This document shows positions 1-64,000 of a DNA stretch of 64,000 bases, one piece after another. How positions within the stretch are numbered: position 1 is the stretch's first letter; the number at the start of each line of letters is the position of its first letter. The stretch covers positions 1,952,001 to 2,016,000 of the forward strand of contig OZ242318.1 of assembly GCA_965208105.1 (NCBI GenBank), given 5' to 3'. The translations under genes were made by a program, and so were the position numbers. This stretch comes from Candidatus Latescibacterota bacterium (GTDB lineage Bacteria > Latescibacterota > UBA2968 > UBA8231). The notes under the pieces are model-generated. The model searched no databases, was not told where the DNA came from, and worked only from the letters and a program-made list of their open reading frames with translations.

Positions 1-822
1 ATCGCGGTCAATTCCCTGGGGATTTGGACTTCTTCCTGGTCCTCGCAGAAGATCGCGCACGTGAACCACAACGGCGACCTCATATGGATGAACGACAATG
101 GCGATTTCAGAGGGGACAGAATCTCCAACGAGGATGCGGCCGAACTCGGCATGTCAGGCGGGTCCGTTTCCACCAACATGCAGATGGGGGTCCGAAGCAC
201 AGGAGCTACGCTCTTCATGGCCTCCTACGGCAACGAGCGGGGCGCGGACTTCAGCGGCTATGGGCGCGACGGTGCCGGCCTCATGGACGTCATATTGCCG
301 TCCTCCATCGGTCCCTTCCGTCCCGAAACGAGCTGGTACCTCACCATCGTCGACGACGGGGACGGCCCCTACGACGGCGCCTACACCAGCGGTCATTACT
401 ATCTGATAACCAGGGAATTCAGCGCCCCCGAGGAAGGAAAACGGGGTCCGGGCGCGTTGATGTACATCCCCCTGGATTTGGAGACCGCCAATCTCGGCGC
501 AGGCGCGACCGCGGTTGAGGCCGTCGAGAGCGCCGGCACGCCCGACAGCTACAGCCTGGGCCGGGCCTATCCCAACCCGTTCAATCCGGAGACCACCATC
601 GAGTTCAGCGTGCCGTCTGACGGCTACGTCGAGATCGGGGTTTACAACGCGGTCGGCCAGCAGGTGGCCAGCCTGGTGGACAAGGAACTGAGCGCGGGCA
701 ACTACAAGACCACGTGGGATGCGCTCGACCGCAGCGGTCAGAAGGTGTCGAGCGGGGTCTACTTCTACCGGATGCAGGCCGGCGACTTCAGCGCCACGCA
801 TTCCATGAGCCTGCTCAAATAG
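1..822 (+). CDS. Secreted protein, C-terminal part with FlgD-Ig/T9SS-like sorting domain (5' end outside window)
   Basis: Frame open from base 1; C-terminus YPNPFNPETTIEF..VYNAVGQQV..WD..SSGVYFYRM typical of FlgD_ig/Por-secretion tail. Confidence 0.85.
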   Translation: MAVNSLGIWTSSWSSQKIAHVNHNGDLIWMNDNGDFRGDRISNEDAAELGMSGGSVSTNMQMGVRSTGATLFMASYGNERGADFSGYGRDGAGLMDVILPSSIGPFRPETSWYLTIVDDGDGPYDGAYTSGHYYLITREFSAPEEGKRGPGALMYIPLDLETANLGAGATAVEAVESAGTPDSYSLGRAYPNPFNPETTIEFSVPSDGYVEIGVYNAVGQQVASLVDKELSAGNYKTTWDALDRSGQKVSSGVYFYRMQAGDFSATHSMSLLK

Positions 823-883
823 CCTTGCCCGATCCGGGTAAAGCTGCAGATGCCGTGCGGAAGTAGATTCTCTGTCTGAAATC

Positions 884-915
884 GCGGGGGGCGGGCCGAA
901 AGGTTCGCCCCCCGC
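884..915. terminator. GC-rich hairpin with GAAA tetraloop between convergent genes
   Basis: GCGGGGGGCGGGCC-GAAA-GGTTCGCCCCCCGC; no clear U-tract. Confidence 0.55.
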
Positions 916-993
916 AGGCATGCCGGCTGAGTTGCGCGTGCTTTTCGGTTCAGCCGGCTCGCCTGGGGCACGGCTGCCCGAGCCCCGCCCGGA

Positions 994-2979
994 TCACCAC
1001 CAGTGCACCCGGTGGCCCGAGGTGGGGAACCAGATCATGTCCACGATGGTGGAGAGCACCACCCCTATCACGTAACCCACCCCCAGACCGTAGAAGAACG
1101 GCTTGCCCGCCAGGTAGGCCCTGATCCCCCCGAAACGCAGAAGCGACGCCTTGATGATCAGGATCAGCAGGAAGTTGATCCAGTACCACCACGCCGTGTG
1201 CGTCATCTGCACGATCAGGCCGATGGGATGGAGGGGCAGCCAGTGGAAGCGGTTGCGCAGCAGGGTGAGGACCCCCGCCTCAAGGAAACCAGCCCACCAC
1301 AGGACCCACTTGCCCAGACTGGGCGCGGTGGGATTGTTGATGAGGTGGACCAGGTCGTTGAACCCCCAGGTGGTCCTGCGCCACAGATAGATCGCTCCTC
1401 CCTCGGTGTAGGCCAGGTCGAGCAGCGCCCACAGGGCGACGACGAATCCCACCGGAAAGCTCACCAGCACCACCGCCGCCACCCACCCCGGCTGCCGTTT
1501 CAGCGAGAAAATCCGCAGGTGGTGCGCGATCGCCGGCCACGCCGGAATGGTGAAGTGGCCCAGGAAGGCATAGCTGGTGAAAACCTTGAAGGGCACCAGC
1601 CGCCGCGCCGGCACGTAGATCGAACCGACCAGCTCCAGGAAGAAGGCGTCTCCCTTCAGGTAGACCCGCGGCGGGTAGAGATAGGCGATGCCGCTGGCCG
1701 CCACCATCTTGACGGTGACGAAATAGGCGATCACCATCAGCCCGAAGCTGCCCACCGCCATGGGCAGGCTCACCCCCATGCTCACCGCCCACCCCACCAC
1801 GTAGAGCCCCGAAACCACCAGGCCCACCAGCGCCATCCGGTAGTTGAGCACCTCGCGTTGGTCCCCATCGCCCGAGAGCACCTGCCGCCATATCCCGCGC
1901 AGATGACGGCGCGCGATCCAGATCGACCACAGACCCACGAAGACGAGGGCGCCGTGGCTCTCGGTCCACAGGAAAAGCCGCATATCGGTGGAGGCAAAGC
2001 CGATGTCCGGCGCCCCGTAACGCCGGATCAGCCCCATTTTGAAGGTGGCCAGGACGTGGAAGATGACGATGCTGCCCAGGATGTGGACCGGACACAGGTA
2101 GACCACCATCAAAATCAGGGGCATCACCCGGATGAAGCCGTAGACGAGCCCGTGGTCGAACCAGTAGCGGTAGTAGTCCCAGAACAGGCCGAAGGTGGGC
2201 AGCCCCGGGACGAAATAGGTGACGATGTTGTGGATCTGCGGCAGGACGACCACGGCGAAGCCGATCCAGAACAGCCTCGAGCGGAAGAGCTTGGGCAGCC
2301 GCCGTTTCTGCTCGAATCCCTCGGTCAGGTCCCGCGGCAGCTGCGCCAGCGGGTAGGGGAGCTTCTCGTTCTCCTGCCACTGGTGCCGGAAGACGACGAG
2401 CAGGCAGTAGCCGAAAACCGTCGCTGCACCCGTGGCTCCCAGCCATTCGACCACCGTTTCCACCCAGCCGTCCCAGGGCACCGACATCCCCTGGGGCAGC
2501 CCGTTCCACAAGTTGTCGACGACCCTGGAGGTGGGAGGCACGAAGACCTCCCAGGGCAGGTGGCCGAAGAGGATGTCGGCCCAGCGGTTCTCGTCGTCGG
2601 CGAAGTAGGTTGGAGCCGACAGCAGGGAGGCCCAGAAGTTGATCCACATGGGGGTGACGGCCACCACCCAGGTCATGCCGAAGATGGTGAGCATCTCGCC
2701 CCGGCGCAGCGACAGGCGGGGCAGGATCAGCGCCAGCGCCGCGTTGAGGAAGAGCCACAGCACGAAGGGCATGAACGCCGACATCGGATACTGCGACTGC
2801 ACGTAGGTGCCCGAGCCCTGCTTCTGGGCGATCTGGATGATGTAGTAGAACGTCCCCGCGATGGTCACCAGGCCGAGGAGCATCGCCCGCAGGGTGATCA
2901 GCGGCGGTGTCTCATCTCCTTCGCCCGGCGGAGGGACGGGGCCCTCGGGGCGCGGCATTGTCGGCGCCGCCTCATTCAT
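994..2979 (-). CDS. Polytopic membrane protein, putative OPT-like peptide transporter (DUF6785/DUF6784-like)
   Basis: 661 aa, many TM segments; motifs QWxENEKLPYPLAQLP, WLPLHPIG, KPFFYGL. Confidence 0.7.
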   Translation of the reverse strand: MNEAAPTMPRPEGPVPPPGEGDETPPLITLRAMLLGLVTIAGTFYYIIQIAQKQGSGTYVQSQYPMSAFMPFVLWLFLNAALALILPRLSLRRGEMLTIFGMTWVVAVTPMWINFWASLLSAPTYFADDENRWADILFGHLPWEVFVPPTSRVVDNLWNGLPQGMSVPWDGWVETVVEWLGATGAATVFGYCLLVVFRHQWQENEKLPYPLAQLPRDLTEGFEQKRRLPKLFRSRLFWIGFAVVVLPQIHNIVTYFVPGLPTFGLFWDYYRYWFDHGLVYGFIRVMPLILMVVYLCPVHILGSIVIFHVLATFKMGLIRRYGAPDIGFASTDMRLFLWTESHGALVFVGLWSIWIARRHLRGIWRQVLSGDGDQREVLNYRMALVGLVVSGLYVVGWAVSMGVSLPMAVGSFGLMVIAYFVTVKMVAASGIAYLYPPRVYLKGDAFFLELVGSIYVPARRLVPFKVFTSYAFLGHFTIPAWPAIAHHLRIFSLKRQPGWVAAVVLVSFPVGFVVALWALLDLAYTEGGAIYLWRRTTWGFNDLVHLINNPTAPSLGKWVLWWAGFLEAGVLTLLRNRFHWLPLHPIGLIVQMTHTAWWYWINFLLILIIKASLLRFGGIRAYLAGKPFFYGLGVGYVIGVVLSTIVDMIWFPTSGHRVHWW

Positions 2980-3009
2980 GTGCTTGGACTCGTCGGTCCA
3001 TGGACTGCT

Positions 3010-4314
3010 TCATGGACCCGGTGATTCCAGATCGGAAGGCCGCAGCGACTTGGTCGCGAACATGAGCGCACCGAGCAGGATCAGCAACAGGACCGTGCCG
3101 ACGAGCAGCGCGTATTCGTCCAGTTGAAGTATCAGGTAGAGCGCCGAATAGAGGACTATCAGCACGAGTCCCAGGGCAGCGGCGACGGACCTCATGCGGC
3201 TGGCGAACCAGATGTAGGAAACCGTCATTGCCGCCAGGATTATCACCGACAGGGCGTATCCAGCCCCGAACCCGATATGTTCCGAGAGGGACAGCACGGT
3301 GAGGAAGAACAGCACCAGTCCGGCGCCGACGACCCCGTACTGGATGATGTGGAACCGAGTCTTTGTCACCAGCTCGATGCAGACAATGCTGACCATGGTC
3401 ATCACGATGAACAGGACACCATACTTTATCGTGCGTTCGACCGCGCGGTAGGGCGTGTTCAGGTTCAGGATGGAGTAGCCTAGATCCTTTGCCCACCCCG
3501 AGCTGCTGGCGATGCTTCGCAGCGCCAACTCGAGCTCCGCCGTGGTCACGATCGCGGGAAACCCCCGCGACAACGCATGGGTGGACCACGATGCCGAAAA
3601 CCCGCCGCCGCCGACCTCGCGCGCGTCAGGCAGGTACCTTCCGTCGAAACTCGGGTCCGGCCAATCCGACTGCATTCTGACTTCGGTGTTCTCCCCCACC
3701 GGCAGGACGGAGAAGCGTTCCGTTCCGCGCAGTTGGAGCTCGACGGTGACGGTTCCCCCCGCGAGCAGCGCATCGGGATCGAGCTCTGCCTGCACCGCGT
3801 TTCCGAGTCCGCGCAGCTGTATCGAGGCAAGGTCCTGCAGCTCGTCGCCGTTCCATCGAATGGCGGCGTCGCGGACGCCCCGGCTGTCGGAAACGCCCAG
3901 GACTACTGCGGCCTGCTCGATCTCCCCGTCCAGCTCGCTGGCATCGATGGGACCGACCTCGGCTGTCGCGGAGACGGTTGCGGTGAACACCGGAATTTCG
4001 AAGATGCCGCGGTTGCGCATTTCGTGAGAGGACTCGTGCGTCACCGTCAGCCGCACGGGCATGCAGACCACGTCCTCGCGGCGAGTTGCGGAATCGCTGG
4101 AATCCTCCCCCTCCTGCCTCAGCCTTACCAGCAGGGCCGGACCCGCAACGGCCTGCGGCCCCGACCAGGCCTGGGCGACGTCGGAAAGGGCCTCCTCGTA
4201 GTAGCTCTTGCGTTCGTTGACGAGAACCATTACCGACACCAGCGGGATCATGAGCGCGGCGATGATGCCGATGACCAGTACGAATCGAATGCTGACGGGT
4301 TCTATTCTGAACAT
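3010..4314 (-). CDS. creD: Inner membrane protein CreD
   Basis: SDWPDPSFDGRYLP, ERTIKYGVLFI, HIIQYGVVG, LSLSEHIGF motifs. Confidence 0.9.
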   Translation of the reverse strand: MFRIEPVSIRFVLVIGIIAALMIPLVSVMVLVNERKSYYEEALSDVAQAWSGPQAVAGPALLVRLRQEGEDSSDSATRREDVVCMPVRLTVTHESSHEMRNRGIFEIPVFTATVSATAEVGPIDASELDGEIEQAAVVLGVSDSRGVRDAAIRWNGDELQDLASIQLRGLGNAVQAELDPDALLAGGTVTVELQLRGTERFSVLPVGENTEVRMQSDWPDPSFDGRYLPDAREVGGGGFSASWSTHALSRGFPAIVTTAELELALRSIASSSGWAKDLGYSILNLNTPYRAVERTIKYGVLFIVMTMVSIVCIELVTKTRFHIIQYGVVGAGLVLFFLTVLSLSEHIGFGAGYALSVIILAAMTVSYIWFASRMRSVAAALGLVLIVLYSALYLILQLDEYALLVGTVLLLILLGALMFATKSLRPSDLESPGP

Positions 4315-4479
4315 GTGTTCGTTGTCCCTGGGAAATCAGGTTGAGTGTGTGGCCGCTGCAGACCTATCCGGATCGAGGCCCGGTTCGGTGGGATCGCAGG
4401 GTGCGCCCGGAAGCCCGGGAGCCGGCGGCGGAAGACGGCGATCGGGATGGGCGGCCCCCCTTGCCCAATGCCGCAACCA

Positions 4480-5298
4480 TCACGAGCTCGCTCTCAGTTT
4501 GGCCAGCTCCGCGGGCATGTGGCCCTGGTGCGCCAGCACCTGCTCCAGATGGGTGCGGCGCCGAGGTCCCGCCGTGGCCAGCATTATTTCGTCGTACATA
4601 CTGTCGATGCCGTAGCGGACGTGGGCGCTGATGCACCACTTGAGGATGCCGATGTGCTCCTCGGGCACCCTTTCGCAGCAGTTGATGGTGAACATGCGGC
4701 GGCGCCGGCCGCCGCCGAAGGAGGCGTGCTTGATGCTGTGCATGAAGACCACCACGTCGCCCGGTTCGGTTTCCACCGCCAGCGACGGTACGTCCTGCGC
4801 TTCTATCCCCCACGCATCGGTCGACTCCTTGATCACCTCCTGGAGCCGCGACGAAAAGGTATCTTCGAGCCGGTGGCTTCCCGGAATCAGGCGCAGACAG
4901 CCGGAATCCCGCTTCACCGGGTCGAGGTAGAAGGCGACCTTGACGAACCTCACCTCGCTGATCCAGCGGTCCGAATGCCACGGCGTATCGCCGACGTAGA
5001 AGTTGCCGTCCGAGCCGACGTAGTTGAAACCCTCGCCGACGAGCCCTTCGACCAGGCCTTCGATCCGGGGATCGTCCAGCAGGGCGCAAAGGCGCTCGTG
5101 CTGGTCGATGAAGGGAACGATCTGCGAGTTCCTGCTGCCGTCGTGCCGCTGGCCGTTGTTGGCCGGCCGCCGCGCCCAGACCTCCTCGAAGGCATCGATG
5201 ATCTCGCCCACGCTGTCTTGCAGCAGGCCGGGCAGGACGAGAAAACCGAAGCTCTCGAAGAATGCCTTCTGCTGCGGAGAAAGCTGAAAGCGGTCCAT
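4480..5298 (-). CDS. Phytanoyl-CoA dioxygenase (PhyH) family Fe(II)/2OG enzyme
   Basis: FFESFGFLV start, WHSD, GCLRLIPGSH, distal His. Confidence 0.85.
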   Translation of the reverse strand: MDRFQLSPQQKAFFESFGFLVLPGLLQDSVGEIIDAFEEVWARRPANNGQRHDGSRNSQIVPFIDQHERLCALLDDPRIEGLVEGLVGEGFNYVGSDGNFYVGDTPWHSDRWISEVRFVKVAFYLDPVKRDSGCLRLIPGSHRLEDTFSSRLQEVIKESTDAWGIEAQDVPSLAVETEPGDVVVFMHSIKHASFGGGRRRRMFTINCCERVPEEHIGILKWCISAHVRYGIDSMYDEIMLATAGPRRRTHLEQVLAHQGHMPAELAKLRASS

Positions 5299-5453
5299 TA
5301 TGCTCCAACTCCTTCATATGAGTCCGGGACGGCCGGCCAGCCTCCTGCCGCGCCGACCATGGATGGGGGAATGGAGTCGCGGCCCTCACTCCCGCGAGTC
5401 GACCCGGGCCTACTTGGGCGAGATTCGCAAATGAGGGAAGGTGGCGGCAGCGC

Positions 5454-6314
5454 TCATTCCCACGAGTCCACACCGGCAAGTTTGCGGCCCAGGGGCGTCA
5501 GCTCGGCGGTGGGCGACTCGTGGTGCTCACGCCCATCTCTATAGCGCCCCCCGAGAGCGTACCTTCCCGTCAGGCGCCGGCGCCAGAAGTCCACCCGGAT
5601 CCGGCGTGCTTCCTTGCCGTCGTCGCGCGCCGGCTCCATGGCGATGTATTGAGCCACGCGGGGCCGCACACCCCGGTTGATGCCGGCCGAGTGCGGCAGG
5701 GCCGTGCGCCAGATGATCAGGTCGCCGGCTTCGGCTCCGATGCGCCGGGGCGGATCGTCCCCCTCGTAGGTCCTGCCGCCAGGAGGCAGACGTTCGAGCC
5801 AGTCCTCCAGTTTCCTGTGGAATCCCGGGACGCAGACAAAGGCCCCCTGTTTCGCGGGGGTGTCGTTCAGGTAAAGGACGCCCTGCACTCCGAAGGCCAC
5901 CGGACGGTCTTCCAGGTCTGCGTCCCAGTGCAGTCCCTCTTCCTGCTGGCCTGGGTCGCGGCTCGGGGGATTTATGCTGGCGCGGTCGTGGCTGACCCAC
6001 AGCTTTTCGCTGCCGAATATCTGGCTGAAGGCCCGGTGCACGCGCGGGGCGGTGCGGTTGTTCCACAGGGTCTGGTGGTGGTAGATCTCGATCATGATGG
6101 TGCCCTTGCGGGCCGGGACCCCGGGGCCATCGGGGCCGGCCGGCCCCGGCGGCGGCTCCGCGTACCAGGTGCCCGGATCATCCGGGTCCTTTTGCGCAAA
6201 CGCCCAGATGGCGCGGGCGGTTTCCTCGGCCTGTTCTCGTGAGACGGCCTGGCGGGCGATGACGTAGCCGTTTTCGTCGAAGAATTCCAGATCTCTGTCG
6301 CTGAGCACGGACAT
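5454..6314 (-). CDS. PhyH family dioxygenase
   Basis: Start reset to MSVLSDRD (GGAGG upstream); FFDENGYV, LHWD, VPGFH, LPH. Confidence 0.85.
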   Translation of the reverse strand: MSVLSDRDLEFFDENGYVIARQAVSREQAEETARAIWAFAQKDPDDPGTWYAEPPPGPAGPDGPGVPARKGTIMIEIYHHQTLWNNRTAPRVHRAFSQIFGSEKLWVSHDRASINPPSRDPGQQEEGLHWDADLEDRPVAFGVQGVLYLNDTPAKQGAFVCVPGFHRKLEDWLERLPPGGRTYEGDDPPRRIGAEAGDLIIWRTALPHSAGINRGVRPRVAQYIAMEPARDDGKEARRIRVDFWRRRLTGRYALGGRYRDGREHHESPTAELTPLGRKLAGVDSWE

Positions 6315-6642
6315 GGAAACTACCCTCCGGTTATGCGTTGGCACCGGCCTGCCCTGGAGCCCCTTTTTCCCCTTGGCAAAATCAACCTGGGCCCTGGTAG
6401 AACCCCGCCAGGTTTGACACAGGAGGAGACGAGTATTCAATCCCTTACTTCTGTCCTTTACTTTAGATAGTGGCGCCCCCCGGTGCAAGGCGAACCCGAC
6501 CTCCCTGGCGAAGTGGATGGCGCGCATCCTGCCAAACGTTTTAACCCGCCCTCAACGCCAGTGGATCAGGTCCGTTGCCCGGGTTTGCCGGGATGGGCGG
6601 GAAGACTTTTTTTATGGACAGACCCTTGCAGGCCAGCGGAGC

Positions 6643-7311
6643 ATGATGAAGGAACTCACTCTTCTCCTCCTGACGTTCTACATGGGCGCCGCACCTGTCT
6701 TTGCGCAGGAAGCGCAGGCCGATTCCTCGCGGAGCGAACGGCCGGTGTTTTCGATGACCCCCAGCTGAGTGGGCTGACCAGGCGAAGGCGCACCGCTCCG
6801 GGGGAGCGGCATCCATACGAAGATTTCCTTCTCGGGGCGTTTCGTGGATACGTCCAGGGACCGCCCGCGATGGCGGTTCACCGCCAGCTACCGCCTGCAT
6901 CGGCGCCTGCAGGTCGGGGCCGAGCTGAATCCAAAGGCGAAGGAGGCGGGACCTCTTGTTACCCTGTTCCTGTTCACCGAGACCCGGACCCGTCCCGCGC
7001 TCTTTCTGGGCACGAGCTCGGACCGGATCGGCTCGCCGGCGGGGGAGCAGTCCTACTTCGCGACGACAAGCAAATTCATCCCCCGGCTGCGCGCTGCCTT
7101 CTACGGCAGCCTGAATTACTCCGAGTGGGACGGCAAGCTCAATCTTCCCCTCGGCGCCGAAATCGAACTGGGCAGAGGCTTCTCGCTGCGGCCCATGTAC
7201 GACGGCGACCGCGGGCATGTGATGCTGAATTATTTCGCGGCGCAATACGGTGTCAGCCTGATGTACGTTTGGTTCGAGACCCCGGGTATTTCGCTATCAC
7301 TCGGATTCTAG
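6643..7311 (+). CDS. Putative exported beta-barrel-like selenoprotein with U-V-G-U motif (in-frame TGA at 6766-6768 and 6775-6777)
   Basis: Signal-peptide ORF (MMKELTLLLL..VFA-QE) is in frame with ORF 6844-7311; the only interruptions are two TGA spaced as CxxC; hairpin follows; amphipathic beta strands and C-terminal Phe. Confidence 0.7.
6793..6809 (+). other. Putative bacterial SECIS hairpin
   Basis: CCGCTC-CGGGG-GAGCGG; loop begins 21 nt after second TGA and 30 nt after first. Confidence 0.6.
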
Positions 7312-7333
7312 TGTCCCGTCGCATGGAGGACCG

Positions 7334-8017
7334 ATGCGTTTTCGCAAGATTCTATTTCTGATTGTTCTGGCAAGTTCAGCTTCCCTTGTAGCTGAAATCT
7401 CGATTCCCGAAAAGGCCCTCTGCAGTGTCTGTGCATTGAAGGGCGGCGAGACGGAGCTGGAAAAGGTCAAGGCCCACTCCGAACATGAAGACACGCCCTA
7501 CTATTTCTGCTCCGGAGACTGCAAGGAAGAATTCGACTCTGACCCCCTGGCCTATATCCCACCTGAGTTTCCACGGCCCGCCCCGGCCTTCACCGTCGAA
7601 ACTCCCCAGGGCGGGGACAAGGCGCTGGAGGACCTGAAGGGCAAGGTCGCGATCGTGGACTTCTGGGCTACGTGGTGCAAACCTTGTCTCGAGGGCATGC
7701 CCCGGCTGCAAAAGCTCTACAACGCCTATTCCGGCCAGGGCTTCGAGGTTTGGGGCGTGGCCATAGACGAAGGTCAAAACCGGGTCGAGAAGATTGAGCG
7801 AATGGTGGACAAGTTGGATATCTCCTATCCCATCTTCCTCGAAGCGAAACGGATGCCTGCCTGGTACCTTTTCAAGGTCAAGGCGATTCCCGCCATGTAT
7901 CTCCTGGACGGAGAAGGCCGGATCGCGGCGCAGTGGACGGGAAAGATAGATTTCGAGGCTGCAGAGAAGGAAGTCCAGAGATTGCTGGAAGAAAGGGCCC
8001 AGGGCGATGAGCCGTGA
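7334..8017 (+). CDS. Exported YHS-domain + TlpA-like thioredoxin (redoxin) protein
   Basis: Signal peptide; CSVC...YYFCSGDCKEEFDSDP (YHS/TRASH); DFWATWCKPC; cis-Pro AIP. Confidence 0.85.
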   Translation: MRFRKILFLIVLASSASLVAEISIPEKALCSVCALKGGETELEKVKAHSEHEDTPYYFCSGDCKEEFDSDPLAYIPPEFPRPAPAFTVETPQGGDKALEDLKGKVAIVDFWATWCKPCLEGMPRLQKLYNAYSGQGFEVWGVAIDEGQNRVEKIERMVDKLDISYPIFLEAKRMPAWYLFKVKAIPAMYLLDGEGRIAAQWTGKIDFEAAEKEVQRLLEERAQGDEP

Positions 8018-8146
8018 GCAGGTCCGCGGCAAAGAATATGGAAAGCCGAGGTTGAGGCGCCCTGAGCGAATCCCTTGCGGTGAGTACGCTCGTCCGTGTT
8101 GCTCCCGCTCGATCCACACCATCGCAGTTGAGAACAGGAGCCTGAT

Positions 8147-11011
8147 ATGAGACGGTTCTGGATGCTGTCCCCTGTTGTTCCCTTGCTGCTGTGCGCCTGC
8201 GCCGGCACCCCGAAGGCACCCGCGTCGCGGCCGGAAGTGGAGAAGACGACCGCGGAGCCGGAGGACCCGAAGCTGGCCATCGACCCCCTGGTGACCACCG
8301 GCCGGCTCGACAACGGCCTGCGCTACGTCATCCGCAAAAACCAGAAGCCCGAGAACAGGGTCGAGCTGCGGCTGGCGGTCGACGCGGGATCGGTGCTGGA
8401 GGACGAAGACCAGCAGGGCCTGGCGCACTTCGCCGAGCACATGGCCTTCAACGGCACCAAAAACTTCGCCAAGCAGGAGCTGGTGGACTACCTGGAGCTG
8501 ATCGGCATGCGCTTCGGGCCGGACCTCAATGCCTACACCAGCTTCGACGAGACCGTCTACATGCTCACCGTGCCCACCGACAGCGCCGAGGTGGTGGAAA
8601 CGGCCTTCCAGATTCTGGAGGACTGGGCCCACCAGATCAGCTTCGAAGCGGAGGAGATCGACAAGGAGCGGGGCGTGGTCATCGAAGAGTGGCGCCTGGG
8701 CCGCGGCGCCCAGCAGCGCATGTTCGACCGGCAACTTCCCATCATCCTCAAGGATTCGCGCTACGCCGCGCGCCTGCCCATCGGTCAAAAGGCCGTGCTC
8801 GATACCTTCGGGCACGAGACCCTGCGCCGCTTCTATCGCACCTGGTACCGGCCCGACCTCATGGGTTTCACGGCCGTCGGCGATATCGAGCCGGCGGCTG
8901 TGGAGGCGCTGGTGCGGAAGTACTTCGGGCGCATCCCGGCGGCGGAAAACCCGCGCCAACGCACGGTTTTCCAGGTGCCCGACCACGAGGAGACCCTCTT
9001 CGCCATCGCCTCCGACCCGGAGGCCACCCACAACAGCGTCAGCATCTACTACAAGATGGACGTGCGGCCCCAGGGGACCGTGAGCACCTACCGGCGCTCG
9101 CTCATCGAGGGCCTGTATCACCGCATGTTCAACCAGCGCCTGCACGAGCTGACCAAGCTTCCCGAGCCGCCTTTCCTGGGAGCCTATTCGGGGCAGGGGC
9201 GCTGGCTGCGCTCCAAGGAGTTCTTCGTCCTCGGCGCCGGGGTGCAGAACAACGGGTTGGACGCCGGACTGGAGGCCCTGCTGCTCGAGGCGGCGAGAGT
9301 GCGGCAGCACGGCTTCACCGCCTCCGAGCTGGAACGCGAGAAGAAGGAAATGCTGCGCGGCGTGGAGCAGGCCTACCGCGAGCGCGACAAGCAGCAGTCG
9401 AGCGCCTTTGCCGCCGAGTACGTGCGCCATCTGCTGACCGGCGAGGCCATCCCCGGCATCGCCGGGGAGTACGAGCTCTACCAGGAGCTGGTCCCCGGCA
9501 TTGCGCTGGAGGAGGTCAATGCGCTGGCCAGCGAGTGGACCAGCGAAGAGAACCGGGTGATCGCCGTGGATGCTCCCGAGCAGGAGGGCATTGACGTGCC
9601 CGACGAGCAGGACCTGCTGTCGATCTTCGCCCGGGTGGCGCGGCGGGAGATCGCGCCCTACGCCGACGAGGTGTCCGACGACCCGCTCGTGGCCCAGGTG
9701 CCGGCTGCGGCTGAAATCGTCGAGCGCAGTGAAATTCCCGAGATCGGGGTGACCTGGTGGACCCTTTCCAACGGCGTCAGGGTGTGCCTGAAGCCGACGG
9801 ACTTCAAGAACGACGAGATCCTCTTCAATGCCTACAGTCCCGGGGGGCACTCCCTGGTCCCCGACGCCGATTACGTCGCCGCCTCGACGGCGACCGCGGT
9901 GGTGGGAGAGGGCGGCGTCGGGCCGTTCGACAAGATCGAGCTGGAGAAGAAACTTGCCGGCAAGGTGGTGGGGGTATCACCGTGGATCGGCAGCCTGCGG
10001 GAGGGGATTTCCGGCTCGGCCTCGCCCGAGGACGTGCGCACCATGTTCGAGCTGATCTACGCCTTCTTCACCGCTCCGCGCCAGGACAGCACCGCCTTCC
10101 AGGCCTACCGGACGCGCATGCGAGGCTCCATCCAGAATCGCAGCGCGCGCCCGGAGACCGCCTTCGGGGACACCATTGCGGTCACCATGTCCCAGTACCA
10201 CCACCGCGGGCGCCCCTGGTCGCTGGAGCTGCTCGACGAGATGGACCTGGCCACCTCCATGGCCGTGTACCGGGACCGCTTTGCCGACGCCGGCGACTTC
10301 TCTTTCTTCTTCGTCGGCAACTTCACCCTCGAGGGCATGGAGCCGCTGGTGCGCAGCTATCTGGGCGGTCTGCCGTCCGCGGGACGGGAGGAGACCTGGC
10401 GCGACCTGGGCATCGATGCCCCGGAGGGCGTGGTCGACAAGGCGGTCCACCGCGGCATCGAACCCAAGAGCCGGTCGCGGATGATCTTCACCGGCCCCTT
10501 CGAGTACGACGGCTGGAAGAACAACCTCGAACTCGGGGCCATGACCTCCGTGCTGCAGATCAAGCTGCGCGAGGTTCTGCGCGAGGACCTGGGCGGCACC
10601 TATGGAGTCTGGGTCGGCGGCACGGGCTCGCGCTACCCGGACGGGGAGTACCGCATCTCCATCACCTTCGGCAGCGATCCCGACCGCGTCGAGGAGCTGA
10701 CGCAGGTGATATTCGCGCAGATCGACAGTCTGAAGACCGCCGGCACCACCGGCCTCTACATCGACAAGGTCAAGGAAATGCGCAAGCGCCGGCGCGAGAT
10801 CGACCTCAAGGAGAACGGTTTCTGGGTCCGGGCCCTGGAGTCGGCCGACTTCAACGGCGTCGATCCGCGGCTGCTGGTTCGCTACCCGGAGCTGGTCGAC
10901 TCGCTGACCGCGGAGATGGTGCAGCAGGCGGCGCGGAAGTACTTCAACATGGACCGCTACGTGCGGGTGGTGCTGTATCCGGAGGACCCGGGCGAGCCGG
11001 GAGAGGAGTAG
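8147..11011 (+). CDS. M16 zinc peptidase (PqqL-like), probable lipoprotein
   Basis: GLAHFAEHMAFNGT, NAYTSFDETVY, LREDLGGTY; N-terminal lipobox-like LCAC. Confidence 0.92.
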   Translation: MRRFWMLSPVVPLLLCACAGTPKAPASRPEVEKTTAEPEDPKLAIDPLVTTGRLDNGLRYVIRKNQKPENRVELRLAVDAGSVLEDEDQQGLAHFAEHMAFNGTKNFAKQELVDYLELIGMRFGPDLNAYTSFDETVYMLTVPTDSAEVVETAFQILEDWAHQISFEAEEIDKERGVVIEEWRLGRGAQQRMFDRQLPIILKDSRYAARLPIGQKAVLDTFGHETLRRFYRTWYRPDLMGFTAVGDIEPAAVEALVRKYFGRIPAAENPRQRTVFQVPDHEETLFAIASDPEATHNSVSIYYKMDVRPQGTVSTYRRSLIEGLYHRMFNQRLHELTKLPEPPFLGAYSGQGRWLRSKEFFVLGAGVQNNGLDAGLEALLLEAARVRQHGFTASELEREKKEMLRGVEQAYRERDKQQSSAFAAEYVRHLLTGEAIPGIAGEYELYQELVPGIALEEVNALASEWTSEENRVIAVDAPEQEGIDVPDEQDLLSIFARVARREIAPYADEVSDDPLVAQVPAAAEIVERSEIPEIGVTWWTLSNGVRVCLKPTDFKNDEILFNAYSPGGHSLVPDADYVAASTATAVVGEGGVGPFDKIELEKKLAGKVVGVSPWIGSLREGISGSASPEDVRTMFELIYAFFTAPRQDSTAFQAYRTRMRGSIQNRSARPETAFGDTIAVTMSQYHHRGRPWSLELLDEMDLATSMAVYRDRFADAGDFSFFFVGNFTLEGMEPLVRSYLGGLPSAGREETWRDLGIDAPEGVVDKAVHRGIEPKSRSRMIFTGPFEYDGWKNNLELGAMTSVLQIKLREVLREDLGGTYGVWVGGTGSRYPDGEYRISITFGSDPDRVEELTQVIFAQIDSLKTAGTTGLYIDKVKEMRKRRREIDLKENGFWVRALESADFNGVDPRLLVRYPELVDSLTAEMVQQAARKYFNMDRYVRVVLYPEDPGEPGEE

Positions 11012-11064
11012 CACATCGAGGCAGCGCAAATGCGCGGCCCCAGTTTTTGCGAAAGGCAAAAATC

Positions 11065-11889
11065 ATGGAAAACACCGAAACCGTCCGTCTCACTCCGGCG
11101 CAACGGCTGCATTTCGACATCTACGGTTTCGTCCTCCTGGAGAACGTATTCTCCCCCGGCGAAGTCGCGCGCATGAACGACGCGCTCCACCGGATGAAAG
11201 CCGATCCGGACCTGGAGTCCAAGCGGATCTATGCCCGCTGGCACGGCGAGCACCACCTGCGGCTGGGCAACCTGGTGGAGTACGATCCCGCCCTGCTGGA
11301 ATATGCCGCCCACCCCAGGCTGGTTCCGCTCGTCGAGGAGGTGGTCGGCGGCAAGGTGCGCCTGGAGGAGAGCGAGGCGATTATCAACCGCAGGGACCCC
11401 GAGGCGGATATCGAGGCGCTGCGCGGAAGGCGCTTCAACCCCACCGGGTTTCATCGCGGAACGAAGCACGGATGGGGCACCTATTTCGAGGAGAGCAAAT
11501 TCCACTGCATCTTCGTCAAGACCCTGACCTATCTCACCGACGTGGGGCCTGACGACGGCGGCACCTGCGTCATACCCGGCAGCCACCGCCTCACCTGGCC
11601 CCGGGAGGAGATGATCGAAGCCGCCCTTGCCGACGACCGCCTGATCCACCAGGTCGAGGCAGGCGCCGGCTCGGTCCTCCTCTTTCCCGAATCCCTCATC
11701 CACAGCTCGACCTCCATCCGCAGCGACAGGGAGCGCACGATCCTGATCGCGGGCTATACCCCGCCCATGCTGCGCGAATGGCCCGGCAACGAGGTCAGCC
11801 CCGAGTTCGTCGAGACCCTGCCCGAGGAAATCAGGCCGATCATCTCCGGAAGCGCGAGCTGGGGTTGGGAGAGGCCCTATGAAAAATAA
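11065..11889 (+). CDS. PhyH family dioxygenase (HxG variant)
   Basis: Real start MENTETV within track ORF 9757-11889; FDIYGFV, FHRG, IPGSH, LIH. Confidence 0.85.
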   Translation: MENTETVRLTPAQRLHFDIYGFVLLENVFSPGEVARMNDALHRMKADPDLESKRIYARWHGEHHLRLGNLVEYDPALLEYAAHPRLVPLVEEVVGGKVRLEESEAIINRRDPEADIEALRGRRFNPTGFHRGTKHGWGTYFEESKFHCIFVKTLTYLTDVGPDDGGTCVIPGSHRLTWPREEMIEAALADDRLIHQVEAGAGSVLLFPESLIHSSTSIRSDRERTILIAGYTPPMLREWPGNEVSPEFVETLPEEIRPIISGSASWGWERPYEK

Positions 11890-12048
11890 CCTCCACCTGG
11901 TTTTGCCCGGCGCCCCCTCGAAGGGGTCCGGTCGACGTGGGGGCCCGCCGCTGAAGCCCTGAAGGATCGCCGGCAGCCCGGCGGCCGCGTTTCGCACCTC
12001 CGCGATAATGCCTATCTTCAGAATCCAGCCCATGCAGCCGGAGGTCCC

Positions 12049-14856
12049 ATGGCATTTTCCACCCACGGTGAAAACGCCGAGTACATAGAGGGTCTCTACG
12101 CCCAATACCAGCGCGACCCCAGCTCGGTCTCCGAGGAATGGCAGCAATTCTTCCGCGGCTTCGAATTCGGCTTCGAACGCTCTATCGAACGCTCGGAGGC
12201 GCCCGACGGCGAATCAGAACAGGCGGAGTTGCAGACCATCGAGGCCAACGAGGGCCTGCTGGTCTTCGTCGGCGTCCAGGCCCTGGTGCAGGCCTACCGG
12301 CAGATGGGCCATTTCGTCGCCCGGCTCGACCCGCTGGGGCACAAGCGCCAGGACCTGCCGCTGCTGGACCTGATTGAATTCGGCCTCGCCGAAGAAGACC
12401 TCGAAAAGACGGTGGGAACGGGTGGATTTCTCGGGAGCACCGACGGGACCTTGAAGGGGCTCCTGAGCAAGCTGCAGACCACCTATTGCCGCTCCATCGG
12501 CGTCGAGTACATGGACATCCCGGACAAGGACCAGCGCGACTGGCTGCAGGAGCGCATCGAACCCTGCCTCAACAGGCCCGATCTGTCCGCGGGAGCCGCC
12601 CGCCGGGTGCTGGCGCGGCTGATCGCCGCCGAGCAGTTCGAACATTTTCTGCACACGCGATACCTCGGGCAGAAGCGCTTCTCCCTCGAAGGGGCCGAGT
12701 CCATGGTGCCGCTGTTGGACGAACTGGTGGACACCGGCTCCAGGCTGGGCGTCGAAGAGATGGTCATGGGCATGGCCCACCGCGGCCGCCTGAACGTGCT
12801 GGCGCACATCCTGAACAAGCCCTACGAGGAGATCATCGCCGAGTTCGAGGGTGCCGACCGCACCGACCGCGACGACGACGAGGGCGACGTCAAATACCAC
12901 AAGGGGTATTCCTGCGACCACGTCACCGACGCGGGCCGCAAGATCCATCTCTCCCTCAGCTTCAACCCCAGCCATCTGGAGCTGGTCGACCCGGTCATCG
13001 AGGGCATCGTCCATGCCAAGCAGGCCTACCTGCGCGACGACGACGGGGAGAGGGTGGTCCCGGTGATCATCCACGGCGAGGCCGCCTTCACCGGCCAGGG
13101 GATCGTCTCCGAGACCCTCAATCTCTCCGAGCTGGAGGGCTACCGCACCGGCGGAACCATCCACATCATCATCAACAATCAGCTCGGCTATACGGCCACG
13201 GCCGGCGAGACCCGCTTCACCCCCTATCCCACCGATGTGGCCAAGGAAATCCAGGCGCCGGTCTTCCACGTCAACGCCGACGACCCCGAGGCCGTGGTAC
13301 AGGCCGCGCGCGTGGCGATGGAGTTCAGGCACCGCTTCAAGGTGGATGTCTTCATCGATCTGTGGTGCTATCGCCGCCACGGCCACAACGAGGCCGACGA
13401 CCCGACCCTGACCCAGCCGCTGATGTACAAAGAAATTGCCGGACATCCGACGATCCGCCATCTCTACTCCTTCCAGCTCATCGCCCGGAACAAAATCTCC
13501 AGGGAGGAAGCCGACGACATCCGCGCGCGGATCCGCAACCGGCTCGACGAAGCCCAGGAAATCGCCCACCGCCTGCAGGTACAGCCCGACACCTCGCCGT
13601 TCGGTGGCGTCTGGCAGGGACTGACCTGGGCCCCCGAGGACTGGAGCGCCCAATCAGCGGTCGATGCCGGAACCCTGAAGCGGATCGTCGAACGGGCAAC
13701 CCAGGTCCCCGAGGGGTTTTCCCTGCACCGCACGATTCAGCGGATGGCCGAGGCGCGCCGCGCCATGGCCGCCGGCCGGGCCCCAGCCGACTGGGGCTGC
13801 GCCGAGGTGATGGCCATCGGCTCGCTGCTGCGCGAGGGGGTGCCGGTGCGCCTGACCGGGCAGGATGCCCAGCGCGGCACCTTCGCCCACCGCCACGCCG
13901 TCTGGCACGACACCGAGACCGGCGCGCAGCACATTCCCCTGCAGTGCCTGGAGGATGGGCAGGGAGACTTCGTCGTGCTCAACACCATGTTGTCGGAGCT
14001 GGCCGTTCTCGGTTTCGAGTACGGGATCAGCTCGGCTGACCCCAAGCGCCTGGTCCTGTGGGAGGCCCAGTTCGGCGACTTCGTCAACGGCGCCCAGATG
14101 ATCATCGACCAGTACCTCTCCAGCGGCGAGGCCAAGTGGCAGCGGATGAGCGGCCTGGTGCTGCTGCTGCCGCACGGCTACGAGGGCATGGGTCCGGAGC
14201 ATTCCAGCGCGAGGGTGGAGCGCTTTCTGCAAATGTGCGCCAAGAGCAACATGCAGGTGGCCTGCCCCACCACTCCCGCGCAGTATTTCCACGTCCTGCG
14301 GCGACAGATGCTGCGCAACTTCCGCAAGCCCCTGGTGCTGATGACCCCAAAGAGCCTTCTGCGCCACGAACAATGCGTCTCGGAGCTGGGAGAGTTCAGC
14401 TCGGGGACCTTCAGGCGGATCATCGACGACGCGGAGGCCGCCGATCCCGCGGCGGTCGGCCGGGTGGTGCTGTGCACCGGAAAGATCTACTACGACCTGG
14501 CAGCCGCCCGCAGCGAGGACAAGGGGAGGAACGAGGTCGCGGTGGTGCGCGTCGAGGAACTCTATCCGTTTCCGGCCGCCGAGCTTCAGGCTGCCTTCGG
14601 CCGCTATACCGCGGCCAAGCAGTTCTACTGGGTGCAGGAGGAATCGCAGAACATGGGGGCATGGGACTTTGTCCGGCCTCTCATCGAAAAACTGTTGCCC
14701 CCGCACGGCGAGCTGAGCTACCTGGGCCGCGACGAAGCTGCCAGCCCGGCCACGGGGTCCGGGCACCTCCACGAGACCGAGCAACGGGAAATCGTCAAAC
14801 AGGCCCTGGGCGGAGGCATCGAAATGGTGCTGCACCAGCGGCGACAATCCGGTTAG
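12049..14856 (+). CDS. sucA: 2-oxoglutarate dehydrogenase E1
   Basis: [40 protein letters not shown]. Confidence 0.97.
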
Positions 14857-14866
14857 GAGCGTCGGC

Positions 14867-16129
14867 ATGTCGGTTCAAGTCGAGATTCCGAGCATGGGCG
14901 AATCGGTCAGGGAGGTGATTCTCCTCGAGTGGCTCAAGGGCGACGGCGAGCTCGTCGAACGCGACGACCCGCTCTGCCTGCTGGAGACCGACAAGGCCAG
15001 CGTCGAGCTGCCGTCCCCGGCCAGCGGTTCTCTCAAGCACCTCCAACCTGCCGATACCACCCTGGCCATAGGTGCGGTGATCGCGGAGATAGCTGAAACG
15101 GCGGAATCCCCCGCTCCGGCTCCCGCGCCCAGGCCCGCTGCCGCAGAACCCGCACCCGAACCCGTCCTCAGCCCGGCCGTGCGCCGCCTGGTCGAAGAGC
15201 ACGAGTTGGACCCGGCCGCGATCGAGGGCAAGGGCAAGGGAGGCAGGCTGACGAAGAAGGACGTGCTCGCCCATTTGGAGACCCAGGCCCCGGCCGAACC
15301 CGCACAACCACTGCCGCCGGATGATCCTGGGCAGCCGCCAGCCGGCGAACCTGCGCGGCCGCCCGCTCCCGAGCCCACCCGGTCCTCCCGGGCACCCGCT
15401 CCCACCCCTCCGGCGGCCCCCGCAGAACCCGATCTCGTGCGCCGCGAGCCCATGAGCCGGCTGCGCCAGCGCATTTCCGAGCACCTGGTCGCCGCCCAGC
15501 ACAACGCGGCCATGCTCACCACCTTCAACGAGATCGACATGAGCGCTGTAATGGAGCTCCGGGCAAAGTACAAGGAGCGCTTCGCCCAGGTCCACGGCGC
15601 CTCGCTGGGACTGACGTCCTTCTTCGCGCGGGCGGCCGTCCGGGCCCTCGCCGAGTTTCCGGCGCTCAACGCACAGATCGACGGAACGGACATCCTGTAT
15701 CACGACTTCGTCAACCTGGGGATCGCGGTGAGTACAGACCGCGGCCTGGTGGTGCCGGTTCTGAACCGCGCCGAGGGGATGTCCATCGCCCAGCTCGAAA
15801 GCAACATCAAGCGCCTCTCCCGCGGCGCCCGCGACAACAAGCTCGCCGTGGACGAGCTCAGCGGCGGTACCTTCACCATCACCAACGGCGGGATCTTCGG
15901 CTCGCTGCTTTCCACCCCCATCCTGAACGCGCCGCAGAGTGGAATCCTGGGAATGCACGCGATCCAGGAGCGCCCCGTGGCGGTGGAAGGCCAGGTGGCG
16001 ATCAGGCCGATGATGTACGTGGCGCTTTCCTACGACCACCGGCTGGTCGACGGCCAGCAGTCGGTCTCGTTCCTCGTGCTCATCAAGGAGCTTTTGGAAG
16101 ACCCGCCTCGGTTGGTCCTGGATGTCTAG
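14867..16129 (+). CDS. sucB: Dihydrolipoamide succinyltransferase E2
   Basis: Lipoyl ETDKAS, E3-binding domain, [19 protein letters not shown]. Confidence 0.97.
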
Positions 16130-16159
16130 CCGCCTCATTCTTCGATTAAGGGAATTACC

Positions 16160-17542
16160 TTGACCGACACTGCATTCGACCTGGTGGTCATCGGAGCTGG
16201 ACCGGGCGGCTACGTGGCCGCGGGCAAGGCAGCCCAGCTCGGCATGAAGGTGGCCTGCATCGACAAGAGCTACCTCGGCGGCACCTGCCTCAATGTGGGC
16301 TGCATCCCCAGCAAGGCCCTGCTCGAGTCGAGCGATCTGTTCTACAGAGTAAGCAAGGGATTGGGACACCACGGAATCGGGCAGGGCGAGGTGGGCCTGG
16401 ACCTGCGTGCCATGATGGCGCGCAAGGAGAAGATCGTGCGGACCATGACCGGGGGAATCGAGGCCCTGTTCAAGAAGGGTGGTGTGACCCATTTCGTCGG
16501 CAGAGGCCAGGTCCTCGGGCCCGGGAAGGTGGCCGTGCAGGGCGCGGACGGCGAGCAGCTGCTGTCTTCCAGACACATCCTGCTGGCCACGGGCAGCACT
16601 CCCGTGGAGCTGCCTGATCTGCCCTTCGACGGCGAGCGCGTAATCTGCTCGACCGAGGCCCTGACCCTGGAGAAGGTACCCGAGCGGCTCGCCGTCATCG
16701 GCGGCGGCGCCATTGGCCTGGAGCTGGGGTCCGTGTGGGCCCGGCTGGGTGCCCGAGTCCTCGTGGTGGAGGCCATGGAGGGGATCCTGCCGGAGACGGA
16801 CCGGGAAATGGCCGGGCAGCTGGAGCGGCTGCTGAAGCGCCAGGGCCTGGAATTCCTGCTTGGGGCCAGGGCCAAGGGGGCCTCGATCGAAGAAGGCCGG
16901 GTGACGCTGACCATAGGAGCCGGCGACCAGGAACGCGTCGAGACCTTCGATCAGGTGCTGGTGGCCGTGGGGCGCAAGCCATGCAGCGCGGGATTGGGGC
17001 TGGAAGACGCGGGCGTGGCCATGAACGAGCGCGGTCAGGTCGTGGTCGACGCGCAGGGGCGAACCAACGTCGAAGGCATATGGGCCATCGGCGACCTCGT
17101 TCCCGGGCCGATGCTTGCCCACAAGGCCGAGGCCGAAGGAATCGCGGTCGCCGAGCGGATGGCCGGGCGCGCCGGGCAGGTCAACTACGAGGCCATCCCC
17201 TCGGTGGTCTACACCCACCCGGAGCTGGCCTGCGTGGGAGCCAGCGAGGAGGAAGCCGCGGAGGCCGGCCACGAGGCCGCCGTCGGCAGGTACCACTTTC
17301 GCGGCAATGCCCGCGCCCACTGCATGGACGACATCGACGGCCTGGTCAAGGTCGTCGCCGACGCGCACACCGACCGGCTCCTGGGAATGCACATCCTCGG
17401 ACCGCAGGCCTCGCACCTTATAGCCGAAGGCGTACTGGCCCTGAAGTTCGGCGCCAGCGCCGAGGACGTGGCCCGCACCGTCCACGCGCATCCGGCGCTG
17501 TCGGAGGTGGTGGGCGAGGCGGCGCGAGCCGCGGAGCGGTGA
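16160..17542 (+). CDS. lpdA: Dihydrolipoamide dehydrogenase E3
   Basis: GAGPGGY, GGTCLNVGCIPSK, HAHPALSE; TTG start. Confidence 0.96.
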   Translation: MTDTAFDLVVIGAGPGGYVAAGKAAQLGMKVACIDKSYLGGTCLNVGCIPSKALLESSDLFYRVSKGLGHHGIGQGEVGLDLRAMMARKEKIVRTMTGGIEALFKKGGVTHFVGRGQVLGPGKVAVQGADGEQLLSSRHILLATGSTPVELPDLPFDGERVICSTEALTLEKVPERLAVIGGGAIGLELGSVWARLGARVLVVEAMEGILPETDREMAGQLERLLKRQGLEFLLGARAKGASIEEGRVTLTIGAGDQERVETFDQVLVAVGRKPCSAGLGLEDAGVAMNERGQVVVDAQGRTNVEGIWAIGDLVPGPMLAHKAEAEGIAVAERMAGRAGQVNYEAIPSVVYTHPELACVGASEEEAAEAGHEAAVGRYHFRGNARAHCMDDIDGLVKVVADAHTDRLLGMHILGPQASHLIAEGVLALKFGASAEDVARTVHAHPALSEVVGEAARAAER

Positions 17543-17560
17543 AGCTCCGGGAACCGGGCC

Positions 17561-17596
17561 CTAGCAGCCCGTTGAAAAGTCCATCCGGGCTGCTAG
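17561..17596. repeat. 36-bp CTAG-bounded palindromic element, copy 1
   Basis: CTAGCAGCCCG-TTGAAAAGTCCATC-CGGGCTGCTAG; 35/36 identical to 21052-21087. Confidence 0.85.
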
Positions 17597-18327
17597 ACCT
17601 TCCTCCCTCCGAAAACCGCCAGCTCGAAAAGCTTGAAATAGCAGTCCACGTCCGAGAAGCCGATGGCTCTGAGCCATTCACACTGATCTTCGACGGGGGC
17701 GAGGATATTGGCCTGCTTGTCATCGCGGTAATAGTATGCCCTGGCGACTTCGTCGCGAGACACATCGGGCTCTCTTTGCCTGACGGATTCATGCAGGTCG
17801 TCGATGAAGCGGTCGGCGAAACGCGACTCAATCCACTTCGACGGCGAGCTGACATGCTCGACGTTGACGAAAACCCCGTTGGGAGACAGCAGATCGAAAA
17901 CCTCTCCATATATCCCGCGTTTGCGCTCATCCCCCTGGTGATGTATCGAAAAACCCGATACGACCGCGTCGTAAAGCCCCTCATCCGCAACCAGGCCGAC
18001 CCAATCGGAGGCCGCAAAATCGCCGATGACAAAACGATGCCCTGATGCCCTTCCTCCAAACCTCCTCCGCGCCGCCTCTATCATAGCCTCCGAAAAATCC
18101 ACGAACACACCCCTTGCATCCGGGTGATCTTCAATGACCGCGGCGCCGAGGATGCCATCGCCGCAACCCAGGTCGAGCACGGTACCGACTCGGTGATCAT
18201 CCGCATTGATCACCTGGCGCATAACGGCAATCTGTTGGTCAGACAGGGGGATGGCCTCCCGAATATTCTCGAGATATTTCTGCGCCAGGTCTGGCGCCTG
18301 CCATGCCCTGTCCTTGCGATTGCCCAT
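17593..18327 (-). CDS. Class I SAM-dependent methyltransferase
   Basis: VLDLGCGDG, VDFSEAM, FSIHH. Confidence 0.9.
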   Translation of the reverse strand: MGNRKDRAWQAPDLAQKYLENIREAIPLSDQQIAVMRQVINADDHRVGTVLDLGCGDGILGAAVIEDHPDARGVFVDFSEAMIEAARRRFGGRASGHRFVIGDFAASDWVGLVADEGLYDAVVSGFSIHHQGDERKRGIYGEVFDLLSPNGVFVNVEHVSSPSKWIESRFADRFIDDLHESVRQREPDVSRDEVARAYYYRDDKQANILAPVEDQCEWLRAIGFSDVDCYFKLFELAVFGGRKV

Positions 18328-18329
18328 GG

Positions 18330-19505
18330 TTACAACACCTTGTTCCGGTACAGAAACAAGAGCGACAACATACCGAAAATCAAAATTGAGACGCCGGATA
18401 TGAACAGTGCCGTGCCGAGTGAATAGGTGTCATGGATCCAGCCGATCACGGGACCGATTACTACGAACATCAGGCGCATGACCAGACTTTTGACCGACAG
18501 CACAGTGGCGCGAATATCCGAACTCACCAGGCGATTGACGTAGTCATTGAGCACGGGACCATTTATACCGCGCACAAGTGAAAAAGTGAGCAGAACCGGC
18601 AGTGCCCAAAGGGCTTGAATTTGGCTCAAAACCAAATATGCCGACGACGACAAAACAATCAAAAACACCAATGACCGCCTGCGGCCGAGCAGACTCTCAA
18701 CCCGATAGGCCATCAGGGCAAACACGCCCACCGAAAAATTCAGAACCGCCCACCCGATGCCGAAATACCGCAGCGGCAACTCGACCGCCTGAAAATACGG
18801 CTGCACGAACCAGACAATTACAAAGGTAGAAAGCCCGACGAGCGACGAGTAGAGGATCAGCCATTTTACCTCGGCGTGACCGTGAAGCGCGTACCTGACA
18901 ATCCTGAGTATGCTTGCAAAGCTGCTCTCGCGCCTCTCCAGCTTGTGACGCGCTGGCTCGACAAGGGTAAACGCAACGGGAACTGCAAGCACCATAAGAA
19001 CGGCTTCGACATAGAGCGGCGTGCGCAGACTGATAAGCGCCAGCTCTCCGCCAATGACGGCAGCGATAGCCTCGGAAAAATTGCCCGCCGAACCCAGGCG
19101 CCCCGCGTATTTTGCAAACTGACCCTTTCGCTTCAGTTCCAGCAAGGTATCGTAGAGCAGCGCGGTGTCCGCCCCCGAAATCAGGCTGCCGGCAATGCCG
19201 AGCAACAGTTCGACGATCAGAAATTCGTAAAACGAATAAGCAGTCGCATACAATACGAACCCGGCAGCCCCGACAGCGGTGCCTATGATCAGGGTAAATT
19301 TGCGCCCCACCACATCAGCGATATACCCTGATGGCACCTCGAACACAATTATCGATATGGAAAACGCCGCTTGCAGGACAAGGATGTCCTGCATATCTAG
19401 CCCATTCTCCTGGAAGAACGGAATGAGTACGGGCATGATGAGCAGCATCCATCTCAACGAAGTGTAAACGTAGAGCTTCCAGATATTGTGGTGCAGAGCA
19501 TTCAT
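18330..19505 (-). CDS. MFS transporter
   Basis: About 12 TM; FEVPSGYIADVVGRK; lower GC than neighbours. Confidence 0.9.
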   Translation of the reverse strand: MNALHHNIWKLYVYTSLRWMLLIMPVLIPFFQENGLDMQDILVLQAAFSISIIVFEVPSGYIADVVGRKFTLIIGTAVGAAGFVLYATAYSFYEFLIVELLLGIAGSLISGADTALLYDTLLELKRKGQFAKYAGRLGSAGNFSEAIAAVIGGELALISLRTPLYVEAVLMVLAVPVAFTLVEPARHKLERRESSFASILRIVRYALHGHAEVKWLILYSSLVGLSTFVIVWFVQPYFQAVELPLRYFGIGWAVLNFSVGVFALMAYRVESLLGRRRSLVFLIVLSSSAYLVLSQIQALWALPVLLTFSLVRGINGPVLNDYVNRLVSSDIRATVLSVKSLVMRLMFVVIGPVIGWIHDTYSLGTALFISGVSILIFGMLSLLFLYRNKVL

Positions 19506-19979
19506 TGCTGTTCATCGCCTGTCATCATTTCCGATGCCCGGTAGCCGGACCATTCTCCCTGCATGTCATTTCCCCTCAAGGGGCTGGCGGACCACAAAAA
19601 AACCCGCCGAAGTATCTTCAGCGGGTTGGTTATTTCAAGACCATTAATTGTTCTTCAGTCTATCGTCTCATCCTCAACCCGCCGGTTGATCGCTTCCCAT
19701 GACCTTGCAATTCGCGAGATTGGTTCCACTTCCGGACGAATATGACCGATTGCACCGTTAAGCGACATCTGCCCGATTGCGCTGCCGGCGCAGTCATCAA
19801 TTATCTGCAGGGTATTGTTTTGGCGGGTTGCAAAAACCATGTCACACTCTCTATTGTATCTACGAACGGAGCTGCAAACGCGCGCGAAAGATAGGCCCGG
19901 ATATTGGTGAGGTCAAGGTCGAGGATCTCCCTCCTGCTGACCGCACCGGCTTCACCTAACATTCAAGGAGTGGAGGCAA

Positions 19980-20870
19980 ATGCCCGCCAGACGAGTTAAC
20001 AGGACAGTTGAACTGCTCGCCGCCGACCAGCCGGTCTACTACACGGGCGGTCACACGGGCGCGATTCTGAGCCGCGAGCAGGGGGAGGAGGACTCTCAGA
20101 CCTGGGCGGACTACATCAACGTGGGGATGGAGCACGGGTCTTTCGACCTGGCCGGTCTGCAGGACTACATGGATGGATTGGCGGCTGGCGGTCCCACTGC
20201 CAGCGGTCACCGGACTCCCACCGTGATCGTCGAGGCGCCGGTGGACGGGACCTCGGAGGCGGCGGTTCGATTCAACTCCTGGCAGTTCAGACAGATTCTG
20301 GCGCGTGGGGTTCACGGCATCCTGCTGTGCCAGGCGGAGACGGCCGACGCGGTGCGGGCTTTCGTGGAGTCCTGCCGCTACCCAAGAGCTTCCCAGGGGG
20401 TCGGTTGTGGGTTGCAGCGCGGCACCCGGGGGGTTGGCTCGGAGCCGGTTTGCGCTCCCATATGGGGTCTCGACAACTCGCAGTACATCGACCGGGCCGA
20501 CCCGTGGCCGCTGAACCCGGAAGGCGAGCTGATGCTGGGCATCAAGGTCGAATCGGCGCGCGGCGTGCAGAATATCGAGAGCATGCTCGCGGTGCCGGGG
20601 TTGACCTTCGCCGAGTGCGGCCCCGGCGACCTGCACATGTCCTACGGTATCGATATCGGGGCGCCGGGCACGCCCTTCGATCCGCGCGTCGAGGAAGCCG
20701 GCGAGCGCGTGCGCAGAGCCTGCCACGAGAACGGGGTCGCCTTCCTCGGCGGCGCGACCCTGGACACCATTACGGAAAAGATCGACCGCGGAGTCCGCGT
20801 GGTTTCGGGTTCGAACCCGGAGATCGCGGCCAAAGGTCGCGCCTACTCCAACCGCACCATGCCAGTGTAA
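19980..20870 (+). CDS. HpcH/HpaI aldolase family protein
   Basis: GMEHG, ILARGVHGI, KVES, GPGDL motifs. Confidence 0.85.
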   Translation: MPARRVNRTVELLAADQPVYYTGGHTGAILSREQGEEDSQTWADYINVGMEHGSFDLAGLQDYMDGLAAGGPTASGHRTPTVIVEAPVDGTSEAAVRFNSWQFRQILARGVHGILLCQAETADAVRAFVESCRYPRASQGVGCGLQRGTRGVGSEPVCAPIWGLDNSQYIDRADPWPLNPEGELMLGIKVESARGVQNIESMLAVPGLTFAECGPGDLHMSYGIDIGAPGTPFDPRVEEAGERVRRACHENGVAFLGGATLDTITEKIDRGVRVVSGSNPEIAAKGRAYSNRTMPV

Positions 20871-21051
20871 TGCTTCCCGCCGCCTGGTCGGGAGACAGGT
20901 TGATCGGGCGGCGGCTGGCTGAGATTATCCCGCTCGACGGCCCGGGGTTGTTCCAGATCGAAAAGGAACGGCGCAAGGGACGCCCCTGGCACCCCGCATC
21001 TCCCGGCTGGATGCGGCTTGTCGCCGGGCGGCACGCGTCCGGTGCCGCGCC

Positions 21052-21087
21052 CTAGCAGCCCGTTGAAAAGTACATCCGGGCTGCTAG
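21052..21087. repeat. 36-bp CTAG-bounded palindromic element, copy 2
   Basis: CTAGCAGCCCG-TTGAAAAGTACATC-CGGGCTGCTAG. Confidence 0.85.
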
Positions 21088-22862
21088 GCGAGAGCCTCGT
21101 TGTACTGCAACTGGTGCAGGCGGGCGTAGATGCCGTCCCGGGCAAGAAGCTCTTCGTGGCGGCCCTCCTCGCGCAACCGGCCCCGATGCAGCACGAGGAT
21201 CTTGTCGGCGTTGCGGATGGTGGACAGGCGGTGGGCGATGACGATGGATGTGCGGTCGCGCATCAGCTTCTCCACCGCCTCCTGGATCCAGCCTTCGGTC
21301 TCGGTGTCGACGTGGGCGGTGGCCTCGTCCAGCACCAGGATGTCCGGGTCGGCTGCCAGGGCGCGGGCAAGCGACAGAAGCTGGCGCTGGCCCGCCGACA
21401 GCGCCCCGCCGCGCTCCTGCACCTCGTGCCGGTAGGTGTCGGGCAGCTGCTCTATGAAGCGGTCGGCGTTGACATAGCGGGCCGCCCGCGCCACCGCGGC
21501 GTCCGACAGCCCGGGAGCGCCGAACCGGATGTTGTCGGCGATGCCGCCGGCAAAGAGAAAGACGTCCTGCTGCACCAGGCCGAAGCGCCGCCGCAGCGCT
21601 TCCACGTTCCACTCGCTGATGTCGATGCCGTCGACCAGGATCTGCCCCCGCTGAATCTCGTAGAAGCGGCACAGCAGGCTGACGATGGTGGTCTTGCCCG
21701 AGCCGGTTGCCCCCACCAGGGCGAGGCTCTGGCCCGGCTCGGCGCGGAAGGAAACGTCGCGCAGAACCCACTCTTCTCCTTCATAAGCAAACCATACCCG
21801 GCGGAACTCGACGGCTCCGGCGATGCGGTCCCGGCGCACGGGACCGCCGGTGGGCTCCGGCTCGCCATCCAGCAGCTCGAAGATGCGCTCGGAGGAGGCC
21901 ATGGCCACCTGCACGGTGGCGTATTCCTCGGCGAGGTTGCGGATGGGAATGAAGAAGCGGGGCACGTATTGCAGCATGGCCACCAGAACGCCCCAGGCGA
22001 TCTCCTCGCGCATCACCTGGCCGACTCCGTACCACAGCACCAGCGCTATCAGGGCGGCGCCGCACAGCTCCATGAAGGGGAAATAGGCCGAGTGGTAACG
22101 GGTGCGCACCAGGCGGGCGTCGAGGTATTCGCCGGTTCCCTGGTTGAAGCGCCGGGCGCTGCGCGGCTCGCAGTTGAACAGTTTCACCACCTCGATACCC
22201 GACAGGGTTTCCTGCAGATCCGCGCTGAAGCGGGCAAAGCGGGTGCGGGCGTGGCGGAAGGCCTGGTAGGTGCGGTTCTGCAGCCACAGAGTGGCGGCGA
22301 AGGCCGCCGGCAGGAAGGCGCAGGTGAGCAGGCCCAGCTCGACATCGAGGTAGAAGAAGATGTAGAACAGGATGGAGGCGATGGTGATGGTTTCGGTTAC
22401 CAGGGAGACGGCGCCGAAGGTGAAGAACTCGTTGAGCGCATCGACATCGCTGGTATTGCGCGCCATGAGCCGGCCGATGGGGGTGCGGTCGAAGAACCTG
22501 AGCGGCAGACCCTGAAGGCATGTGAAGATGTTCAGGCGCACGTCGCGCATGGTCCACTGCCCCACCATGCCGGTGATCCAGCTTTGGGCGTAGCCGATTG
22601 CGAACTGGCCCAAAAGCAGCGCGGCGAAGAGAAGGACGAGGGAGCCCAACCCCTCCAGGTCGCCGGGAACGATATGCTCGTCGACGGCTATCTTGGTCAG
22701 CACGGGACCGGCCTGGCGGGCGAGCGAGGCGGCGAGGATGAGCAGCAAGGTCAGGGCCGCCCAGTGCCAGTAGGGCCGCAGGAAGCCCAGCAGCCTGGCC
22801 AGCAGGCGGAGATCCATGGACTTCTGGTCGATTTCCCGCTCGTCGCGGATGGCCGGCGGCAT
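21084..22862 (-). CDS. Heterodimeric ABC exporter subunit (TMD+NBD)
   Basis: GATGSGKTT, LSAGQRQ, LDEAT, IAHRLST. Confidence 0.93.
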   Translation of the reverse strand: MPPAIRDEREIDQKSMDLRLLARLLGFLRPYWHWAALTLLLILAASLARQAGPVLTKIAVDEHIVPGDLEGLGSLVLLFAALLLGQFAIGYAQSWITGMVGQWTMRDVRLNIFTCLQGLPLRFFDRTPIGRLMARNTSDVDALNEFFTFGAVSLVTETITIASILFYIFFYLDVELGLLTCAFLPAAFAATLWLQNRTYQAFRHARTRFARFSADLQETLSGIEVVKLFNCEPRSARRFNQGTGEYLDARLVRTRYHSAYFPFMELCGAALIALVLWYGVGQVMREEIAWGVLVAMLQYVPRFFIPIRNLAEEYATVQVAMASSERIFELLDGEPEPTGGPVRRDRIAGAVEFRRVWFAYEGEEWVLRDVSFRAEPGQSLALVGATGSGKTTIVSLLCRFYEIQRGQILVDGIDISEWNVEALRRRFGLVQQDVFLFAGGIADNIRFGAPGLSDAAVARAARYVNADRFIEQLPDTYRHEVQERGGALSAGQRQLLSLARALAADPDILVLDEATAHVDTETEGWIQEAVEKLMRDRTSIVIAHRLSTIRNADKILVLHRGRLREEGRHEELLARDGIYARLHQLQYNEALA

Positions 22863-24607
22863 CAGAGGGTGCTCAATTCATCGGTGAGATGCTGGCGGCG
22901 GTACATACCGGAGTAGAGGCCGCCGCCTGCGAGTAACTCGTCGTGGGTGCCCTCCTCGACAATGCGCCCTTCGTCGAGCACGATAATGTGGTCGGCGGCC
23001 ATGACGGTGGAGAGGCGATGAGCGATGAGGATGGTGGTGCGCTCGGCCATGATGCCGCGCAGGCGCTCGAGGATCCGCTCTTCGGTGCGGGTATCGACGT
23101 TGGCCAGGGCGTCGTCGAGAATGAGGATCTTCGGGCGCCGCGCGACCGAACGGGCAAGGGCGGTGCGCTGCTTCTGCCCCCCCGACAGGGTGACGCCGCG
23201 CTCGCCGACGATGGTGTCCAGCCCCTGGGGAAAGGTCTCGATGTCGGCGGTCAGCTGCGCCACCTCGATGGCGCGTTCGACCTCGTCGGGGTGGACGGAG
23301 TCGAGGGCGATGTTGTCGCGGATGCTCTCGGAGAACAGGAAGGTGTCCTGGGGCGCGTAGCCAATGGCGCCGCGGAAGGCGCGCAGCGGCATTCGTTCAA
23401 CGGGTCTGCCGTCGATTAGAATCTGGCCCTCGCCTGCCTGGATCAGGCGGGGGATTAGCCGGGCAAGGGTGCTCTTGCCCGAGCCCACGCGGCCGACGAT
23501 GGCCAGGGTGCTGCCGGCCGGAACGTGGACGTGGATATCGCGCAGCACGGCCTGCCCGTTGTATGCAAAGGAAGCCCCGCGGAACTCGATTTCGCCCCGG
23601 ACCGCCAGGCCGTCGTCCTGGTACTGGTCGGCCTGGGGCTGTTCCTTGAGTACGGACTCGATGCGCAGCATGGAAGCCATGGCGCGCTGGTATTCGTCGA
23701 CGATGCGGCCCATCATCATCATCGGGCGGCTCAGGCGGATCAAGTAGGCGTTGAAGGCGACGAAGGCCCCCAGGGTGAGCGTCCCCTCGACGACGCGGGT
23801 TCCACCCAGCCACAGAACCAGTACCATCGACAGCCCGCTGATGAGGAAGGTGATGGGGAAGAAGGTGCTGTAGAGGTAGATCAGGCGGCGGCTGCGCTCG
23901 ACGTACTCGTCGTTGAGCCGGGTGAAGCGGTCGATCTCGCCGCTGCGGCGCGCAAACGCCTTGACCACGCGCATTCCGGCCAGGCTCTCCTGCAGGCAGG
24001 TGCTGATGGCGGCGAACTGCTCCTGGACCCTGCGGTAGCGCCGGCGCACCTTGCCGCCCACCAGGCGCAGCACCAGGACCATGACCGGCATGGGCAACAG
24101 GGCGTAGAGGGCCAGCTCCCAGTCGTAGAGACACATGGCCGTCATGCTGAAGCCGAAACCGAGCAGGGCGCTGAGGAACATGCGGAAGCCGTGGCTGAGG
24201 TAGCGCTGCACCGCCTCGACGTCGTTGGTCGCCCGGGCCATCAAATCGCCGGTGCGGGACTGTTGGAAATAGCCCAGGGGCAGGGTGAGCAGGTGGGCGA
24301 AATAGCGCTGGCGGATGTCGCGCTCGACGCGGTAGGAAGTGGCGGCCAGGTGCCAGCGCATACCGAAGGCCATGCCCCACTGCGCCAGGCCCAGGCAGAC
24401 GATGAGGCCGGCGCAGCGCGCCAGGAAGGTCATATCCGGCCCGGCTTGACCCAGGCTGTCTCGGGCATGGTCGACGGCGCGTTCGAGGACCAGGGGGATG
24501 GCGACGGCGGCAAGCTGTTCGCCGAGCAGAAAGCCCAGACCGGCGGTCAGGGCCCAGCGGTAGGGGCCCAGATACGAGGCGAACGGTTTGAAGGGATTGA
24601 GGCTCAT
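22862..24607 (-). CDS. Heterodimeric ABC exporter subunit (TMD+NBD, degenerate Walker B)
   Basis: GRVGSGKST, LSGGQKQR, ILDDAL; overlaps partner start. Confidence 0.93.
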   Translation of the reverse strand: MSLNPFKPFASYLGPYRWALTAGLGFLLGEQLAAVAIPLVLERAVDHARDSLGQAGPDMTFLARCAGLIVCLGLAQWGMAFGMRWHLAATSYRVERDIRQRYFAHLLTLPLGYFQQSRTGDLMARATNDVEAVQRYLSHGFRMFLSALLGFGFSMTAMCLYDWELALYALLPMPVMVLVLRLVGGKVRRRYRRVQEQFAAISTCLQESLAGMRVVKAFARRSGEIDRFTRLNDEYVERSRRLIYLYSTFFPITFLISGLSMVLVLWLGGTRVVEGTLTLGAFVAFNAYLIRLSRPMMMMGRIVDEYQRAMASMLRIESVLKEQPQADQYQDDGLAVRGEIEFRGASFAYNGQAVLRDIHVHVPAGSTLAIVGRVGSGKSTLARLIPRLIQAGEGQILIDGRPVERMPLRAFRGAIGYAPQDTFLFSESIRDNIALDSVHPDEVERAIEVAQLTADIETFPQGLDTIVGERGVTLSGGQKQRTALARSVARRPKILILDDALANVDTRTEERILERLRGIMAERTTILIAHRLSTVMAADHIIVLDEGRIVEEGTHDELLAGGGLYSGMYRRQHLTDELSTL

Positions 24608-24815
24608 GCGCTGTCCGGTGGACCGCAGGAATCAAGCTTAGGCTATACATGTATGCAGAGCCTGTCAAAGCGAGACTGCCTGGAGACCCGCCCCGCTGAA
24701 CAGGGGGAGGGGCCAGAGCAGGGAGGCCGGCGGTCCGTGACCGATTTGCCTTTGTGCCGGATGGGACTGTTATTTTTAACCGGCACCAAAATCACCTCAT
24801 CAAGGGAAACGCCCC

Positions 24816-26639
24816 ATGAGCGCTGAACCCGCAGCCATGGACTGGGACCTGACGAGTTATTTCGCCGAGTTCGACGGCCCCGACATGCGGCAATTCAAGG
24901 ACGAACTACAAAAGGATCTTGCGGCGGCACGCGAGCAGGCCGCCGCCCTGGCGCCGCTTTCCGAGGACAACGCCGGCGCCTGGGAGACCGTATTCCTCCT
25001 GACCGAGGGCCTGACCGACCGCCTCTCCCACCTGGGTTCCTACCTGGGGTGCCTGACCGCAGCGGACGCCCGCAACGAGGACTACGCCCGCGAGGAGGCC
25101 GCCTTTGCCCTGCTGGCGTCCGAGGCCGAGAAGCTCGATGTCGAACTCCTGCGGGCGCTGAAGGAGGCGGCGGACGACGTTTTTTCCGGGTTCGCCCGGC
25201 GGCCGGCCCTGGCCGACTGCGCCCACTTCCTCCGGCGCCAGCGCGAGGACGCTCAGCACACCATGAGCCCGGAGAAGGAGGTGCTCTCAGCCGACCTCGG
25301 CGTCGACGGCCTCCACGCCTGGGGCCGCCTCTACGACTCGGTCTCCGGCAAGCTCGAGTTCGACATGGCCTTTCCCGACGGCCGCACCGAGCGCCGCCCC
25401 ATGTCGCAGCGCCGCGCCCTGATGGAAGACCCCGACCGACGGGTCCGCCAGGCCGCCTTCGAAGGGGGTAACCGGGCCTGGGAGAGCATGGAGGACGTCG
25501 CCGCCGCCGCCCTCAACGCCATCTCGGGGACGCGCCTGACCCTCAACCGCCACCGCGGCGTGGACCACTTCCTCGACATCGCCCTCTTCCAGGCGTCCAT
25601 TTCGCCCGGGACCCTCGAGGCGATGTTCGCCGCCATCGCCGAGGAGATCGAGCTGCCGCGGCGAATCCTCGCCCTCAAGGCGCAGCTCATGGGCACCGAG
25701 GGCGTGGCCTGGTACGATCTGGGGGCGCCGCTGCCCCTTCCCGGCCAGGGGGGGCTCTCCTGGGAAGAGGGAAGGGACCTGGTCGCGCGCTCCTTCGCCG
25801 CGGCCTACCCGCGCCTGGGCGAGTTCCTCGGCCAGGTCTGCGATCACCGCTGGATCGATCACGCCCCACGCCCGGGCAAGCGGCCCGGAGCCTTCTGCAC
25901 CGGCTCGCTGTTGACCCGCGAGTCCCGCGTCTACATGACCTACAACGACACCCTCGGCGACGTGCTCACCCTCGCCCACGAGGTCGGCCACGCCTTCCAC
26001 AGCCGCATCATGCGCGACGTGCGCACCTACGCCCACTTCTACCCCATGACCCTGGCCGAATCGGCTTCCACCTTCGGCGAGATGATCCTCACCGAGGGCA
26101 TCCTCGCCGATCCTTCCTTCAGCCCCGCCCAGAAGGCCGCCGCCCTCGACCAGGAGATCGGCCACGGCGCGGTCTTCCTTCTGGACATACCCGTGCGCTA
26201 TCGGTTCGAGAAGAAGCTCTACGAGGAGCGCGCCAACGGCGAACTCACGGTCACCAGGCTCAAGGAGCTGATGGCCGGGACCCAGCGCGAAGTCTTCGGC
26301 GGCGCGCTCGCGAAGGGAGGAGAAGACCCCTACTTCTGGGCCTCGAAACTCCATTTCTACATCACCGGCGTCACCTTCTACAACTTTCCTTACACCTTCG
26401 GCTTTCTGCTCAGCCGCGGCCTGTATTCCATGTTCAAGCAGGAAGGGGCCGGCTTCCTTCCCCGCTACGAGGAATTCCTCCGCCTCACCGGCAGCGACAG
26501 CGCCGAGGGGGTGGTGCGCCGGGCGCTGGACCGCGATCTCGAAGACATCGGGTTCTGGACCGAGGCCATCCGCACCCTGGAGTCCCCCCTGGCCGAGCTG
26601 GAGAAATTGCTGCCCGGGGTGCTGTCCGTGCGGCCCTAG
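24816..26639 (+). CDS. pepF: Oligoendopeptidase F (M3B)
   Basis: WDL start, GKRPGAFC, HEVGHAFH, AESASTF, FYNFPYTFG. Confidence 0.9.
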   Translation: MSAEPAAMDWDLTSYFAEFDGPDMRQFKDELQKDLAAAREQAAALAPLSEDNAGAWETVFLLTEGLTDRLSHLGSYLGCLTAADARNEDYAREEAAFALLASEAEKLDVELLRALKEAADDVFSGFARRPALADCAHFLRRQREDAQHTMSPEKEVLSADLGVDGLHAWGRLYDSVSGKLEFDMAFPDGRTERRPMSQRRALMEDPDRRVRQAAFEGGNRAWESMEDVAAAALNAISGTRLTLNRHRGVDHFLDIALFQASISPGTLEAMFAAIAEEIELPRRILALKAQLMGTEGVAWYDLGAPLPLPGQGGLSWEEGRDLVARSFAAAYPRLGEFLGQVCDHRWIDHAPRPGKRPGAFCTGSLLTRESRVYMTYNDTLGDVLTLAHEVGHAFHSRIMRDVRTYAHFYPMTLAESASTFGEMILTEGILADPSFSPAQKAAALDQEIGHGAVFLLDIPVRYRFEKKLYEERANGELTVTRLKELMAGTQREVFGGALAKGGEDPYFWASKLHFYITGVTFYNFPYTFGFLLSRGLYSMFKQEGAGFLPRYEEFLRLTGSDSAEGVVRRALDRDLEDIGFWTEAIRTLESPLAELEKLLPGVLSVRP

Positions 26640-26660
26640 CGCACCCCTCCATCGCAATCA

Positions 26661-26957
26661 CTACGTCGAGGCAGCGGCTTTGAAGTCCTCAACCTCGATT
26701 TCCTTCGCTCGATCCCGCGCCTGCCAGAGATCATAGGCCGTCTGCATACCAAGCCATGTCTCCGGCGTGGAGCCGAACGCCTGGGACAGGCGAAAGGACA
26801 TCTCTACAGATACGCCTGCCTTCTCATTCACCAGGTCCGACAACGCCTGGCGAGTCACTCCCAGCCCTTGCGCCGCCCGCGTTACGGTCAGCCCCAGCGG
26901 TTCGAGGCACTCGTACCTTACGATCTCGCCAGGATGGGGAGGGTTGTGCATACCCAT
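26661..26957 (-). CDS. higA: HigA antitoxin
   Basis: MHNPPHPGEI, HTH, PETWLGMQ. Confidence 0.9.
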   Translation of the reverse strand: MGMHNPPHPGEIVRYECLEPLGLTVTRAAQGLGVTRQALSDLVNEKAGVSVEMSFRLSQAFGSTPETWLGMQTAYDLWQARDRAKEIEVEDFKAAAST

Positions 26958-26970
26958 TAGTCCCACCTCC

Positions 26971-27249
26971 TCAGTGGTAATTCGTGTAATCGACGTCAAC
27001 TGCATGTCCATCCTCGAATCTAAAGGTCACCAGCCAGTTTCCCGACACGGAGACGGCGTAGTAACCACGAAGCTGACCCGCCAGTGGATGCAGTTGAAAC
27101 CCGGGCAGATTCATGTCCTGAGGCGCGCTGCTACGATCAAGCACCGCGAGGATGCGCATCAGCTTGCGCACATGCTCCGGAGCCACTCGCCGTGCATCAC
27201 GGCCGCCGTAGAGTGCCCTCAGACCCCGATGCTTGAACGATAGAATCAC
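26971..27249 (-). CDS. higB: HigB (RelE-like) toxin
   Basis: ILSFKHRGL, LHPL, VSGNW.VTFRF, DY..YH; toxin upstream of antitoxin. Confidence 0.9.
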   Translation of the reverse strand: MILSFKHRGLRALYGGRDARRVAPEHVRKLMRILAVLDRSSAPQDMNLPGFQLHPLAGQLRGYYAVSVSGNWLVTFRFEDGHAVDVDYTNYH

Positions 27250-27255
27250 CGCAGT

Positions 27256-27284
27256 ATCCTATAGTGTAGCCTGTCGCCTGTCAA
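27256..27284 (-). promoter_or_regulatory. Sigma70-type promoter of higBA
   Basis: TTGACA-17 nt-TAGGAT, 6 nt before GTG start. Confidence 0.6.
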
Positions 27285-27474
27285 TAGACAGCCGCACTTC
27301 GGCGGTGAGCGCCGCGCTCTCACACCGAGGAGCAGTTGGCGGCCGCAACCCTTTGGAGTTAGCCGGTCGCGGCGCGATCCAAATCGGCAGTCCATGAGAA
27401 CCGTATTTTTTGTGTATATTGGCAGACAAAGAACGACTCATCGAGTTACGGTCTCCGCAGCCGAAAGGAAATCG

Positions 27475-28230
27475 ATGTTGCGCTTTTCCCTGGTCTTTCT
27501 CTTCTGCACCGGCCTCGCCCACGCCGGCGACAATCCCCCTGCCCCCGGATTCGACGCCGCCGGTTCCGACCCCGAGGCCATCTCCCTGGCCGACGAGGTC
27601 ATGGCCGCGATGGGCGGCCGGGCCCACTGGGAGGCAACCCGCTACGTCACCTGGCGCTTTTTCGGGTTCCGCCTGCACGTGTGGGACAGGTGGACGGGGG
27701 ACATTCGCTTCGAGCAAGGCGATCTGACCGTGCTGATGAACATCCACAGCAAGAAGGGCAGGGCCTTCTCCGCCGGTGTGGAAATCAGCGACCCCGACAC
27801 TCTCGCGGCCAGGCTGGACCACGGCTACCGCGCCTGGATCAACGACTCCTACTGGCTGGTCATGCCCTACAAGCTCAAGGACACCGGGGTCACCCTGCGC
27901 TACCGGGGAGCGGAAACCACCGGGGACGGCCGCCCTGCCGATGTGCTGGAACTCACCTTCAAGGACGTGGGCGTCACTCCGCAGAACAAGTACGCGGTCT
28001 GGATCGACCGGGAATCGCGGCTGGTGACCCAGTGGGCGTTCTACCGCGAGGCCGCCGACGCCGAGCCGGCCTTTACCGGCCCCTGGACCAACTGGCAGCC
28101 CCACGGATCCATCCTGCTATCCGACGGCCGCGGCGAGCGCCGGCACACGGACGTGGCGGTCTTCGACGAACTGCCGCGCCCGGTGTTCATGAGTCCAGCT
28201 CCCGCTGCCCTTCCCTTGCCCGGCGAGTAG
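27475..28230 (+). CDS. Exported hypothetical protein (beta-rich)
   Basis: Signal peptide; AMGG..W, WINDSYWLVMPYKL, VGVTP.N.Y. Confidence 0.75.
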   Translation: MLRFSLVFLFCTGLAHAGDNPPAPGFDAAGSDPEAISLADEVMAAMGGRAHWEATRYVTWRFFGFRLHVWDRWTGDIRFEQGDLTVLMNIHSKKGRAFSAGVEISDPDTLAARLDHGYRAWINDSYWLVMPYKLKDTGVTLRYRGAETTGDGRPADVLELTFKDVGVTPQNKYAVWIDRESRLVTQWAFYREAADAEPAFTGPWTNWQPHGSILLSDGRGERRHTDVAVFDELPRPVFMSPAPAALPLPGE

Positions 28231-28384
28231 AGGACACTGATTTGAACCCCTCACCGTACGCGGTGCAGTCGATGGACCTGCCAACCACCACGGAGATTGC
28301 CCTTCCCCTTCGGCAGTCCGGGGTCCAGCGCGAGGACCCTGGAGGTGCCTGACCATTCATACTGTTCGCAGAGGTAATTGTCCC

Positions 28385-28999
28385 ATGCCCTACATAAACA
28401 TCGTTCCCCTGGAGCGGGCAACCGGCCTGCTCAAGAAGCAGTACGAAGCCGCCCGCGCCCGGGCCGGTCGCGTCTGGGGCATCGTCTCCGCAATGAGCCC
28501 CAACCCCGGGGCCCTGAAGACCTCGATAGATTTCTACAAGGCCCTCATGTTCGGTCCTTCGCCCCTGAGCCGGGGCCGGCGCGAAATGCTGGCCGTGGTC
28601 GTTTCGGCGGCAAACCACTGCGTCTACTGAATACGCGCCCACGCCCACGACCTCCGGGCCGAGGTCGCCAGCGATTTTGCCGTCGAGGAAGGGCCTGAGG
28701 CCGACCGCCTGGTGCAGCAGTTGTCCGCGAACTGGCGCCGGGCCGACCTGTCCCCGGCCGACGGCGCCCTCTGCGCATTTGCCGATAAACTCACCCGGCG
28801 GCCTCAGGACTCGACCGCCTGGGACGTCGAGCGCTTGCGCCGGCACGGCTTCGACGACCGCGGCATCCACGACGCGGTCCAGGTCATCGGCTATTTCAAC
28901 TATATCAACCGCGTGGCGGACGCCCTGGGCGTCGAGCCTGAATCCTTCGTGCGGCCCTGGGAGAGATCCGCGGCCGCACCCGACCAGCCCAATAGTTGA
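28385..28999 (+). CDS. AhpD-like/peroxidase-related (CMD family) selenoprotein, C-V-Y-U motif (TGA 28628-28630)
   Basis: ORFs 28385-28630 and 28712-28999 are in frame; read-through gives REMLAVVVSAANHCVYUIRAH...FNYINRVADALG, with TGA at the second Cys of CxxC. Confidence 0.88.
28648..28667 (+). other. Putative bacterial SECIS hairpin
   Basis: CGACCTC-CGGGCC-GAGGTCG; loop begins 24 nt after TGA. Confidence 0.7.
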
Positions 29000-29047
29000 A
29001 GCAACCTGCAATGGACCTGGTTCGGCCAGTATCCGTTATTTGCAATC

Positions 29048-30028
29048 ATGCCCCAGATCGTCGTTGAAGACCTGGTAAAGACCTACCGCATCGCCGAGCG
29101 CCGTCCCGGCATCTGGGGCGCCTTGCGCGGCCTCGCGCAGCGCTCGCACCGCACGATCCGGGCGCTGGACGGCATCTCCTTCTCGCTGGAGGCCGGCGAG
29201 CTGGTCGGCTATATCGGCCCCAACGGCGCCGGCAAGTCCACCACCGTCAAGATTCTCTCCGGCATCGTCGTCCCCGATTCCGGCCGCTGCGAGATCCAGG
29301 GCCGCGTCCCCTGGTCGGACCGCATCGGCCACGTCAGCCGCATCGGGGTGGTCTTCGGCCAGCGCACGCAACTGTGGTGGGACCTGCCGGCCATCGAGTC
29401 CTTCGATCTGCTGCGCGACATCTACAAAATTCCTGCCGATGCCTACCGCCGCCGGCGCGACGTCCTCATCGACATGCTGGAACTTTCTTCCTTTCTCGAC
29501 GTGCCCGTGCGCCAGCTCAGCCTGGGCCAGCGCATGCGCTGCGACCTGGCGGCGGCCCTGCTCCACGGCCCCGGCCTGCTCTTCCTGGACGAGCCCACCA
29601 TAGGCCTCGACGCCGTTGCCAAGCTGGCGATGCGCGACTTCATCAAGGATCTCAACCGCCGGGAGGGAACAACCGCCATCCTGACCACCCACGACATGGA
29701 CGATATCGAGGCCCTGTGCGACCGGGTCATGGTCATCGGCGACGGCGCCATCCTCTCCGACGGCAGCCTCGCCGACTTGCGCGCCCGCGTTTCGACCGAG
29801 CGCCGCCTCATCGTCGACCTGGTAGATGCCGCCGCGACCATAGAAGAGGAAGCCGCCCGCGTCGTGCAGCGCGACGGCCACCGGGTGCATCTCAGCTTTG
29901 CGCCCGAGCGCATCTCGGCCCCGGCCCTCATCAGCCGCATCACCGCGCGCCACGAGGTGCGCGACCTCATCGTTGAAAACCCACCCATCGAGGAGGTCAT
30001 CGCCCAGCTCTACCGGAGCCGCAGCTGA
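29048..30028 (+). CDS. ABC-2 transporter ATP-binding protein
   Basis: [22 protein letters not shown]. Confidence 0.93.
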
Positions 30029-30819
30029 TGCGGCCCTACCTGGCCGTCCTCAGCGCCCGCATCCGCATGTTGCTGCAGTACCGGGCGGCGGCCCTGGCAG
30101 GCATGACCACGCAGTTGTTCTGGGGACTGATCCGGGTGATGATCTTCGAAGCGTTCTACCGCACGGCGCTGGAGCAGCAGCCCATGACATACGCCGAGGT
30201 GGTCAACTACGTCTGGCTCGGCCAGGCCCTGTTGGCCCTGCTGCCCTTGTTGCCCGACGACGACGTGCGCACCATGGTGCGCACGGGCACGGTGGCCTAC
30301 GAACTGGCGCGGCCGGTAGACCTCTACGCCTTCTGGTACAGCCGCGCCCTCGCCAACCGCATCGCCCCCACCCTGCTGCGCTCGGTGCCTTTGTTCTGCC
30401 TGGCCTTCCTCTTCTTCGGCCTGCAGGCCCCCGCCTCGCCGGCCGCGGCCGCGGCCTGGGCCCTGGCCATGGTGGGCGCCGTCCTTCTGGCCGGGGCCCT
30501 GTCCAACCTGGTCAACGTCACCTTGTTGTGGACCATCGCCGGAGAGGGCTCCTCGCAGATCCTGACGGTGTGCGTCCTCGTCTTTTCGGGCATGATAGTC
30601 CCCCTGCCCCTGTTCCCCGACGCGCTTCAGCCCCTGCTCGACTTCCTGCCCTTCCGCGGCCTGGCCGACACCCCGTACCGCCTCTACATGGGGCACATCC
30701 CCGCATCCCAGGTGTGGTCGGTGGTGGGCCATCAGCTCGCCTGGACCTTGACCCTGGTGGGGCTGGGCCGCTTTCTCCTCCACCGCGGCACCCGCCGCCT
30801 GGTCGTCCAGGGAGGCTGA
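30028..30819 (+). CDS. ABC-2 family permease
   Basis: About 6 TM; QYRA, GTVAYELARP, VVQGG end. Confidence 0.88.
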   Translation: MRPYLAVLSARIRMLLQYRAAALAGMTTQLFWGLIRVMIFEAFYRTALEQQPMTYAEVVNYVWLGQALLALLPLLPDDDVRTMVRTGTVAYELARPVDLYAFWYSRALANRIAPTLLRSVPLFCLAFLFFGLQAPASPAAAAAWALAMVGAVLLAGALSNLVNVTLLWTIAGEGSSQILTVCVLVFSGMIVPLPLFPDALQPLLDFLPFRGLADTPYRLYMGHIPASQVWSVVGHQLAWTLTLVGLGRFLLHRGTRRLVVQGG

Positions 30820-30823
30820 AACC

Positions 30824-31627
30824 GTGCTCGACGGACTGCGCCTCTACGGCCGCTATATCGGCATTTCCTTCCGCAGCCAGATGCAGTACCGGGCCTCCTT
30901 CATCATGCTTTCACTGGGCCAGGGGGCGATGACCGGCCTGCAATTCCTCGGCATCTGGGTGCTCTTCGACCGCTTCGCCGCACTCGACACTTGGAGTCTG
31001 CCCGAGGTGGCCTTCTTCTATGGCCTGATCAATATCGCCTTCGCCCTGTGCGACGCCTTCTCGCGCGGCTTCGATTTCTTCGCCTCCATGGTAAAAAACG
31101 GCGACTTCGATCGCCTGCTGCTGCGCCCGCGCAGCACCGCCCTGCAGCTTGCCGGACAGGAACTCACCCTCAAGCGCGTCGGCGCCTTCGCCCAGGGCCT
31201 GGTCGTCCTGCTGTGGGCTTCGCATGCCCTGGAGCTGGTCTGGACACCTGACAAGGTGTTCCTCGCCCTGCTCACCATCATCGGCGGCGCCTGCCTGTTC
31301 TACGGCCTCATGGTCCTGCAGGCGACCCTGGCATTCTGGACCACCGAGACCCTGGAAATCGTCAACACCGTCACCTACGGCGGGCGGGAGACGGCCCAGT
31401 ACCCGTTGGCCATCTACCGCGGGTGGTTCCGCCGCTTCTTCACCTACGTCATACCCCTCGCCTGCGTCGGCTACTATCCCGCCCTGGGAATCCTGGAGCG
31501 CCCCGACCCCCTGGGTTCAGGACCGTGGTTCCAGTGGCTGTCCCCGGTCGTGGGCGTACTCTTCTTCGTGGTCTGTCTGCAGGTCTGGCAGGTGGGGGTG
31601 CGGCACTACCGCTCTACGGGAAGCTGA
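30824..31627 (+). CDS. ABC-2 family permease
   Basis: QMQYRASF, GDFDRLLLRP, YRSTGS end. Confidence 0.88.
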   Translation: MLDGLRLYGRYIGISFRSQMQYRASFIMLSLGQGAMTGLQFLGIWVLFDRFAALDTWSLPEVAFFYGLINIAFALCDAFSRGFDFFASMVKNGDFDRLLLRPRSTALQLAGQELTLKRVGAFAQGLVVLLWASHALELVWTPDKVFLALLTIIGGACLFYGLMVLQATLAFWTTETLEIVNTVTYGGRETAQYPLAIYRGWFRRFFTYVIPLACVGYYPALGILERPDPLGSGPWFQWLSPVVGVLFFVVCLQVWQVGVRHYRSTGS

Positions 31628-31732
31628 GTTCGTCGATGCGGCGGAGGCGGGCAGCCTGCCCCGTCGGTGGGATGGGCGACGGGGCTGCCTCTACCGAGGG
31701 GCAGCTCTTAGGATGGAGAAAGGTCCCTCGCC

Positions 31733-32788
31733 TCACTCGAACAAGGCGGCGTATTCGCCGTAGCCTTCCCTGGAAAGGTCATCGGCGGGGATGAAGCGCA
31801 GGGCAGCCGAGTTGATGCAGTAGCGCAGCCCGGTGGGTGGCGGTCCGTCGGCGAAGACGTGCCCCAGGTGCGAGTCGCCGTACTTGCTGCGCACCTCGGT
31901 GCGGGTCATGAACAGCGACCTGTCGGTGTGCTCGACGATGTGGTCCGGCACCAGGGGCCGGGTGAAGCTCGGCCAGCCGGTGCCCGATCTGAACTTGTCG
32001 CGGGAGCTGAAGAGGGGTTCGCCGGAGACGACATCGACGTAGATGCCGGCGGCCTTGTGGTTCCAGTACAGGTTCTTGAAGGGCCGCTCGGTGGCGTCCT
32101 GTTGCGTGACCCTGAACTGCAGGTCGGTGAGCTTGCTGCGCAGGATGTCGATCGGGGGTTTGGTATACTGGATTCTCGCTCTTGGCGCCGGGAGGTCCTT
32201 GCCCCAGGTCTTCTCGATGAAGCGGTCGCGGCCCGATCCCCGGCGATAGCGCTTGTAGTGCCGGGAATTCTTCAGGTAGTAGTCCTGGTGGTACTCCTCG
32301 GCCGGATAGAAGGTGGTTGCCGGACGAATGGGGGTGACGATGGGTTTGTCGAAGCGGCCCGAGGCGTCCAAGGCCCGTTTGCTGGCTTCGGCCAGGGTGC
32401 GCTGTTCCTCGTCGTGATAGAATATGGCCGAGGTATACTGATGGCCGCGGTCGTAGAAGGACCCCCCTGCGTCGGTGGGGTCGAATTGACGCCAGAAGAC
32501 CTCGAGAAGCTGGCTGTAGGAGACGACCTCGGGGTCGAAGGTGACCAGTACGGACTCGATGTGCCTGGTCGCCCCGGAGCTGACTTCATCGTAGGTCGGG
32601 TTTTCGCGCTCGCCGCCGGTGTAGCCGGAGACCGCCTCGGCGACCCCCTCGACCTGGTCGAAGGGAGCTTCGATGCACCAGAAACACCCCCCCGCGAACG
32701 TCGCCTGGGCGAGGTCCTGTGCGCGGCTGGCTTGAATGCCAGTCAGACATGTGGTCAGGGCGGTCAGAACGACTAGTCCGGCCTTCAT
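31733..32788 (-). CDS. msrAB: Exported methionine sulfoxide reductase MsrA/MsrB fusion
   Basis: Signal peptide; [16 protein letters not shown]; GWPSF, RYCINS. Confidence 0.93.
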
Positions 32789-32931
32789 GGCTCCTCCTTT
32801 TGGGCTTGTTTGATCAAGAGACGCTCCGGTATGCCAAAAGGTTCTCACTACCTGGAAGCATGGGTCCCCATGGCAGCGTCAGACCAGCAGGCCGCGGCCG
32901 GCCTGAAGACTCGGCCCCTTCTCCTGCGACC

Positions 32932-34659
32932 TCAGGGGTTTTTGCTATCAGCCCCCAACAACTCCCGCGCATGCGCCAGGGTCGTCGCCGTCTCTTTGCC
33001 GCCTTGCATCCGGGCGAGCTCCTCCACCCGTTCTTCCGCTGCCAGCAGCTTCGCCGAAATCGTCGTCCGATCTCCTTCCACGGCCTTGTCAACCCGATAG
33101 TGCTGGTCCGCAAAGCGGGCAATCTGCGGCAGGTGGGTGATGCAGAAGACCTGGCGGAACCGCGACAGTTCCTTCAGCTTCTGCCCGACGATATCCGCGG
33201 TGCGTCCGCCGATGCCCGCGTCGACCTCGTCGAAGATCAGCGTCGGAATCGGATCGATTTGGACCAGCACGGTCTTCAATGCCAGCATCACGCGGGAGAT
33301 CTCCCCGCCCGAGGCTATCTTCGCCAACGGCTTCGGCTCGGACCCGACATTGGGAGAGATGAAGAACTCGATTTCATCCATCCCGTCAGCCCGCAGCTCG
33401 TAGCGCTTCCCTTCCATCTCCAGGGGACCCTCTGCGGACTCGATGGGGGAAACCATGATTCGGAAAACCGCTTTTTCCATGCCCAGCGTCTGGAGCTCGC
33501 CCTCGATCAAGGACTCGAGCCGGGCCGCGGTCTCCCTCCGTTTCCTCGAGAGTTCCGTCGCCAGTTCTCCCACCTGCCGCGTCGCGATCCGGACCTGATC
33601 CTTCAGCTCCTCGATGCGGTCGGACCCCACCTGAAGACTCTCGAGTTTCTGCGAGGCCTGCGCCTGGTAGGATAGAATCTCCGAGATCGAAGCCCCGTAC
33701 TTGCGCTTGAGCCGGTGGATGAGGTCGAGACGTTCCTCGACCTCGGCAAGGCGGTGCGGGTTGAACTCGACCCTGTCGCGGTAGTCGCGAATCTGGTAGG
33801 CGATGTCCTCCAGCTCGTAGAGGGCAGACTCGAAACGCGTCTTCAACTCCGCCAGGCTTTCGTCCAGCTCGCCGAGCCTGGAAATGGCGCGGCCAGCCGA
33901 TTTCAAGCCGTCCAGGGTCGAAGCCTCGGACAGATCGCCGCCGTAGAGCTGCTCATAAAGCTGATTCGCCGATTCAAAGAGGGTCTCCGCGTTGCCGAGG
34001 AGATGGCGCTCGTTGTCGAGCGCCTCCTCTTCCTCCTCCTGGAGCTGGACTTCATTCAGTTCCTCGAGCTGAAATTCCAACAGGTCCTTCTCCTGCGCCG
34101 CCTCGCTCATTTCCCTGGAGAATTCTGCCAACTGCGACCGGGCGGCGTGGAGTTCATCGTACTGTTTGCGCAGCTCCGACCTCAGCGCCTCATGCCTGCC
34201 GAAGGTATCGAGGAGGTCCCTGTGGGTTTCAGGCCGGAAGAGAGATTGGTGCGCATGCTGCCCGTGGATATCGACGAGCAGATCGCCCACTGCGCTCATG
34301 AACTTAAGACTGACCAGTTGCCCATTTGCGTGGCAGCGAGCGCGGCCGTTTGCGTTGATTTGCCGGGACAGGACCAGGGTTTCCTCTTCATCCAGGATTT
34401 CGGCCAACTCCGAGTCGATGAGACTGTCCCCTGCCGCATGATCCGGCAGCGGAGCCACCGCGATCTGGACCTTGGCGTTGACCGCCCCGTCCCTGACGAT
34501 CCCGGAGGTGCCGCGTTCACCGAGCGCGAGTCCCACCGCGTTCAGGATGACGGATTTCCCCGCACCCGTTTCCCCGGTGAAGACATTGAGCCCGGAGGAG
34601 AACTCCATCCGGAGCTCGTCGATGAGGGCAACGTTGCGTATGTAAAGTTCCTCGATCAT
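32932..34659 (-). CDS. recN: DNA repair protein RecN
   Basis: TGETGAGKS, IHGQH, ASGGEISR, FDEVDAGIGG, ITHLPQIA. Confidence 0.96.
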   Translation of the reverse strand: MIEELYIRNVALIDELRMEFSSGLNVFTGETGAGKSVILNAVGLALGERGTSGIVRDGAVNAKVQIAVAPLPDHAAGDSLIDSELAEILDEEETLVLSRQINANGRARCHANGQLVSLKFMSAVGDLLVDIHGQHAHQSLFRPETHRDLLDTFGRHEALRSELRKQYDELHAARSQLAEFSREMSEAAQEKDLLEFQLEELNEVQLQEEEEEALDNERHLLGNAETLFESANQLYEQLYGGDLSEASTLDGLKSAGRAISRLGELDESLAELKTRFESALYELEDIAYQIRDYRDRVEFNPHRLAEVEERLDLIHRLKRKYGASISEILSYQAQASQKLESLQVGSDRIEELKDQVRIATRQVGELATELSRKRRETAARLESLIEGELQTLGMEKAVFRIMVSPIESAEGPLEMEGKRYELRADGMDEIEFFISPNVGSEPKPLAKIASGGEISRVMLALKTVLVQIDPIPTLIFDEVDAGIGGRTADIVGQKLKELSRFRQVFCITHLPQIARFADQHYRVDKAVEGDRTTISAKLLAAEERVEELARMQGGKETATTLAHARELLGADSKNP

Positions 34660-34722
34660 GGAATTATTGAAATGAGGGGTCACCCCTGATCGATTCCGGT
34701 CTGGTCCAAATGGGTGAACAAG

Positions 34723-35538
34723 CTACTCCTCGCCCATCTCCGCCAGCAGCCGTTTCACCACTCCCTTTTGCATTTGGCACCCCGACATCTGCAGCAGTTC
34801 GCAGACGTCATCCGACAGCTTGTCCTTGTGTTCCTCGATGGGTCCATACCCGGGCGACCATGAAGCATAGGAAGTGCCGTAGCGGATGAAGTAGGTGCGC
34901 CGCGGATCGTCGAGGGTCCAGCGCCGCCCGCCGTGGCAGAGCGTTTCCGTAAACAGGACCACATCCCCCGCCTTCGCATTGACGTTGGCAACCGTGGGCG
35001 GGCCGTCGTAGATGTTCACGTGCTCAGGCCTGCGGAAGTTCGACTTGTGGCTGCCGGGGATGCAAACGAATCCTCCGCCGGCGGGCACGTCCACCAGGGA
35101 AACGGCGGCGTTGAGGAAGTTTGCAAACACCCTCCCTTCGCTGGCCTGGTAATCGTTCGCCGGGTTGCGAAGCCCCCCCTCGAAGCCGCCGTGGAAGGCA
35201 ATTTCGTCCGATTCCTTCGTGTTTCGCGTGAGTCCGGTCGAGAGCAGTTGGGGATGGTTTCCCGTCAGCGCCAGCACCACCCGCATGATTTCGCGATTGA
35301 GAACCGTCCGCTGGAAGACCTCGTCGGCATACGGAGCGTTGTTGATGGAACGCGGGGTAGTCGACTTGGTGCTCCAATGGCTATAGGTCTTCAACGGCGG
35401 CGGCAGCTCACTGTCGTCGAGAGCGTGCCAGGTATCGCACAGCTCGACCATCCGCTTTACGTCCTCCTGCGGAACGGCCTGCTCTAGCACAATATAGCCC
35501 TGGAGATCGAACCACCATTTTTCTTCTTCGGTCAGCAT
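34723..35538 (-). CDS. PhyH family dioxygenase (HxG variant)
   Basis: FDLQGYI, FHGG, IPGSHKSN, LCHG. Confidence 0.85.
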   Translation of the reverse strand: MLTEEEKWWFDLQGYIVLEQAVPQEDVKRMVELCDTWHALDDSELPPPLKTYSHWSTKSTTPRSINNAPYADEVFQRTVLNREIMRVVLALTGNHPQLLSTGLTRNTKESDEIAFHGGFEGGLRNPANDYQASEGRVFANFLNAAVSLVDVPAGGGFVCIPGSHKSNFRRPEHVNIYDGPPTVANVNAKAGDVVLFTETLCHGGRRWTLDDPRRTYFIRYGTSYASWSPGYGPIEEHKDKLSDDVCELLQMSGCQMQKGVVKRLLAEMGEE

Positions 35539-35877
35539 GAAGTGTCTCTCCTTTTTCTCGATTCGATGGTGAAAATTGGGCCTGAGACGACCGGATTCCC
35601 TGTTGCATCAGGGGGAACCCACAGGGGTCCAGGTCTGTGCGCCCCCCGCCTTCAATATGAAAAACGCAAATTTCACGCCAACGGACAATTTTTCCCGGGA
35701 AAACCTCGCGCCCATGGGGCAGCGACCGCGGGATTGCCCTGCCGAGGCCCGCGGCTGCCTGCCTCCGGGCCCGGTCCGCACGATGCTGCTCCGACCGATA
35801 TTGTTCTGCCGGGTTCTCCCGCCGCTGGCGGGATTGCCCGCCTCTGCCCCCGCTCTCTCCCGCTGTCCCGGGGGCTG

Positions 35878-36963
35878 CTAGGGACGCGCCCGGCCGTAGC
35901 GCGGCCTGACCCCGCCCCCGGCGCTGGACTCGTAGGCTGCTTCCACCACGGCCATGGTACGGTACGCATCCTCGATGGAGGTGGGCAGCTCCCCGGCGGA
36001 GCCTTCGAGAAAGCACTGCAGGCTGGCCATGGTGCCCACGAAGGCATCGGGATACCAGTTCCCTTCCGGCTCCACGGTGATCCACTCGCGCTCGCCGCCC
36101 TCGCCCATCACGCAGTACTCCAGCTCGTCCGGCCTGCCCCGCGGATAGTCGAGAACCACCCCGATCTGGGTGCGGACGGCGCCCCTGGTGCCTTCCCATT
36201 TCACGTAGCTCCACTGATGTCTGCCGCCGAAGTCGTGGCCGTGGTTGGTGGTTACGCTGGCGCGGACGTGGTCGCCGTAGTCCAGGATCACCGACGAGCG
36301 CGTGGCTTCCATATGCGCGGCGGAAGGATGCCTGGTGGTTTTGGCGTACACCCCTGCCGGATCGCCCAGGAAGGAGCGGACCAGGTCGAGGTAGTGGATG
36401 CTGTGGTAGACGATCTCCACCCGCGGAATCTGCGCCAGCCAGCCCCACAGGTGCCAGGGGGTGTGCGTGTTGACGTTGATCTCCATGTCGTGGATCTCGC
36501 CGATGGCCCCTTGATCGATCAGGCTGCGGGCGCCGGCGTTGCAGGGGGCGAAGCGAAGCTGGAAGTTGACCGCCGCGGTCAGCTTCTTGCGGCCGCAGAG
36601 GCCGCGAATCTCCCGCGCGTGCTCGAGATCCTCGCCCATGGGCTTCTGGATGAGTGCCGCGGCTCCGTCGGGCAGGGCGTCGACGATCCCGGGTATGGCG
36701 GATGCCGGTGTGGCGATGTCGAAGACGGCGTTCTGCTTCACCGCCGCCTCCACCGCCTCCTCCAGCGAGCCGTGCACGCAGGGAATCCCGAAGTCCGCGG
36801 CCAGCTTCTCGGCGGCCCCCCGGTCCTTGTCGTAAACACCCGCCACCGGAAAGCCGGATTTGCGGTAGGCCGGCAGGTGGGCGTCGCGCATGATGCCTCC
36901 CGCGCCGATACAGACGATGGGACGAGGGTCGATGGGAAGCCGGGGCTGCTGCTCGATTTTCAT
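35878..36963 (-). CDS. Gfo/Idh/MocA family oxidoreductase
   Basis: IGAGGI, QKPMG, NFQLRF, HSIHYLD. Confidence 0.9.
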   Translation of the reverse strand: MKIEQQPRLPIDPRPIVCIGAGGIMRDAHLPAYRKSGFPVAGVYDKDRGAAEKLAADFGIPCVHGSLEEAVEAAVKQNAVFDIATPASAIPGIVDALPDGAAALIQKPMGEDLEHAREIRGLCGRKKLTAAVNFQLRFAPCNAGARSLIDQGAIGEIHDMEINVNTHTPWHLWGWLAQIPRVEIVYHSIHYLDLVRSFLGDPAGVYAKTTRHPSAAHMEATRSSVILDYGDHVRASVTTNHGHDFGGRHQWSYVKWEGTRGAVRTQIGVVLDYPRGRPDELEYCVMGEGGEREWITVEPEGNWYPDAFVGTMASLQCFLEGSAGELPTSIEDAYRTMAVVEAAYESSAGGGVRPRYGRARP

Positions 36964-37102
36964 GGTGGCCGTCCTGTAATTCTAATCTATAGGAGTGAGT
37001 CTATAGGAGCGAAAGCCTGCATTGGTGTGGTGGTCCTAATTAAATTAAGCTCGATTTCGCCAGAAAGTTTTTGTATTTATTGGTTGAGGAAAGGAGCAAG
37101 AC

Positions 37103-37966
37103 ATGACCCGGAAAGACAGAGACAGCATGGGAACCGCACCCCCCGCATCCGCGTTCGGCCGCTACGAGGGCCGCTTCGAGAGGATCGAAACCCCGGAGCT
37201 GAACACTGACGTGCCGGCAGAGAACCAACTCGCCGAGTGGGAGGCGCAGCTCTACGACATTGGATACCTCATCATCCCCGATGTGCTGCCGGCCCCGGCG
37301 GTCGAGCATTTCCGCGAGCGCCTCCTCTCCTTCGAACCTTCCGCCGGCTATTTCTCGTCCTCCCTGGTCCGCATGTTCGAGAGGGGCATGGACTTCGTCG
37401 ACTTCCTGCTGAACCAGCCGGTCTTCTCGCTCATGGAGCGGGTCCTGGGAGAGCGCATGCACATCGTCAGCATGCAGGGGCACCGGATCGTCGCCGGCAA
37501 CGAGCTGTCAGGCTTTCACTCCGACGAAATATACATCCAGCGGCCTGACCACGTGGGCGATGATGTCGAATACCCCTCCGTCGTCAATGCGATCAACTGC
37601 CACTACTACCTCGTCGATGTGCCGGAAGAACTGGGACCGACCCAGGTGGTGCCCGGCAGCCACCGCGCCTGCCGGATGCCGCGGCCCGACGACGGCGATC
37701 CGCCGCGGTGGCGGGGGCAGGGACCGGTGTCACTGACCTGCAAGGCCGGAGACTGCGTCATGTACAGCAACCAGGCGTGGCACCAGGGAGCGCCCAACCG
37801 CAGCGGCCGCGTCCGGCTGTCTGTCGTGCCCACCTATGCCCGGCGCTTCGTGGCCCAGCGCTTCTGGCCGTTCCTCAACTACACCCTGTCGCGGGACATC
37901 CTCGATCGGTGCTCGCCGCGCCAGCGGGAGCTGCTGGGCGAGCATCCGCGCGCGACCTACGGTTAA
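37103..37966 (+). CDS. PhyH family dioxygenase
   Basis: FHSD, GPTQVVPGSH, WHQGAPN. Confidence 0.87.
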   Translation: MTRKDRDSMGTAPPASAFGRYEGRFERIETPELNTDVPAENQLAEWEAQLYDIGYLIIPDVLPAPAVEHFRERLLSFEPSAGYFSSSLVRMFERGMDFVDFLLNQPVFSLMERVLGERMHIVSMQGHRIVAGNELSGFHSDEIYIQRPDHVGDDVEYPSVVNAINCHYYLVDVPEELGPTQVVPGSHRACRMPRPDDGDPPRWRGQGPVSLTCKAGDCVMYSNQAWHQGAPNRSGRVRLSVVPTYARRFVAQRFWPFLNYTLSRDILDRCSPRQRELLGEHPRATYG

Positions 37967-38040
37967 AGCCCGTCACCGGGCGTTATCAGCCCCAACACCG
38001 CGCCTTGCGGATCGGCGACGACCGCGATACGGCCGATGTC
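37963..38040 (-). pseudogene. Orphan 3' end of a VOC-family gene
   Basis: Reads DIGRIAVVADPQGAVLGLITPGDGL*, paralleling the C-terminus of the adjacent VOC gene. Confidence 0.65.
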
Positions 38041-38845
38041 AACTCGTGCGCCCGAGCGGCTCCACGAGGCAAAAATCCGCGCCCTGGGGGTCGCGCGCAA
38101 CCACGATCCTCCCGACATCGGGCACATCCAGGGGCTCGGCCATCAGACGTCCACCCTGATTTCGCACATACCCGGCCGAATCTTCCAGGTTGCCCACCTG
38201 AAAATAGACGTACCACTCCGATTCCACCCCTTCCGCCATCATCTCTTCTGGCATCTGCATCACACCCCCCACCCCTATGCCGCCGACCAACAACACGGTG
38301 TACTCCTCCACCTCGATATCGGCCTGGGTCTCGGTCTCCACACCGAAAACCTGCTTGTAGAACTTCACCGATCGCCTGCTGTCCGTGCTCAAATGCTCGG
38401 GCCAGGTGAACGCCCCGATCTCCGCCCGCACGCCGCTGCCCGCGAACTCGCCCGGTTCCCAGAGCGTGGTCATGCAGCCGGTTGGATCCGCGATCACGGC
38501 GACTTTGCCCGCCCGATCGACCTCCGTGGCCCCGGCGTGAACCGCGCCTCCGCTGTCTCGCGCCCTGCCGAGGGTCTTCTGGATGTCGTCGACAGTGACG
38601 TAAACGTTCCATCCAGGACCGGCGGCCTGGCGCAGCTGCCCCGGCCCCAGCCCGTAGACCGCAGCCGTGGGGACACCGTCGATCATCGCCATCGAATAGG
38701 TCCCGATGCCCATCTCTCCCATCTGCTCGTCAACGAAGTCCCACCCGAATAATCCGGAGTAGAACTCCCTGGCCCCGGAGAGGTCCGTGGTCGCCAGATC
38801 GATCCAGCACGGGGTGCCGTGCTGGTATTCATTCACAAAAGGCAT
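38039..38845 (-). CDS. Two-domain VOC/glyoxalase family protein
   Basis: GTPCWIDL..FYSGLFGW, W.VY..V, DPTG and DPQGA repeats. Confidence 0.9.
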   Translation of the reverse strand: MPFVNEYQHGTPCWIDLATTDLSGAREFYSGLFGWDFVDEQMGEMGIGTYSMAMIDGVPTAAVYGLGPGQLRQAAGPGWNVYVTVDDIQKTLGRARDSGGAVHAGATEVDRAGKVAVIADPTGCMTTLWEPGEFAGSGVRAEIGAFTWPEHLSTDSRRSVKFYKQVFGVETETQADIEVEEYTVLLVGGIGVGGVMQMPEEMMAEGVESEWYVYFQVGNLEDSAGYVRNQGGRLMAEPLDVPDVGRIVVARDPQGADFCLVEPLGRTS

Positions 38846-39004
38846 TTGATGAGAAATTCCTCAATCAATCTCCATCAAGGCAAGTTCCTGTTTTAACATG
38901 GGATATACGAGTTATTCCCTACCTGGACGCTGCTGGACCGCGATTTAAATTTGGTGAACCTCCCGGGGAAAAATGGATCATTTAATGTGAGGGTGCGAAA
39001 AAAA

Positions 39005-40153
39005 ATGGACAATACGACAGAAACATCGGATTCGGAGCTGGTCCTTCGTGCAAATTCGGGAGACCAGGAGGCGTTTGGCATCCTCGTCAACAGATATTGG
39101 GCAGAAGTGGCGGCCAATACAAGGAAAATCCTTCATGGGCAGGAGGACGCTCACGATGCAACCCAGGAGACTTTTCTGAGAGCCTATCGGCACTTGGGTG
39201 AGCTTCGTGACGCCAGGAAAGTCGGCCCTTGGCTTCGAAAAATCGCACAAAACGTGGCGAGAAAGTCAGTTCGCCAAAGCGAGCTCGCGCAGAGACGGCT
39301 TCCGCCTCACGAACTACGTGAAGATCTTGCCCGGATTGCCGACAGCGGCCTTCCAATTGGATACAGGGAGGCGAAAATTGTCCTGGGCACATTGAGGCCT
39401 CCTGATAGAACGGTCGTCAACCTCTTCTACCTCATTGGCTTCGACATTGCGCGGATCGCAAACACACTCGACATACCGGAGGGCACGGTGAAAAGCCGCC
39501 TTCACAGAGCCAGGAGGCAACTAAGGGAAAGGATCAAAGCCATGAACGAAGAAGCACGAAGCACAGCGGAGCAGGACCACGGAAGAGATGTCATTTGCGG
39601 GATGAGGGGACAAATCAACTGGAGCAAAATTCCGCTGGACGATGAGTTGTCAGCCTGGAGGCCGCCGCTTTCGGCTGACGAAAAAGAAATAAAAAGTACC
39701 TGGAGCCGCAGCGGTGATGCTATTGTGGGAGACAGCAGGGAGCTGGGCGAATCGGCCCCGGTGTTGATCGGAGGAGACCAAAGCTGGTCGGACTTCGAGC
39801 TCTCAGTGTTGATTACGCCGGTTTCCGCCTGCAACGCCCAGGTAATGTTTCGCTATTCAGATGTGGAAAAAAACTGGTACATGTTCGATATGCTGCTCGG
39901 CTGGCAGGCGATTGCGATCAGCAGGATGGAGGGTGGCCGCCTGACCAAGCTGAGCGTGGTGAACTATCCTCTGGAATGTGGTCAGGAGTACGAGGTGGAG
40001 ATCGCCGCACGGGAGAACTCGATTACCACGTATGTGGACGGGAAGTTGGTCAACCAGGTGACGGATGAGAAGTTTCGCTCTGGGTCAATCGCCTTGAGCG
40101 CATGGAACAGTACCGTCGCCTTCAGGGATTTGAGATACAGGCTGCTGAACTGA
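39005..40153 (+). CDS. ECF sigma factor fused to C-terminal DUF1080-like beta-sandwich domain
   Basis: Sigma2 DATQETFLRAY; sigma4 IPEGTVKSRLHRAR; C-terminal WSDFELSV...YVDGKLV...GSIAL...FRDL. Confidence 0.85.
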   Translation: MDNTTETSDSELVLRANSGDQEAFGILVNRYWAEVAANTRKILHGQEDAHDATQETFLRAYRHLGELRDARKVGPWLRKIAQNVARKSVRQSELAQRRLPPHELREDLARIADSGLPIGYREAKIVLGTLRPPDRTVVNLFYLIGFDIARIANTLDIPEGTVKSRLHRARRQLRERIKAMNEEARSTAEQDHGRDVICGMRGQINWSKIPLDDELSAWRPPLSADEKEIKSTWSRSGDAIVGDSRELGESAPVLIGGDQSWSDFELSVLITPVSACNAQVMFRYSDVEKNWYMFDMLLGWQAIAISRMEGGRLTKLSVVNYPLECGQEYEVEIAARENSITTYVDGKLVNQVTDEKFRSGSIALSAWNSTVAFRDLRYRLLN

Positions 40154-40303
40154 TTGCCTGGTGCCACCTGATCCCCATTCAGGAGACGATGTGCATGGTG
40201 TGCGCACCCGGGGCTTGTCGATGAATTGCCCGGCAGGTCGAAGGCCCGGGATTGCTGCCCAAGCGCAAGCCGTTCATTTACAGGAGATACCGATCCTGAC
40301 CGG

Positions 40304-40906
40304 CTACTGAGGCTCCTCCGTCCAGGGGATGGAATCGGTCTCGACTGCCCGCCGGATATTCCCAAGCCAGACAGGCCAGAACCAGGAAGTATCCCGGTCA
40401 CCGGGAAGCAGCCTTCCTTCAATCGGGGACCTATTCTCTGAATTGACCGGACCTTTCAAGTATGGCACGAGTTCCGAGTACGGGACCCATGCGTACGGAC
40501 CTCTCTCAGTGTAGGATTTATCTTCCTTGGGCAGTGGATTGTTTGTCACAACCTGCGCTGGAACAAATGGAATTTCTGCGAAGTACAATGCGAAGCCATT
40601 GTGATCCATCACTGGCTCCTGCTCACTGATCGCATTGAGCAGATCAGCTCGCAGAAAGTAGCCTCTGGTCTCTTGCTCGGTTTCCCTCGCGGCTGTTTCT
40701 TCCGCGCTCTCGCCCTCCTGGGAGCCACCTCCGAAAGCTGCCCAGCCTCTTTCACTTCCAGGGTGATCGGCAAGAAGCAGATATACCTGGTCGCCAGATT
40801 TGAAATAGAGCACAATACCCCCACCCGCCGCGCGCTCCGCTCGGACTCCCAAACACGAGCCGGCAACAACCACGCATATGACGAAAAGTCTTCTGATCAA
40901 TTGCAT
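40304..40906 (-). CDS. NUDIX hydrolase with signal peptide
   Basis: Nudix box GGSQEGESAEETAARETEQET; hydrophobic N-terminus. Confidence 0.8.
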   Translation of the reverse strand: MQLIRRLFVICVVVAGSCLGVRAERAAGGGIVLYFKSGDQVYLLLADHPGSERGWAAFGGGSQEGESAEETAARETEQETRGYFLRADLLNAISEQEPVMDHNGFALYFAEIPFVPAQVVTNNPLPKEDKSYTERGPYAWVPYSELVPYLKGPVNSENRSPIEGRLLPGDRDTSWFWPVWLGNIRRAVETDSIPWTEEPQ

Positions 40907-41089
40907 TCTCCCTAGAATTAAGGAAATAATCTTGCCTGACGATCCAGGTTTGCGACACCAGGGCGAAGGCCCGGGATTGCCGAATTCCAAGCCGCCTTCA
41001 GGCACCTGGGGCAACCCATGCCAGTTTCACATCAGGCACTGAAGAAAGGAGTTGCCTTCAGCGGTTCTCAATTTTGCCTTCAGAGGAAT

Positions 41090-41749
41090 TCAAACAAATT
41101 CTTCAAGATAAAGCCGCTCAATTTTGGAGGCTAATGCTGCCTGTTGCGGATCTATCTCACATACCTGCCGGATCAGTCTCAAAATATGTTCAGGGGCAAA
41201 TTCACCGGGCACTTCACATCCCACTCGCTCGAACCCGCGATCGAGAATCTCTCCGGCCATCTCTCTCCTGCTTCTGAGAAGAGCCTTGATCGCCGCAAGC
41301 GCATTCATCAATGCACTGTGGGTGTTGGACCATTCAACTCCTCTGGCAGAGGCATTGTCCAGATCGAACTCGGGGTCTCTGCCGATGGATTCGGCGAATA
41401 TTTCGATGTCCACTCGCCAGAATAACGGCACTCCCTCGAATTGGACAAAGTAGAGACGGCGTTTCTGCGAATTCTGAAACTCGGGAGAAGACCGAAGCGA
41501 TTCCACAGGTTGAACTTTGATCATTGTGGGAAGGAACCGGGCCGTGGCTTCATTGAAATTTCTATCTGGAATCTCCCAAACTATGTCAATGTCGCTGTAA
41601 ATGTCAGCGGTCCCTTCAGCCAGTGAACCTTTCAATTCCGCGGTCGATCCAGGCACAGAATTCTTGAGTGAAGATAGGATGCCTTGAGCTAGCGAAGTTC
41701 TGACCGCAGGGTTCAATTCCAATCGCTTCATTCGGGGACAATTGAACAT
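41090..41749 (-). CDS. Nucleotidyltransferase domain protein
   Basis: GSLAEGTADIYSDID Pol-beta-type motif. Confidence 0.8.
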   Translation of the reverse strand: MFNCPRMKRLELNPAVRTSLAQGILSSLKNSVPGSTAELKGSLAEGTADIYSDIDIVWEIPDRNFNEATARFLPTMIKVQPVESLRSSPEFQNSQKRRLYFVQFEGVPLFWRVDIEIFAESIGRDPEFDLDNASARGVEWSNTHSALMNALAAIKALLRSRREMAGEILDRGFERVGCEVPGEFAPEHILRLIRQVCEIDPQQAALASKIERLYLEEFV

Positions 41750-41915
41750 TTCGGCAAAGTAGTGCCGAAAATCGAAGGCGCCATCCTATTGGACGGACGG
41801 CACCCAGCTCATGGCAGGCCCCTGGTAAACGAGGTCATGGGAACAGTGAAGCATCCTTTGTCTTTCACTTCTTGCTTCCAATGTGCCTGATTGGCCCTTG
41901 TAATCTCGTCATTCA

Positions 41916-42707
41916 CTAACAGTTTCCCTCCTCCAGATTGGAGAATGGCTGCACTCGATACCAATACCGGTACGTTTCGCTGAAACCATACTTCCGCTGC
42001 AGAGCCAGGGCAGGCTCGTTGTTGGCCATCACCTGCAGGTAAGCAAGGCGCGCCCCCTGTTCAAATCCCCATTTGAGGCGTGCCTCAAGGAGCCCGCTAC
42101 CGAAGCCCCGACCCCGATACTCTGTATCCACCAGCAAATCAAAGAGCCCCATGATCGAGCCCGAAACAACTGCTCGCGCGCAGCCTACAGATCTTCCCTC
42201 AGCCCGTGCGATAACATAGGCCGCAGGAGTGGAGACCGCGTTGAGTAAACTGCGGGCTACCTCCGAGTGCTGACTGCGATCGGACAGACGTCTCCAGGTT
42301 TCGAGCCACTCATCTGTCGCACTTTGGTATAACGATATGGCAGAGGAACAATCGGAACTGGTATCAAGCGGCTTGGTTAGAACCAGTGTATCCGCGTCTC
42401 TGGAGTACTGAAGCATGGCCAATTTCTCCTCCAAATCCACGGGTTGACAAGCAGGAAAAATCTTGAAAAGACAAGGTAGCGACGCCCGCGAGAACGCTGA
42501 TTCACAATGATCCAGCTTCTCCTTGAGCGGGGTTGTGGATCCATAGAGAGGGACTACACAGTTGGCACGGCGACTGTATCCCGCGGACATTCGAACGATC
42601 CAGCCGTCGAAGAACTCTGTTTTCAGCGCGGGCAGCCCGTTCAGCGCCGCCTCTTCCAGAGCTACTACAAGCTCTGGACTTTTCAATGAATCAAGTACTA
42701 TTGCCAT
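41916..42707 (-). CDS. GNAT family acetyltransferase
   Basis: GYSRRAN, YRGRGFG, AYLQV..N..A..L..KYGF; start reset to MAIVLD. Confidence 0.88.
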   Translation of the reverse strand: MAIVLDSLKSPELVVALEEAALNGLPALKTEFFDGWIVRMSAGYSRRANCVVPLYGSTTPLKEKLDHCESAFSRASLPCLFKIFPACQPVDLEEKLAMLQYSRDADTLVLTKPLDTSSDCSSAISLYQSATDEWLETWRRLSDRSQHSEVARSLLNAVSTPAAYVIARAEGRSVGCARAVVSGSIMGLFDLLVDTEYRGRGFGSGLLEARLKWGFEQGARLAYLQVMANNEPALALQRKYGFSETYRYWYRVQPFSNLEEGNC

Positions 42708-42783
42708 AGGTTTCGATATGCCTATTTGGTGCTTCGGATAACGTTTCGCATTAGCCGAGGCCACATAGCGAGCTGCCGAAGGC

Positions 42784-42949
42784 CTAGTGTCCCGTCGCAG
42801 AGATAGGTTGACGCAATTGGGCCGCCGAGGCGCCAGGCTCACAAGGCGCCTGAGCGAGTCGTACCAGTGGTGTACGGCGAGTGAAGGCAACGCCGTGAGC
42901 CGGGATGGATCGGCGGAATAATGGCGACATATTTCTGCGACGGGACACT
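42784..42949. mobile_element. MITE, about 165 bp, with terminal IRs; right end interrupted by IS
   Basis: AGTGTCCCGTCGCAGAGATA (42786-42805) vs TATTTCTGCGACGGGACACT (42930-42949), 19/20 inverted match. Confidence 0.75.
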
Positions 42950-42964
42950 GATATGTATTGACGG

Positions 42965-43240
42965 TTGTCAACCCCCTCCGGGGTGGTCATTTCGGATGTT
43001 ATCTTTGCATGAGTTTGTTCGGGGACAGAAGGGACGCTGTAGCGACGGTTGATCCGACTGATATTCGCGGGTTGGCTACCGCCTGTCCTGGGTGCGTCGC
43101 GGAGCGGCCTCAATCTAGAGTCGAGGGTCAGCCTGAAAGGCGCCTCATAGTGTCTTCGAGGATTCTCCTGACCGGTCCCTTCTGTCCCGTTTCGATTTAC
43201 ATGAGCAAAGGTCCTATGCCGGCTTCTGAGACGATGAGCT
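42965..43240 (-). ncRNA. Putative bridge RNA/seekRNA region of the IS1111 element (boundaries approximate)
   Basis: Non-coding 3' end containing GACACTA (complement of target TAGTGTC), CTAG and ATATCAG (donor junction). Confidence 0.65.
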
Positions 43241-43242
43241 TA

Positions 43243-44262
43243 TCAGGCGGCGATCCGAGGTCTCCTGGCCACGAGGCGGCCGGGGCGTTTCTGCTCCCAG
43301 GCGATGGCCTGTATGGGGGGTGCGGTCTGTTCGGCGCGTCGTTGCAAGGCGGCCGTCTTGCGGGCGGGAAAGCGATAGCACCAGGCCGCTTCCACCAGCA
43401 CACGCCGCACGTGGGCGTTGCCCGCCTTGGTGATCGCCCCTCGCTTTTGCCGGGAGCCGCTGGAATGCTCGCTGGGGACCAGACCGACGAAGGCCATCAG
43501 TTGGCGCGGCGAGTCAAAGCGGGTGAGGTCCCCCAGCTCGGCCAGGGTCGTAACCGCGGTAAGCGTGTCTACCCCGCGCAGCGCCCTCATAGCCCGCGTC
43601 TCCCCTTCCAAAGACCACCCCTCCAAAGTCTGCTGCAGGGCCTGGTCCAACCCCTGGATCCGACCTTGGGCTTCCTGTACCGCGTCCACGTATTCCTGAA
43701 AGACGATCTGCTGGGCCGGATGATCGAAGCGCTGGGTCTCCAGCCAGCGAAAGTGGGCTTGGGTCCAGCGACTGCGCCCGGAGTAGATCCGGCCGTGGCG
43801 CTGCAAGAAGCTGTTCAGCCGCTGGCGCACGCGGCGCTCGGCGTGCTTGAAGTCTTCCCGGCAGCGCTCCAGGTCACGCATCGCCTCCTGCGCTTCGTCG
43901 GGCACCCACACGGGGGTCAACTCGCCGTGTTGGAAAAGCCGCACCAGAGACAGCGCATCGCGCCGGTCGGTCTTGATGCGGTCGCCCGGCCGCCGCGGGA
44001 TCAGCGAGGGCGCCACCACCGTGCAGGCGTGCCCCAGGGCTGTGAGCTGACGGTAGACGCCGTAGCCGCAGGGTCCGGCCTCGTAGCAAAACCGCAACGA
44101 GGTCCCACCACGGGCCAGTTGGCCCGCCAGCTTGGACAACGCGGCGTCCGTAGACGGTATCGTTCCATACAGGGCTGGCCCTTTTCGGCCTTCACCGGCC
44201 AGGGCGACGGTGATCGAATCTTTATGTATGTCCAAGGCGACGAATTTCGTAGATTTACGCAT
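43243..44262 (-). CDS. IS110 DEDD transposase/recombinase, C-terminus apparently shortened
   Basis: ALDIHK, CYEAG, KTDRRDA, GLVPSEHSSG, ITKAGN; typical terminal helix missing. Confidence 0.88.
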   Translation of the reverse strand: MRKSTKFVALDIHKDSITVALAGEGRKGPALYGTIPSTDAALSKLAGQLARGGTSLRFCYEAGPCGYGVYRQLTALGHACTVVAPSLIPRRPGDRIKTDRRDALSLVRLFQHGELTPVWVPDEAQEAMRDLERCREDFKHAERRVRQRLNSFLQRHGRIYSGRSRWTQAHFRWLETQRFDHPAQQIVFQEYVDAVQEAQGRIQGLDQALQQTLEGWSLEGETRAMRALRGVDTLTAVTTLAELGDLTRFDSPRQLMAFVGLVPSEHSSGSRQKRGAITKAGNAHVRRVLVEAAWCYRFPARKTAALQRRAEQTAPPIQAIAWEQKRPGRLVARRPRIAA

Positions 44263-44431
44263 GGCCTCCTCCTTCTCGCTGGGGATAGGTCTTTGGGTGA
44301 ACTCCGTTTTCCCAAAGATAACCCCCGACAACCGAGTCGGAGGAGGTCTTTCATATCTCCGTCAATACATAAGGTCTAGGCGGCGCAGAATTAGCCCGAT
44401 ATTATCGCTTCGAAGCTTCGTGGCTGCTCGA

Positions 44432-44701
44432 CTACAGCCGGGAAACAAGCTGCTCGTAACCAGCATGAGAGCCGATCCAGAACCAGACTATGAGACCTTC
44501 TGTTTGCACGCCCAAGGCACGGTAATCTCGTGTGACCCTGACAGCGTAGATCGGTTTGGTAGGATGAATCTTCTTGAATCGCAGACTCGGATGGTTTGGA
44601 TTATCCCGAAAACGGGCGTACGCTGCGGCCGCCTGAACCTGGACGTGCTGAGGAAGTTCGCGTAACGCTTTCCGAAAACGATCGGTTGTCCGGGATATCA
44701 T
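44432..44701 (-). CDS. RelE/ParE-like toxin
   Basis: F..NPNHPSLRFKKI, YAVRVTRDYRALG, WFWIGSHA.Y. Confidence 0.85.
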   Translation of the reverse strand: MISRTTDRFRKALRELPQHVQVQAAAAYARFRDNPNHPSLRFKKIHPTKPIYAVRVTRDYRALGVQTEGLIVWFWIGSHAGYEQLVSRL

Positions 44702-44916
44702 GAATCACGAGATTCGAAGGGCTCGGTCTTTCCTGATTGGTATTCAGCTACAGCCTCATCCGCCAGGGCAGTCAACTGCTCCGCTGTCGAGTCAAATGCG
44801 CGCTCCCACCGGCGCTCTGACTCCAGCTCCGAAATCAAAACAGCCGCAATCGCATCCTGCTCATCATTCGAGAGCTTCTTGATTTCCAAGATCGCCTTTT
44901 CCAGAAGTTGAGTCAT
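44698..44916 (-). CDS. Cognate antitoxin
   Basis: MTQLLEKAI..EQDAIA..E.E.RW..F; ATGA overlap with toxin. Confidence 0.8.
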   Translation of the reverse strand: MTQLLEKAILEIKKLSNDEQDAIAAVLISELESERRWERAFDSTAEQLTALADEAVAEYQSGKTEPFESRDS

Positions 44917-45103
44917 CGGAGTCCTCCTAATCAGGTGTTCGGCAAACTGTCGGGTTAAAGTAAATATAAGGAAGTCGCTCATGGAAGGTCTTGGTGAAAT
45001 TCCATACAGATGACGTTTTCCGAACCAGATTCGGAGGCGCTGAAGGACAGCCCGCTCTCAGGAGGCCTCTCCGATATCCACTCCAACTTCTACAGCCGCT
45101 TCC

Positions 45104-45958
45104 TCAGCGGTTGTCGGCACCCCGGTACATTCCCTTCCTCACAAAACAGTAAATCAGCATCTCGTGGAGAATAGTGAATTGGTCCGGGACACGACGCTCC
45201 AGCAGGGATGCCAACTCTGAATCGAACTCGGCGATCTTTCTCGGTGGCAAGCTAGCCCCTATCCCCCGGCACGCCCTGATCCGACCGCGCCACTGCTCTC
45301 GGGTAAACTGGATCGGCTCCCTCAGTTGGCAGAATGACTGAACATCGAAGTGCTCCAGGGACCAGGATGGAACAGGGTTGGGCTGGTCATAGCCGGCGCC
45401 ACTCCAGTCAGGGTTGTATTTGAGCACCAGTTCTTCGGTCATCTGCGCGGTTTCGTCGAGTTTGGGAAGCCATAAGAGGGATGTCAGAACGAGCCTTCCC
45501 CTCTCTCGCATTATGGAAAGAACTTTCGGAATCAAAACCGCACGATCGAAGTACAACCATGATTGGCCCGCGGAAACGACATCGAAGGTGGCTGGAGGAT
45601 AGTCGATCTGCTCTGCGGCGATGGCGTGAAATTCGGCATCGACCCCCTCGGATGCCGCAAGTTTCCTCGCCTGCTCGATCTGCTCAGCGGATATGTCGAC
45701 GCCGACAACACTGGCCCCGCGAGCCGCGAATGCCCTGGCCAATACCCCCGTTCCGGTACCCAAATCCAGGATCTCCTGGGTTGGGCAGCCCACTCCCAAA
45801 GATGACAGCGTATCGAAAAATGAATCGGGATACCCTGGCCGAAACCGGGCATAGTCGGTGGAGGTCCGGCCCCAATTGAACTCTCTCTCCCCATCGATTC
45901 CTGTGACTTTCAAAACAAGACCTCCCAAGGACCTGGGAACGCCCGCCGCGATTGTCAA
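45104..45958 (-). CDS. Class I SAM-dependent methyltransferase (start uncertain)
   Basis: YARFRPGYP, ILDLGTGTG, AGQSWLYFD. Confidence 0.87.
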   Translation of the reverse strand: MTIAAGVPRSLGGLVLKVTGIDGEREFNWGRTSTDYARFRPGYPDSFFDTLSSLGVGCPTQEILDLGTGTGVLARAFAARGASVVGVDISAEQIEQARKLAASEGVDAEFHAIAAEQIDYPPATFDVVSAGQSWLYFDRAVLIPKVLSIMRERGRLVLTSLLWLPKLDETAQMTEELVLKYNPDWSGAGYDQPNPVPSWSLEHFDVQSFCQLREPIQFTREQWRGRIRACRGIGASLPPRKIAEFDSELASLLERRVPDQFTILHEMLIYCFVRKGMYRGADNR

Positions 45959-45980
45959 TTACATCGACCCGCCGGCGGGT

Positions 45981-47369
45981 TCATCCCTTCGCTTTCCTGA
46001 ATCGCCAACCGTACAGGATGCTCCCGAAATAGTTGAACCACCGCCTTGCATCGTGGTCGCCGAAGGGATAATCGGCACCGATCTGTGTCGCGGCGGCGAT
46101 CCCGCTGACGAGGCAGGTCTCCTGGCTGTTGACCAGCGTATGGGCGCCGCAGTGCCAGGTTTGCCTCCTGCCCTGGATGAAGCGGAACAAAGGAACGAGG
46201 AATGCAACGTGGCGCACGTCGTGAACGATGTGCTGGAACCACCACCTCGCGATAATCTGCCGCCCATCGATCTGGCTGACCGGGTTGTAAGTCACCAGGC
46301 AGGGCTTGTCGGAGCGGTTGGCCCACGGCTGCTGGTTGTGCATGATGTAGGTGATTTCATAGTTGTCAGGCCTGGCACCGTATTGTTCGATGTGGTTGCT
46401 CCGCGTCTTCAGGGGATTCACCTCGTTGTCCGGAAGGACCGAGGAGTCCGAATGCACCACCGTATGGTTGTGGAGCTCGCTCTCGTAGCGAACCGACGAG
46501 AGGAGGCAGCGCTCCAGCAACGTGGGTTTGTCGAGGCTCATCAGCGTCTGGTTCGCGTTGCACGCGAAAATCACCTGGTCGAAGGTCTCCTTCACTCCGT
46601 CCTCGTCCTCGACCACGACGCCGGACGGCCGGCGAAACACCTTCCTCACGGGACGGTTGAGGCATATCCTGTCCCTGAAACCGGCTGACAGGTTTTCGTA
46701 GATGCGCCGCGTCCCCTGGTCCCAGGTCTGCATGGGGGTAGCCGATTCGATATCGAAGAACTCGAGGTACCTGCTGAAGAGAGCCGCGGGCATGTCGAAC
46801 ACGTTCGTCGCCATGAGGAAGTTGACGAACATGGGCTTCAGGACCTTGTAGCGGAAGTCCCCGGAGAAACCGCACAGATTCAGGACCGTCCCCATGCTGA
46901 TGTAGTTGAAGGGGTTGAGGGCGTTCAACAGCTTCGATCGGGACCGGGTGAGGCCGCCGAACCAGTGCAGGCGCCCGAGAAGGCGTTGAAACTTCGCGAT
47001 CTCCGGTTTCAGCTGCTGCCTGATGTCGGAGTCGAAGTCGTGGGCGTACACCTGGCCGCGGTAGTGCACGCTGTAGCTGAATCTGGTATCGATCAGTTCG
47101 ATGCCGAACCTCTCCATCAACAAGACCATGTGCCGATACACCGACGGGATGCATGCGGTGACCGAGATGTCGAAGGGAATGGTGCTGCCGTCATCCTGCG
47201 GCATATCGGCCGTGATCGCATTTCCGCCGATGCGCTCCCTTGCTTCGAACAGCCGGAAATCGAACCGGTCGGGGTGGTGGTGCAGCGTCCACGCGGCCCC
47301 CAGCCCTGCAATGCCGCCGCCAACGATGGCTATGCGCCTTGGTTTTGTCCCTGTCCCGCCACTTTCCAT
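45981..47369 (-). CDS. FAD-dependent oxidoreductase (amine oxidase-like)
   Basis: IVGGGIAGL, FEARERIGGNA, FDQVIFAC, IQG..TWHCGA. Confidence 0.87.
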   Translation of the reverse strand: MESGGTGTKPRRIAIVGGGIAGLGAAWTLHHHPDRFDFRLFEARERIGGNAITADMPQDDGSTIPFDISVTACIPSVYRHMVLLMERFGIELIDTRFSYSVHYRGQVYAHDFDSDIRQQLKPEIAKFQRLLGRLHWFGGLTRSRSKLLNALNPFNYISMGTVLNLCGFSGDFRYKVLKPMFVNFLMATNVFDMPAALFSRYLEFFDIESATPMQTWDQGTRRIYENLSAGFRDRICLNRPVRKVFRRPSGVVVEDEDGVKETFDQVIFACNANQTLMSLDKPTLLERCLLSSVRYESELHNHTVVHSDSSVLPDNEVNPLKTRSNHIEQYGARPDNYEITYIMHNQQPWANRSDKPCLVTYNPVSQIDGRQIIARWWFQHIVHDVRHVAFLVPLFRFIQGRRQTWHCGAHTLVNSQETCLVSGIAAATQIGADYPFGDHDARRWFNYFGSILYGWRFRKAKG

Positions 47370-47539
47370 GACCTTCTATTCTACGATGGTCGTTGCCTGC
47401 AGGCCAATCGACGATAGATCTCCACGGCGGCTGATGCCTGGAGACGGGGTGTGGCCGGCGACCCGGAAGAGGCCCGGGTAGTTGCCCCCGGCCCTCTTTA
47501 TGGCTAGCCTAGGGTGGTCCCCACAAAGGAGATTCCTGC

Positions 47540-48559
47540 ATGAATGAGCAATGGCTGCGCTTCGACGCGGCGACCAATCCTTATGGGCCGTCGCCCAGGG
47601 TGCGGCAGGCGATGGCCGCCTTTGCCCGCACCGGAGACTTCAGCCGCTACGACGACGAGGAGCGCGCCGAGTCGCTGCGCGGCGACCTGGCGGAGCATTG
47701 GGGGCTTTCGCCCGATAACTTCATCGTGTACAACGGCTCCGGGGAAGCCGTGGTCTGGCTTTTTCTGGCGCGGTTGCTGCTGGAGCGGCAGCGCCTGCTC
47801 ATCCCCTCTCCGTCCTACGAGCGCTTCGTGGCCCTGGGACAGCGCTGCGCCGCCGAGGTGATCCCGGTGCCGCTGCGCGAGGACGACTTTGCCCTGGTGC
47901 CCGAGCGCTTCATCGAGGCGGGTCGGCAGTCCGGAGCGCGGGTTCTGCTGATGAGCAGCCCCAACAACCCCACGGGCAACCTCCTTTGCGGTGAGCGGGA
48001 GATGGCGCACCTGCTCGACGAGTTGCCCGACTGCCTGTGCATCGTCGATGAAGCCTACGCGGACTATGCCGGCGGCAGCTTCGTGCCCTGGGTTCGGGAG
48101 AGGGGAAACCTGGTTGTGCTGCGGACCTTCTCCAAGGCCTACGGCATGGCTGGCCTGCGGGTGGGCTACGCGGTTGGACCCGAACCCGCCATCGCCGCCC
48201 TGGCTCGGATGCAGGTTCCCTGGGCGGTCAACGGGCTGTCGCTGGCGGCGGCGCAGGCCGCCCTCGCCGACCAGGAATATCTGCGGAAAACCGTCGCCCG
48301 GATCCGCGGCGATTGCCGGGCGCTCTACGACGGGCTTAACCGGCGGCGGTGGTTGCGGGCATATCCGAGCGCGGCGAATTTCTTCTGGGTGCGCTCCGAT
48401 GGGGTCGGGCCGGAGCGGCTGCGGGCGGGCCTGGAGGAACGGCGGGTCCGCGCCCGCTGGCGACAGGACGCGCCTGGCTTCGTGCGGCTGACCTCGCTGC
48501 GCCCTGAGGACAACGAGTACCTGTTGTCGGCGCTCGATGAGGTCGTGAAGCCGTGCTGA
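47540..48559 (+). CDS. HisC/CobD-like PLP aminotransferase (class I/II)
   Basis: NPYGPSP, PNNPTG, VDEAY, RTFSKAYGMAGLRVGY. Confidence 0.9.
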   Translation: MNEQWLRFDAATNPYGPSPRVRQAMAAFARTGDFSRYDDEERAESLRGDLAEHWGLSPDNFIVYNGSGEAVVWLFLARLLLERQRLLIPSPSYERFVALGQRCAAEVIPVPLREDDFALVPERFIEAGRQSGARVLLMSSPNNPTGNLLCGEREMAHLLDELPDCLCIVDEAYADYAGGSFVPWVRERGNLVVLRTFSKAYGMAGLRVGYAVGPEPAIAALARMQVPWAVNGLSLAAAQAALADQEYLRKTVARIRGDCRALYDGLNRRRWLRAYPSAANFFWVRSDGVGPERLRAGLEERRVRARWRQDAPGFVRLTSLRPEDNEYLLSALDEVVKPC

Positions 48560-48795
48560 TACGGGGGGTCAGGAATTTGGCAGGCCCGGGGACCATTCTC
48601 TTCGAACGCCCCCCGGGAAAGTTTGACCGCAGCTGACAAATGGGCAAATTTGACAGAATTTTTTCAGGCTTGGGCATATCTTTCCTGCATTATCCACCTC
48701 TTTCTCATCCTTGTGCCAGGCCAGCCGGCGCGCACGTTGGTGGACGAGTTTCGTGCCACTGGCTCCTGTCAAGTTTTTAGTTAAGGAGAACCGTC

Positions 48796-51501
48796 ATGCT
48801 AAAGGATCGAACATTGCTCGCTTCGGCACTCATGATTCCGGTCGTCGGCCTGCTCGCGCTGGCCGGTGTCTTTTACGACGCGCGCCCCGCCCTGGCGCAG
48901 ACGCAGCAGGACTGTCCAATTCCTGCCGGGGAGACGCCCCCTGAAGCTGTTGTGACGGCACAACAGGTGGAAGACGGCAGCGCTACCTTGAGAGAATTCG
49001 GGTTGGCAACGAGAAACCTTTTCATTCAAGGTGCAGGTTCTCGTGCAATGCAGTTATACGTCGGTTGTATCATGAGGCAGGATGGGAGCGATTTTCACTC
49101 TGGTTCTACCTATCTTGTGCAATTGACGCCTGACGGCAGGGTGTTTGTGCACTCAAAAAACATGGCGCTGTCGGGTAGGCTGCTCAACCGTTTGATTTAT
49201 GTAGCAATTCTTCAAGCATTGGGTATCGGTTTGGATGATTTGCAGAATCCTGCTGCGATAACTGCCGCTTTCACGGAGGCTGCAGGCAGGGATGGCGCCG
49301 AATTCAACGTACCTCGTATCCCGGGGGCTTCAGGTTATGCTTCTGTTTATTTTTCGAAAAATTTCAACCTCCCTATGGTGTTGCTTGCCGGATTCGACCT
49401 CAATGAATCTCACCTGGCCGAAGAAGAATTCGACTTTCGCATTCCCGCCGTTACTGCACGCGACGTGGTGGACCGGGAAACTCTAAAAGCCTTTGTTACG
49501 AACGTAGGAGAGCTTTTTCTCGCACAGCAGGATGGCGGCGACCCGGCCGGGACCTCGAAAGGCAGGGTGGCCTTGAGAGACCCGAACGGGCCCTACAGAC
49601 ACGGTTCCGTATACATCTATATCCTGGATCTTACCAGCGACATCATCCTGGTCCACGGCGCGTTTCCGGACCGATACGAACTGCGGCCTCTGATAGCGAC
49701 CGTCCGGGACGTGGTTACGGGAGAGCTTGTTTTGCCGCAGGTCATCGAGGCGGCGAAAAGCAGCCCGGAAGGCGGCTTCGTGGAGTATTACTTCGACGAC
49801 CCGAACGACGACACCGACAGCGCCGATATTCCCAAGGTGGGTTATGCCCGTCAGTTTACTGGTGAACGCGTGAGAGCAGACGGCACTGTACTCCCTGTAA
49901 ATTTCATTGTAGGGTCTGATTTTTACGTGCGTGTGGCTGATGAGGTCACGGCCGCCGACGTGACGGACGCGGAAACGCTCAAAGCCTTCGTAGACGGCGC
50001 GGCAGCATGGTCGGCGACCTTTACCGATCCCAACGATTTCCCCTCTTATATTGCCACCATCAGCACCGAGGGTCATTGGAAGCACGGGAACACCTATCTC
50101 ATCCTCATGTTGCCGAACGGCGCGGTGATCTACCACACCGATGACCCGACTGTGAACGGCAAGAGCCTGTACGAGGCAGAAGACTCCCGTGGAAACAAGG
50201 TCGTGCAGCAACTCCTCGCGGCAGCCGACATGGGCGGCGGTATTGTCGAGTATTACTGGGACGATCCGGAGCAGGAGGGGGACGAAGAGACCGCCAAGAT
50301 CGCCTATGCCACCAGCTACCTTTCAGGAACGACGGGTACCGCGGTGGTCCTCATCGGCGGCTATTACCAGGACCCCTCCCAGGCCGTTTCGGCGACCTTC
50401 GATCCGTCGATCATTGTCCCCCCCGAGGTAACGGCCGCCGACGTGGTGGACCGGGAGACCCTCAAGGCTTTCGTAGAGGGCTCGAAGGAGAGTTATTCCA
50501 ACGCCCTGGAACAATTCGGGGCCGATGAGCTCCTGCAGCATCAGGATATCTTCAGGCAAGAGGGAGGGCCCTGGAGGCAGGGTTCCATCTACTTCTTTCT
50601 CTTCACCACGGATGGCCATGTAATCTTCCACGGTGCCGACCGGGCGAGAGAGCTGAGGGATGCGACCCTCTGGGAGGATATCAACGGAGTCAAGGTCGCC
50701 CAGGAACTCCTCAAAGTGGCCAAGGCGGGCGGCGGCTACGTCGAGTATTACTTCGACGATCCCGCGGTGACAGGTGACGAAGACCTCGGCTCGCCCAAGG
50801 TGGGCTATGCGGAGCTGTTGACCTTCCAGGGCCGGGAATACGTCCTCGGTGCCGGGTTCTATACCGGTGACGCCGATATTGCCCGGAGGACCGTCACCCG
50901 CACGGAAGTAGAGGCAACGGTCCTGGGCGACGCCGTTCAGGGGTTGGCCCTCGAGTTCTCCCGCGCCACCTCGGGCCGCCAGGCAAATTACGCCTGGAAC
51001 GCGTTCACCGATGCCAACGGCCAGGTGTCCCTGACCATCTCCAGCACGAGGCTGGTGAGTGGTTACTACCGCGCCCGCGCCCGCAACGCCGCCGGCCAGG
51101 TCGTCGGCCAGTGGAACAGCATTCCCCTCAACCAGAACAAACGCCAGGTCCTGGAACTGACGCTGGGTGCCGGCATGAGGGTCGTGCGGGTCGAGCAACT
51201 GGCAGCAGCCAAGGCCGTGGCGGCAACCAGCGGTCTGGCACGTAATGTGCCCAATCCCTTCAACAGCTCCACCCAGATTCCCTATCACCTGTCCAGCTCC
51301 GGACCGGTGAGGTTGGTGATCTACAATGTTCTGGGCCAGCCCGTGCGCACGTTGGTTGACCAGTTCCAGGCTGCCGGCTCCTACCGGGTCAGGTGGGACG
51401 CCCGCGACCAGGAAGGCGCCTCGCTGTCATCCGGGGTCTATTTCACCCGCCTGAGCTATCCCGGCGGGGTGCAGACGCAACGGCTGCTCTACCTCAAGTA
51501 G
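48796..51501 (+). CDS. Secreted protein with four Cache-like repeats and a C-terminal FlgD-Ig/T9SS-like domain
   Basis: Signal peptide; repeats VTA.DV.D.ETLKAFV...GG.VEYY.DDP...K..YA; tail PNPFNSST..IYNVLGQ..SSGVYF. Confidence 0.8.
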   Translation: MLKDRTLLASALMIPVVGLLALAGVFYDARPALAQTQQDCPIPAGETPPEAVVTAQQVEDGSATLREFGLATRNLFIQGAGSRAMQLYVGCIMRQDGSDFHSGSTYLVQLTPDGRVFVHSKNMALSGRLLNRLIYVAILQALGIGLDDLQNPAAITAAFTEAAGRDGAEFNVPRIPGASGYASVYFSKNFNLPMVLLAGFDLNESHLAEEEFDFRIPAVTARDVVDRETLKAFVTNVGELFLAQQDGGDPAGTSKGRVALRDPNGPYRHGSVYIYILDLTSDIILVHGAFPDRYELRPLIATVRDVVTGELVLPQVIEAAKSSPEGGFVEYYFDDPNDDTDSADIPKVGYARQFTGERVRADGTVLPVNFIVGSDFYVRVADEVTAADVTDAETLKAFVDGAAAWSATFTDPNDFPSYIATISTEGHWKHGNTYLILMLPNGAVIYHTDDPTVNGKSLYEAEDSRGNKVVQQLLAAADMGGGIVEYYWDDPEQEGDEETAKIAYATSYLSGTTGTAVVLIGGYYQDPSQAVSATFDPSIIVPPEVTAADVVDRETLKAFVEGSKESYSNALEQFGADELLQHQDIFRQEGGPWRQGSIYFFLFTTDGHVIFHGADRARELRDATLWEDINGVKVAQELLKVAKAGGGYVEYYFDDPAVTGDEDLGSPKVGYAELLTFQGREYVLGAGFYTGDADIARRTVTRTEVEATVLGDAVQGLALEFSRATSGRQANYAWNAFTDANGQVSLTISSTRLVSGYYRARARNAAGQVVGQWNSIPLNQNKRQVLELTLGAGMRVVRVEQLAAAKAVAATSGLARNVPNPFNSSTQIPYHLSSSGPVRLVIYNVLGQPVRTLVDQFQAAGSYRVRWDARDQEGASLSSGVYFTRLSYPGGVQTQRLLYLK

Positions 51502-51532
51502 CGCTGCACGGTTCCGCAGCAAACGTCAGCCT

Positions 51533-51593
51533 GAGAAGCCGCCTGAGAATTCGTAGTGCCGAGCAACCGTCGGGAATTTTCAGGCGGCTTCTC
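51533..51593. repeat. 20-bp inverted repeat (terminator or mini-MITE)
   Basis: GAGAAGCCGCCTGAGAATTC ... GAATTTTCAGGCGGCTTCTC, 19/20. Confidence 0.6.
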
Positions 51594-51640
51594 CGTTCAG
51601 GGCTGCCTGACCTGGCGCCCGGAAAGGCAGGGAGACGGCT

Positions 51641-54600
51641 ATGCTTCACAAGACCAGAAATCTCGTTGAAGACTGGCGCAAGGGAGACGCGGAGAAGCTC
51701 GCCATTCTCGAGACGGAGGCGGATTCTGCCTGGCCGGGGGGCGGGGGGTGGCAGACGACAGCCGACGAGCAGGAGCGCGATATCCGCGAGAGCAACCTGA
51801 TGGGGGCCTTCGTCACCGAGAACGAACAAAGGATCATCAGCATCTGCACGCTCAGGGCCGATCCGGGGCAGAAAGCCCATGTGTTCATTCCTTACCTCAA
51901 CTGCCACCCGGATTACCACGGCAAGAAGCACGGCAAGTCCGTACTCTGGGCAGCGGTGGACCGCGCCTGCGAGGCGGGGTTCCAGAAGGTCGATCTGGTC
52001 ACCTGGCCGGGGAACCTTAAGGCAGTTCCCCTGTACAAGAAGATGGGGTTCATGTGGCGGCCCGACTCGTCCGTGCACATGGAAAATTTCACCCCCGCGG
52101 CCCGCCGCCATCCCCTCGCCGCCGCCTTCTTCGCCAGACACGATTGGTACGAGACCCACATCCGGGACCTCGCCCTGGAGGAGGACGTGATGACGCGGGG
52201 GAAGGTGAAGGTCTACGAGTATCTCTGGCGGGCGCCGGAGGGTGGCTTCCTCAGACTGGTGTTCGACCGCCAGAGCTGGGGACTCATCGAGATCGAGAAC
52301 GAGGACCTGTCGGCGTCGTGCAGCCTTTCCGGGGAAAAGCTGGTTGCGGGGGTCCCCCACTCGGTGCACTGGCGAATCGTGAACAAGAAACCGGACCCGG
52401 TTCGGGTCTCTCTCTCCGCCTCGGGCGATCCCGGGGTCGAGGTCCGCAAGCGCGAGGAACTGGAGGTAAAGGCCGCCGCCGAACTCGCGGGGACGTTCGT
52501 GATCGATCCGGACATCAAGGAGAAAACACACCAACCCAAAGCGGCGGTGCTGCGGACCGACCTGGTGATCGACGGCGTGGGGATCGACCTGGGGGCGGGG
52601 GTCGACGTTCGCCAGGCGGTGGAGGTTTCCATCGATGCCGTGCGCTCGATCCTGGTCCCCGGGGCGCCACAGGAAGCGCTGCTGACACTACGCTCGAACC
52701 TGGACGAGGCCTGTAGCGCGAAGCTGCGGGTGAGGCCGGCGGGTGGCGCGGATGTGAAGGGGGGCAAGCGCAGGGTGGAACTGGACCCGAAGGGCGGAGC
52801 CGAGTTGCCTGCACGCCTGACCGCCCCGCGGTCCGGACCCGTGGCGCTGGACGTCGAGACGAGCGCGGTGGCGGGAGGGAAGACAATCCCCGTCAAGACC
52901 AGGCGGATCGACCTCCTGGCCGTCGAGCGGGGGGGCGTTTCCGCCGGGATAGGGGAGGAGAACGCCCTGCTCTGCGGCGGCGGCCTGATGCTCAGCGCCG
53001 ATCTGCGCACTGGGCAGGTCTCGATCTTCCACCGGCTGCGCGCCTTGAGGTCCCCCCGGCTGGAGCTGCATTGCCCGAGGCTGGGACCGCCCTTTGCGGG
53101 AGGAGACCTGTTTCAGGAGAAGGCCGAGGCGTCGGTCGAGGAGGACGCCCTCGGGGTCGTGCTCCGCCTGCGGACCCGGTCCGCGCTGCGGCCGGGTGTG
53201 ATCCTGGACAGGCGGGTCGGCCTGGGGCAGGGCCCCCTGGTCAGGGTGGTGGATACGGTGATCAACGGATCGGCCCAGGCGATGGACCTGTCACTGCTAC
53301 ATGGTTGGTCGATGAGGATAGGTCCCCGGGCGTCGCCCGTCGTGCCCCGGAAGCATGGGATTTACCGGCAGGCCGCCGGCTCGGGGGGACGCGAACTGGA
53401 CGATCTCAAACTGCCCGGAGAGGGAGCGGCGTGGCCGGAGGGATGGATCTGCGCCGAAAAGGAGGATGGCTGCGCCGCCGGAATTCTCTGGGAGCGGGCC
53501 GAGAGGGTGGAACCTGGCACCTGGGGCAGTCTGCGGATTGGGGCTGGACGTGTGAAGCCGGGGGAATCGAGACAACTGGACCCGGTCTACGCATTTGCCG
53601 GGGATGGTAACTGGCAGACGATCCGGGGCTGGTGGCGGACCCTGTTCGGCACCGTTCCGGAGATCGAGTCCTCCCCTGACCCGACCCACAGGGCGATTGA
53701 ATTCGAGATCGAGCCCGCTCCCCTGCTGATCGCCGGCGGGAGGACCGAGGCGACCCTGCGCCTCCGCCACCCGGGTGAATACAAACTCGACGGGGAACTG
53801 ATTCTGCAAGAATCCGCCGGTCTTCGTCCGGACCCTGCCTCCGTCAAGGTTTCGGGGCTCTGCGAGACCAATCCCGTCGTGCGCAAGGTGGGGTTTCGCC
53901 CTGCGCAGCGCGCCCGGCCGGAAACGGAGGAAATCGGCGTGCGATTCGAGACCGGGGAGGCGGTCTACCGATTTTCAGGAAGGGCGCTGGTCCTTCCCCG
54001 GAAGGCGCCCCAGGTCCGGGTGTCGCGCCTGGAGAAAGGCCGCGTGCTCGTCGTGGACAACGGAGTTCTGACGGCGAAGGTCGCGCCTGCCTTCATGGGG
54101 TCCGTCATCTCCCTTCAGCGCGAGGGCAGGGAGTATCTCAACAGTTCCTATCCGGACACCGTACCCCGCGGCTGGTGGAATCCCTGGCACGGCGGCATTT
54201 CGCCCGCCTACGACCGCTTGGAAGATACACTCTACAAGGAACGGTTCCGCTACCGCGTTATCGAACGCAAGGGGCGCCAGGGCATGGTATGGCGCGGGGT
54301 GCGCGTCCACTGCCGCATCGCGCAGGAACATGCCCGCGGCCAGTCCATCGCACTGGAGTACCTGCTGGCCCCCGGCGCGGATGTGCTTGCGATTCTGCCA
54401 AGCTGCCGCGACGAGCTCGGAATCAGCGCCGAGGGGGACCTGGGCTTCCACATCTGGCCGGGGTTCGCCGCCTCGCCAGGGACCGCGTCGTTCCACAACG
54501 CAACCCATGAGTCGACTGCCGCGCTTGCCGCGCCCCACTGGGCCTGGGCCGGACGCTGGAGCTGGGGCGGGATGGTGGGGAAGAGCGGAGAGGCATTGTT

Positions 54601-54796
54601 CCTGAGCGCAATAGGTGAGGGGGTGGAAGCGAGCGGCACCTCCCTGGGGGGCGATGGATGCATGCTCGAAGGCAACCTGGAGCGGCGGATGTCTCCCCGC
54701 GAGCGGATCGAAGGGCTGTTTTTCCTTCTGCCGACCACGGGCCTGGAGGAGGGAAAGGCCGGCGCGGTCTGGAGTGAGTTCGAAGCGCTGCCATAG
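51641..54796 (+). CDS. Large protein with N-terminal GNAT domain and beta-rich C-terminal domains
   Basis: LNCHPDYHGKKHGK, TWPGNLKAVPLYKKMGF; 1051 aa. Confidence 0.8.
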   Translation: MLHKTRNLVEDWRKGDAEKLAILETEADSAWPGGGGWQTTADEQERDIRESNLMGAFVTENEQRIISICTLRADPGQKAHVFIPYLNCHPDYHGKKHGKSVLWAAVDRACEAGFQKVDLVTWPGNLKAVPLYKKMGFMWRPDSSVHMENFTPAARRHPLAAAFFARHDWYETHIRDLALEEDVMTRGKVKVYEYLWRAPEGGFLRLVFDRQSWGLIEIENEDLSASCSLSGEKLVAGVPHSVHWRIVNKKPDPVRVSLSASGDPGVEVRKREELEVKAAAELAGTFVIDPDIKEKTHQPKAAVLRTDLVIDGVGIDLGAGVDVRQAVEVSIDAVRSILVPGAPQEALLTLRSNLDEACSAKLRVRPAGGADVKGGKRRVELDPKGGAELPARLTAPRSGPVALDVETSAVAGGKTIPVKTRRIDLLAVERGGVSAGIGEENALLCGGGLMLSADLRTGQVSIFHRLRALRSPRLELHCPRLGPPFAGGDLFQEKAEASVEEDALGVVLRLRTRSALRPGVILDRRVGLGQGPLVRVVDTVINGSAQAMDLSLLHGWSMRIGPRASPVVPRKHGIYRQAAGSGGRELDDLKLPGEGAAWPEGWICAEKEDGCAAGILWERAERVEPGTWGSLRIGAGRVKPGESRQLDPVYAFAGDGNWQTIRGWWRTLFGTVPEIESSPDPTHRAIEFEIEPAPLLIAGGRTEATLRLRHPGEYKLDGELILQESAGLRPDPASVKVSGLCETNPVVRKVGFRPAQRARPETEEIGVRFETGEAVYRFSGRALVLPRKAPQVRVSRLEKGRVLVVDNGVLTAKVAPAFMGSVISLQREGREYLNSSYPDTVPRGWWNPWHGGISPAYDRLEDTLYKERFRYRVIERKGRQGMVWRGVRVHCRIAQEHARGQSIALEYLLAPGADVLAILPSCRDELGISAEGDLGFHIWPGFAASPGTASFHNATHESTAALAAPHWAWAGRWSWGGMVGKSGEALFLSAIGEGVEASGTSLGGDGCMLEGNLERRMSPRERIEGLFFLLPTTGLEEGKAGAVWSEFEALP

Positions 54797-54972
54797 GGAT
54801 TTCCTGGGAATAAAGTGGCCGGAATCAGGAGAGGGGAACCTCCGCCTGCACTTATAGCGCGCTTCACCAGTCCGGGTGCCCGGGACTGCATCGCGCCTGC
54901 CGGCGGCGCGGCCGATAGCGGATCGCCCACCCCGCAGCCGGGTATCCCCCACCATCACCTGGAGTACAGACG

Positions 54973-56196
54973 ATGACGCCACGCGCAGTCCCCTCCATCG
55001 CCGACCTGCGCCATACCAGGCTCTGCTATCGGCAGGACCACTACTGCGGCCATCCGCGGCAGCTGCCGTTCCGCAACCATGGCAACGGCGAGATCGTCGT
55101 CGGGCACTACCACGCCCCCTCTCGCTATGCAACCCGCGACGACGTCAGCCACTCCTCGACCACCGGCTACTTCAGCCGCGCCAAAATGCTGCTGCAACGG
55201 ACGCTGAATCACGGTGAGACCTGGCGCCCGGAGGACGAGGTGGTCATCGGCGACAACAGCCGCTCCCTGGCCGAGCGCCGGGCGATCATGCGCCGGGCCG
55301 ATGACCCGGAGGTGGCGCGCGAGACCATCGACATCACCGGTCCCGACGCCATGGTCTCGTTTGCGCGGCAGGTCACCGGCCCCGAGGACGACCGCGAGCA
55401 GGCCACCTTCGAGTGCCTCGCCTTCCGCTCAGGCGACCGCGGCCGCACCTGGGAAACCGTGCCCACGCGCGTGGCGCCGCCGCCCGGCTACAGCTACATC
55501 GCCATCGACGGCGCCGCGCCAACCCGGTTTGCCGATGACACCCTGGTGGTGCCGGCCTGGCTGGACAACCGCAACACCGGCGGTCCGCACCCCTTCGACG
55601 CGGCCATCGTGGCCCTCTACGGCTCCGACGATCAGGGGCTCAGCTGGCAGTTCCTGTCCGAGGTGGTCCGCGAGCCCACGGGGCGGGGACGGCCCGGCTA
55701 CGCGAACCTGCTCATGCTGCCCGGCGGACGGCTGCAGTGCTACTTCAACAGGATCGGCGGGCTGCGGCACTCCCTCGAGATGACCGCCTCCGACGACGGC
55801 GGCTACAGCTGGTCCACGCCCCAGCCGCTGGTGGTCTGGGGACAATCGCCCTGGGCAGCGCTGGGCCGGCAGCATGTCTGGGAAGGGGCGGCGCACAAGG
55901 GACCGCTCTACCGCTCCCCCTGGCCGCTGCGCCTGCGCGACGGACGAATCGTGGTCCTCTTCGGCCGCCGCAAGCAGCCCTTCGGCATGGGTCTGATCGT
56001 GAGCGAGGACGACGGCGCCACCTGGTCCGCCGAGGCGGTCATTCGCGCCGACGCCAGCGACTGGGACCTGGGATACCCGGTGGCGACGCAGTTGGATGAC
56101 GGCCGCATCTTCACCGCCTACTATTTCATGGAGGATGACGGCAACGGCTTCGGCGGCACCCGCCACATCGCCGCCAGCTTCTTCCGCCTCGTGTGA
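54973..56196 (+). CDS. Sialidase-like/BNR (Asp-box) repeat protein
   Basis: SGDRGRTW, SDDQGLSW, SDDGGYSW, SEDDGATW, DLGYP. Confidence 0.87.
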   Translation: MTPRAVPSIADLRHTRLCYRQDHYCGHPRQLPFRNHGNGEIVVGHYHAPSRYATRDDVSHSSTTGYFSRAKMLLQRTLNHGETWRPEDEVVIGDNSRSLAERRAIMRRADDPEVARETIDITGPDAMVSFARQVTGPEDDREQATFECLAFRSGDRGRTWETVPTRVAPPPGYSYIAIDGAAPTRFADDTLVVPAWLDNRNTGGPHPFDAAIVALYGSDDQGLSWQFLSEVVREPTGRGRPGYANLLMLPGGRLQCYFNRIGGLRHSLEMTASDDGGYSWSTPQPLVVWGQSPWAALGRQHVWEGAAHKGPLYRSPWPLRLRDGRIVVLFGRRKQPFGMGLIVSEDDGATWSAEAVIRADASDWDLGYPVATQLDDGRIFTAYYFMEDDGNGFGGTRHIAASFFRLV

Positions 56197-56492
56197 TAGC
56201 GGGACCGATGCCGCCAGTTGCATTGAATATGTGGCCCGACCGACAACCAGGCCCAATTGGGCTGAAGGATCGGCAAACGATCATCAGAGGGCATGTCCTT
56301 ACCCTTACGTGGGCCCAGCGCCTTGACAGAAAGTCCAAATAGGGCCTTAATTTTTCACAAGCTTGATCGCAACTCTTTCACCCATTTCGTCTCTGGACAC
56401 GTGCACCCGCATCTGATCGGCGAGAGCGTCCCGCAGGTCGTCGACGCGGCTGGGCGGCTATAGCGGGTTCAGTACGATCACCACCGACGGCC

Positions 56493-56591
56493 GTGCTCGA
56501 GTGGGCAGTCGACTATCGTGAGGATCTGCTGGAGAACTGGGACCTATGCCATCAACTGAAGCCGCCGCGACCGATCCCACCGCTGGAGTAG
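56493..56591 (+). pseudogene. DUF4160 C-terminal remnant
   Basis: VLEWAVDYREDLLENW...IPPLE*; N-terminal HxPPHFH part not seen. Confidence 0.6.
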
Positions 56592-56881
56592 TCCCCCCGC
56601 CTCGACCCTCCACGCCATGGCGGGTCAAAAGCGTCGAACCCCTGCCTGGACTGCGATTGCAGGTCCACTTCGGCGACGGTACATCGGGTCAGGTGGACAT
56701 GAGGAGTTTCCTCGGGAGCCCCGCGGTCCATAACACCGTTTTCGAGCCGCTTGTTGATGAGAGTTTGTTCCGCCAGGTCCGGGTAGACCTGGGAGCCCTC
56801 GTCTGGCCGACAGGGGCTGATCTTTCTCCTGATTCCATGTACGACGCCATTCGCGATTCAGGGGAGTGGGTCGTCAAATGA
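56546..56881 (+). CDS. DUF2442 family protein
   Basis: V..LPGLRLQVHFGDGT, FEPL.D..F, LVWPTGADLSPD.MY. Confidence 0.8.
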   Translation: MPSTEAAATDPTAGVVPPPRPSTPWRVKSVEPLPGLRLQVHFGDGTSGQVDMRSFLGSPAVHNTVFEPLVDESLFRQVRVDLGALVWPTGADLSPDSMYDAIRDSGEWVVK

Positions 56882-56963
56882 TTCGAGAAAGCGCAGGAAG
56901 AATTGAGGAAAGCTGAAAGCAGGCCTCCGCGTCACCTTTGACGACGCGGAGGCGGATTGGCCA

Positions 56964-57425
56964 CTACAGTGGGTCGCCCTCGAATTGCACGTACGCCGGC
57001 TGCTCGTTGGCCACGGCCATATCGACCGCCTGGCCGAAAGCATCCAAGATTTTCTGGCCGTCCGAACCAGGGGGTACGGTGACCACCGACTCGGAATCCA
57101 CACCCTCCGAGGACATGTCATCGGCGGCACAGGTAACCGTTATCTCCATCGAGCTGTACAATCCCAGGGTTATGATCGATCCCACGATGGATCCAAAGCT
57201 CTGGGTTGCCTCTATTTTCGCTATGCCGTTGCTGCATTGGTTTTGGGCCTGAATCACCTCTGACGCAATCTTGTGAGACAAAAACCACACACCCCAGCCC
57301 TTTGACTCGATCGTCATGGTCTTATCGCCGGGTGGGCGTCTCATATCGACGGTTGCGCAGCCGGCATAAAGAATAATTCCCAAACAGGCGGCGAAGACGG
57401 AACTCCCCAGCAATTGCCTGGTCAT
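56964..57425 (-). CDS. Bor/Iss-like lipoprotein with C-terminal extension
   Basis: Lipobox YAGC; C.NG.AK.E..QSF..G.ITLGLY...I.VTC. Confidence 0.7.
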   Translation of the reverse strand: MTRQLLGSSVFAACLGIILYAGCATVDMRRPPGDKTMTIESKGWGVWFLSHKIASEVIQAQNQCSNGIAKIEATQSFGSIVGSIITLGLYSSMEITVTCAADDMSSEGVDSESVVTVPPGSDGQKILDAFGQAVDMAVANEQPAYVQFEGDPL

Positions 57426-57679
57426 TTTATCCCTCCTTATGGTTGACAAAAATGGACTGGCTGGCTCCCTCTTTCCAGGTGGGCCAATATAGGAGCATCG
57501 CCGAAGCCGCACAATGGAAGGCGATTCCCGTGTGGTGGTCCCCATTTCCGCACAACGGTACGGCATGGCTGCTGACCTCCGGCCGGTCGGGAGCCCCGAG
57601 ATTCAGGAGGGGCTGCCGGAAGCCAAGGCCCGTATGCGCGGAGGCCAGGTGAATGTGGAAGAAGACGTGCGGACCAGGT

Positions 57680-58450
57680 CTATACTGCAAGGGAATCGCA
57701 GTTCTCTCTCAGCCACTTGTTCTCTTTTTCCAGTTCCGCAAGGTCACCGCGTTGGTAGAAGATGGACCATGGGTGGAGTCCCTGCCTGCCCAGGGTATCG
57801 ATCCTGCGGCATTCTTCCAATTGCAGATCGCTCAAGGTGTCCAGGATTGCTCTGGTCTCCGTGCCATAGGTGTCAGCAAGAACCATCAGCCTGGCCCTGA
57901 GATCTGGCTTGGCGGGAAATCCAGCTTTTTTCCAGTGGTCTTCGCCGCGGAGAGGCACCGCGTGCCAGGCAAACTGACTGACATCGCAGAGAGGATGGCC
58001 TGGTTCGGCAAAGTCCCAGTCGATTATTCCATTTAAGGATTGCCCTTCCCAGACAGTATTCCAGGGTCCAAGGTCCCCGTGTCGGATGATCATTCCCGGC
58101 CTCCAGGCGATATGAGGAACATGCCATTCCACATTCTCCGGTGGCTCGAAGTCTCTCACCGCATGGTGATACCTGCTCAGGAAACGCGCGACCTCGGAGA
58201 GCCCCTTTTCCTCCAGCATCACCTGCGGCCAAGGTCGCAGAGCCACCTTCCCCGGGATGAACGATAGCACCTCTCTTCCGAGCTCGTCGAATCCAAGGAC
58301 GCGAGGAGCTCCTGAAAAGCCAACTTCCTCCAGGTAGCGCAGCAAGGAATGGACGGCCGGGGTCCACCTATGGACAGGCCTGCGCACGGTGTCTCCAATC
58401 CGCGCAACGGAATTGACACAGCCTTGGGCGGATTCACCTTCCTGTACCAT
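57680..58450 (-). CDS. APH-like phosphotransferase
   Basis: VRRP, HGDLGPWN, IIDWD. Confidence 0.87.
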   Translation of the reverse strand: MVQEGESAQGCVNSVARIGDTVRRPVHRWTPAVHSLLRYLEEVGFSGAPRVLGFDELGREVLSFIPGKVALRPWPQVMLEEKGLSEVARFLSRYHHAVRDFEPPENVEWHVPHIAWRPGMIIRHGDLGPWNTVWEGQSLNGIIDWDFAEPGHPLCDVSQFAWHAVPLRGEDHWKKAGFPAKPDLRARLMVLADTYGTETRAILDTLSDLQLEECRRIDTLGRQGLHPWSIFYQRGDLAELEKENKWLRENCDSLAV

Positions 58451-58645
58451 CTTCAGATCCTCTCAAGCCACATTGCGGTTGACCTGTTTCCTGGCCGCAT
58501 ACCTTCCAACCCCCACCGCGTTGCGAGTCCAAACCCACCGGTCATTTCCGGTAATGTTGTCCCCTCTTGCGAACCCGCCTCAGCGGATTGGACCGAAGCC
58601 CCTTGGGCCTGAGCCGCAAGCCGACGTGTTACGTGCTGGTGCGGA

Positions 58646-59236
58646 TCACGACCTGGCAATCTCAGGTAATTCGAGTCTGAGAATGCCGCAAAACCTGAAC
58701 GATTTGCTCCTGCTCTCGAGGAAATCCTCGCCGAAAACCAGGGACCCGAGGGCCCGCATGACGCCAGCGTGGGTCACCACCAGGACTCCTCCAGTTTCAG
58801 CCAGGCTTCTGACGGCTTTGAGGCCACGTTCCACTCTTGCCATGAAGTCGTCGATACGCTCAGCTCCTGGGATTTCTGCAGGATTCACCAATCCGGTGTC
58901 CTGGTCAAAGGCATCCGGATACCGTTCAGCTTGTTGTTGCTGCGTCAGACCCTGAAAGTCCCCCTCGTGTCTTTCGATCAGGTCGTCCGACAAACGTAAA
59001 TCGGGAATGCCCAGCAGGCGGGATAGGATCTCCGCTGTCTGAATTGCGCGGCCGAAAGAAGAGCTGAGAATCGCGGCAAGATTTTCTCGTTCGAGTTCCT
59101 TGGCAAGTTGATGCACCTGGCCGATGCCAACATCGGTCAGCGGTGAATCCAACTGACCTTGCGAAAGTCCCTGGCGCTTCCACTCCGTCTCACCATGCCT
59201 CACACATATGATGCTATTGCCAAATGCTGCCATCAT
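58646..59236 (-). CDS. Histidine phosphatase (PGM family)
   Basis: RHGETEW, RAIQTA, VVTHAG. Confidence 0.9.
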   Translation of the reverse strand: MMAAFGNSIICVRHGETEWKRQGLSQGQLDSPLTDVGIGQVHQLAKELERENLAAILSSSFGRAIQTAEILSRLLGIPDLRLSDDLIERHEGDFQGLTQQQQAERYPDAFDQDTGLVNPAEIPGAERIDDFMARVERGLKAVRSLAETGGVLVVTHAGVMRALGSLVFGEDFLESRSKSFRFCGILRLELPEIARS

Positions 59237-59397
59237 CGATCCAGGTTACAGAATCGGAGACCAGTTTACCGGCGCTTACAAAAAACCATTGCCGGTTTGC
59301 GTACCCGCGAAGCGGGTTGCCGAAGACCGAGGCGCGAACAGCGCCGCAGCGCAAGAACCCGCTGATATGCGGTGCGGGCTTCACTCCGACAGATGGA

Positions 59398-59452
59398 AGT
59401 TAACCTGCCTTCAGCTGCGCCGGTTGCGGATCGGCTGCAAGGCTTGTCCTCG
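59398..59452 (-). other. Degenerate attC-like site
   Basis: Minus strand: CGAGGAC-AAGCC-TTGCAGCC...AGCTGAA-GGCAG-GTTAACT just after the AKR stop. Confidence 0.4.
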
Positions 59453-59454
59453 CC

Positions 59455-60447
59455 TCAATAGTCTACGCCGCGCACCCCGTCGAACACTCTACCCAGCGTA
59501 TCCAGCCGGGAATGGAGGTCCGGTGGAAGAGGGCCCATAGCTGCGCAACCGACATTTTCCTCAAGTTGTTCCACCGTCGCCGCGCCAGGGATCACGGTGG
59601 CCACATCCATGTCCGCCAGCAGGAATCGAGTCGCAAGCGCGGCCAGACTGATCCCGGTCTCTCGATGGATCGAGTAAAGCTCTGCAAATCGAGTCCGAAG
59701 GTCGTCGTCCATCCAATCGGGAGGATGCTCCAGCCACTCTTCACAAGGAACGGCAAGCAGCCCCTGCTGCAGAGGCGCTCCGAGGACCACACCCTTGCCC
59801 AGTTCGCTGGTCAGTGGCAGAAGGAACTGCCTGGCATTGCGCCAGATCAGGCTGTACTGAAACGCAACCAGCACGACCTCCACCGGGAGAGCTATCTCGC
59901 GCAGTACCTTTGCCAGGAGATGAGCGTTGTTGCCGGAAATGCCCAGATGCTTCGCCATTCCCTGCTCCCTGGCCCACCACAGGAATTGGGTCACCGGCGC
60001 CTCGCCGTAGTCGTAAACCCCGTCTGCGCTGATGTGCCGCGTCTGGCGCGGGGGGGCCTCGTCCTGCCAATACACACTCCAATCAGCCTCGTGGATGTAG
60101 AGAATGTCCACGCAATCTCGCCGCAGGGACCGCAGCGTCTGCTCGAACTGCGCCTTGAAGGCGTCCAACTCGCGGTACGGTCCGGTGCGCCAGTCCCATC
60201 GCCCGCACTTCGTCCCCAGGAGACAGGGTTCCTTCCGTCCCTGGAGAGCTTCTCCCAGGACTTCCTGAGAATTCCCGTAGAGGGGAGCAGTGTCGAAATA
60301 GTTCACTCCCAGTTCCAAAGCGCGATGGACAACGCGAATACCTTCATCGCGCGCCGTCTCTCCCTCATGGATGAAGGCCCCGCCCAGGCCAATCTCGCTA
60401 ACCTCAAGACCGGTCTTTCCCAACGCCCGTTTATTGATCACTGTCAT
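59455..60447 (-). CDS. Aldo/keto reductase
   Basis: LGKTGLEVSEIGLG, FDTAPLYG, TKCG, YIH, VIPGA. Confidence 0.92.
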   Translation of the reverse strand: MTVINKRALGKTGLEVSEIGLGGAFIHEGETARDEGIRVVHRALELGVNYFDTAPLYGNSQEVLGEALQGRKEPCLLGTKCGRWDWRTGPYRELDAFKAQFEQTLRSLRRDCVDILYIHEADWSVYWQDEAPPRQTRHISADGVYDYGEAPVTQFLWWAREQGMAKHLGISGNNAHLLAKVLREIALPVEVVLVAFQYSLIWRNARQFLLPLTSELGKGVVLGAPLQQGLLAVPCEEWLEHPPDWMDDDLRTRFAELYSIHRETGISLAALATRFLLADMDVATVIPGAATVEQLEENVGCAAMGPLPPDLHSRLDTLGRVFDGVRGVDY

Positions 60448-60569
60448 ACCTCAAGTAGACTTCGAATGAAATTCCGGCTGGCCTTTGCGCACTCCAGAGG
60501 CGTCTTGCCTGCCCATTGGGCCTTCTGCCCGGCCGTGTTGCAGCCGGAGTGATGGTTTTCGCATTCCAT

Positions 60570-62495
60570 CTAGTTAGCTCCGGGAGTTGGCGCTCCATGC
60601 CGCTTCAAGAGCTCGACGACCTCACCATGCCCTGCTCGCGCGGCCACTGCCACTGGCTGCGCCCAGGGCGCCCCGGCCAGATTCGGATCCGCTCCCTTCT
60701 CCAGGAGAAATTCGGCCATCTTGCAGCTCCCGAATCGGGCTGCCCACCCAAGCGGCGTGGCGTCATGGTGAAGCTCGATGGCGTCGATGTCGGCACCGAA
60801 CCCCAATGCCAGCTCCGCTCTCTTCATGTTTTCATCTTCATCCTCGTATCGACCTTCGGGATTGCAGTTGTGCCGGCTGGCGGCCAGACGATGCAATGGG
60901 GCAATTCGCAGGAAGTTAGGAAGATTCGGATCCAATCCACGCTCGAGAAGCGTTCGAAAAATGGCAATGTCGCCTTTCCAGAGATTTCCCTGGCACACCG
61001 TGACTGTCGATGGCATCGGGATACCGAGCTCCAACAGTCGGTCCAAAAGCTCAGCGTCATCGCGAATCCGAACGAACAGCTCACTCATCAATGGATCGTT
61101 CGGGTTGCGCTCGAACATCTGTTGCAGCCGCTCGGTGTACGTCCAGTCCTGATCCTCTCCGCCGTATCTGTACAACAGCTCCAGCATCTTGCGGTTTTTC
61201 CCCTGAGCTCGATTCCTTGTCGCTGTCGCGGCCGAGGTGGCTGTGCCATGGGAATCCTGACCCTCGGCATTGGGATCCGCGCCGTGTTGCAGCAGGAGCT
61301 CGGCGACATCGTAGTGGTCGTACCATACCGCAGCCCACAGGGCGAATCCCCAACGCCCCTCACGACAGGTCGCGTCTGCGCCGTTATCGATCAAAAAACG
61401 CAACATCTCGAGATATCCATGCTGGGCGGCGGCAGCCTTTGGCGTCATGCCCATGGGGGACTCGTAATTTACCAGGTCAGGGTTGGCACTCACCATCGCC
61501 TTGACCCTCTCGATGTCGTTCCTTGCCACCGCAACCTCGATGGTGTATTCGGCCCCCTTTGACAACAGCAGGTCCACCAACTCCATGTCCTCGGAGCCAT
61601 GAATGTATATGTCGTTCCAGATGGCGTGATCGATGGGGCGCATCCGCGCTTTTCCATCCGCTTGATTGAGGTCGGCGCCCCGGTCGATCAGCAGCTCGAT
61701 CAATTCAACATCCCGGTTGACGACCGCCTTGTGCAGCGGTGAGATCCCTTGACGGTCCGATTGATCGACAAGCTCCGGGTGGGCCGCCAGCAACTCGGCA
61801 ACGCGCACGCCGTCCGCCTGTGCCACGGCATCGTGAAACCGTTCGGACCCCTCGTCATAGCGGTGCAGCTGCGCAACCGCCCGCCGAATGGCGCTTGCCG
61901 TCTCCTGGTGGCCGCGATCTTCGGCCAGTTTGAGGATCGTATCCTTCCCGAACCAGGAAGTAGCGGTCGGTCTGGCCCCGCGCTCGAGCAACACTTGAAC
62001 CGTTCGCGTGTGTCCTTCCTGCGTTGCGAAAACGATCGGAGAGCAGCCGAAAAACTCAGCGTTAACGAGACTTGAATCGGCGTCGAGGAGGGATTCAAGT
62101 GATTTCGTGTTCCCTGCCATGGCCGCGACGATTAACGGCCAAACCTCTTTGGAAAACGAATCGTGGCATCCATGAGTCACCAGGAACGGATCCTCGATCA
62201 GGAGCCGCGCCTTCTCCTTGCTGCTCAACCCCACCGCCGGCCGCCGTTTGGCGATTCGATCTACGAGCTTCTGCCAGCTTGCAAGACCGTATTCGCGCGC
62301 GATGACCAGCTGGGCGTCGCTCAGCTTGAACGAGACCCTGGCAATCTCATCGTCGGTGGCTTCAAGAAGCTTCGGATGACTCTCGCGAATGCGCTGGAAG
62401 GCATCCGGAGCCGCATCCCTCCAATGCTTTCGCAGGGTCTTGGCGAGGGTTTTCTGCTGTTGGAGACTGGGGACTACGGGCAGGCGGCGGCGCAT
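60570..62495 (-). CDS. Ankyrin-repeat protein with N-terminal helical 'AQLVIAREYG.SW' domain
   Basis: Start MRRRLP with AAAGGAGG RBS; many ank repeats (SPLHKA, TPLGWA, LL.GADPN). Confidence 0.88.
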   Translation of the reverse strand: MRRRLPVVPSLQQQKTLAKTLRKHWRDAAPDAFQRIRESHPKLLEATDDEIARVSFKLSDAQLVIAREYGLASWQKLVDRIAKRRPAVGLSSKEKARLLIEDPFLVTHGCHDSFSKEVWPLIVAAMAGNTKSLESLLDADSSLVNAEFFGCSPIVFATQEGHTRTVQVLLERGARPTATSWFGKDTILKLAEDRGHQETASAIRRAVAQLHRYDEGSERFHDAVAQADGVRVAELLAAHPELVDQSDRQGISPLHKAVVNRDVELIELLIDRGADLNQADGKARMRPIDHAIWNDIYIHGSEDMELVDLLLSKGAEYTIEVAVARNDIERVKAMVSANPDLVNYESPMGMTPKAAAAQHGYLEMLRFLIDNGADATCREGRWGFALWAAVWYDHYDVAELLLQHGADPNAEGQDSHGTATSAATATRNRAQGKNRKMLELLYRYGGEDQDWTYTERLQQMFERNPNDPLMSELFVRIRDDAELLDRLLELGIPMPSTVTVCQGNLWKGDIAIFRTLLERGLDPNLPNFLRIAPLHRLAASRHNCNPEGRYEDEDENMKRAELALGFGADIDAIELHHDATPLGWAARFGSCKMAEFLLEKGADPNLAGAPWAQPVAVAARAGHGEVVELLKRHGAPTPGAN

Positions 62496-62630
62496 GGCGG
62501 ACCTCCTTTCGACGGATTGCCTGGCCCGCATACAGGCAGAAAGAAGGTTCCCCAAGGATAAAACGAAGAGCGAAGTTCAGGTGAACGTGGTTCTTCCCGC
62601 GGGTTGGGTGCACCCTGATGTGCAGAGCAT

Positions 62631-62659
62631 AACCTAAGTCCTGTCAAAGGCTATGTCAA
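62631..62659 (-). promoter_or_regulatory. Sigma70-type promoter upstream of the ankyrin gene
   Basis: TTGACA-17 nt-TAGGTT. Confidence 0.55.
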
Positions 62660-62777
62660 TTGTGCTCGGCGACCGCTTTGGAAGTGGCTTAGCCAGATGT
62701 CCACTTGCAAGCATGAACCTCATCTCTCTCGTCCTGTTAAGTGAAGTCTGACCTCGGAAATGCTCACTTGCCCAGCA

Positions 62778-63425
62778 TTACGAAACAATAAAGGGATCAT
62801 CCAAATCATTGTTGTCGAGTACTATTGAAGCCCGTTTTCTGGGTTGGCAGTTCTGGATGTATATTTTCTGGCCTTCTATGTAACGCCTATTCTGCTCTGC
62901 ATCAGGATCCGGATTGCCCTCTCCACGAAGAGCGCATCTGGGAATCGAGTTTTCGAAATCCACGTCCAAGTAGATTGAATAGTCCCAGAGGTCCCTGAGT
63001 TCAGCCCTGTGCAAGAAAATCCCGTCCAACAAGAGAATCGACTTCGGCTCCGCGTACAGTTCAGGCGACTCAACACAGGTATCGATCCTGTGATCGAACG
63101 CCTTAGTATGAAAACGCCCGGACCCTCCAGGACCTAGAGGGTTGAGAAGTAAGCCGAAAAGTTGATCGTAGTTGTACGAGTCTTCGAAAAAACCTGACGG
63201 CGAATATTTCCCCTGACGGTACCTGATTGCCCTAGGATTGTGAAAGAAATCTACTGACGCACGGATGATCGGCCGACTTTCAATGGTGTGGGCAAGCTCA
63301 TCCGCGAATGTTGTCTTGCCGGCACCATCTACACCGTCGATGGCGACTCGTACCACATTGCCAGGGAAGATCGCGCAGATTTCCGCGGCGATTTGCTCGA
63401 GGATCACACCCCGCTTTGATGGCAT
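62778..63425 (-). CDS. Uridine kinase-like P-loop protein
   Basis: VAIDGVDGAGKTTFA, SVDFFH, DGIFL, RRYIEGQ. Confidence 0.85.
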   Translation of the reverse strand: MPSKRGVILEQIAAEICAIFPGNVVRVAIDGVDGAGKTTFADELAHTIESRPIIRASVDFFHNPRAIRYRQGKYSPSGFFEDSYNYDQLFGLLLNPLGPGGSGRFHTKAFDHRIDTCVESPELYAEPKSILLLDGIFLHRAELRDLWDYSIYLDVDFENSIPRCALRGEGNPDPDAEQNRRYIEGQKIYIQNCQPRKRASIVLDNNDLDDPFIVS

Positions 63426-63463
63426 GATATACGTAAAACCTTAGTCGCATTTCCCATAACGTG

Positions 63464-64000
63464 CTACCTGTCTGCGACGTGGGCCTGTCCTTCACGTTCG
63501 AACGTGATGCTTCCCTCGTCGGCGTCCAAGATGACTTCGACGCCTAGCGGAATTGTCAGGCAGCTTCTTCCGTGTCCAGACGGCAGCCCTGACGCGATGG
63601 GGATTCCAAATTCAGAAAGCAGCTCGGAGACACTTCCCCATAGCATGTGCAGGTTCGAACACTCAAACATGTCGGAGAACACCATGCCGCGAACGCCGTC
63701 TAGCTTTCCGGCATTCCTGAGGTGTGTCACCATCGCGTCAATTTGCCTAGCATCCTTTCCCGCATCCTCAAGAAACAAAATCCGCTGATCCGTCTCAATT
63801 TCATGATCTGTACCTATCGACTCGACCAGCCGCGTGAGGTTGCCCCCCACAATTTCGCCCTGGGCCATGCCCTCGCGGAGACATGTGAGTCCGTTGATCG
63901 GGCGAAACTCCCAATAGAAAAGATGATCGTGCAAGGAGACCTGAGACCCTGTTTTCTCTGGATACTCGAGCATTCTAGCTGTAGCGATGTTTGGGCCGTG
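63464..64000 (-). CDS. LD-carboxypeptidase (S66), 5' end outside window
   Basis: Frame open to the edge (HGPN..); GGNLT, ILFLED, SGHG, IPLG. Confidence 0.85.
   Translation of the reverse strand, partial: HGPNIATARMLEYPEKTGSQVSLHDHLFYWEFRPINGLTCLREGMAQGEIVGGNLTRLVESIGTDHEIETDQRILFLEDAGKDARQIDAMVTHLRNAGKLDGVRGMVFSDMFECSNLHMLWGSVSELLSEFGIPIASGLPSGHGRSCLTIPLGVEVILDADEGSITFEREGQAHVADR

What the first reader, a model, noticed from the sequence alone, without database searches (positions are those of the whole stretch)
6643..7311. Hidden exported beta-barrel-like protein with a double selenocysteine motif (U-V-G-U)
Seen: a signal-peptide ORF ends at TGA 6766-6768, then GTG GGC TGA (6775-6777), and the frame stays open into ORF 6844-7311. 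Read-through gives 222 aa: ...MTPS-U42-V-G-U45-PGEGAPLRGS... The two TGAs have exact CxxC spacing and a SECIS-like hairpin follows. The downstream part has alternating beta strands and a terminal Phe (ISLSLGF) but no signal peptide of its own, which the upstream ORF would supply. Known: UxxU is rare and best known from the thioredoxin-fold SelL. Inference: this may be a non-thioredoxin outer-membrane or exported selenoprotein family with a diselenide or metal-binding site, missed by gene callers.
Basis: partly seen in the sequence, partly recalled or inferred. Interest (0 to 1): 0.9.

Follow-up and report, generated by a model that had tools for sequence, protein, structure and literature searches.

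The report
Outer-membrane barrel protein with two selenocysteines
The two in-frame TGA codons are real and almost certainly encode a selenocysteine pair (U-x-x-U) in an exported outer-membrane barrel protein that gene callers cut short; the family is widespread and I found no published description of it.

Summary
ATG 6643 to TAG 7311 is one 222-codon gene with TGA at 6766-68 and 6775-77. Both TGAs stand at the same columns in all 30 phylum matches that cover the site and in 79 of 80 loci from other species genomes. The motif is PT-U-x-G/A-U-PGEGAPLRGSG. A 7-bp hairpin (6793-6809, loop GGG) lies 22 and 31 nt after the TGAs. It meets the published bacterial SECIS criteria and covaries at synonymous sites. 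The genome has selA, selB, selD and tRNA-Sec, and it uses TGA as an ordinary stop in neighbouring genes. Distant homologues carry Cys-x-x-Cys (TGC/TGT) at exactly these columns. The 'Trp' forms in protein databases are code-4 gene calls: shown for P0063, inferred for P0003 and P0192. The protein has a signal peptide, a roughly 35-residue tail carrying UxxU, and a barrel modelled with about 12 strands (pLDDT 87). A YHS-plus-TlpA-like thioredoxin gene follows it in 50 of 80 loci. In the Cys forms the YHS domains are fused to the barrel and a thioredoxin gene follows. It matches no Pfam or NCBIfam model and no family in a 2026 catalogue of 119 selenoprotein families. Function is inferred: a redox-active or soft-metal-binding diselenide site kept reduced by the partner.

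The parts
6643..7311 (+). Whole selenoprotein gene: 222 codons plus TAG stop, with two in-frame TGA
   Evidence: The frame is conserved on both sides of the TGAs: codon-position entropy is 0.46/0.41/0.99 upstream and 0.46/0.33/1.32 downstream.
6643..6705 (+). Signal peptide (MMKELTLLLLTFYMGAAPVFA); cleavage after VFA is inferred
   Evidence: Sequence. A helix at residues 2-22 in the model. An equivalent hydrophobic N-terminus is present in the homologues.
6766..6768 (+). UGA 1 = Sec42
   Evidence: It aligns with an invariant Cys of the CxxC forms.
6775..6777 (+). UGA 2 = Sec45
   Evidence: It aligns with the second Cys of the CxxC forms.
6793..6809 (+). SECIS-like hairpin: 7-bp stem 6793-6799/6803-6809, apical loop GGG 6800-6802
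   Evidence: Consensus fold. Pair counts are: 98.9% of cells paired in 78 distinct sequences, GC/AU/GU at one pair and CG/UA/UG at another. Energy -12.6 kcal/mol.
6823..7308 (+). Outer-membrane beta-barrel domain (residues 61-222), ending ...SLSLGF
   Evidence: AF2 models (13 strand elements, block-mean pLDDT 86-95 over the barrel in the second model). Foldseek hits to 12-stranded barrels.
7334..8017 (+). Partner gene: exported YHS/TRASH-like Cys domain plus TlpA/ResA-like thioredoxin domain (FWATWCKPC)
   Evidence: Pfam and NCBIfam. It lies downstream on the same strand in 50 of 80 loci.

Best explanation
This is one gene for an exported selenoprotein. A Sec-type signal peptide is followed by a roughly 35-residue tail that carries two selenocysteines three residues apart (PS-U-VG-U-PGEGAPLRGSG). 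After the tail comes a small outer-membrane beta-barrel, modelled with about 12 strands, that ends in Phe. Both UGA codons are most likely read as Sec by SelB with Sec-tRNA, directed by one hairpin inside the coding sequence. The hairpin's loop lies 31 nt after UGA1 and 22 nt after UGA2, so both fall within the 16-37 nt range of bacterial SECIS elements. Shown here: the conserved TGAs, the covarying hairpin, the Sec machinery in the genome, Cys-x-x-Cys homologues, the predicted fold, and the conserved partner gene and domain fusions. Inferred: the tail faces the periplasm, as the ends of even-stranded outer-membrane barrels do. The U-x-x-U pair cycles between diselenide and diselenolate, or binds a soft metal such as Cu(I). 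The downstream YHS-TlpA-like protein keeps it reduced or hands it metal. I put about 0.87 on 'true double-Sec selenoprotein' and about 0.4-0.45 on the metal-handling role specifically.
For: TGA at both columns in 30 of 30 phylum matches that cover the site and in 79 of 80 loci from genome contigs. Amino-acid conservation runs through the TGAs in one frame, with third-position variability on both sides. In 8 of 28 homologues the same gene ends in TGA, and three neighbouring window genes end in TGA, so TGA is not a general sense codon here. Hairpin: the only two pairs that vary at synonymous sites covary. In 28 sequences they are GC11/AU10/GU5/other2 and CG24/UA3/other1. In 78 distinct sequences they are GC53/AU11/GU11/other3 and CG49/UA26/UG2/other1. 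No shuffle out of 500 reaches the observed covariation score, and slid controls reach only 30-70% pairing. The hairpin meets the four published bSECIS criteria as I read them in PMC13188914, section 5. The genome's own selD, which has an in-frame TGA, carries a similar 7-bp GC stem with loop GGAA about 20 nt after its TGA. selA scores 557 bits, selB 351, selD 369 and tRNA-Sec 69.6, all over their cut-offs. selB is present in all 34 phylum genomes that have the gene, against 128 of 168 overall, and in 5 of 5 tested genomes that I reached through loci labelled with other phyla. Cys forms (PT-C-AG-C-AGEA, codons TGC/TGT) align column for column with U42 and U45. Fold: second model pLDDT 87.3, pTM 0.82. 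The best PDB matches are FapF, KdgM (TMt 0.62), NanC, the COG4313 channel and designed 10- and 12-stranded barrels. Functional link: the YHS+TlpA-like gene lies downstream in 50 of 80 loci. In 4 of 7 Cys-form loci, YHS domains are fused to the CxxC-barrel and a TlpA-like gene follows. In 2 of 7 a separate YHS protein is adjacent.
Against: There is no direct evidence of selenium in the protein and no RNA or protein data; no RNA run holds the stretch. On the single window sequence the hairpin is not the minimum-energy fold of a 64-nt piece, and that piece folds no better than shuffles (z = 0.8). The support for the hairpin is therefore comparative only. All seven stem pairs lie in strongly conserved codons, so only two pairs can vary, and related sequences inflate shuffle tests. 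No Cys or other sense codon was seen at either position among the 79 close Sec-form loci. The Cys forms are only 23-35% identical and lack the PGEGAPL motif. One of the two search patterns used to fetch loci was PGEGAPLRG itself, which favours motif-bearing relatives. 25 of the 30 loci without the partner gene are labelled Poribacteria, and four Poribacteria genomes gave only generic thioredoxin-domain matches elsewhere. The selB co-occurrence is weak evidence because 76% of the phylum has selB.
Confidence: 0.87

Rival explanations
1. The TGAs are read by something other than the Sec machinery: near-cognate read-through as Trp or Cys, or an alternative code with TGA = Trp or Gly.
For: Three database proteins show W at both positions (P0003, P0063, P0192). 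TGG and TGA differ by one transition.
Against: DNA of a near-identical relative of P0063 (L096) has TGA at both places, so that W is a code-4 gene call on a short contig. TGA ends the same gene in 8 of 28 homologues and ends three neighbouring genes. No locus has TGG at either position. Sense-codon homologues have Cys, not Trp. A covarying hairpin at SECIS distance and a full Sec machinery are present.
Confidence: 0.05
2. These are two separate units: a short upstream ORF ending at 6768 (a leader peptide or a remnant) and a barrel gene starting at GTG 6844, with the hairpin acting as a regulatory RNA structure.
For: This is how public gene callers annotate it: 118 of the 120 listed homologues are 130-171 aa. 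A conserved hairpin could in principle be regulatory.
Against: The barrel ORF would lack a signal peptide although it folds as an outer-membrane barrel. The stretch 6778-6843 is conserved as protein in the same frame: positions 1 and 2 are nearly invariant and position 3 varies. The distance from upstream of TGA1 to the stop is 597 nt in nearly all 78 loci. In the Cys forms the whole is one uninterrupted ORF.
Confidence: 0.04
3. It is a pseudogene or a sequencing or assembly error.
For: Two stops close together in a gene are typical of decay. One relative (G144, L016/L053) does carry an extra TAA and a damaged hairpin, and another (G142, L035) carries a deletion.
Against: The same two TGAs, and no other stops, are present in 79 of 80 loci of other species. 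Contigs from four studies agree with the window at both TGAs. There is a purifying-selection signature on both sides.
Confidence: 0.01

Closest known systems
[quoted passage not shown] All as listed in Table 1 of PMC13188914 (read).
   Same: Two Sec residues with CxxC spacing in a bacterial protein, so two UGAs 9 nt apart must be decoded. A redox or metal-binding role is presumed.
   Different: No sequence relationship: the protein matches no Pfam or NCBIfam model at E <= 1. Those families are listed with thioredoxin-type, metal-binding or small regulatory domains. This one is an outer-membrane barrel with the motif on an N-terminal tail.
Outer-membrane selenoproteins in the same catalogue: the GSU2204 / MtrB-PioB family barrel (NF041027) and the TonB-dependent receptor of FCYXU motif type (NF049945).
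   Same: A beta-barrel protein of the outer membrane that contains Sec.
   Different: Those are listed with one Sec each and other motifs. There is no NCBIfam match here. This barrel is small (about 160 residues) and has two Sec residues outside the barrel.
Small 12-stranded outer-membrane barrels: KdgM/NanC porins, FapF, the COG4313 channel.
   Same: Predicted fold. Foldseek E-values run from 1e-4 to 4e-3 with TM up to 0.62. FapF and COG4313 have N-terminal segments that plug the barrel (recalled, not tested).
   Different: Sequence identity is 8-12%. There is no Pfam membership and no PDB sequence match even at E <= 10. None has a CxxC or UxxU tail.
TlpA with ScoI/CoxB in rhizobia: a periplasmic thioredoxin-like reductase that reduces copper-binding cysteine pairs.
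   Same: The partner gene scores as TlpA/ResA-like (NF047696 66 bits, NF002854 90 bits; both are below their equivalog/subfamily cut-offs). It sits next to a protein with a CxxC/UxxU pair.
   Different: The partner carries an extra YHS/TRASH-like Cys domain. The presumed substrate is an outer-membrane barrel tail with selenols. No copper oxidase context was seen.
   Same: The UxxU motif.
   Different: SelL has a thioredoxin fold and a 3'-UTR SECIS (recalled). Here the protein is a beta-barrel with a hairpin inside the coding sequence.

Membership tests
Bacterial selenoprotein gene (SelB/SECIS-decoded UGA) | An in-frame UGA conserved among orthologues, with protein conservation on both sides | tested here: met
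   30 of 30 phylum matches. 79 of 80 loci. Codon-position entropies.
Bacterial selenoprotein gene (SelB/SECIS-decoded UGA) | [quoted passage not shown] | tested here: met
   7 bp stem, loop GGG or GUG, 22 nt from UGA2 and 31 nt from UGA1, -12.6 kcal/mol. Covariation.
Bacterial selenoprotein gene (SelB/SECIS-decoded UGA) | selA, selB, selD and tRNA-Sec in the genome | tested here: met
   all score over the curated cut-offs.
Bacterial selenoprotein gene (SelB/SECIS-decoded UGA) | Homologues with Cys at the Sec position | tested here: met
   P0155, P0162, P0182, P0166, P0198, P0150, P0152 and P0223. Alignment A4. TGC/TGT codons in 6 loci.
Bacterial selenoprotein gene (SelB/SECIS-decoded UGA) | Selenium demonstrated in the protein | not testable with these tools
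   Needs 75Se labelling or mass spectrometry.
Catalogued selenoprotein families with NCBIfam or Pfam models (incl. NF041115, TIGR02605, PF00578, NF041027, NF049945) | A match to the family's profile | tested here: not met
   0 families at E <= 1 in Pfam-A and in NCBIfam release 20.0.
KdgM/NanC porin family | A sequence-profile match | tested here: not met
   No Pfam hit. No PDB sequence hit at E <= 10.
KdgM/NanC porin family | 12-stranded outer-membrane barrel fold | tested here: inconclusive
   Foldseek TMt 0.62 to KdgM, and 13 strand elements in the model. I could not count strands on coordinates.
SelL / thioredoxin-fold UxxU proteins | Thioredoxin fold around the UxxU | tested here: not met
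   The model is all-beta barrel with UxxU in an N-terminal tail. No thioredoxin Pfam hit.

The most novel reading that the evidence does not exclude
This is an undescribed selenoprotein family spread over many bacterial phyla. It is part of a three-module envelope system: a YHS/TRASH metal-binding domain, a UxxU or CxxC tail on a small outer-membrane barrel, and a TlpA-like reductase. The modules are shuffled by fusion between lineages. The diselenolate tail captures or gates a soft metal (Cu(I), Hg, Ag, Cd) or a chalcogen at the outer membrane. A single SECIS hairpin programmes two Sec insertions three codons apart.
Probability: 0.4. Interest if true: 0.8.

Novelty: new variant of a known kind. 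Interest (0 to 1): 0.72.

Why it matters
Most known selenoproteins are cytoplasmic or periplasmic thioredoxin-fold enzymes with one Sec. This would add a family whose Sec pair sits on an outer-membrane barrel. The family has hundreds of members: 579 proteins, 185 loci in species genomes, and 210 representative clusters. Public databases hold these members almost only as N-terminally truncated 'hypothetical proteins' of 151-166 aa, or as mistranslated Trp forms. The family gives a natural test case for how one bacterial SECIS serves two UGAs 9 nt apart. It also gives a Sec/Cys pair of subfamilies with shuffled YHS and thioredoxin modules, which points to a testable envelope redox or metal function. 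Practically, it shows a systematic annotation error that can be corrected.

Tried and rejected
Single-sequence folding of 6757-6820 did not give the hairpin as the MFE and was no better than shuffles (z = 0.8), so I rely on comparative evidence. Rfam at E <= 10 gave only one chance-level hit on the other strand. A profile search of PDB sequences gave nothing at E <= 10. The ESM Atlas search with Cys form P0162 gave only unnamed or 'putative outer membrane beta-barrel' clusters. No RNA holder was listed for window 6400-8200, so nothing can be said on expression. Earlier findings of this scan: none, by sequence or by words. I searched four Poribacteria genomes for the YHS-TlpA partner and found only thioredoxin-domain matches of 33-41% identity with no YHS part. 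Comparing downstream folding energies of Cys and Sec forms (-17.6 against -21.0 kcal/mol mean) is not decisive in GC-rich sequence; the Cys forms simply lack the conserved hairpin sequence. A possible second small helix around UGA1 (A1 columns 38-42 with 51-56) came out of the consensus fold, but no pair changes on both sides, so I do not claim it. Complex prediction was not run. Its text limits proteins to code 11, and the read-through protein is not code 11. The claimed contact is also an enzyme-substrate one, which the tool advises against sending. Model coordinates are not exposed, so the position of the tail relative to the barrel could not be examined. Supplementary files of the selenoprotein catalogues and of the GOS paper were not seen. 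They may list unnamed candidate families, which bears on the novelty claim.

Full report
**Observation.** The window has ATG at 6643, TGA at 6766-6768, GTG GGC, TGA at 6775-6777, and then an open frame to TAG 7309-7311. Reading TGA as U gives 222 residues: MMKELTLLLLTFYMGAAPVFAQEAQADSSRSERPVFSMTPS-U-VG-U-PGEGAPLRGSG..., ending ...ISLSLGF. The ORF that table 11 lists for the main part starts at GTG 6844 (155 aa) and has no signal peptide. The coordinates and description in the finding are correct.

**Conservation of the two TGAs.** I searched 168 species genomes of the window's phylum with the read-through protein, and 34 had a match. Every match that covers both positions (30 of 30 rows) is reported with '2 TGA' inside. 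Two of these carry an extra stop: G144 has a TAA and G142 a TAG. The five other rows stop short of the second TGA: four are fragments that miss the site altogether (the contig-end fragment of G096, one piece of G135, G063, G117), and a second G135 piece ends at query residue 44 and holds only the first TGA.

Translating the loci shows an almost invariant motif...F-S-M-T-P-T-*-V/T/M/S-G-*-P-G-E-G-A-P-L-R-G-S-G-I..., preceded in the same frame by a signal-peptide-like N-terminus.

A scan of one genome per species across all prokaryotes found 185 relatives, and the best 80 were fetched. Of these, 79 have TGA at both positions, and the 80th (L069) is cut by its contig end before the site. One caveat applies: one of the two peptide patterns used for that scan was PGEGAPLRG itself, which favours motif-bearing relatives.

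The record titles carry labels such as Latescibacterota, Poribacteria, Calditrichia, Eisenbacteria, Thermoanaerobaculia/Acidobacteriota and Krumholzibacteriia. These are submitters' MAG labels, and some conflict with the grouping used by the genome search. For example, L054, labelled 'Gemmatimonadota', has the same sequence as L023 from the window's own phylum.

Contigs of four sequencing runs from four studies cover 6600-7400 and show no difference at either TGA. The only nearby variant is in the Val codon between them.

**The region is translated in this frame.** Among 28 phylum sequences, the mean column entropy at codon positions 1/2/3 is 0.46/0.41/0.99 in the 15 codons before TGA1. It is 0.02/0.02/0.78 from TGA2 to the end of the hairpin, and 0.46/0.33/1.32 further downstream. 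The length from 18 codons before TGA1 to the stop is 597 nt in nearly all 78 loci.

**TGA is not a general sense codon.** In 8 of 28 homologues the same gene terminates with TGA. In the window, the next gene (7334-8017) and both upstream PhyH genes end with TGA.

**The 'Trp' homologues are artefacts.** In the large protein collection, 579 proteins match. Of the 120 listed, 118 are 130-171 aa, meaning they were called from a start after the TGAs. Two are full length. Both full-length ones, P0003 and P0063, read T-W-S-G/A-W-PGEGAPL. The DNA of a near-identical relative of P0063 (L096) has TGA at both W positions, so that W comes from a gene call under a TGA=Trp code on a short contig. I did not see the DNA of P0003 or of P0192, which has the same pattern.

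**True Cys homologues.** A profile search of 1.84 billion representative proteins gave 210 hits at E <= 0.001. Among the 21 full-length or longer ones I fetched, P0155, P0162, P0182, P0166, P0198, P0223, P0150 and P0152 have PT-C-AG-C-AGEA, and P0209 has PS-C-AL-C. In a joint alignment these Cys residues fall in the columns of U42 and U45. Loci of this subfamily fetched from metagenomes use TGC or TGT at both positions in all 6 loci where the motif was found. P0133 reads C-V-G-W-PGEG, which may be a mixed Cys/Sec form; its DNA was not seen. Other distant relatives (P0147, P0188, P0227, P0238, P0265, P0257) lack the motif.

**SECIS.** The consensus fold of the alignment gives a 7-bp helix with a 3-nt loop. 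In the window this is 6793-6799 paired with 6803-6809, with loop GGG at 6800-6802. Five of the seven pairs are fixed by first and second codon positions. The two pairs that involve synonymous third positions both covary:

- Pro CCN with Ser AGY: GC 11, AU 10, GU 5, unpaired 2 in 28 sequences; GC 53, AU 11, GU 11, unpaired 3 in 78 distinct sequences.
- Leu CTY with Gly GGR: CG 24, UA 3, unpaired 1 in 28 sequences; CG 49, UA 26, UG 2, unpaired 1 in 78 distinct sequences.

Overall 98.9% of cells pair. No shuffle out of 500 reaches the observed covariation score, and sliding the partner by 1-3 columns drops pairing to 30-70%. Where Ser becomes Gly (L105, L109, L120), the U-A pair becomes U-G rather than breaking.

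The hairpin alone has -12.6 kcal/mol. The criteria for bacterial SECIS elements given in PMC13188914 (section 5, read in full) are a 3-9 nt loop, a 4-16 bp stem, G in the first two loop positions, 16-37 nt from UGA to the loop, and MFE <= -7.5 kcal/mol. All are met for both UGAs (22 and 31 nt).

The genome's own selD has an in-frame TGA followed by a 7-bp GC-rich stem with loop GGAA about 20 nt downstream. So a recognised selenoprotein gene of the same organism uses a similar element.

On the single sequence the evidence is weak. A 64-nt piece folds differently and no better than shuffles.

**Sec machinery.** selB (351 bits), selA (557 bits), selD (369 bits) and tRNA-Sec (69.6 bits) are all present and over their cut-offs. 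All 34 phylum genomes with the gene have selB, against 128 of 168 in the phylum. This is consistent but weak, since kin are not independent. Five of 5 genomes that I reached through loci labelled with other phyla also have selB over the cut-off.

**The protein.** With a 25-row alignment the model had a helix at 2-22 (the signal peptide), a disordered stretch at 23-57 and a beta domain at 61-221 (pLDDT 70.3). With 83 rows and the mature sequence, the model has pLDDT 87.3 and pTM 0.82, with 13 strand elements whose 10-residue block means are 86-95. The tail that carries UxxU rises to about 75-78, with two short bridges flanking the loop that holds PS-U-VG-U-PGEGAP. U was modelled as C.

Foldseek against the PDB gives FapF, a designed 10-strand barrel and a designed 12-strand barrel, the COG4313 channel, KdgM (TMt 0.62), NanC, OEP21 and a Vibrio oligogalacturonate porin. 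This is the class of small outer-membrane barrels. The terminal Phe fits the usual C-terminal signature of such proteins (established knowledge).

There is no Pfam or NCBIfam match at E <= 1 and no PDB sequence match.

**Partner and context.** The next gene (7334-8017) encodes an exported protein. It has a Cys-rich YHS-like segment (PF04945, 22.6 bits, below the cut-off) and a thioredoxin-fold domain (AhpC-TSA 68 bits, Redoxin 50 bits; ResA/TlpA models 90 and 66 bits, below their strict cut-offs) with the motif FWATWCKPC.

A tblastn of this protein against the loci finds it downstream on the same strand in 26 of 29 phylum loci and in 50 of 80 loci from the wider scan. The wider flanks (M16 peptidase, PhyH) are conserved only within the genus. 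Of the 30 loci without it, 25 are labelled Poribacteria and one ends 122 nt after the gene. In Poribacteria the gene stands alone, and four such genomes have only generic thioredoxin-domain matches elsewhere.

In the Cys subfamily the same three modules are arranged differently. P0150 has YHS domains (54.8 bits, three stretches) fused in front of PTCAGCAGEA and the barrel; P0152 likewise (29.7 bits, just under the cut-off of 30.3). In 4 of 7 metagenome loci (L129, L131, L132, L133) a 413-494 aa barrel ORF is followed directly by a 159-161 aa thioredoxin-fold gene with FWATWCxxC. The barrel ORF carries YHS-type Cys motifs in the three read in full (L129, L131, L132). In L130 and L128 a separate YHS/TRASH protein is adjacent.

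Small exported Cys-rich ORFs lie just upstream in 4 of 7 of these loci. One of them is a 157-aa ORF with 41 Cys in CKCC/CTCKDCKC repeats (L130). This shuffling of modules argues that the YHS domain, the CxxC/UxxU tail and the thioredoxin-like protein work together. The Cys-rich neighbours and the YHS/TRASH domains point towards soft-metal handling. That last step is inference.

**Mechanism proposed.** Shown: two conserved UGAs, one covarying hairpin at SECIS distance from both, the Sec machinery, Cys homologues, the export signal, the barrel fold, and the linked modules. Inferred:

- SelB with Sec-tRNA binds the hairpin and decodes UGA1. The ribosome then moves three codons with the hairpin still intact (its stem starts 15 nt after UGA2), and a second SelB complex decodes UGA2.
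- The protein is exported and inserted in the outer membrane with the tail in the periplasm.
- The two selenols form a diselenide, or bind a soft metal.
- The YHS-TlpA-like protein reduces the pair or exchanges metal with it.

**Comparison with what is known.** A 2026 review lists 119 prokaryotic selenoprotein families (PMC13188914; sections 5 and 7 parts 1-2 read). It gives UxxU only for Prx-like oxidoreductases, a metal-binding/putative mercuric reductase family (NF041115) and FmdB-family proteins. It lists two outer-membrane selenoproteins (NF041027, NF049945), each with one Sec. Nearly all entries are tied to Pfam, NCBIfam or similar models, and this protein matches none of the Pfam or NCBIfam models.

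The 2022 review (passages) and the GOS survey (passages) mention no such family. Full-text searches for UXXU with selenoprotein and bacteria (5 papers), for outer-membrane/beta-barrel selenoproteins (39 papers, 20 listed) and for selenoproteins in these phyla turned up no description. I saw listings only for the other papers. Supplements were closed, so unnamed candidates in supplementary data cannot be excluded.

**Verdict.** It is very probably a genuine double-Sec selenoprotein of a family not in current catalogues, and public annotation systematically truncates or mistranslates it. Decoding by the Sec machinery is strongly supported but not proven without protein data. The redox or metal function is a reasoned hypothesis.

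Noticed in passing
G000:C1:3653826-3654752 (-), locus L039 (outside the window): The genome's selD has one in-frame TGA (motif ...VACGG-U-ASKLSPGEL), so it is itself a selenoprotein. A 7-bp GC stem with loop GGAA follows about 20 nt downstream.
   Followed up: partly
L130:685-1158 (+), metagenome locus of the Cys form: An exported 157-aa ORF with 41 Cys in CKCC/CTCKDCKC repeats (metallothionein-like), just upstream of the YHS protein and the CxxC barrel. Less extreme Cys-rich exported ORFs lie upstream in L127, L131 and L133, and there is a second one in L130 (261-617). None has a Pfam match.
   Followed up: partly
L016/L053 (G144) and L035 (G142): Two relatives look decayed. G144 has a TAA inside the signal peptide and two substitutions that break the hairpin. 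G142 has a deletion that joins the barrel gene to the C-terminal part of the TlpA-like gene.
   Followed up: partly
Proteins P0002-P0121; P0003, P0063, P0192: Public protein collections hold this family almost only as 130-171 aa N-terminally truncated 'hypothetical proteins'. A few are full-length forms with Trp at the Sec positions, from gene calls under a TGA=Trp code on short contigs.
   Followed up: yes
P0133 (209 aa, representative library): It reads PA-C-VG-W-PGEG. This may be a mixed Cys-x-x-Sec form (TGC/TGT followed by TGA called as Trp).
   Followed up: no
window 6774-6812: When contigs of sponge and marine metagenome runs are laid on the window, this 39-nt stretch (TGA2 plus the hairpin) recruits extra contigs whose flanks belong to other organisms. 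This shows nucleotide-level conservation of the element across species.
   Followed up: partly
window 4480-5298 (-) and 5454-6527 (-); 8147-11011 (+): There are two PhyH-family dioxygenase genes upstream and an M16-family peptidase (954 aa) downstream. These flanks are conserved only within the genus, so they are not part of the cassette.
   Followed up: partly
Alignment A1 columns 38-42 with 51-56 (window about 6758-6762 with 6771-6776): The consensus fold proposes a small helix that would place UGA1 in its loop and overlap UGA2. No pair changes on both sides, so it is unsupported.
   Followed up: partly

Follow-up and report, generated by a model that had tools for sequence, protein, structure and literature searches.

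A MITE end interrupted by an IS110/IS1111-type element

The window, that is the whole 64,000-nucleotide stretch of DNA analysed, contains a 168-bp MITE with no long ORF, one terminus of which is interrupted by an IS110/IS1111-type insertion sequence (IS). The first 166 bp of the MITE lie at 42784–42949 (+ strand), the 1428-bp IS, delimited by comparison of 12 genomic copies, occupies 42950–44377 (− strand), and the final AG of the interrupted MITE end follows at 44378–44379 (+ strand) with its flanking TA/CTAG, as judged by comparison with unoccupied ends. The MITE termini are 22-bp inverted repeats, CTAGTGTCCCGTCGCAGAGATA (42784–42805) and its mirror, and the preliminary description of the locus held that removal of 42950–44377 restores this mirror. 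Its coordinates and strings check out: ...TATTTCTGCGACGGGACACT (ending at 42949) joined to AG (44378–44379) gives the mirror of CTAGTGTCCCGTCGCAGAGATA, with 21 of the 22 positions complementary. The IS splits the repeat between ...GGGACACT and AG, and because unoccupied MITE ends read ...GGGACACTAG, the insertion occurred without duplication, its boundary being ambiguous by the dinucleotide (CT on the + strand, AG on the − strand) shared by both junctions.

The genome carries 87 near-full-length copies of the MITE (87–100% identity), and TA is found on both sides of 47 of the 77 IS-free copies, with variable outermost bases. Short, multi-copy, non-coding, bounded by terminal inverted repeats and flanked by a target-site duplication, the host element is a MITE. 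Its parent, an autonomous partner, was not found; another 10-copy element, starting CTAGTGCGCTG, has only CTAGTG in common with the MITE.

The IS carries 13-bp subterminal inverted repeats that are conserved in relatives, TATGTATTGACGG at the right end (42952–42964) and CCGTCAATACATA at the left end (44359–44371), both as read on the + strand. When related loci were searched for their longest inverted repeat, the subterminal pair came up in many of them, whereas in others the search returned chance repeats. The terminal extensions beyond the repeats total 8 nt (6+2, 5+3 or 4+4, depending on the assignment of AG), and the non-coding region is longer downstream of the transposase gene (293 nt) than upstream (115 nt).

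The transposase gene (43243–44262, − strand) encodes 339 residues, as opposed to 379 in full copies, residues 323–362 being missing. Full copies hold a 12-bp repeat region twice (query positions 335–360 match two times); in the window a sole copy of this direct repeat remains (GCCATCGCCTGG in the sense direction; 43298–43309, − strand) at the junction of a 120-bp in-frame deletion. The protein contains the Pfam domains PF02371 (E = 1.6e-22) and PF01548 (E = 1.4e-13), and in an alignment with the ISCro4 transposase its residues D11, E61, D99 and D102 fall opposite D/E/D/D and its GLVPSEHSSG opposite GLTPRRYESG, a G(L)-P----SG motif in which the SG serine is present. With the roles of the catalytic residues taken from the IS621 work (PMC11208160, PMC11208158), as far as it is drawn on here, these domains and residues point to membership of the IS110 superfamily of DEDD transposases. 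The 379-residue protein is the translation of one sister copy (c2); among five copies in which the ORF was read directly, three give 402–410 codons from the first in-frame start.

The element in the window is a deletion derivative of a 1548–1550-bp element, the length of 11 of the 12 genomic copies. Lacking 40 conserved transposase residues, it is probably inactive by itself and, if mobile at all, would probably be mobilised in trans by the 379-residue protein of its sisters. This raises the question of whether the element and its RNA are relics, the pattern recording past transposition only. In keeping with such a view, a second copy (c12) has an ORF shortened to 277 codons, and relic fragments of the IS are present in the genome. 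Set against this, a long transposase ORF is kept in 10 of the 12 copies, the copies are 95–100% identical, and all 12 retain intact guides and ends, so that we regard a lack of present activity as rather unlikely. One copy (c6) contains a nested relic, a MITE in the guide-coding DNA, seen once.

Site and orientation of the genomic copies

Collecting the other copies, as the preliminary description had suggested, shows ...CT and AG... flanks at 12 of 12. Ten sit at one same point in MITE ends and two at look-alike sites; for one copy (c11) no single known contiguous sequence accounts for both flanks. The ten MITE-end copies, seven in one end type and three in the other, have a single orientation, with the RNA-coding end of the IS always toward the MITE interior. 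The landing preference follows the sequence of the site: most copies of the 8-mer CTAGTGTC in the genome are MITE tips with their TA/CTAG flank, and hence the IS lands in MITE ends. Unoccupied CTAGTGTC sites fall at MITE loci in 72 of 87 cases, and when occupied sites are counted 82 of 97 perfect sites are MITE ends. All 10 perfect-site insertions are in MITE ends, but 0.85^10 is about 0.19, and hence the counts do not point to any further specificity for MITE ends once the 8-mer is accounted for. The characterisation of the element as a 'parasite of a parasite' is no novelty for this family, since such targeting is already known.

The ten insertions might not be independent, had one or two MITE hits been followed by the spread of a MITE+IS composite through MITE transposition or segmental duplication. 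The 95–100% identity of the IS copies would fit such a history, as would a multi-copy and presumably mobile MITE, but insertions are found in both MITE ends (seven and three), the outer flanks differ at all ten, the host MITE copies differ by point changes, and two more copies lie outside MITEs at the look-alike sites. Moreover, insertion parts the MITE repeat from its tip, which would be expected to disable that end. We therefore consider the spread of a composite very unlikely.

A predicted two-loop RNA and its guides

A bridge/seek RNA domain is predicted downstream of the transposase gene (43022–43188, − strand), where both MFE and centroid folds give a 14-bp basal stem (43175–43188 with 43022–43035) enclosing two stem-loop modules. 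The putative target-binding module (43101–43168, − strand) has stems GGAG/CUCC, CCUC/GAGG and GAGG/CCUC around one internal loop, while the putative donor-binding module (43042–43100, − strand) has a GCGACG/CGUCGC stem and an inner stem G(C/U)GG/CC(G/A)C around the other. In the fold GACACUA and CUCUAG face each other across the first internal loop, which places the two target matches on its opposite sides, as a fold had been proposed to check, and AUAUCAG lies in the second. When relatives are aligned, helices 1–3 of the target module are 93–100% paired with both-side changes in 5 pairs, and in the donor module helix 4 is 98.9% paired, with GC changed to AU in 13 of 31 sequences, and helix 5 is 92.7% paired. 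Over the whole structure (22 pairs) 96.9% are paired, with both-side changes in 7 pairs (42 cells); 0 of 500 shuffles match this, and slid controls are only 33–54% paired. The alignment indicates that the stems of the two modules stay paired through compensatory changes. An Rfam scan of 42600–44600 at E up to 10 returned no bridge-RNA family, only spurious eukaryotic and archaeal families.

Three guide strings reported on the − strand in the preliminary description, GACACTA (43154–43148), CTAG (43118–43115) and ATATCAG (43064–43058), are confirmed. The 5' target guide GACACUA (43148–43154), at a position homologous to that of relatives, is predicted to pair with sense-strand TAGTGTC, which consists of the AG core preceded by 1 nt of left flank and followed by 4 nt of MITE repeat. 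The 3' target guide (43114–43118) consists of CUAG, identical to sense-strand CT+AG, and a following A that corresponds to the first left-end base after the core, a handshake-like position; AGA is invariant in 31 of 31 sequences. This guide matches 4 nt only, and two copies (c9 and c12) carry AUAG yet sit in MITE ends. The 3' donor guide AUAUCAG (43058–43064) is identical to right-end ATATC plus the AG core. A simple calculation puts the chance expectation of any particular 7-mer in the non-coding region (293 nt) at about 0.02 occurrences and that of a 4-mer at about one, so that CTAG by itself is without significance. The argument rests instead on position, as all three strings stand where 51 relatives carry strings matching their own flanks or ends.

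These relatives are the 51 of 80 related loci, from other genomes, in which both ends could be defined, and their flanks are single occupied sites. The 5' guide matches the right flank at a mean of 4.30 of 6 positions in cognate pairs and 1.67 in non-cognate pairs (27 distinct guides), and the 3' guide matches the left flank at 2.71 of 4 and 1.36, respectively (28 distinct guides); in neither test did any of 100,000 permutations match as well as the true pairs. Close relatives show single-base compensations between guide and target (AGGCUC/GAGCCT, AGACUC/GAGTCT and AGCCUC/GAGGCT), while 3 of the 27 distinct 5' guides score 1 of 6, some through alignment-frame shifts (L068, L080) and others through real mismatches (L048). 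Invariance of the guides regardless of target, named beforehand as the outcome that would count against guidance, was not seen. Scaffold and ends are conserved across relatives while the target guides vary, and the two strands of the target-binding loop track the two sides of the target.

The donor side varies less. AUAUCAG is conserved in the family, apart from AUACCAG in L046, L053 and L088, where the right end reads ...ATACC, and an exception in L074. The preliminary description found no clear fourth guide, a view that we revise: a degenerate 5' donor guide, CAGGAC (43085–43090, − strand), tracks the left end, with 6 of 20,000 permutations reaching the match observed over 19 distinct pairs. 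The left end in reverse complement reads AGGTC, with which the AGGAC of this guide agrees at 4 of 5 positions; the mismatch adjoins the core, and the window scores 4 of 8. As element ends vary little, the donor-loop covariation test is low in power. A handshake base after AUAUCAG was also sought by eye and set aside for want of a consistent signal; the base is the same as the first one of the right flank in the window and in L063, L076, L099 and L047, and differs from it in L029, L075, L041 and others.

Could the protein, or pairing between the subterminal and MITE repeats, choose the target and the RNA–DNA matches be coincidental? The matches are short (7, 4 and 7 nt, with CTAG expected about once by chance) and the element has long subterminal repeats, but this is hardly credible given that 27 and 28 distinct guides change with their flanks on a conserved scaffold between conserved ends, and that TATGTATTGACGG does not resemble the MITE repeat.

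As to how the RNA might be expressed, a sigma-70 promoter scan of 42700–44500 gave 0 sites, and we therefore propose no internal promoter. In relatives a junction promoter is plausible, with TTGACA and, after 17–18 nt, CAT(N)AT; the one computed for the window's subgroup is poor (spacer of 19, CCTTAT, 3 of 6). Five terminator-like sites lie within 42700–44500. In three metatranscriptome runs there are contigs that span parts of the non-coding region and of the transposase gene; they may come from DNA and are uninformative on strand, ends and transcription, and so they are not counted as support, nor are gaps in their coverage given any meaning.

The anatomy of the element, its copy census, its site and orientation specificity, the covariation of guides with flanks and the conserved RNA structure together make it very probable that this is an IS110-family element of IS1111-type anatomy whose two-loop bridge/seek RNA guides insertion at MITE ends. 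The earlier proposal of an IS1111-type element guided to a MITE end by its 3' non-coding RNA is thereby supported by Pfam domains, ends, site specificity, guide covariation and fold. In the mechanism we propose, the 3' non-coding region would encode the two-loop RNA, in the first loop of which GACACUA would pair with the transposase-sense target strand at T-AG-TGTC and CUAG with the other strand at CT-AG. A circular RE-AG-LE junction (RE...ATATC-AG-ACCTTATG...LE) would then recombine with the target CT-AG-TGTC, giving insertion in one orientation with no duplication. That the RNA is transcribed, processed and bound by the transposase, and that strands are exchanged by way of a circular intermediate, is proposed by analogy with ISEc11, ISKpn4, ISPa11 and IS621.

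A more ambitious reading, which we think doubtful, would see in the clade (transposases of about 375 residues, nearest named element ISEc45) a natural 'reprogramming series', in which a compact recombinase of the IS1111 type is served by a bridge RNA complete with both internal loops, and would have the IS and the TA/CTAG-targeting MITE locked in reciprocal targeting. Were it so, scaffold, donor ends and the AG/CT core would be constant and at least 27 target–guide pairs could be read from genomes. The reciprocal part follows from the IS guide having to spell the MITE tip with its CTAG flank, so that the guide-coding DNA would itself be a MITE target.

Targeting of repeats and transposon ends by the family is known already, and the present locus is a further example; with it, the repeats that serve IS110/IS1111 elements as landing sites come to include a MITE tip and the target-site flank beside it. 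From sequence alone, a little-studied and abundant IS110/IS1111-type clade (8000 matches in a homology search, mostly from metagenomes) appears to obey the bridge/seek RNA code, and a register for that code is obtained, with 7–10 nt in the 5' guide, core included, 4–7 nt in the 3' guide and an invariant handshake-like A. The donor loop of IS1111-type elements is less well understood than that of IS621, and the family alignment could aid the design and testing of programmable IS1111-type recombinases.

Comparison with known IS110 and IS1111 systems

As described for ISEc11, ISKpn4/ISPst6 and ISPa11 (Siddiquee et al. 2024, PMC11187229), the element has a DEDD transposase, 11–13-bp subterminal repeats and a long non-coding region 3' of the transposase gene. 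In the sections of that report used here, seekRNAs of the IS1111 family carry the top-strand match 5' of the bottom-strand match; the order is the same in our element, the matches likewise overlap at the insertion point, insertion is likewise specific for site and orientation and free of duplication, and relatives likewise retarget naturally on a conserved scaffold. According to the same sections, elements of the IS1111 group extend beyond their repeats by 7 (or 6) nt at the left end and by 3 nt at the right, and have a transposase of 330–350 residues, whereas here the extensions total 8 nt rather than 9–10 and the transposase has 379 residues; assignment to the group thus agrees in subterminal repeats, downstream non-coding region and seekRNA order, and departs from the extension-length rule. 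A donor-matched second loop is evident here, while donor matches are left unassigned in those sections of PMC11187229. The transposase is about 25% identical to those of IS4321, IS5075 and ISKpn4 over residues 65–365 (E about 1e-8).

The predicted RNA also resembles the IS621 bridge RNA as presented in the parts of Durrant et al. 2024 (PMC11208160) and Hiraizumi et al. 2024 (PMC11208158) drawn on here, with the same two pseudo-symmetric internal loops of two guides each. Read on the strand opposite the transposase the scheme is IS621-like: the core is CT, the 5' guide corresponds to left target plus core (LTG-like) and the 3' guide would pair with core plus right target (RTG-like), and the natural RTG of IS621 is itself only 4 bp. 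The 5' donor guide would pair with the C of the core and not the T, as the IS621 LDG does (to position 8), and the base that invariably follows the 3' target guide resembles a handshake guide in matching the donor. The subterminal repeats are long here in comparison with IS621, the RNA lies downstream of the transposase gene, so that the whole guide scheme is inverted relative to the gene, and the transposase resembles those of IS621 and ISCro4 only weakly (E = 2e-5 and 2e-8, respectively).

The closest named element found is ISEc45 of E. coli plasmids (48% identity over residues 7–361), which also has subterminal repeats and a 3' non-coding region but differs in its ends and probably in its guides. 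ISEc45 lies inside the annotation of the IS66-family element ISEc23 in six listed plasmids, another IS within an IS. Insertion of IS4321/IS5075 in Tn21-family inverted repeats, together with REP and attC targeting, is already cited for the family (PMC11187229, PMC11208160, PMC11208158 and PMC12288879 collectively, in the parts used here). The element shares with IS4321/IS5075 fixed-point insertion in the terminal repeat of another element, but the element it enters is a non-autonomous MITE of 168 bp, and the flanking TA/CTAG forms part of the 8-mer that is recognised. With the REP-targeting elements IS621, ISPa11 and ISPpu9, as covered in the portion of PMC12288879 drawn on here, it shares a landing site that is short, repeated and abundant in the genome; recombination of ISPpu9 takes place at an AG that does not vary, and AG is the core here too, although the landing repeat in our case is a TIR-bounded MITE and not a REP.

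Anatomy and genomic copies of the element

The insertion sequence (IS) occupies 42950-44377 on the minus strand and interrupts one end of a MITE, the other end of which, CTAGTGTCCCGTCGCAGAGATA, lies intact at 42784-42805 (plus strand). On the same strand the interrupted end runs ...TATTTCTGCGACGGGACACT up to 42949 and resumes with AG at 44378-44379, and joining TATTTCTGCGACGGGACACT to AG gives the mirror of CTAGTGTCCCGTCGCAGAGATA at 21 of 22 positions. CT on the plus strand (AG in the transposase sense; the core) is present at both junctions, so the IS boundary is ambiguous by 2 nt and a target duplication is absent. The element contains 13 bp subterminal inverted repeats, TATGTATTGACGG (42952-42964) and CCGTCAATACATA (44359-44371), and a 339-residue transposase ORF (43243-44262, minus strand) with both IS110-family Pfam domains (PF01548, E = 1.4e-13; PF02371, E = 1.6e-22). 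The guide strings GACACTA (43154-43148), CTAG (43118-43115) and ATATCAG (43064-43058) follow on the minus strand; all strings and positions that the preliminary description assigned to MITE ends and guides are borne out by the sequence.

Searching the element's own genome with the IS gave 28 matches, which resolve into 12 copies (c1-c12) and fragments. All 12 are flanked by ...CT and AG.... The preliminary description had proposed CTAG-TGTC flanks as a check, and this holds for the 10 copies with the MITE terminal repeat (...GCGACGGGACACT) on their RNA-coding-end side, but not for c10 and c11, which lie at the look-alike sequences CT-AG-TGTTGTG and CT-AG-TGGTCGC. Seven of the MITE-end copies are in one end and three in the other, in a single orientation relative to the repeat and with outer flanks that are all distinct.

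Eleven copies are 1548-1550 bp long, while the window copy measures 1428 bp because of a 120 bp in-frame deletion between 12 bp direct repeats (junction repeat at 43298-43309, within the ORF). Residues 323-362 of the 379-residue transposase are thereby lost, with the ends and RNA region intact. Since the missing residues fall within the part of the protein alignable in relatives, which extends to residues 361-367, the window copy is probably not autonomous. The transposase ORF of c12 is also shortened.

Some loci have unusual surroundings (coordinates prefixed G000:C1 refer to the element's own genome). Copy c10 (G000:C1:2089782-2091330) is located outside a further small repeat, at a distance of 6 nt; this repeat begins GTGTCCTGCAAATAAC and has one other copy in this genome (2758958-2759072). 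Compared with the common CUCUAG, the 3′ guide variant CCCUAG of c10 extends the match to the c10 left flank by one base. The RNA-coding side of c11 (G000:C1:3964226-3966518) abuts an internal point (...GCGACCACT) of a different repeat, at least 944 bp long and starting CTAGTGCGCTG; in nine other near-identical copies this point continues GGTTGAAGG..., but c11 has an unrelated far flank, suggesting a rearrangement and not a simple insertion. About 64 nt from a MITE fragment there is a solitary piece of the IS (L024, G000:C1:3931346-3931506), which shares 91% identity with the element's first 162 nt, a stretch running from the right end to the donor loop.

Guide segments and RNA structure

Among 275 candidate stretches from a scan of one genome per species, 235 were loci coding for relatives, of which the best 80 (56-85% identity) were kept; both element ends are recognisable in 51 of these. 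The left end (AG-ACAT(C/A)ATG(T/G)ATTGACCTG...) and the right end (...CAGGTCAAT(A/C)CATATC-AG) are nearly constant in the family, and the flanks differ between members. The 5′ target guide, the 9 nt after a conserved GAGAAyCCUCG, is the reverse complement of the last left-flank base, AG and the right flank. The 3′ target guide comprises the 8 nt up to and including an AG that precedes an invariant A, and equals the left flank plus core. GACACUA and CUAG of the window element are at exactly these positions.

Among 57 elements (51 relatives and six own-genome copies) with 27 distinct 5′ guides, the six variable positions match at a mean of 4.30/6 for cognate and 1.67/6 for non-cognate flanks. 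Cognate scores are 6/6 in six guides, 5 in 11, 4 in two, 3 in four, 2 in one and 1 in three, the low scores of relatives L068 and L080 being one-base shifts of the fixed extraction frame and that of L048 a real mismatch, all counted. Between close relatives, one-base changes in guide and target compensate each other (guide/target AGGCUC/GAGCCT, AGACUC/GAGTCT, AGCCUC/GAGGCT). For the 28 distinct 3′ guides, including two mis-extracted rows (L048, L075), the values are 2.71/4 cognate and 1.36/4 non-cognate. In each test 0 of 100,000 permutations reached the observed value, for elements that share ancestry, guides that are distinct by identity only, and relatives' flanks that are occupied sites without empty-site controls. 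Guides therefore track flanks across homologues, a covariation the preliminary description had named as a check.

The 296 nt after the transposase stop codon are predicted to fold into a 14 bp basal stem (43175-43188 with 43022-43035) around two stem-loop modules, the z-score of the whole stretch being only -1.7. In the predicted first module AGACACUA lies opposite GACUCUAG across one internal loop, and AUAUCAG is in the 3′ strand of the second, an internal-loop placement that the preliminary description had named as a check. Alignment of 31 distinct RNAs to a five-helix structure that we specified (22 pairs) left 96.9% of cells paired, compared to 33-54% in slid controls. Two-sided changes occur in 7 pairs (42 cells), and the covariation score of 0.170 (0.078 in shuffles) was reached by none of 500 shuffles. 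Helices 2 and 3 are separated by unpaired strands that hold the guides. An invariant AGA accompanies the 3′ target guide in all 31 sequences, and the invariant A that follows the guide corresponds to the first left-end base past the core, much like a handshake position.

The donor-loop segment AUAUCAG corresponds to right-end ATATC followed by the core, and is conserved in the family. AUACCAG replaces it in three relatives (L046, L053 and L088), each with a right end ...ATACC; the exception is L074, with AUACCAG and an ATATC end. The 5′ strand of this loop is partly the reverse complement of the left end: core-adjacent positions match in 16-19 of 19 distinct pairs, and the strand carries CUC in L090 (left end AGAG) and GG in the window element and L029 (left end AGACC). 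Six of 20,000 permutations reached the observed sum. The window segment CAGGAC (43090-43085) has one mismatch, next to the core, to the expected AAGGTC. Where the preliminary description saw no clear fourth guide, this segment probably supplies one, in degenerate form.

Anatomy, site specificity, guide-flank covariation and conserved structure together support the earlier proposal of an RNA-guided insertion sequence of IS110/IS1111 type, with guides that match the MITE tip. By analogy with characterised systems, we infer that the window element's RNA would be produced, would bind the transposase and would direct the same recombination chemistry.

A scan found no sigma-70-like promoter inside the IS. 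Of 37 distinct circle junctions that were computed, 27 combine a right-end TTGACA, or a close variant of it, with a left-end hexamer of CAT(N)AT form 17-18 nt away (4-5/6 match to TATAAT); the window subgroup has a 19 nt spacer and a hexamer, CCTTAT, with only 3/6 matches. Contigs of three metatranscriptome libraries cover parts of the non-coding region and one spans the MITE/IS junction (∼93% identity), though contigs cannot show transcription, strand or ends.

The MITE as target

The 166 bp piece 42784-42949 has 143 BLAST hits at 133 distinct loci in its own genome, where near-full-length MITE copies number 87 (87-100% identity). TA is present on both sides of 47 of the 77 copies without an adjacent IS, and the outermost bases of these 77 vary (CTAG, TTAG, CTAA, CTAT and others), which fits a 164 bp element with TA duplication and CTAG preference. 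We take the MITE to resemble IS630-type elements; an autonomous partner was not found in this genome.

The unoccupied 8-mer CTAGTGTC occurs 87 times in the genome, 72 at MITE loci and 15 elsewhere, and the 154 ends of IS-free full-length copies comprise 58 with CTAGTGTC, 17 with xTAGTGTC and 79 mutated. An element recognising ∼8 nt would therefore land mostly in MITE ends, and the data do not demand recognition of MITE sequence beyond this.

A second set of ∼97 nt hits at 17 own-genome loci (e.g. 852-948, 142615-142711) has 85-87% identity to MITE positions 37-133 only, which suggests a second repeat family having the internal part without the ends. Outside the window, c6 (G000:C1:3999575-4001432) is part of a nest of insertions. 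There, a MITE with TA duplication splits a relic bridge-RNA region of related type (∼77-86% identity to IS positions 134-280) precisely at the 3′ guide of the relic, CTA(A/G), and c6 is inserted in the terminal repeat of that MITE. The 5′ guide of this relic reads TAGTGCAG in place of TAGTGTC. Adjoining the window insertion, two short ORFs (89 and 94 residues; 44432-44982, minus strand) overlap, and their layout resembles a toxin-antitoxin pair.

Comparison with known systems

IS4321/IS5075 reportedly provide a precedent for targeting the terminal repeat of another mobile element; the IS4321, IS5075 and ISKpn4 transposases are only ∼25% identical to that of the window element. The closest named element found is ISEc45 (48% identity; locus L109, E. 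coli plasmid CP042952.1, 11283-13750, and hits H31-H36). It lies within the annotation of the IS66-family ISEc23 in all six listed E. coli plasmids, which may be a further case of one IS targeting another. Proteins with solved structures are only distantly related (ISCro4, E = 1.7e-8; IS621, E = 2.2e-5), and the window element differs from the typical IS1111 description in its 379-residue transposase and terminal extensions totalling 8 nt. No IS110/IS1111 element aimed at a MITE end was apparent in a full-text literature search, judged mostly by title and start of abstract, which leaves absence from print unproven. The main interest of the element is that it belongs to an unstudied clade in which pairs of guide and target form a clean natural series.

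For 93% of IS1111 elements a bridge RNA was predicted at the right end, and the donor-binding part was noted to lie often in a multi-loop (Durrant et al. 2024, PMC11208160), whereas the window RNA has a simple internal loop, and ISPpu9 recombines at an invariant AG (PMC12288879). In IS621, the 5′ guide base-pairs across left target and core on the bottom strand, and the 3′ guide across core and right target on the top strand, the latter in nature over just 4 bp. Pairing of the left donor guide stops at the first core base, and the 3′ guides are followed by handshake bases (Hiraizumi et al. 2024, PMC11208158). Read on the plus strand with a CT core, the window RNA follows the same scheme, which explains why CUAG is 4 nt long and why the putative fourth guide ends in GUC-A/GAC-A. 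IS1111 elements with a seekRNA have subterminal repeats, non-coding sequence downstream, a 70-100 nt RNA bound to transposase, a top-strand match 5′ of the bottom-strand match, and natural retargeting on a conserved scaffold (Siddiquee et al. 2024, PMC11187229); those of these features that can be read from sequence are all found in the window element and its relatives.
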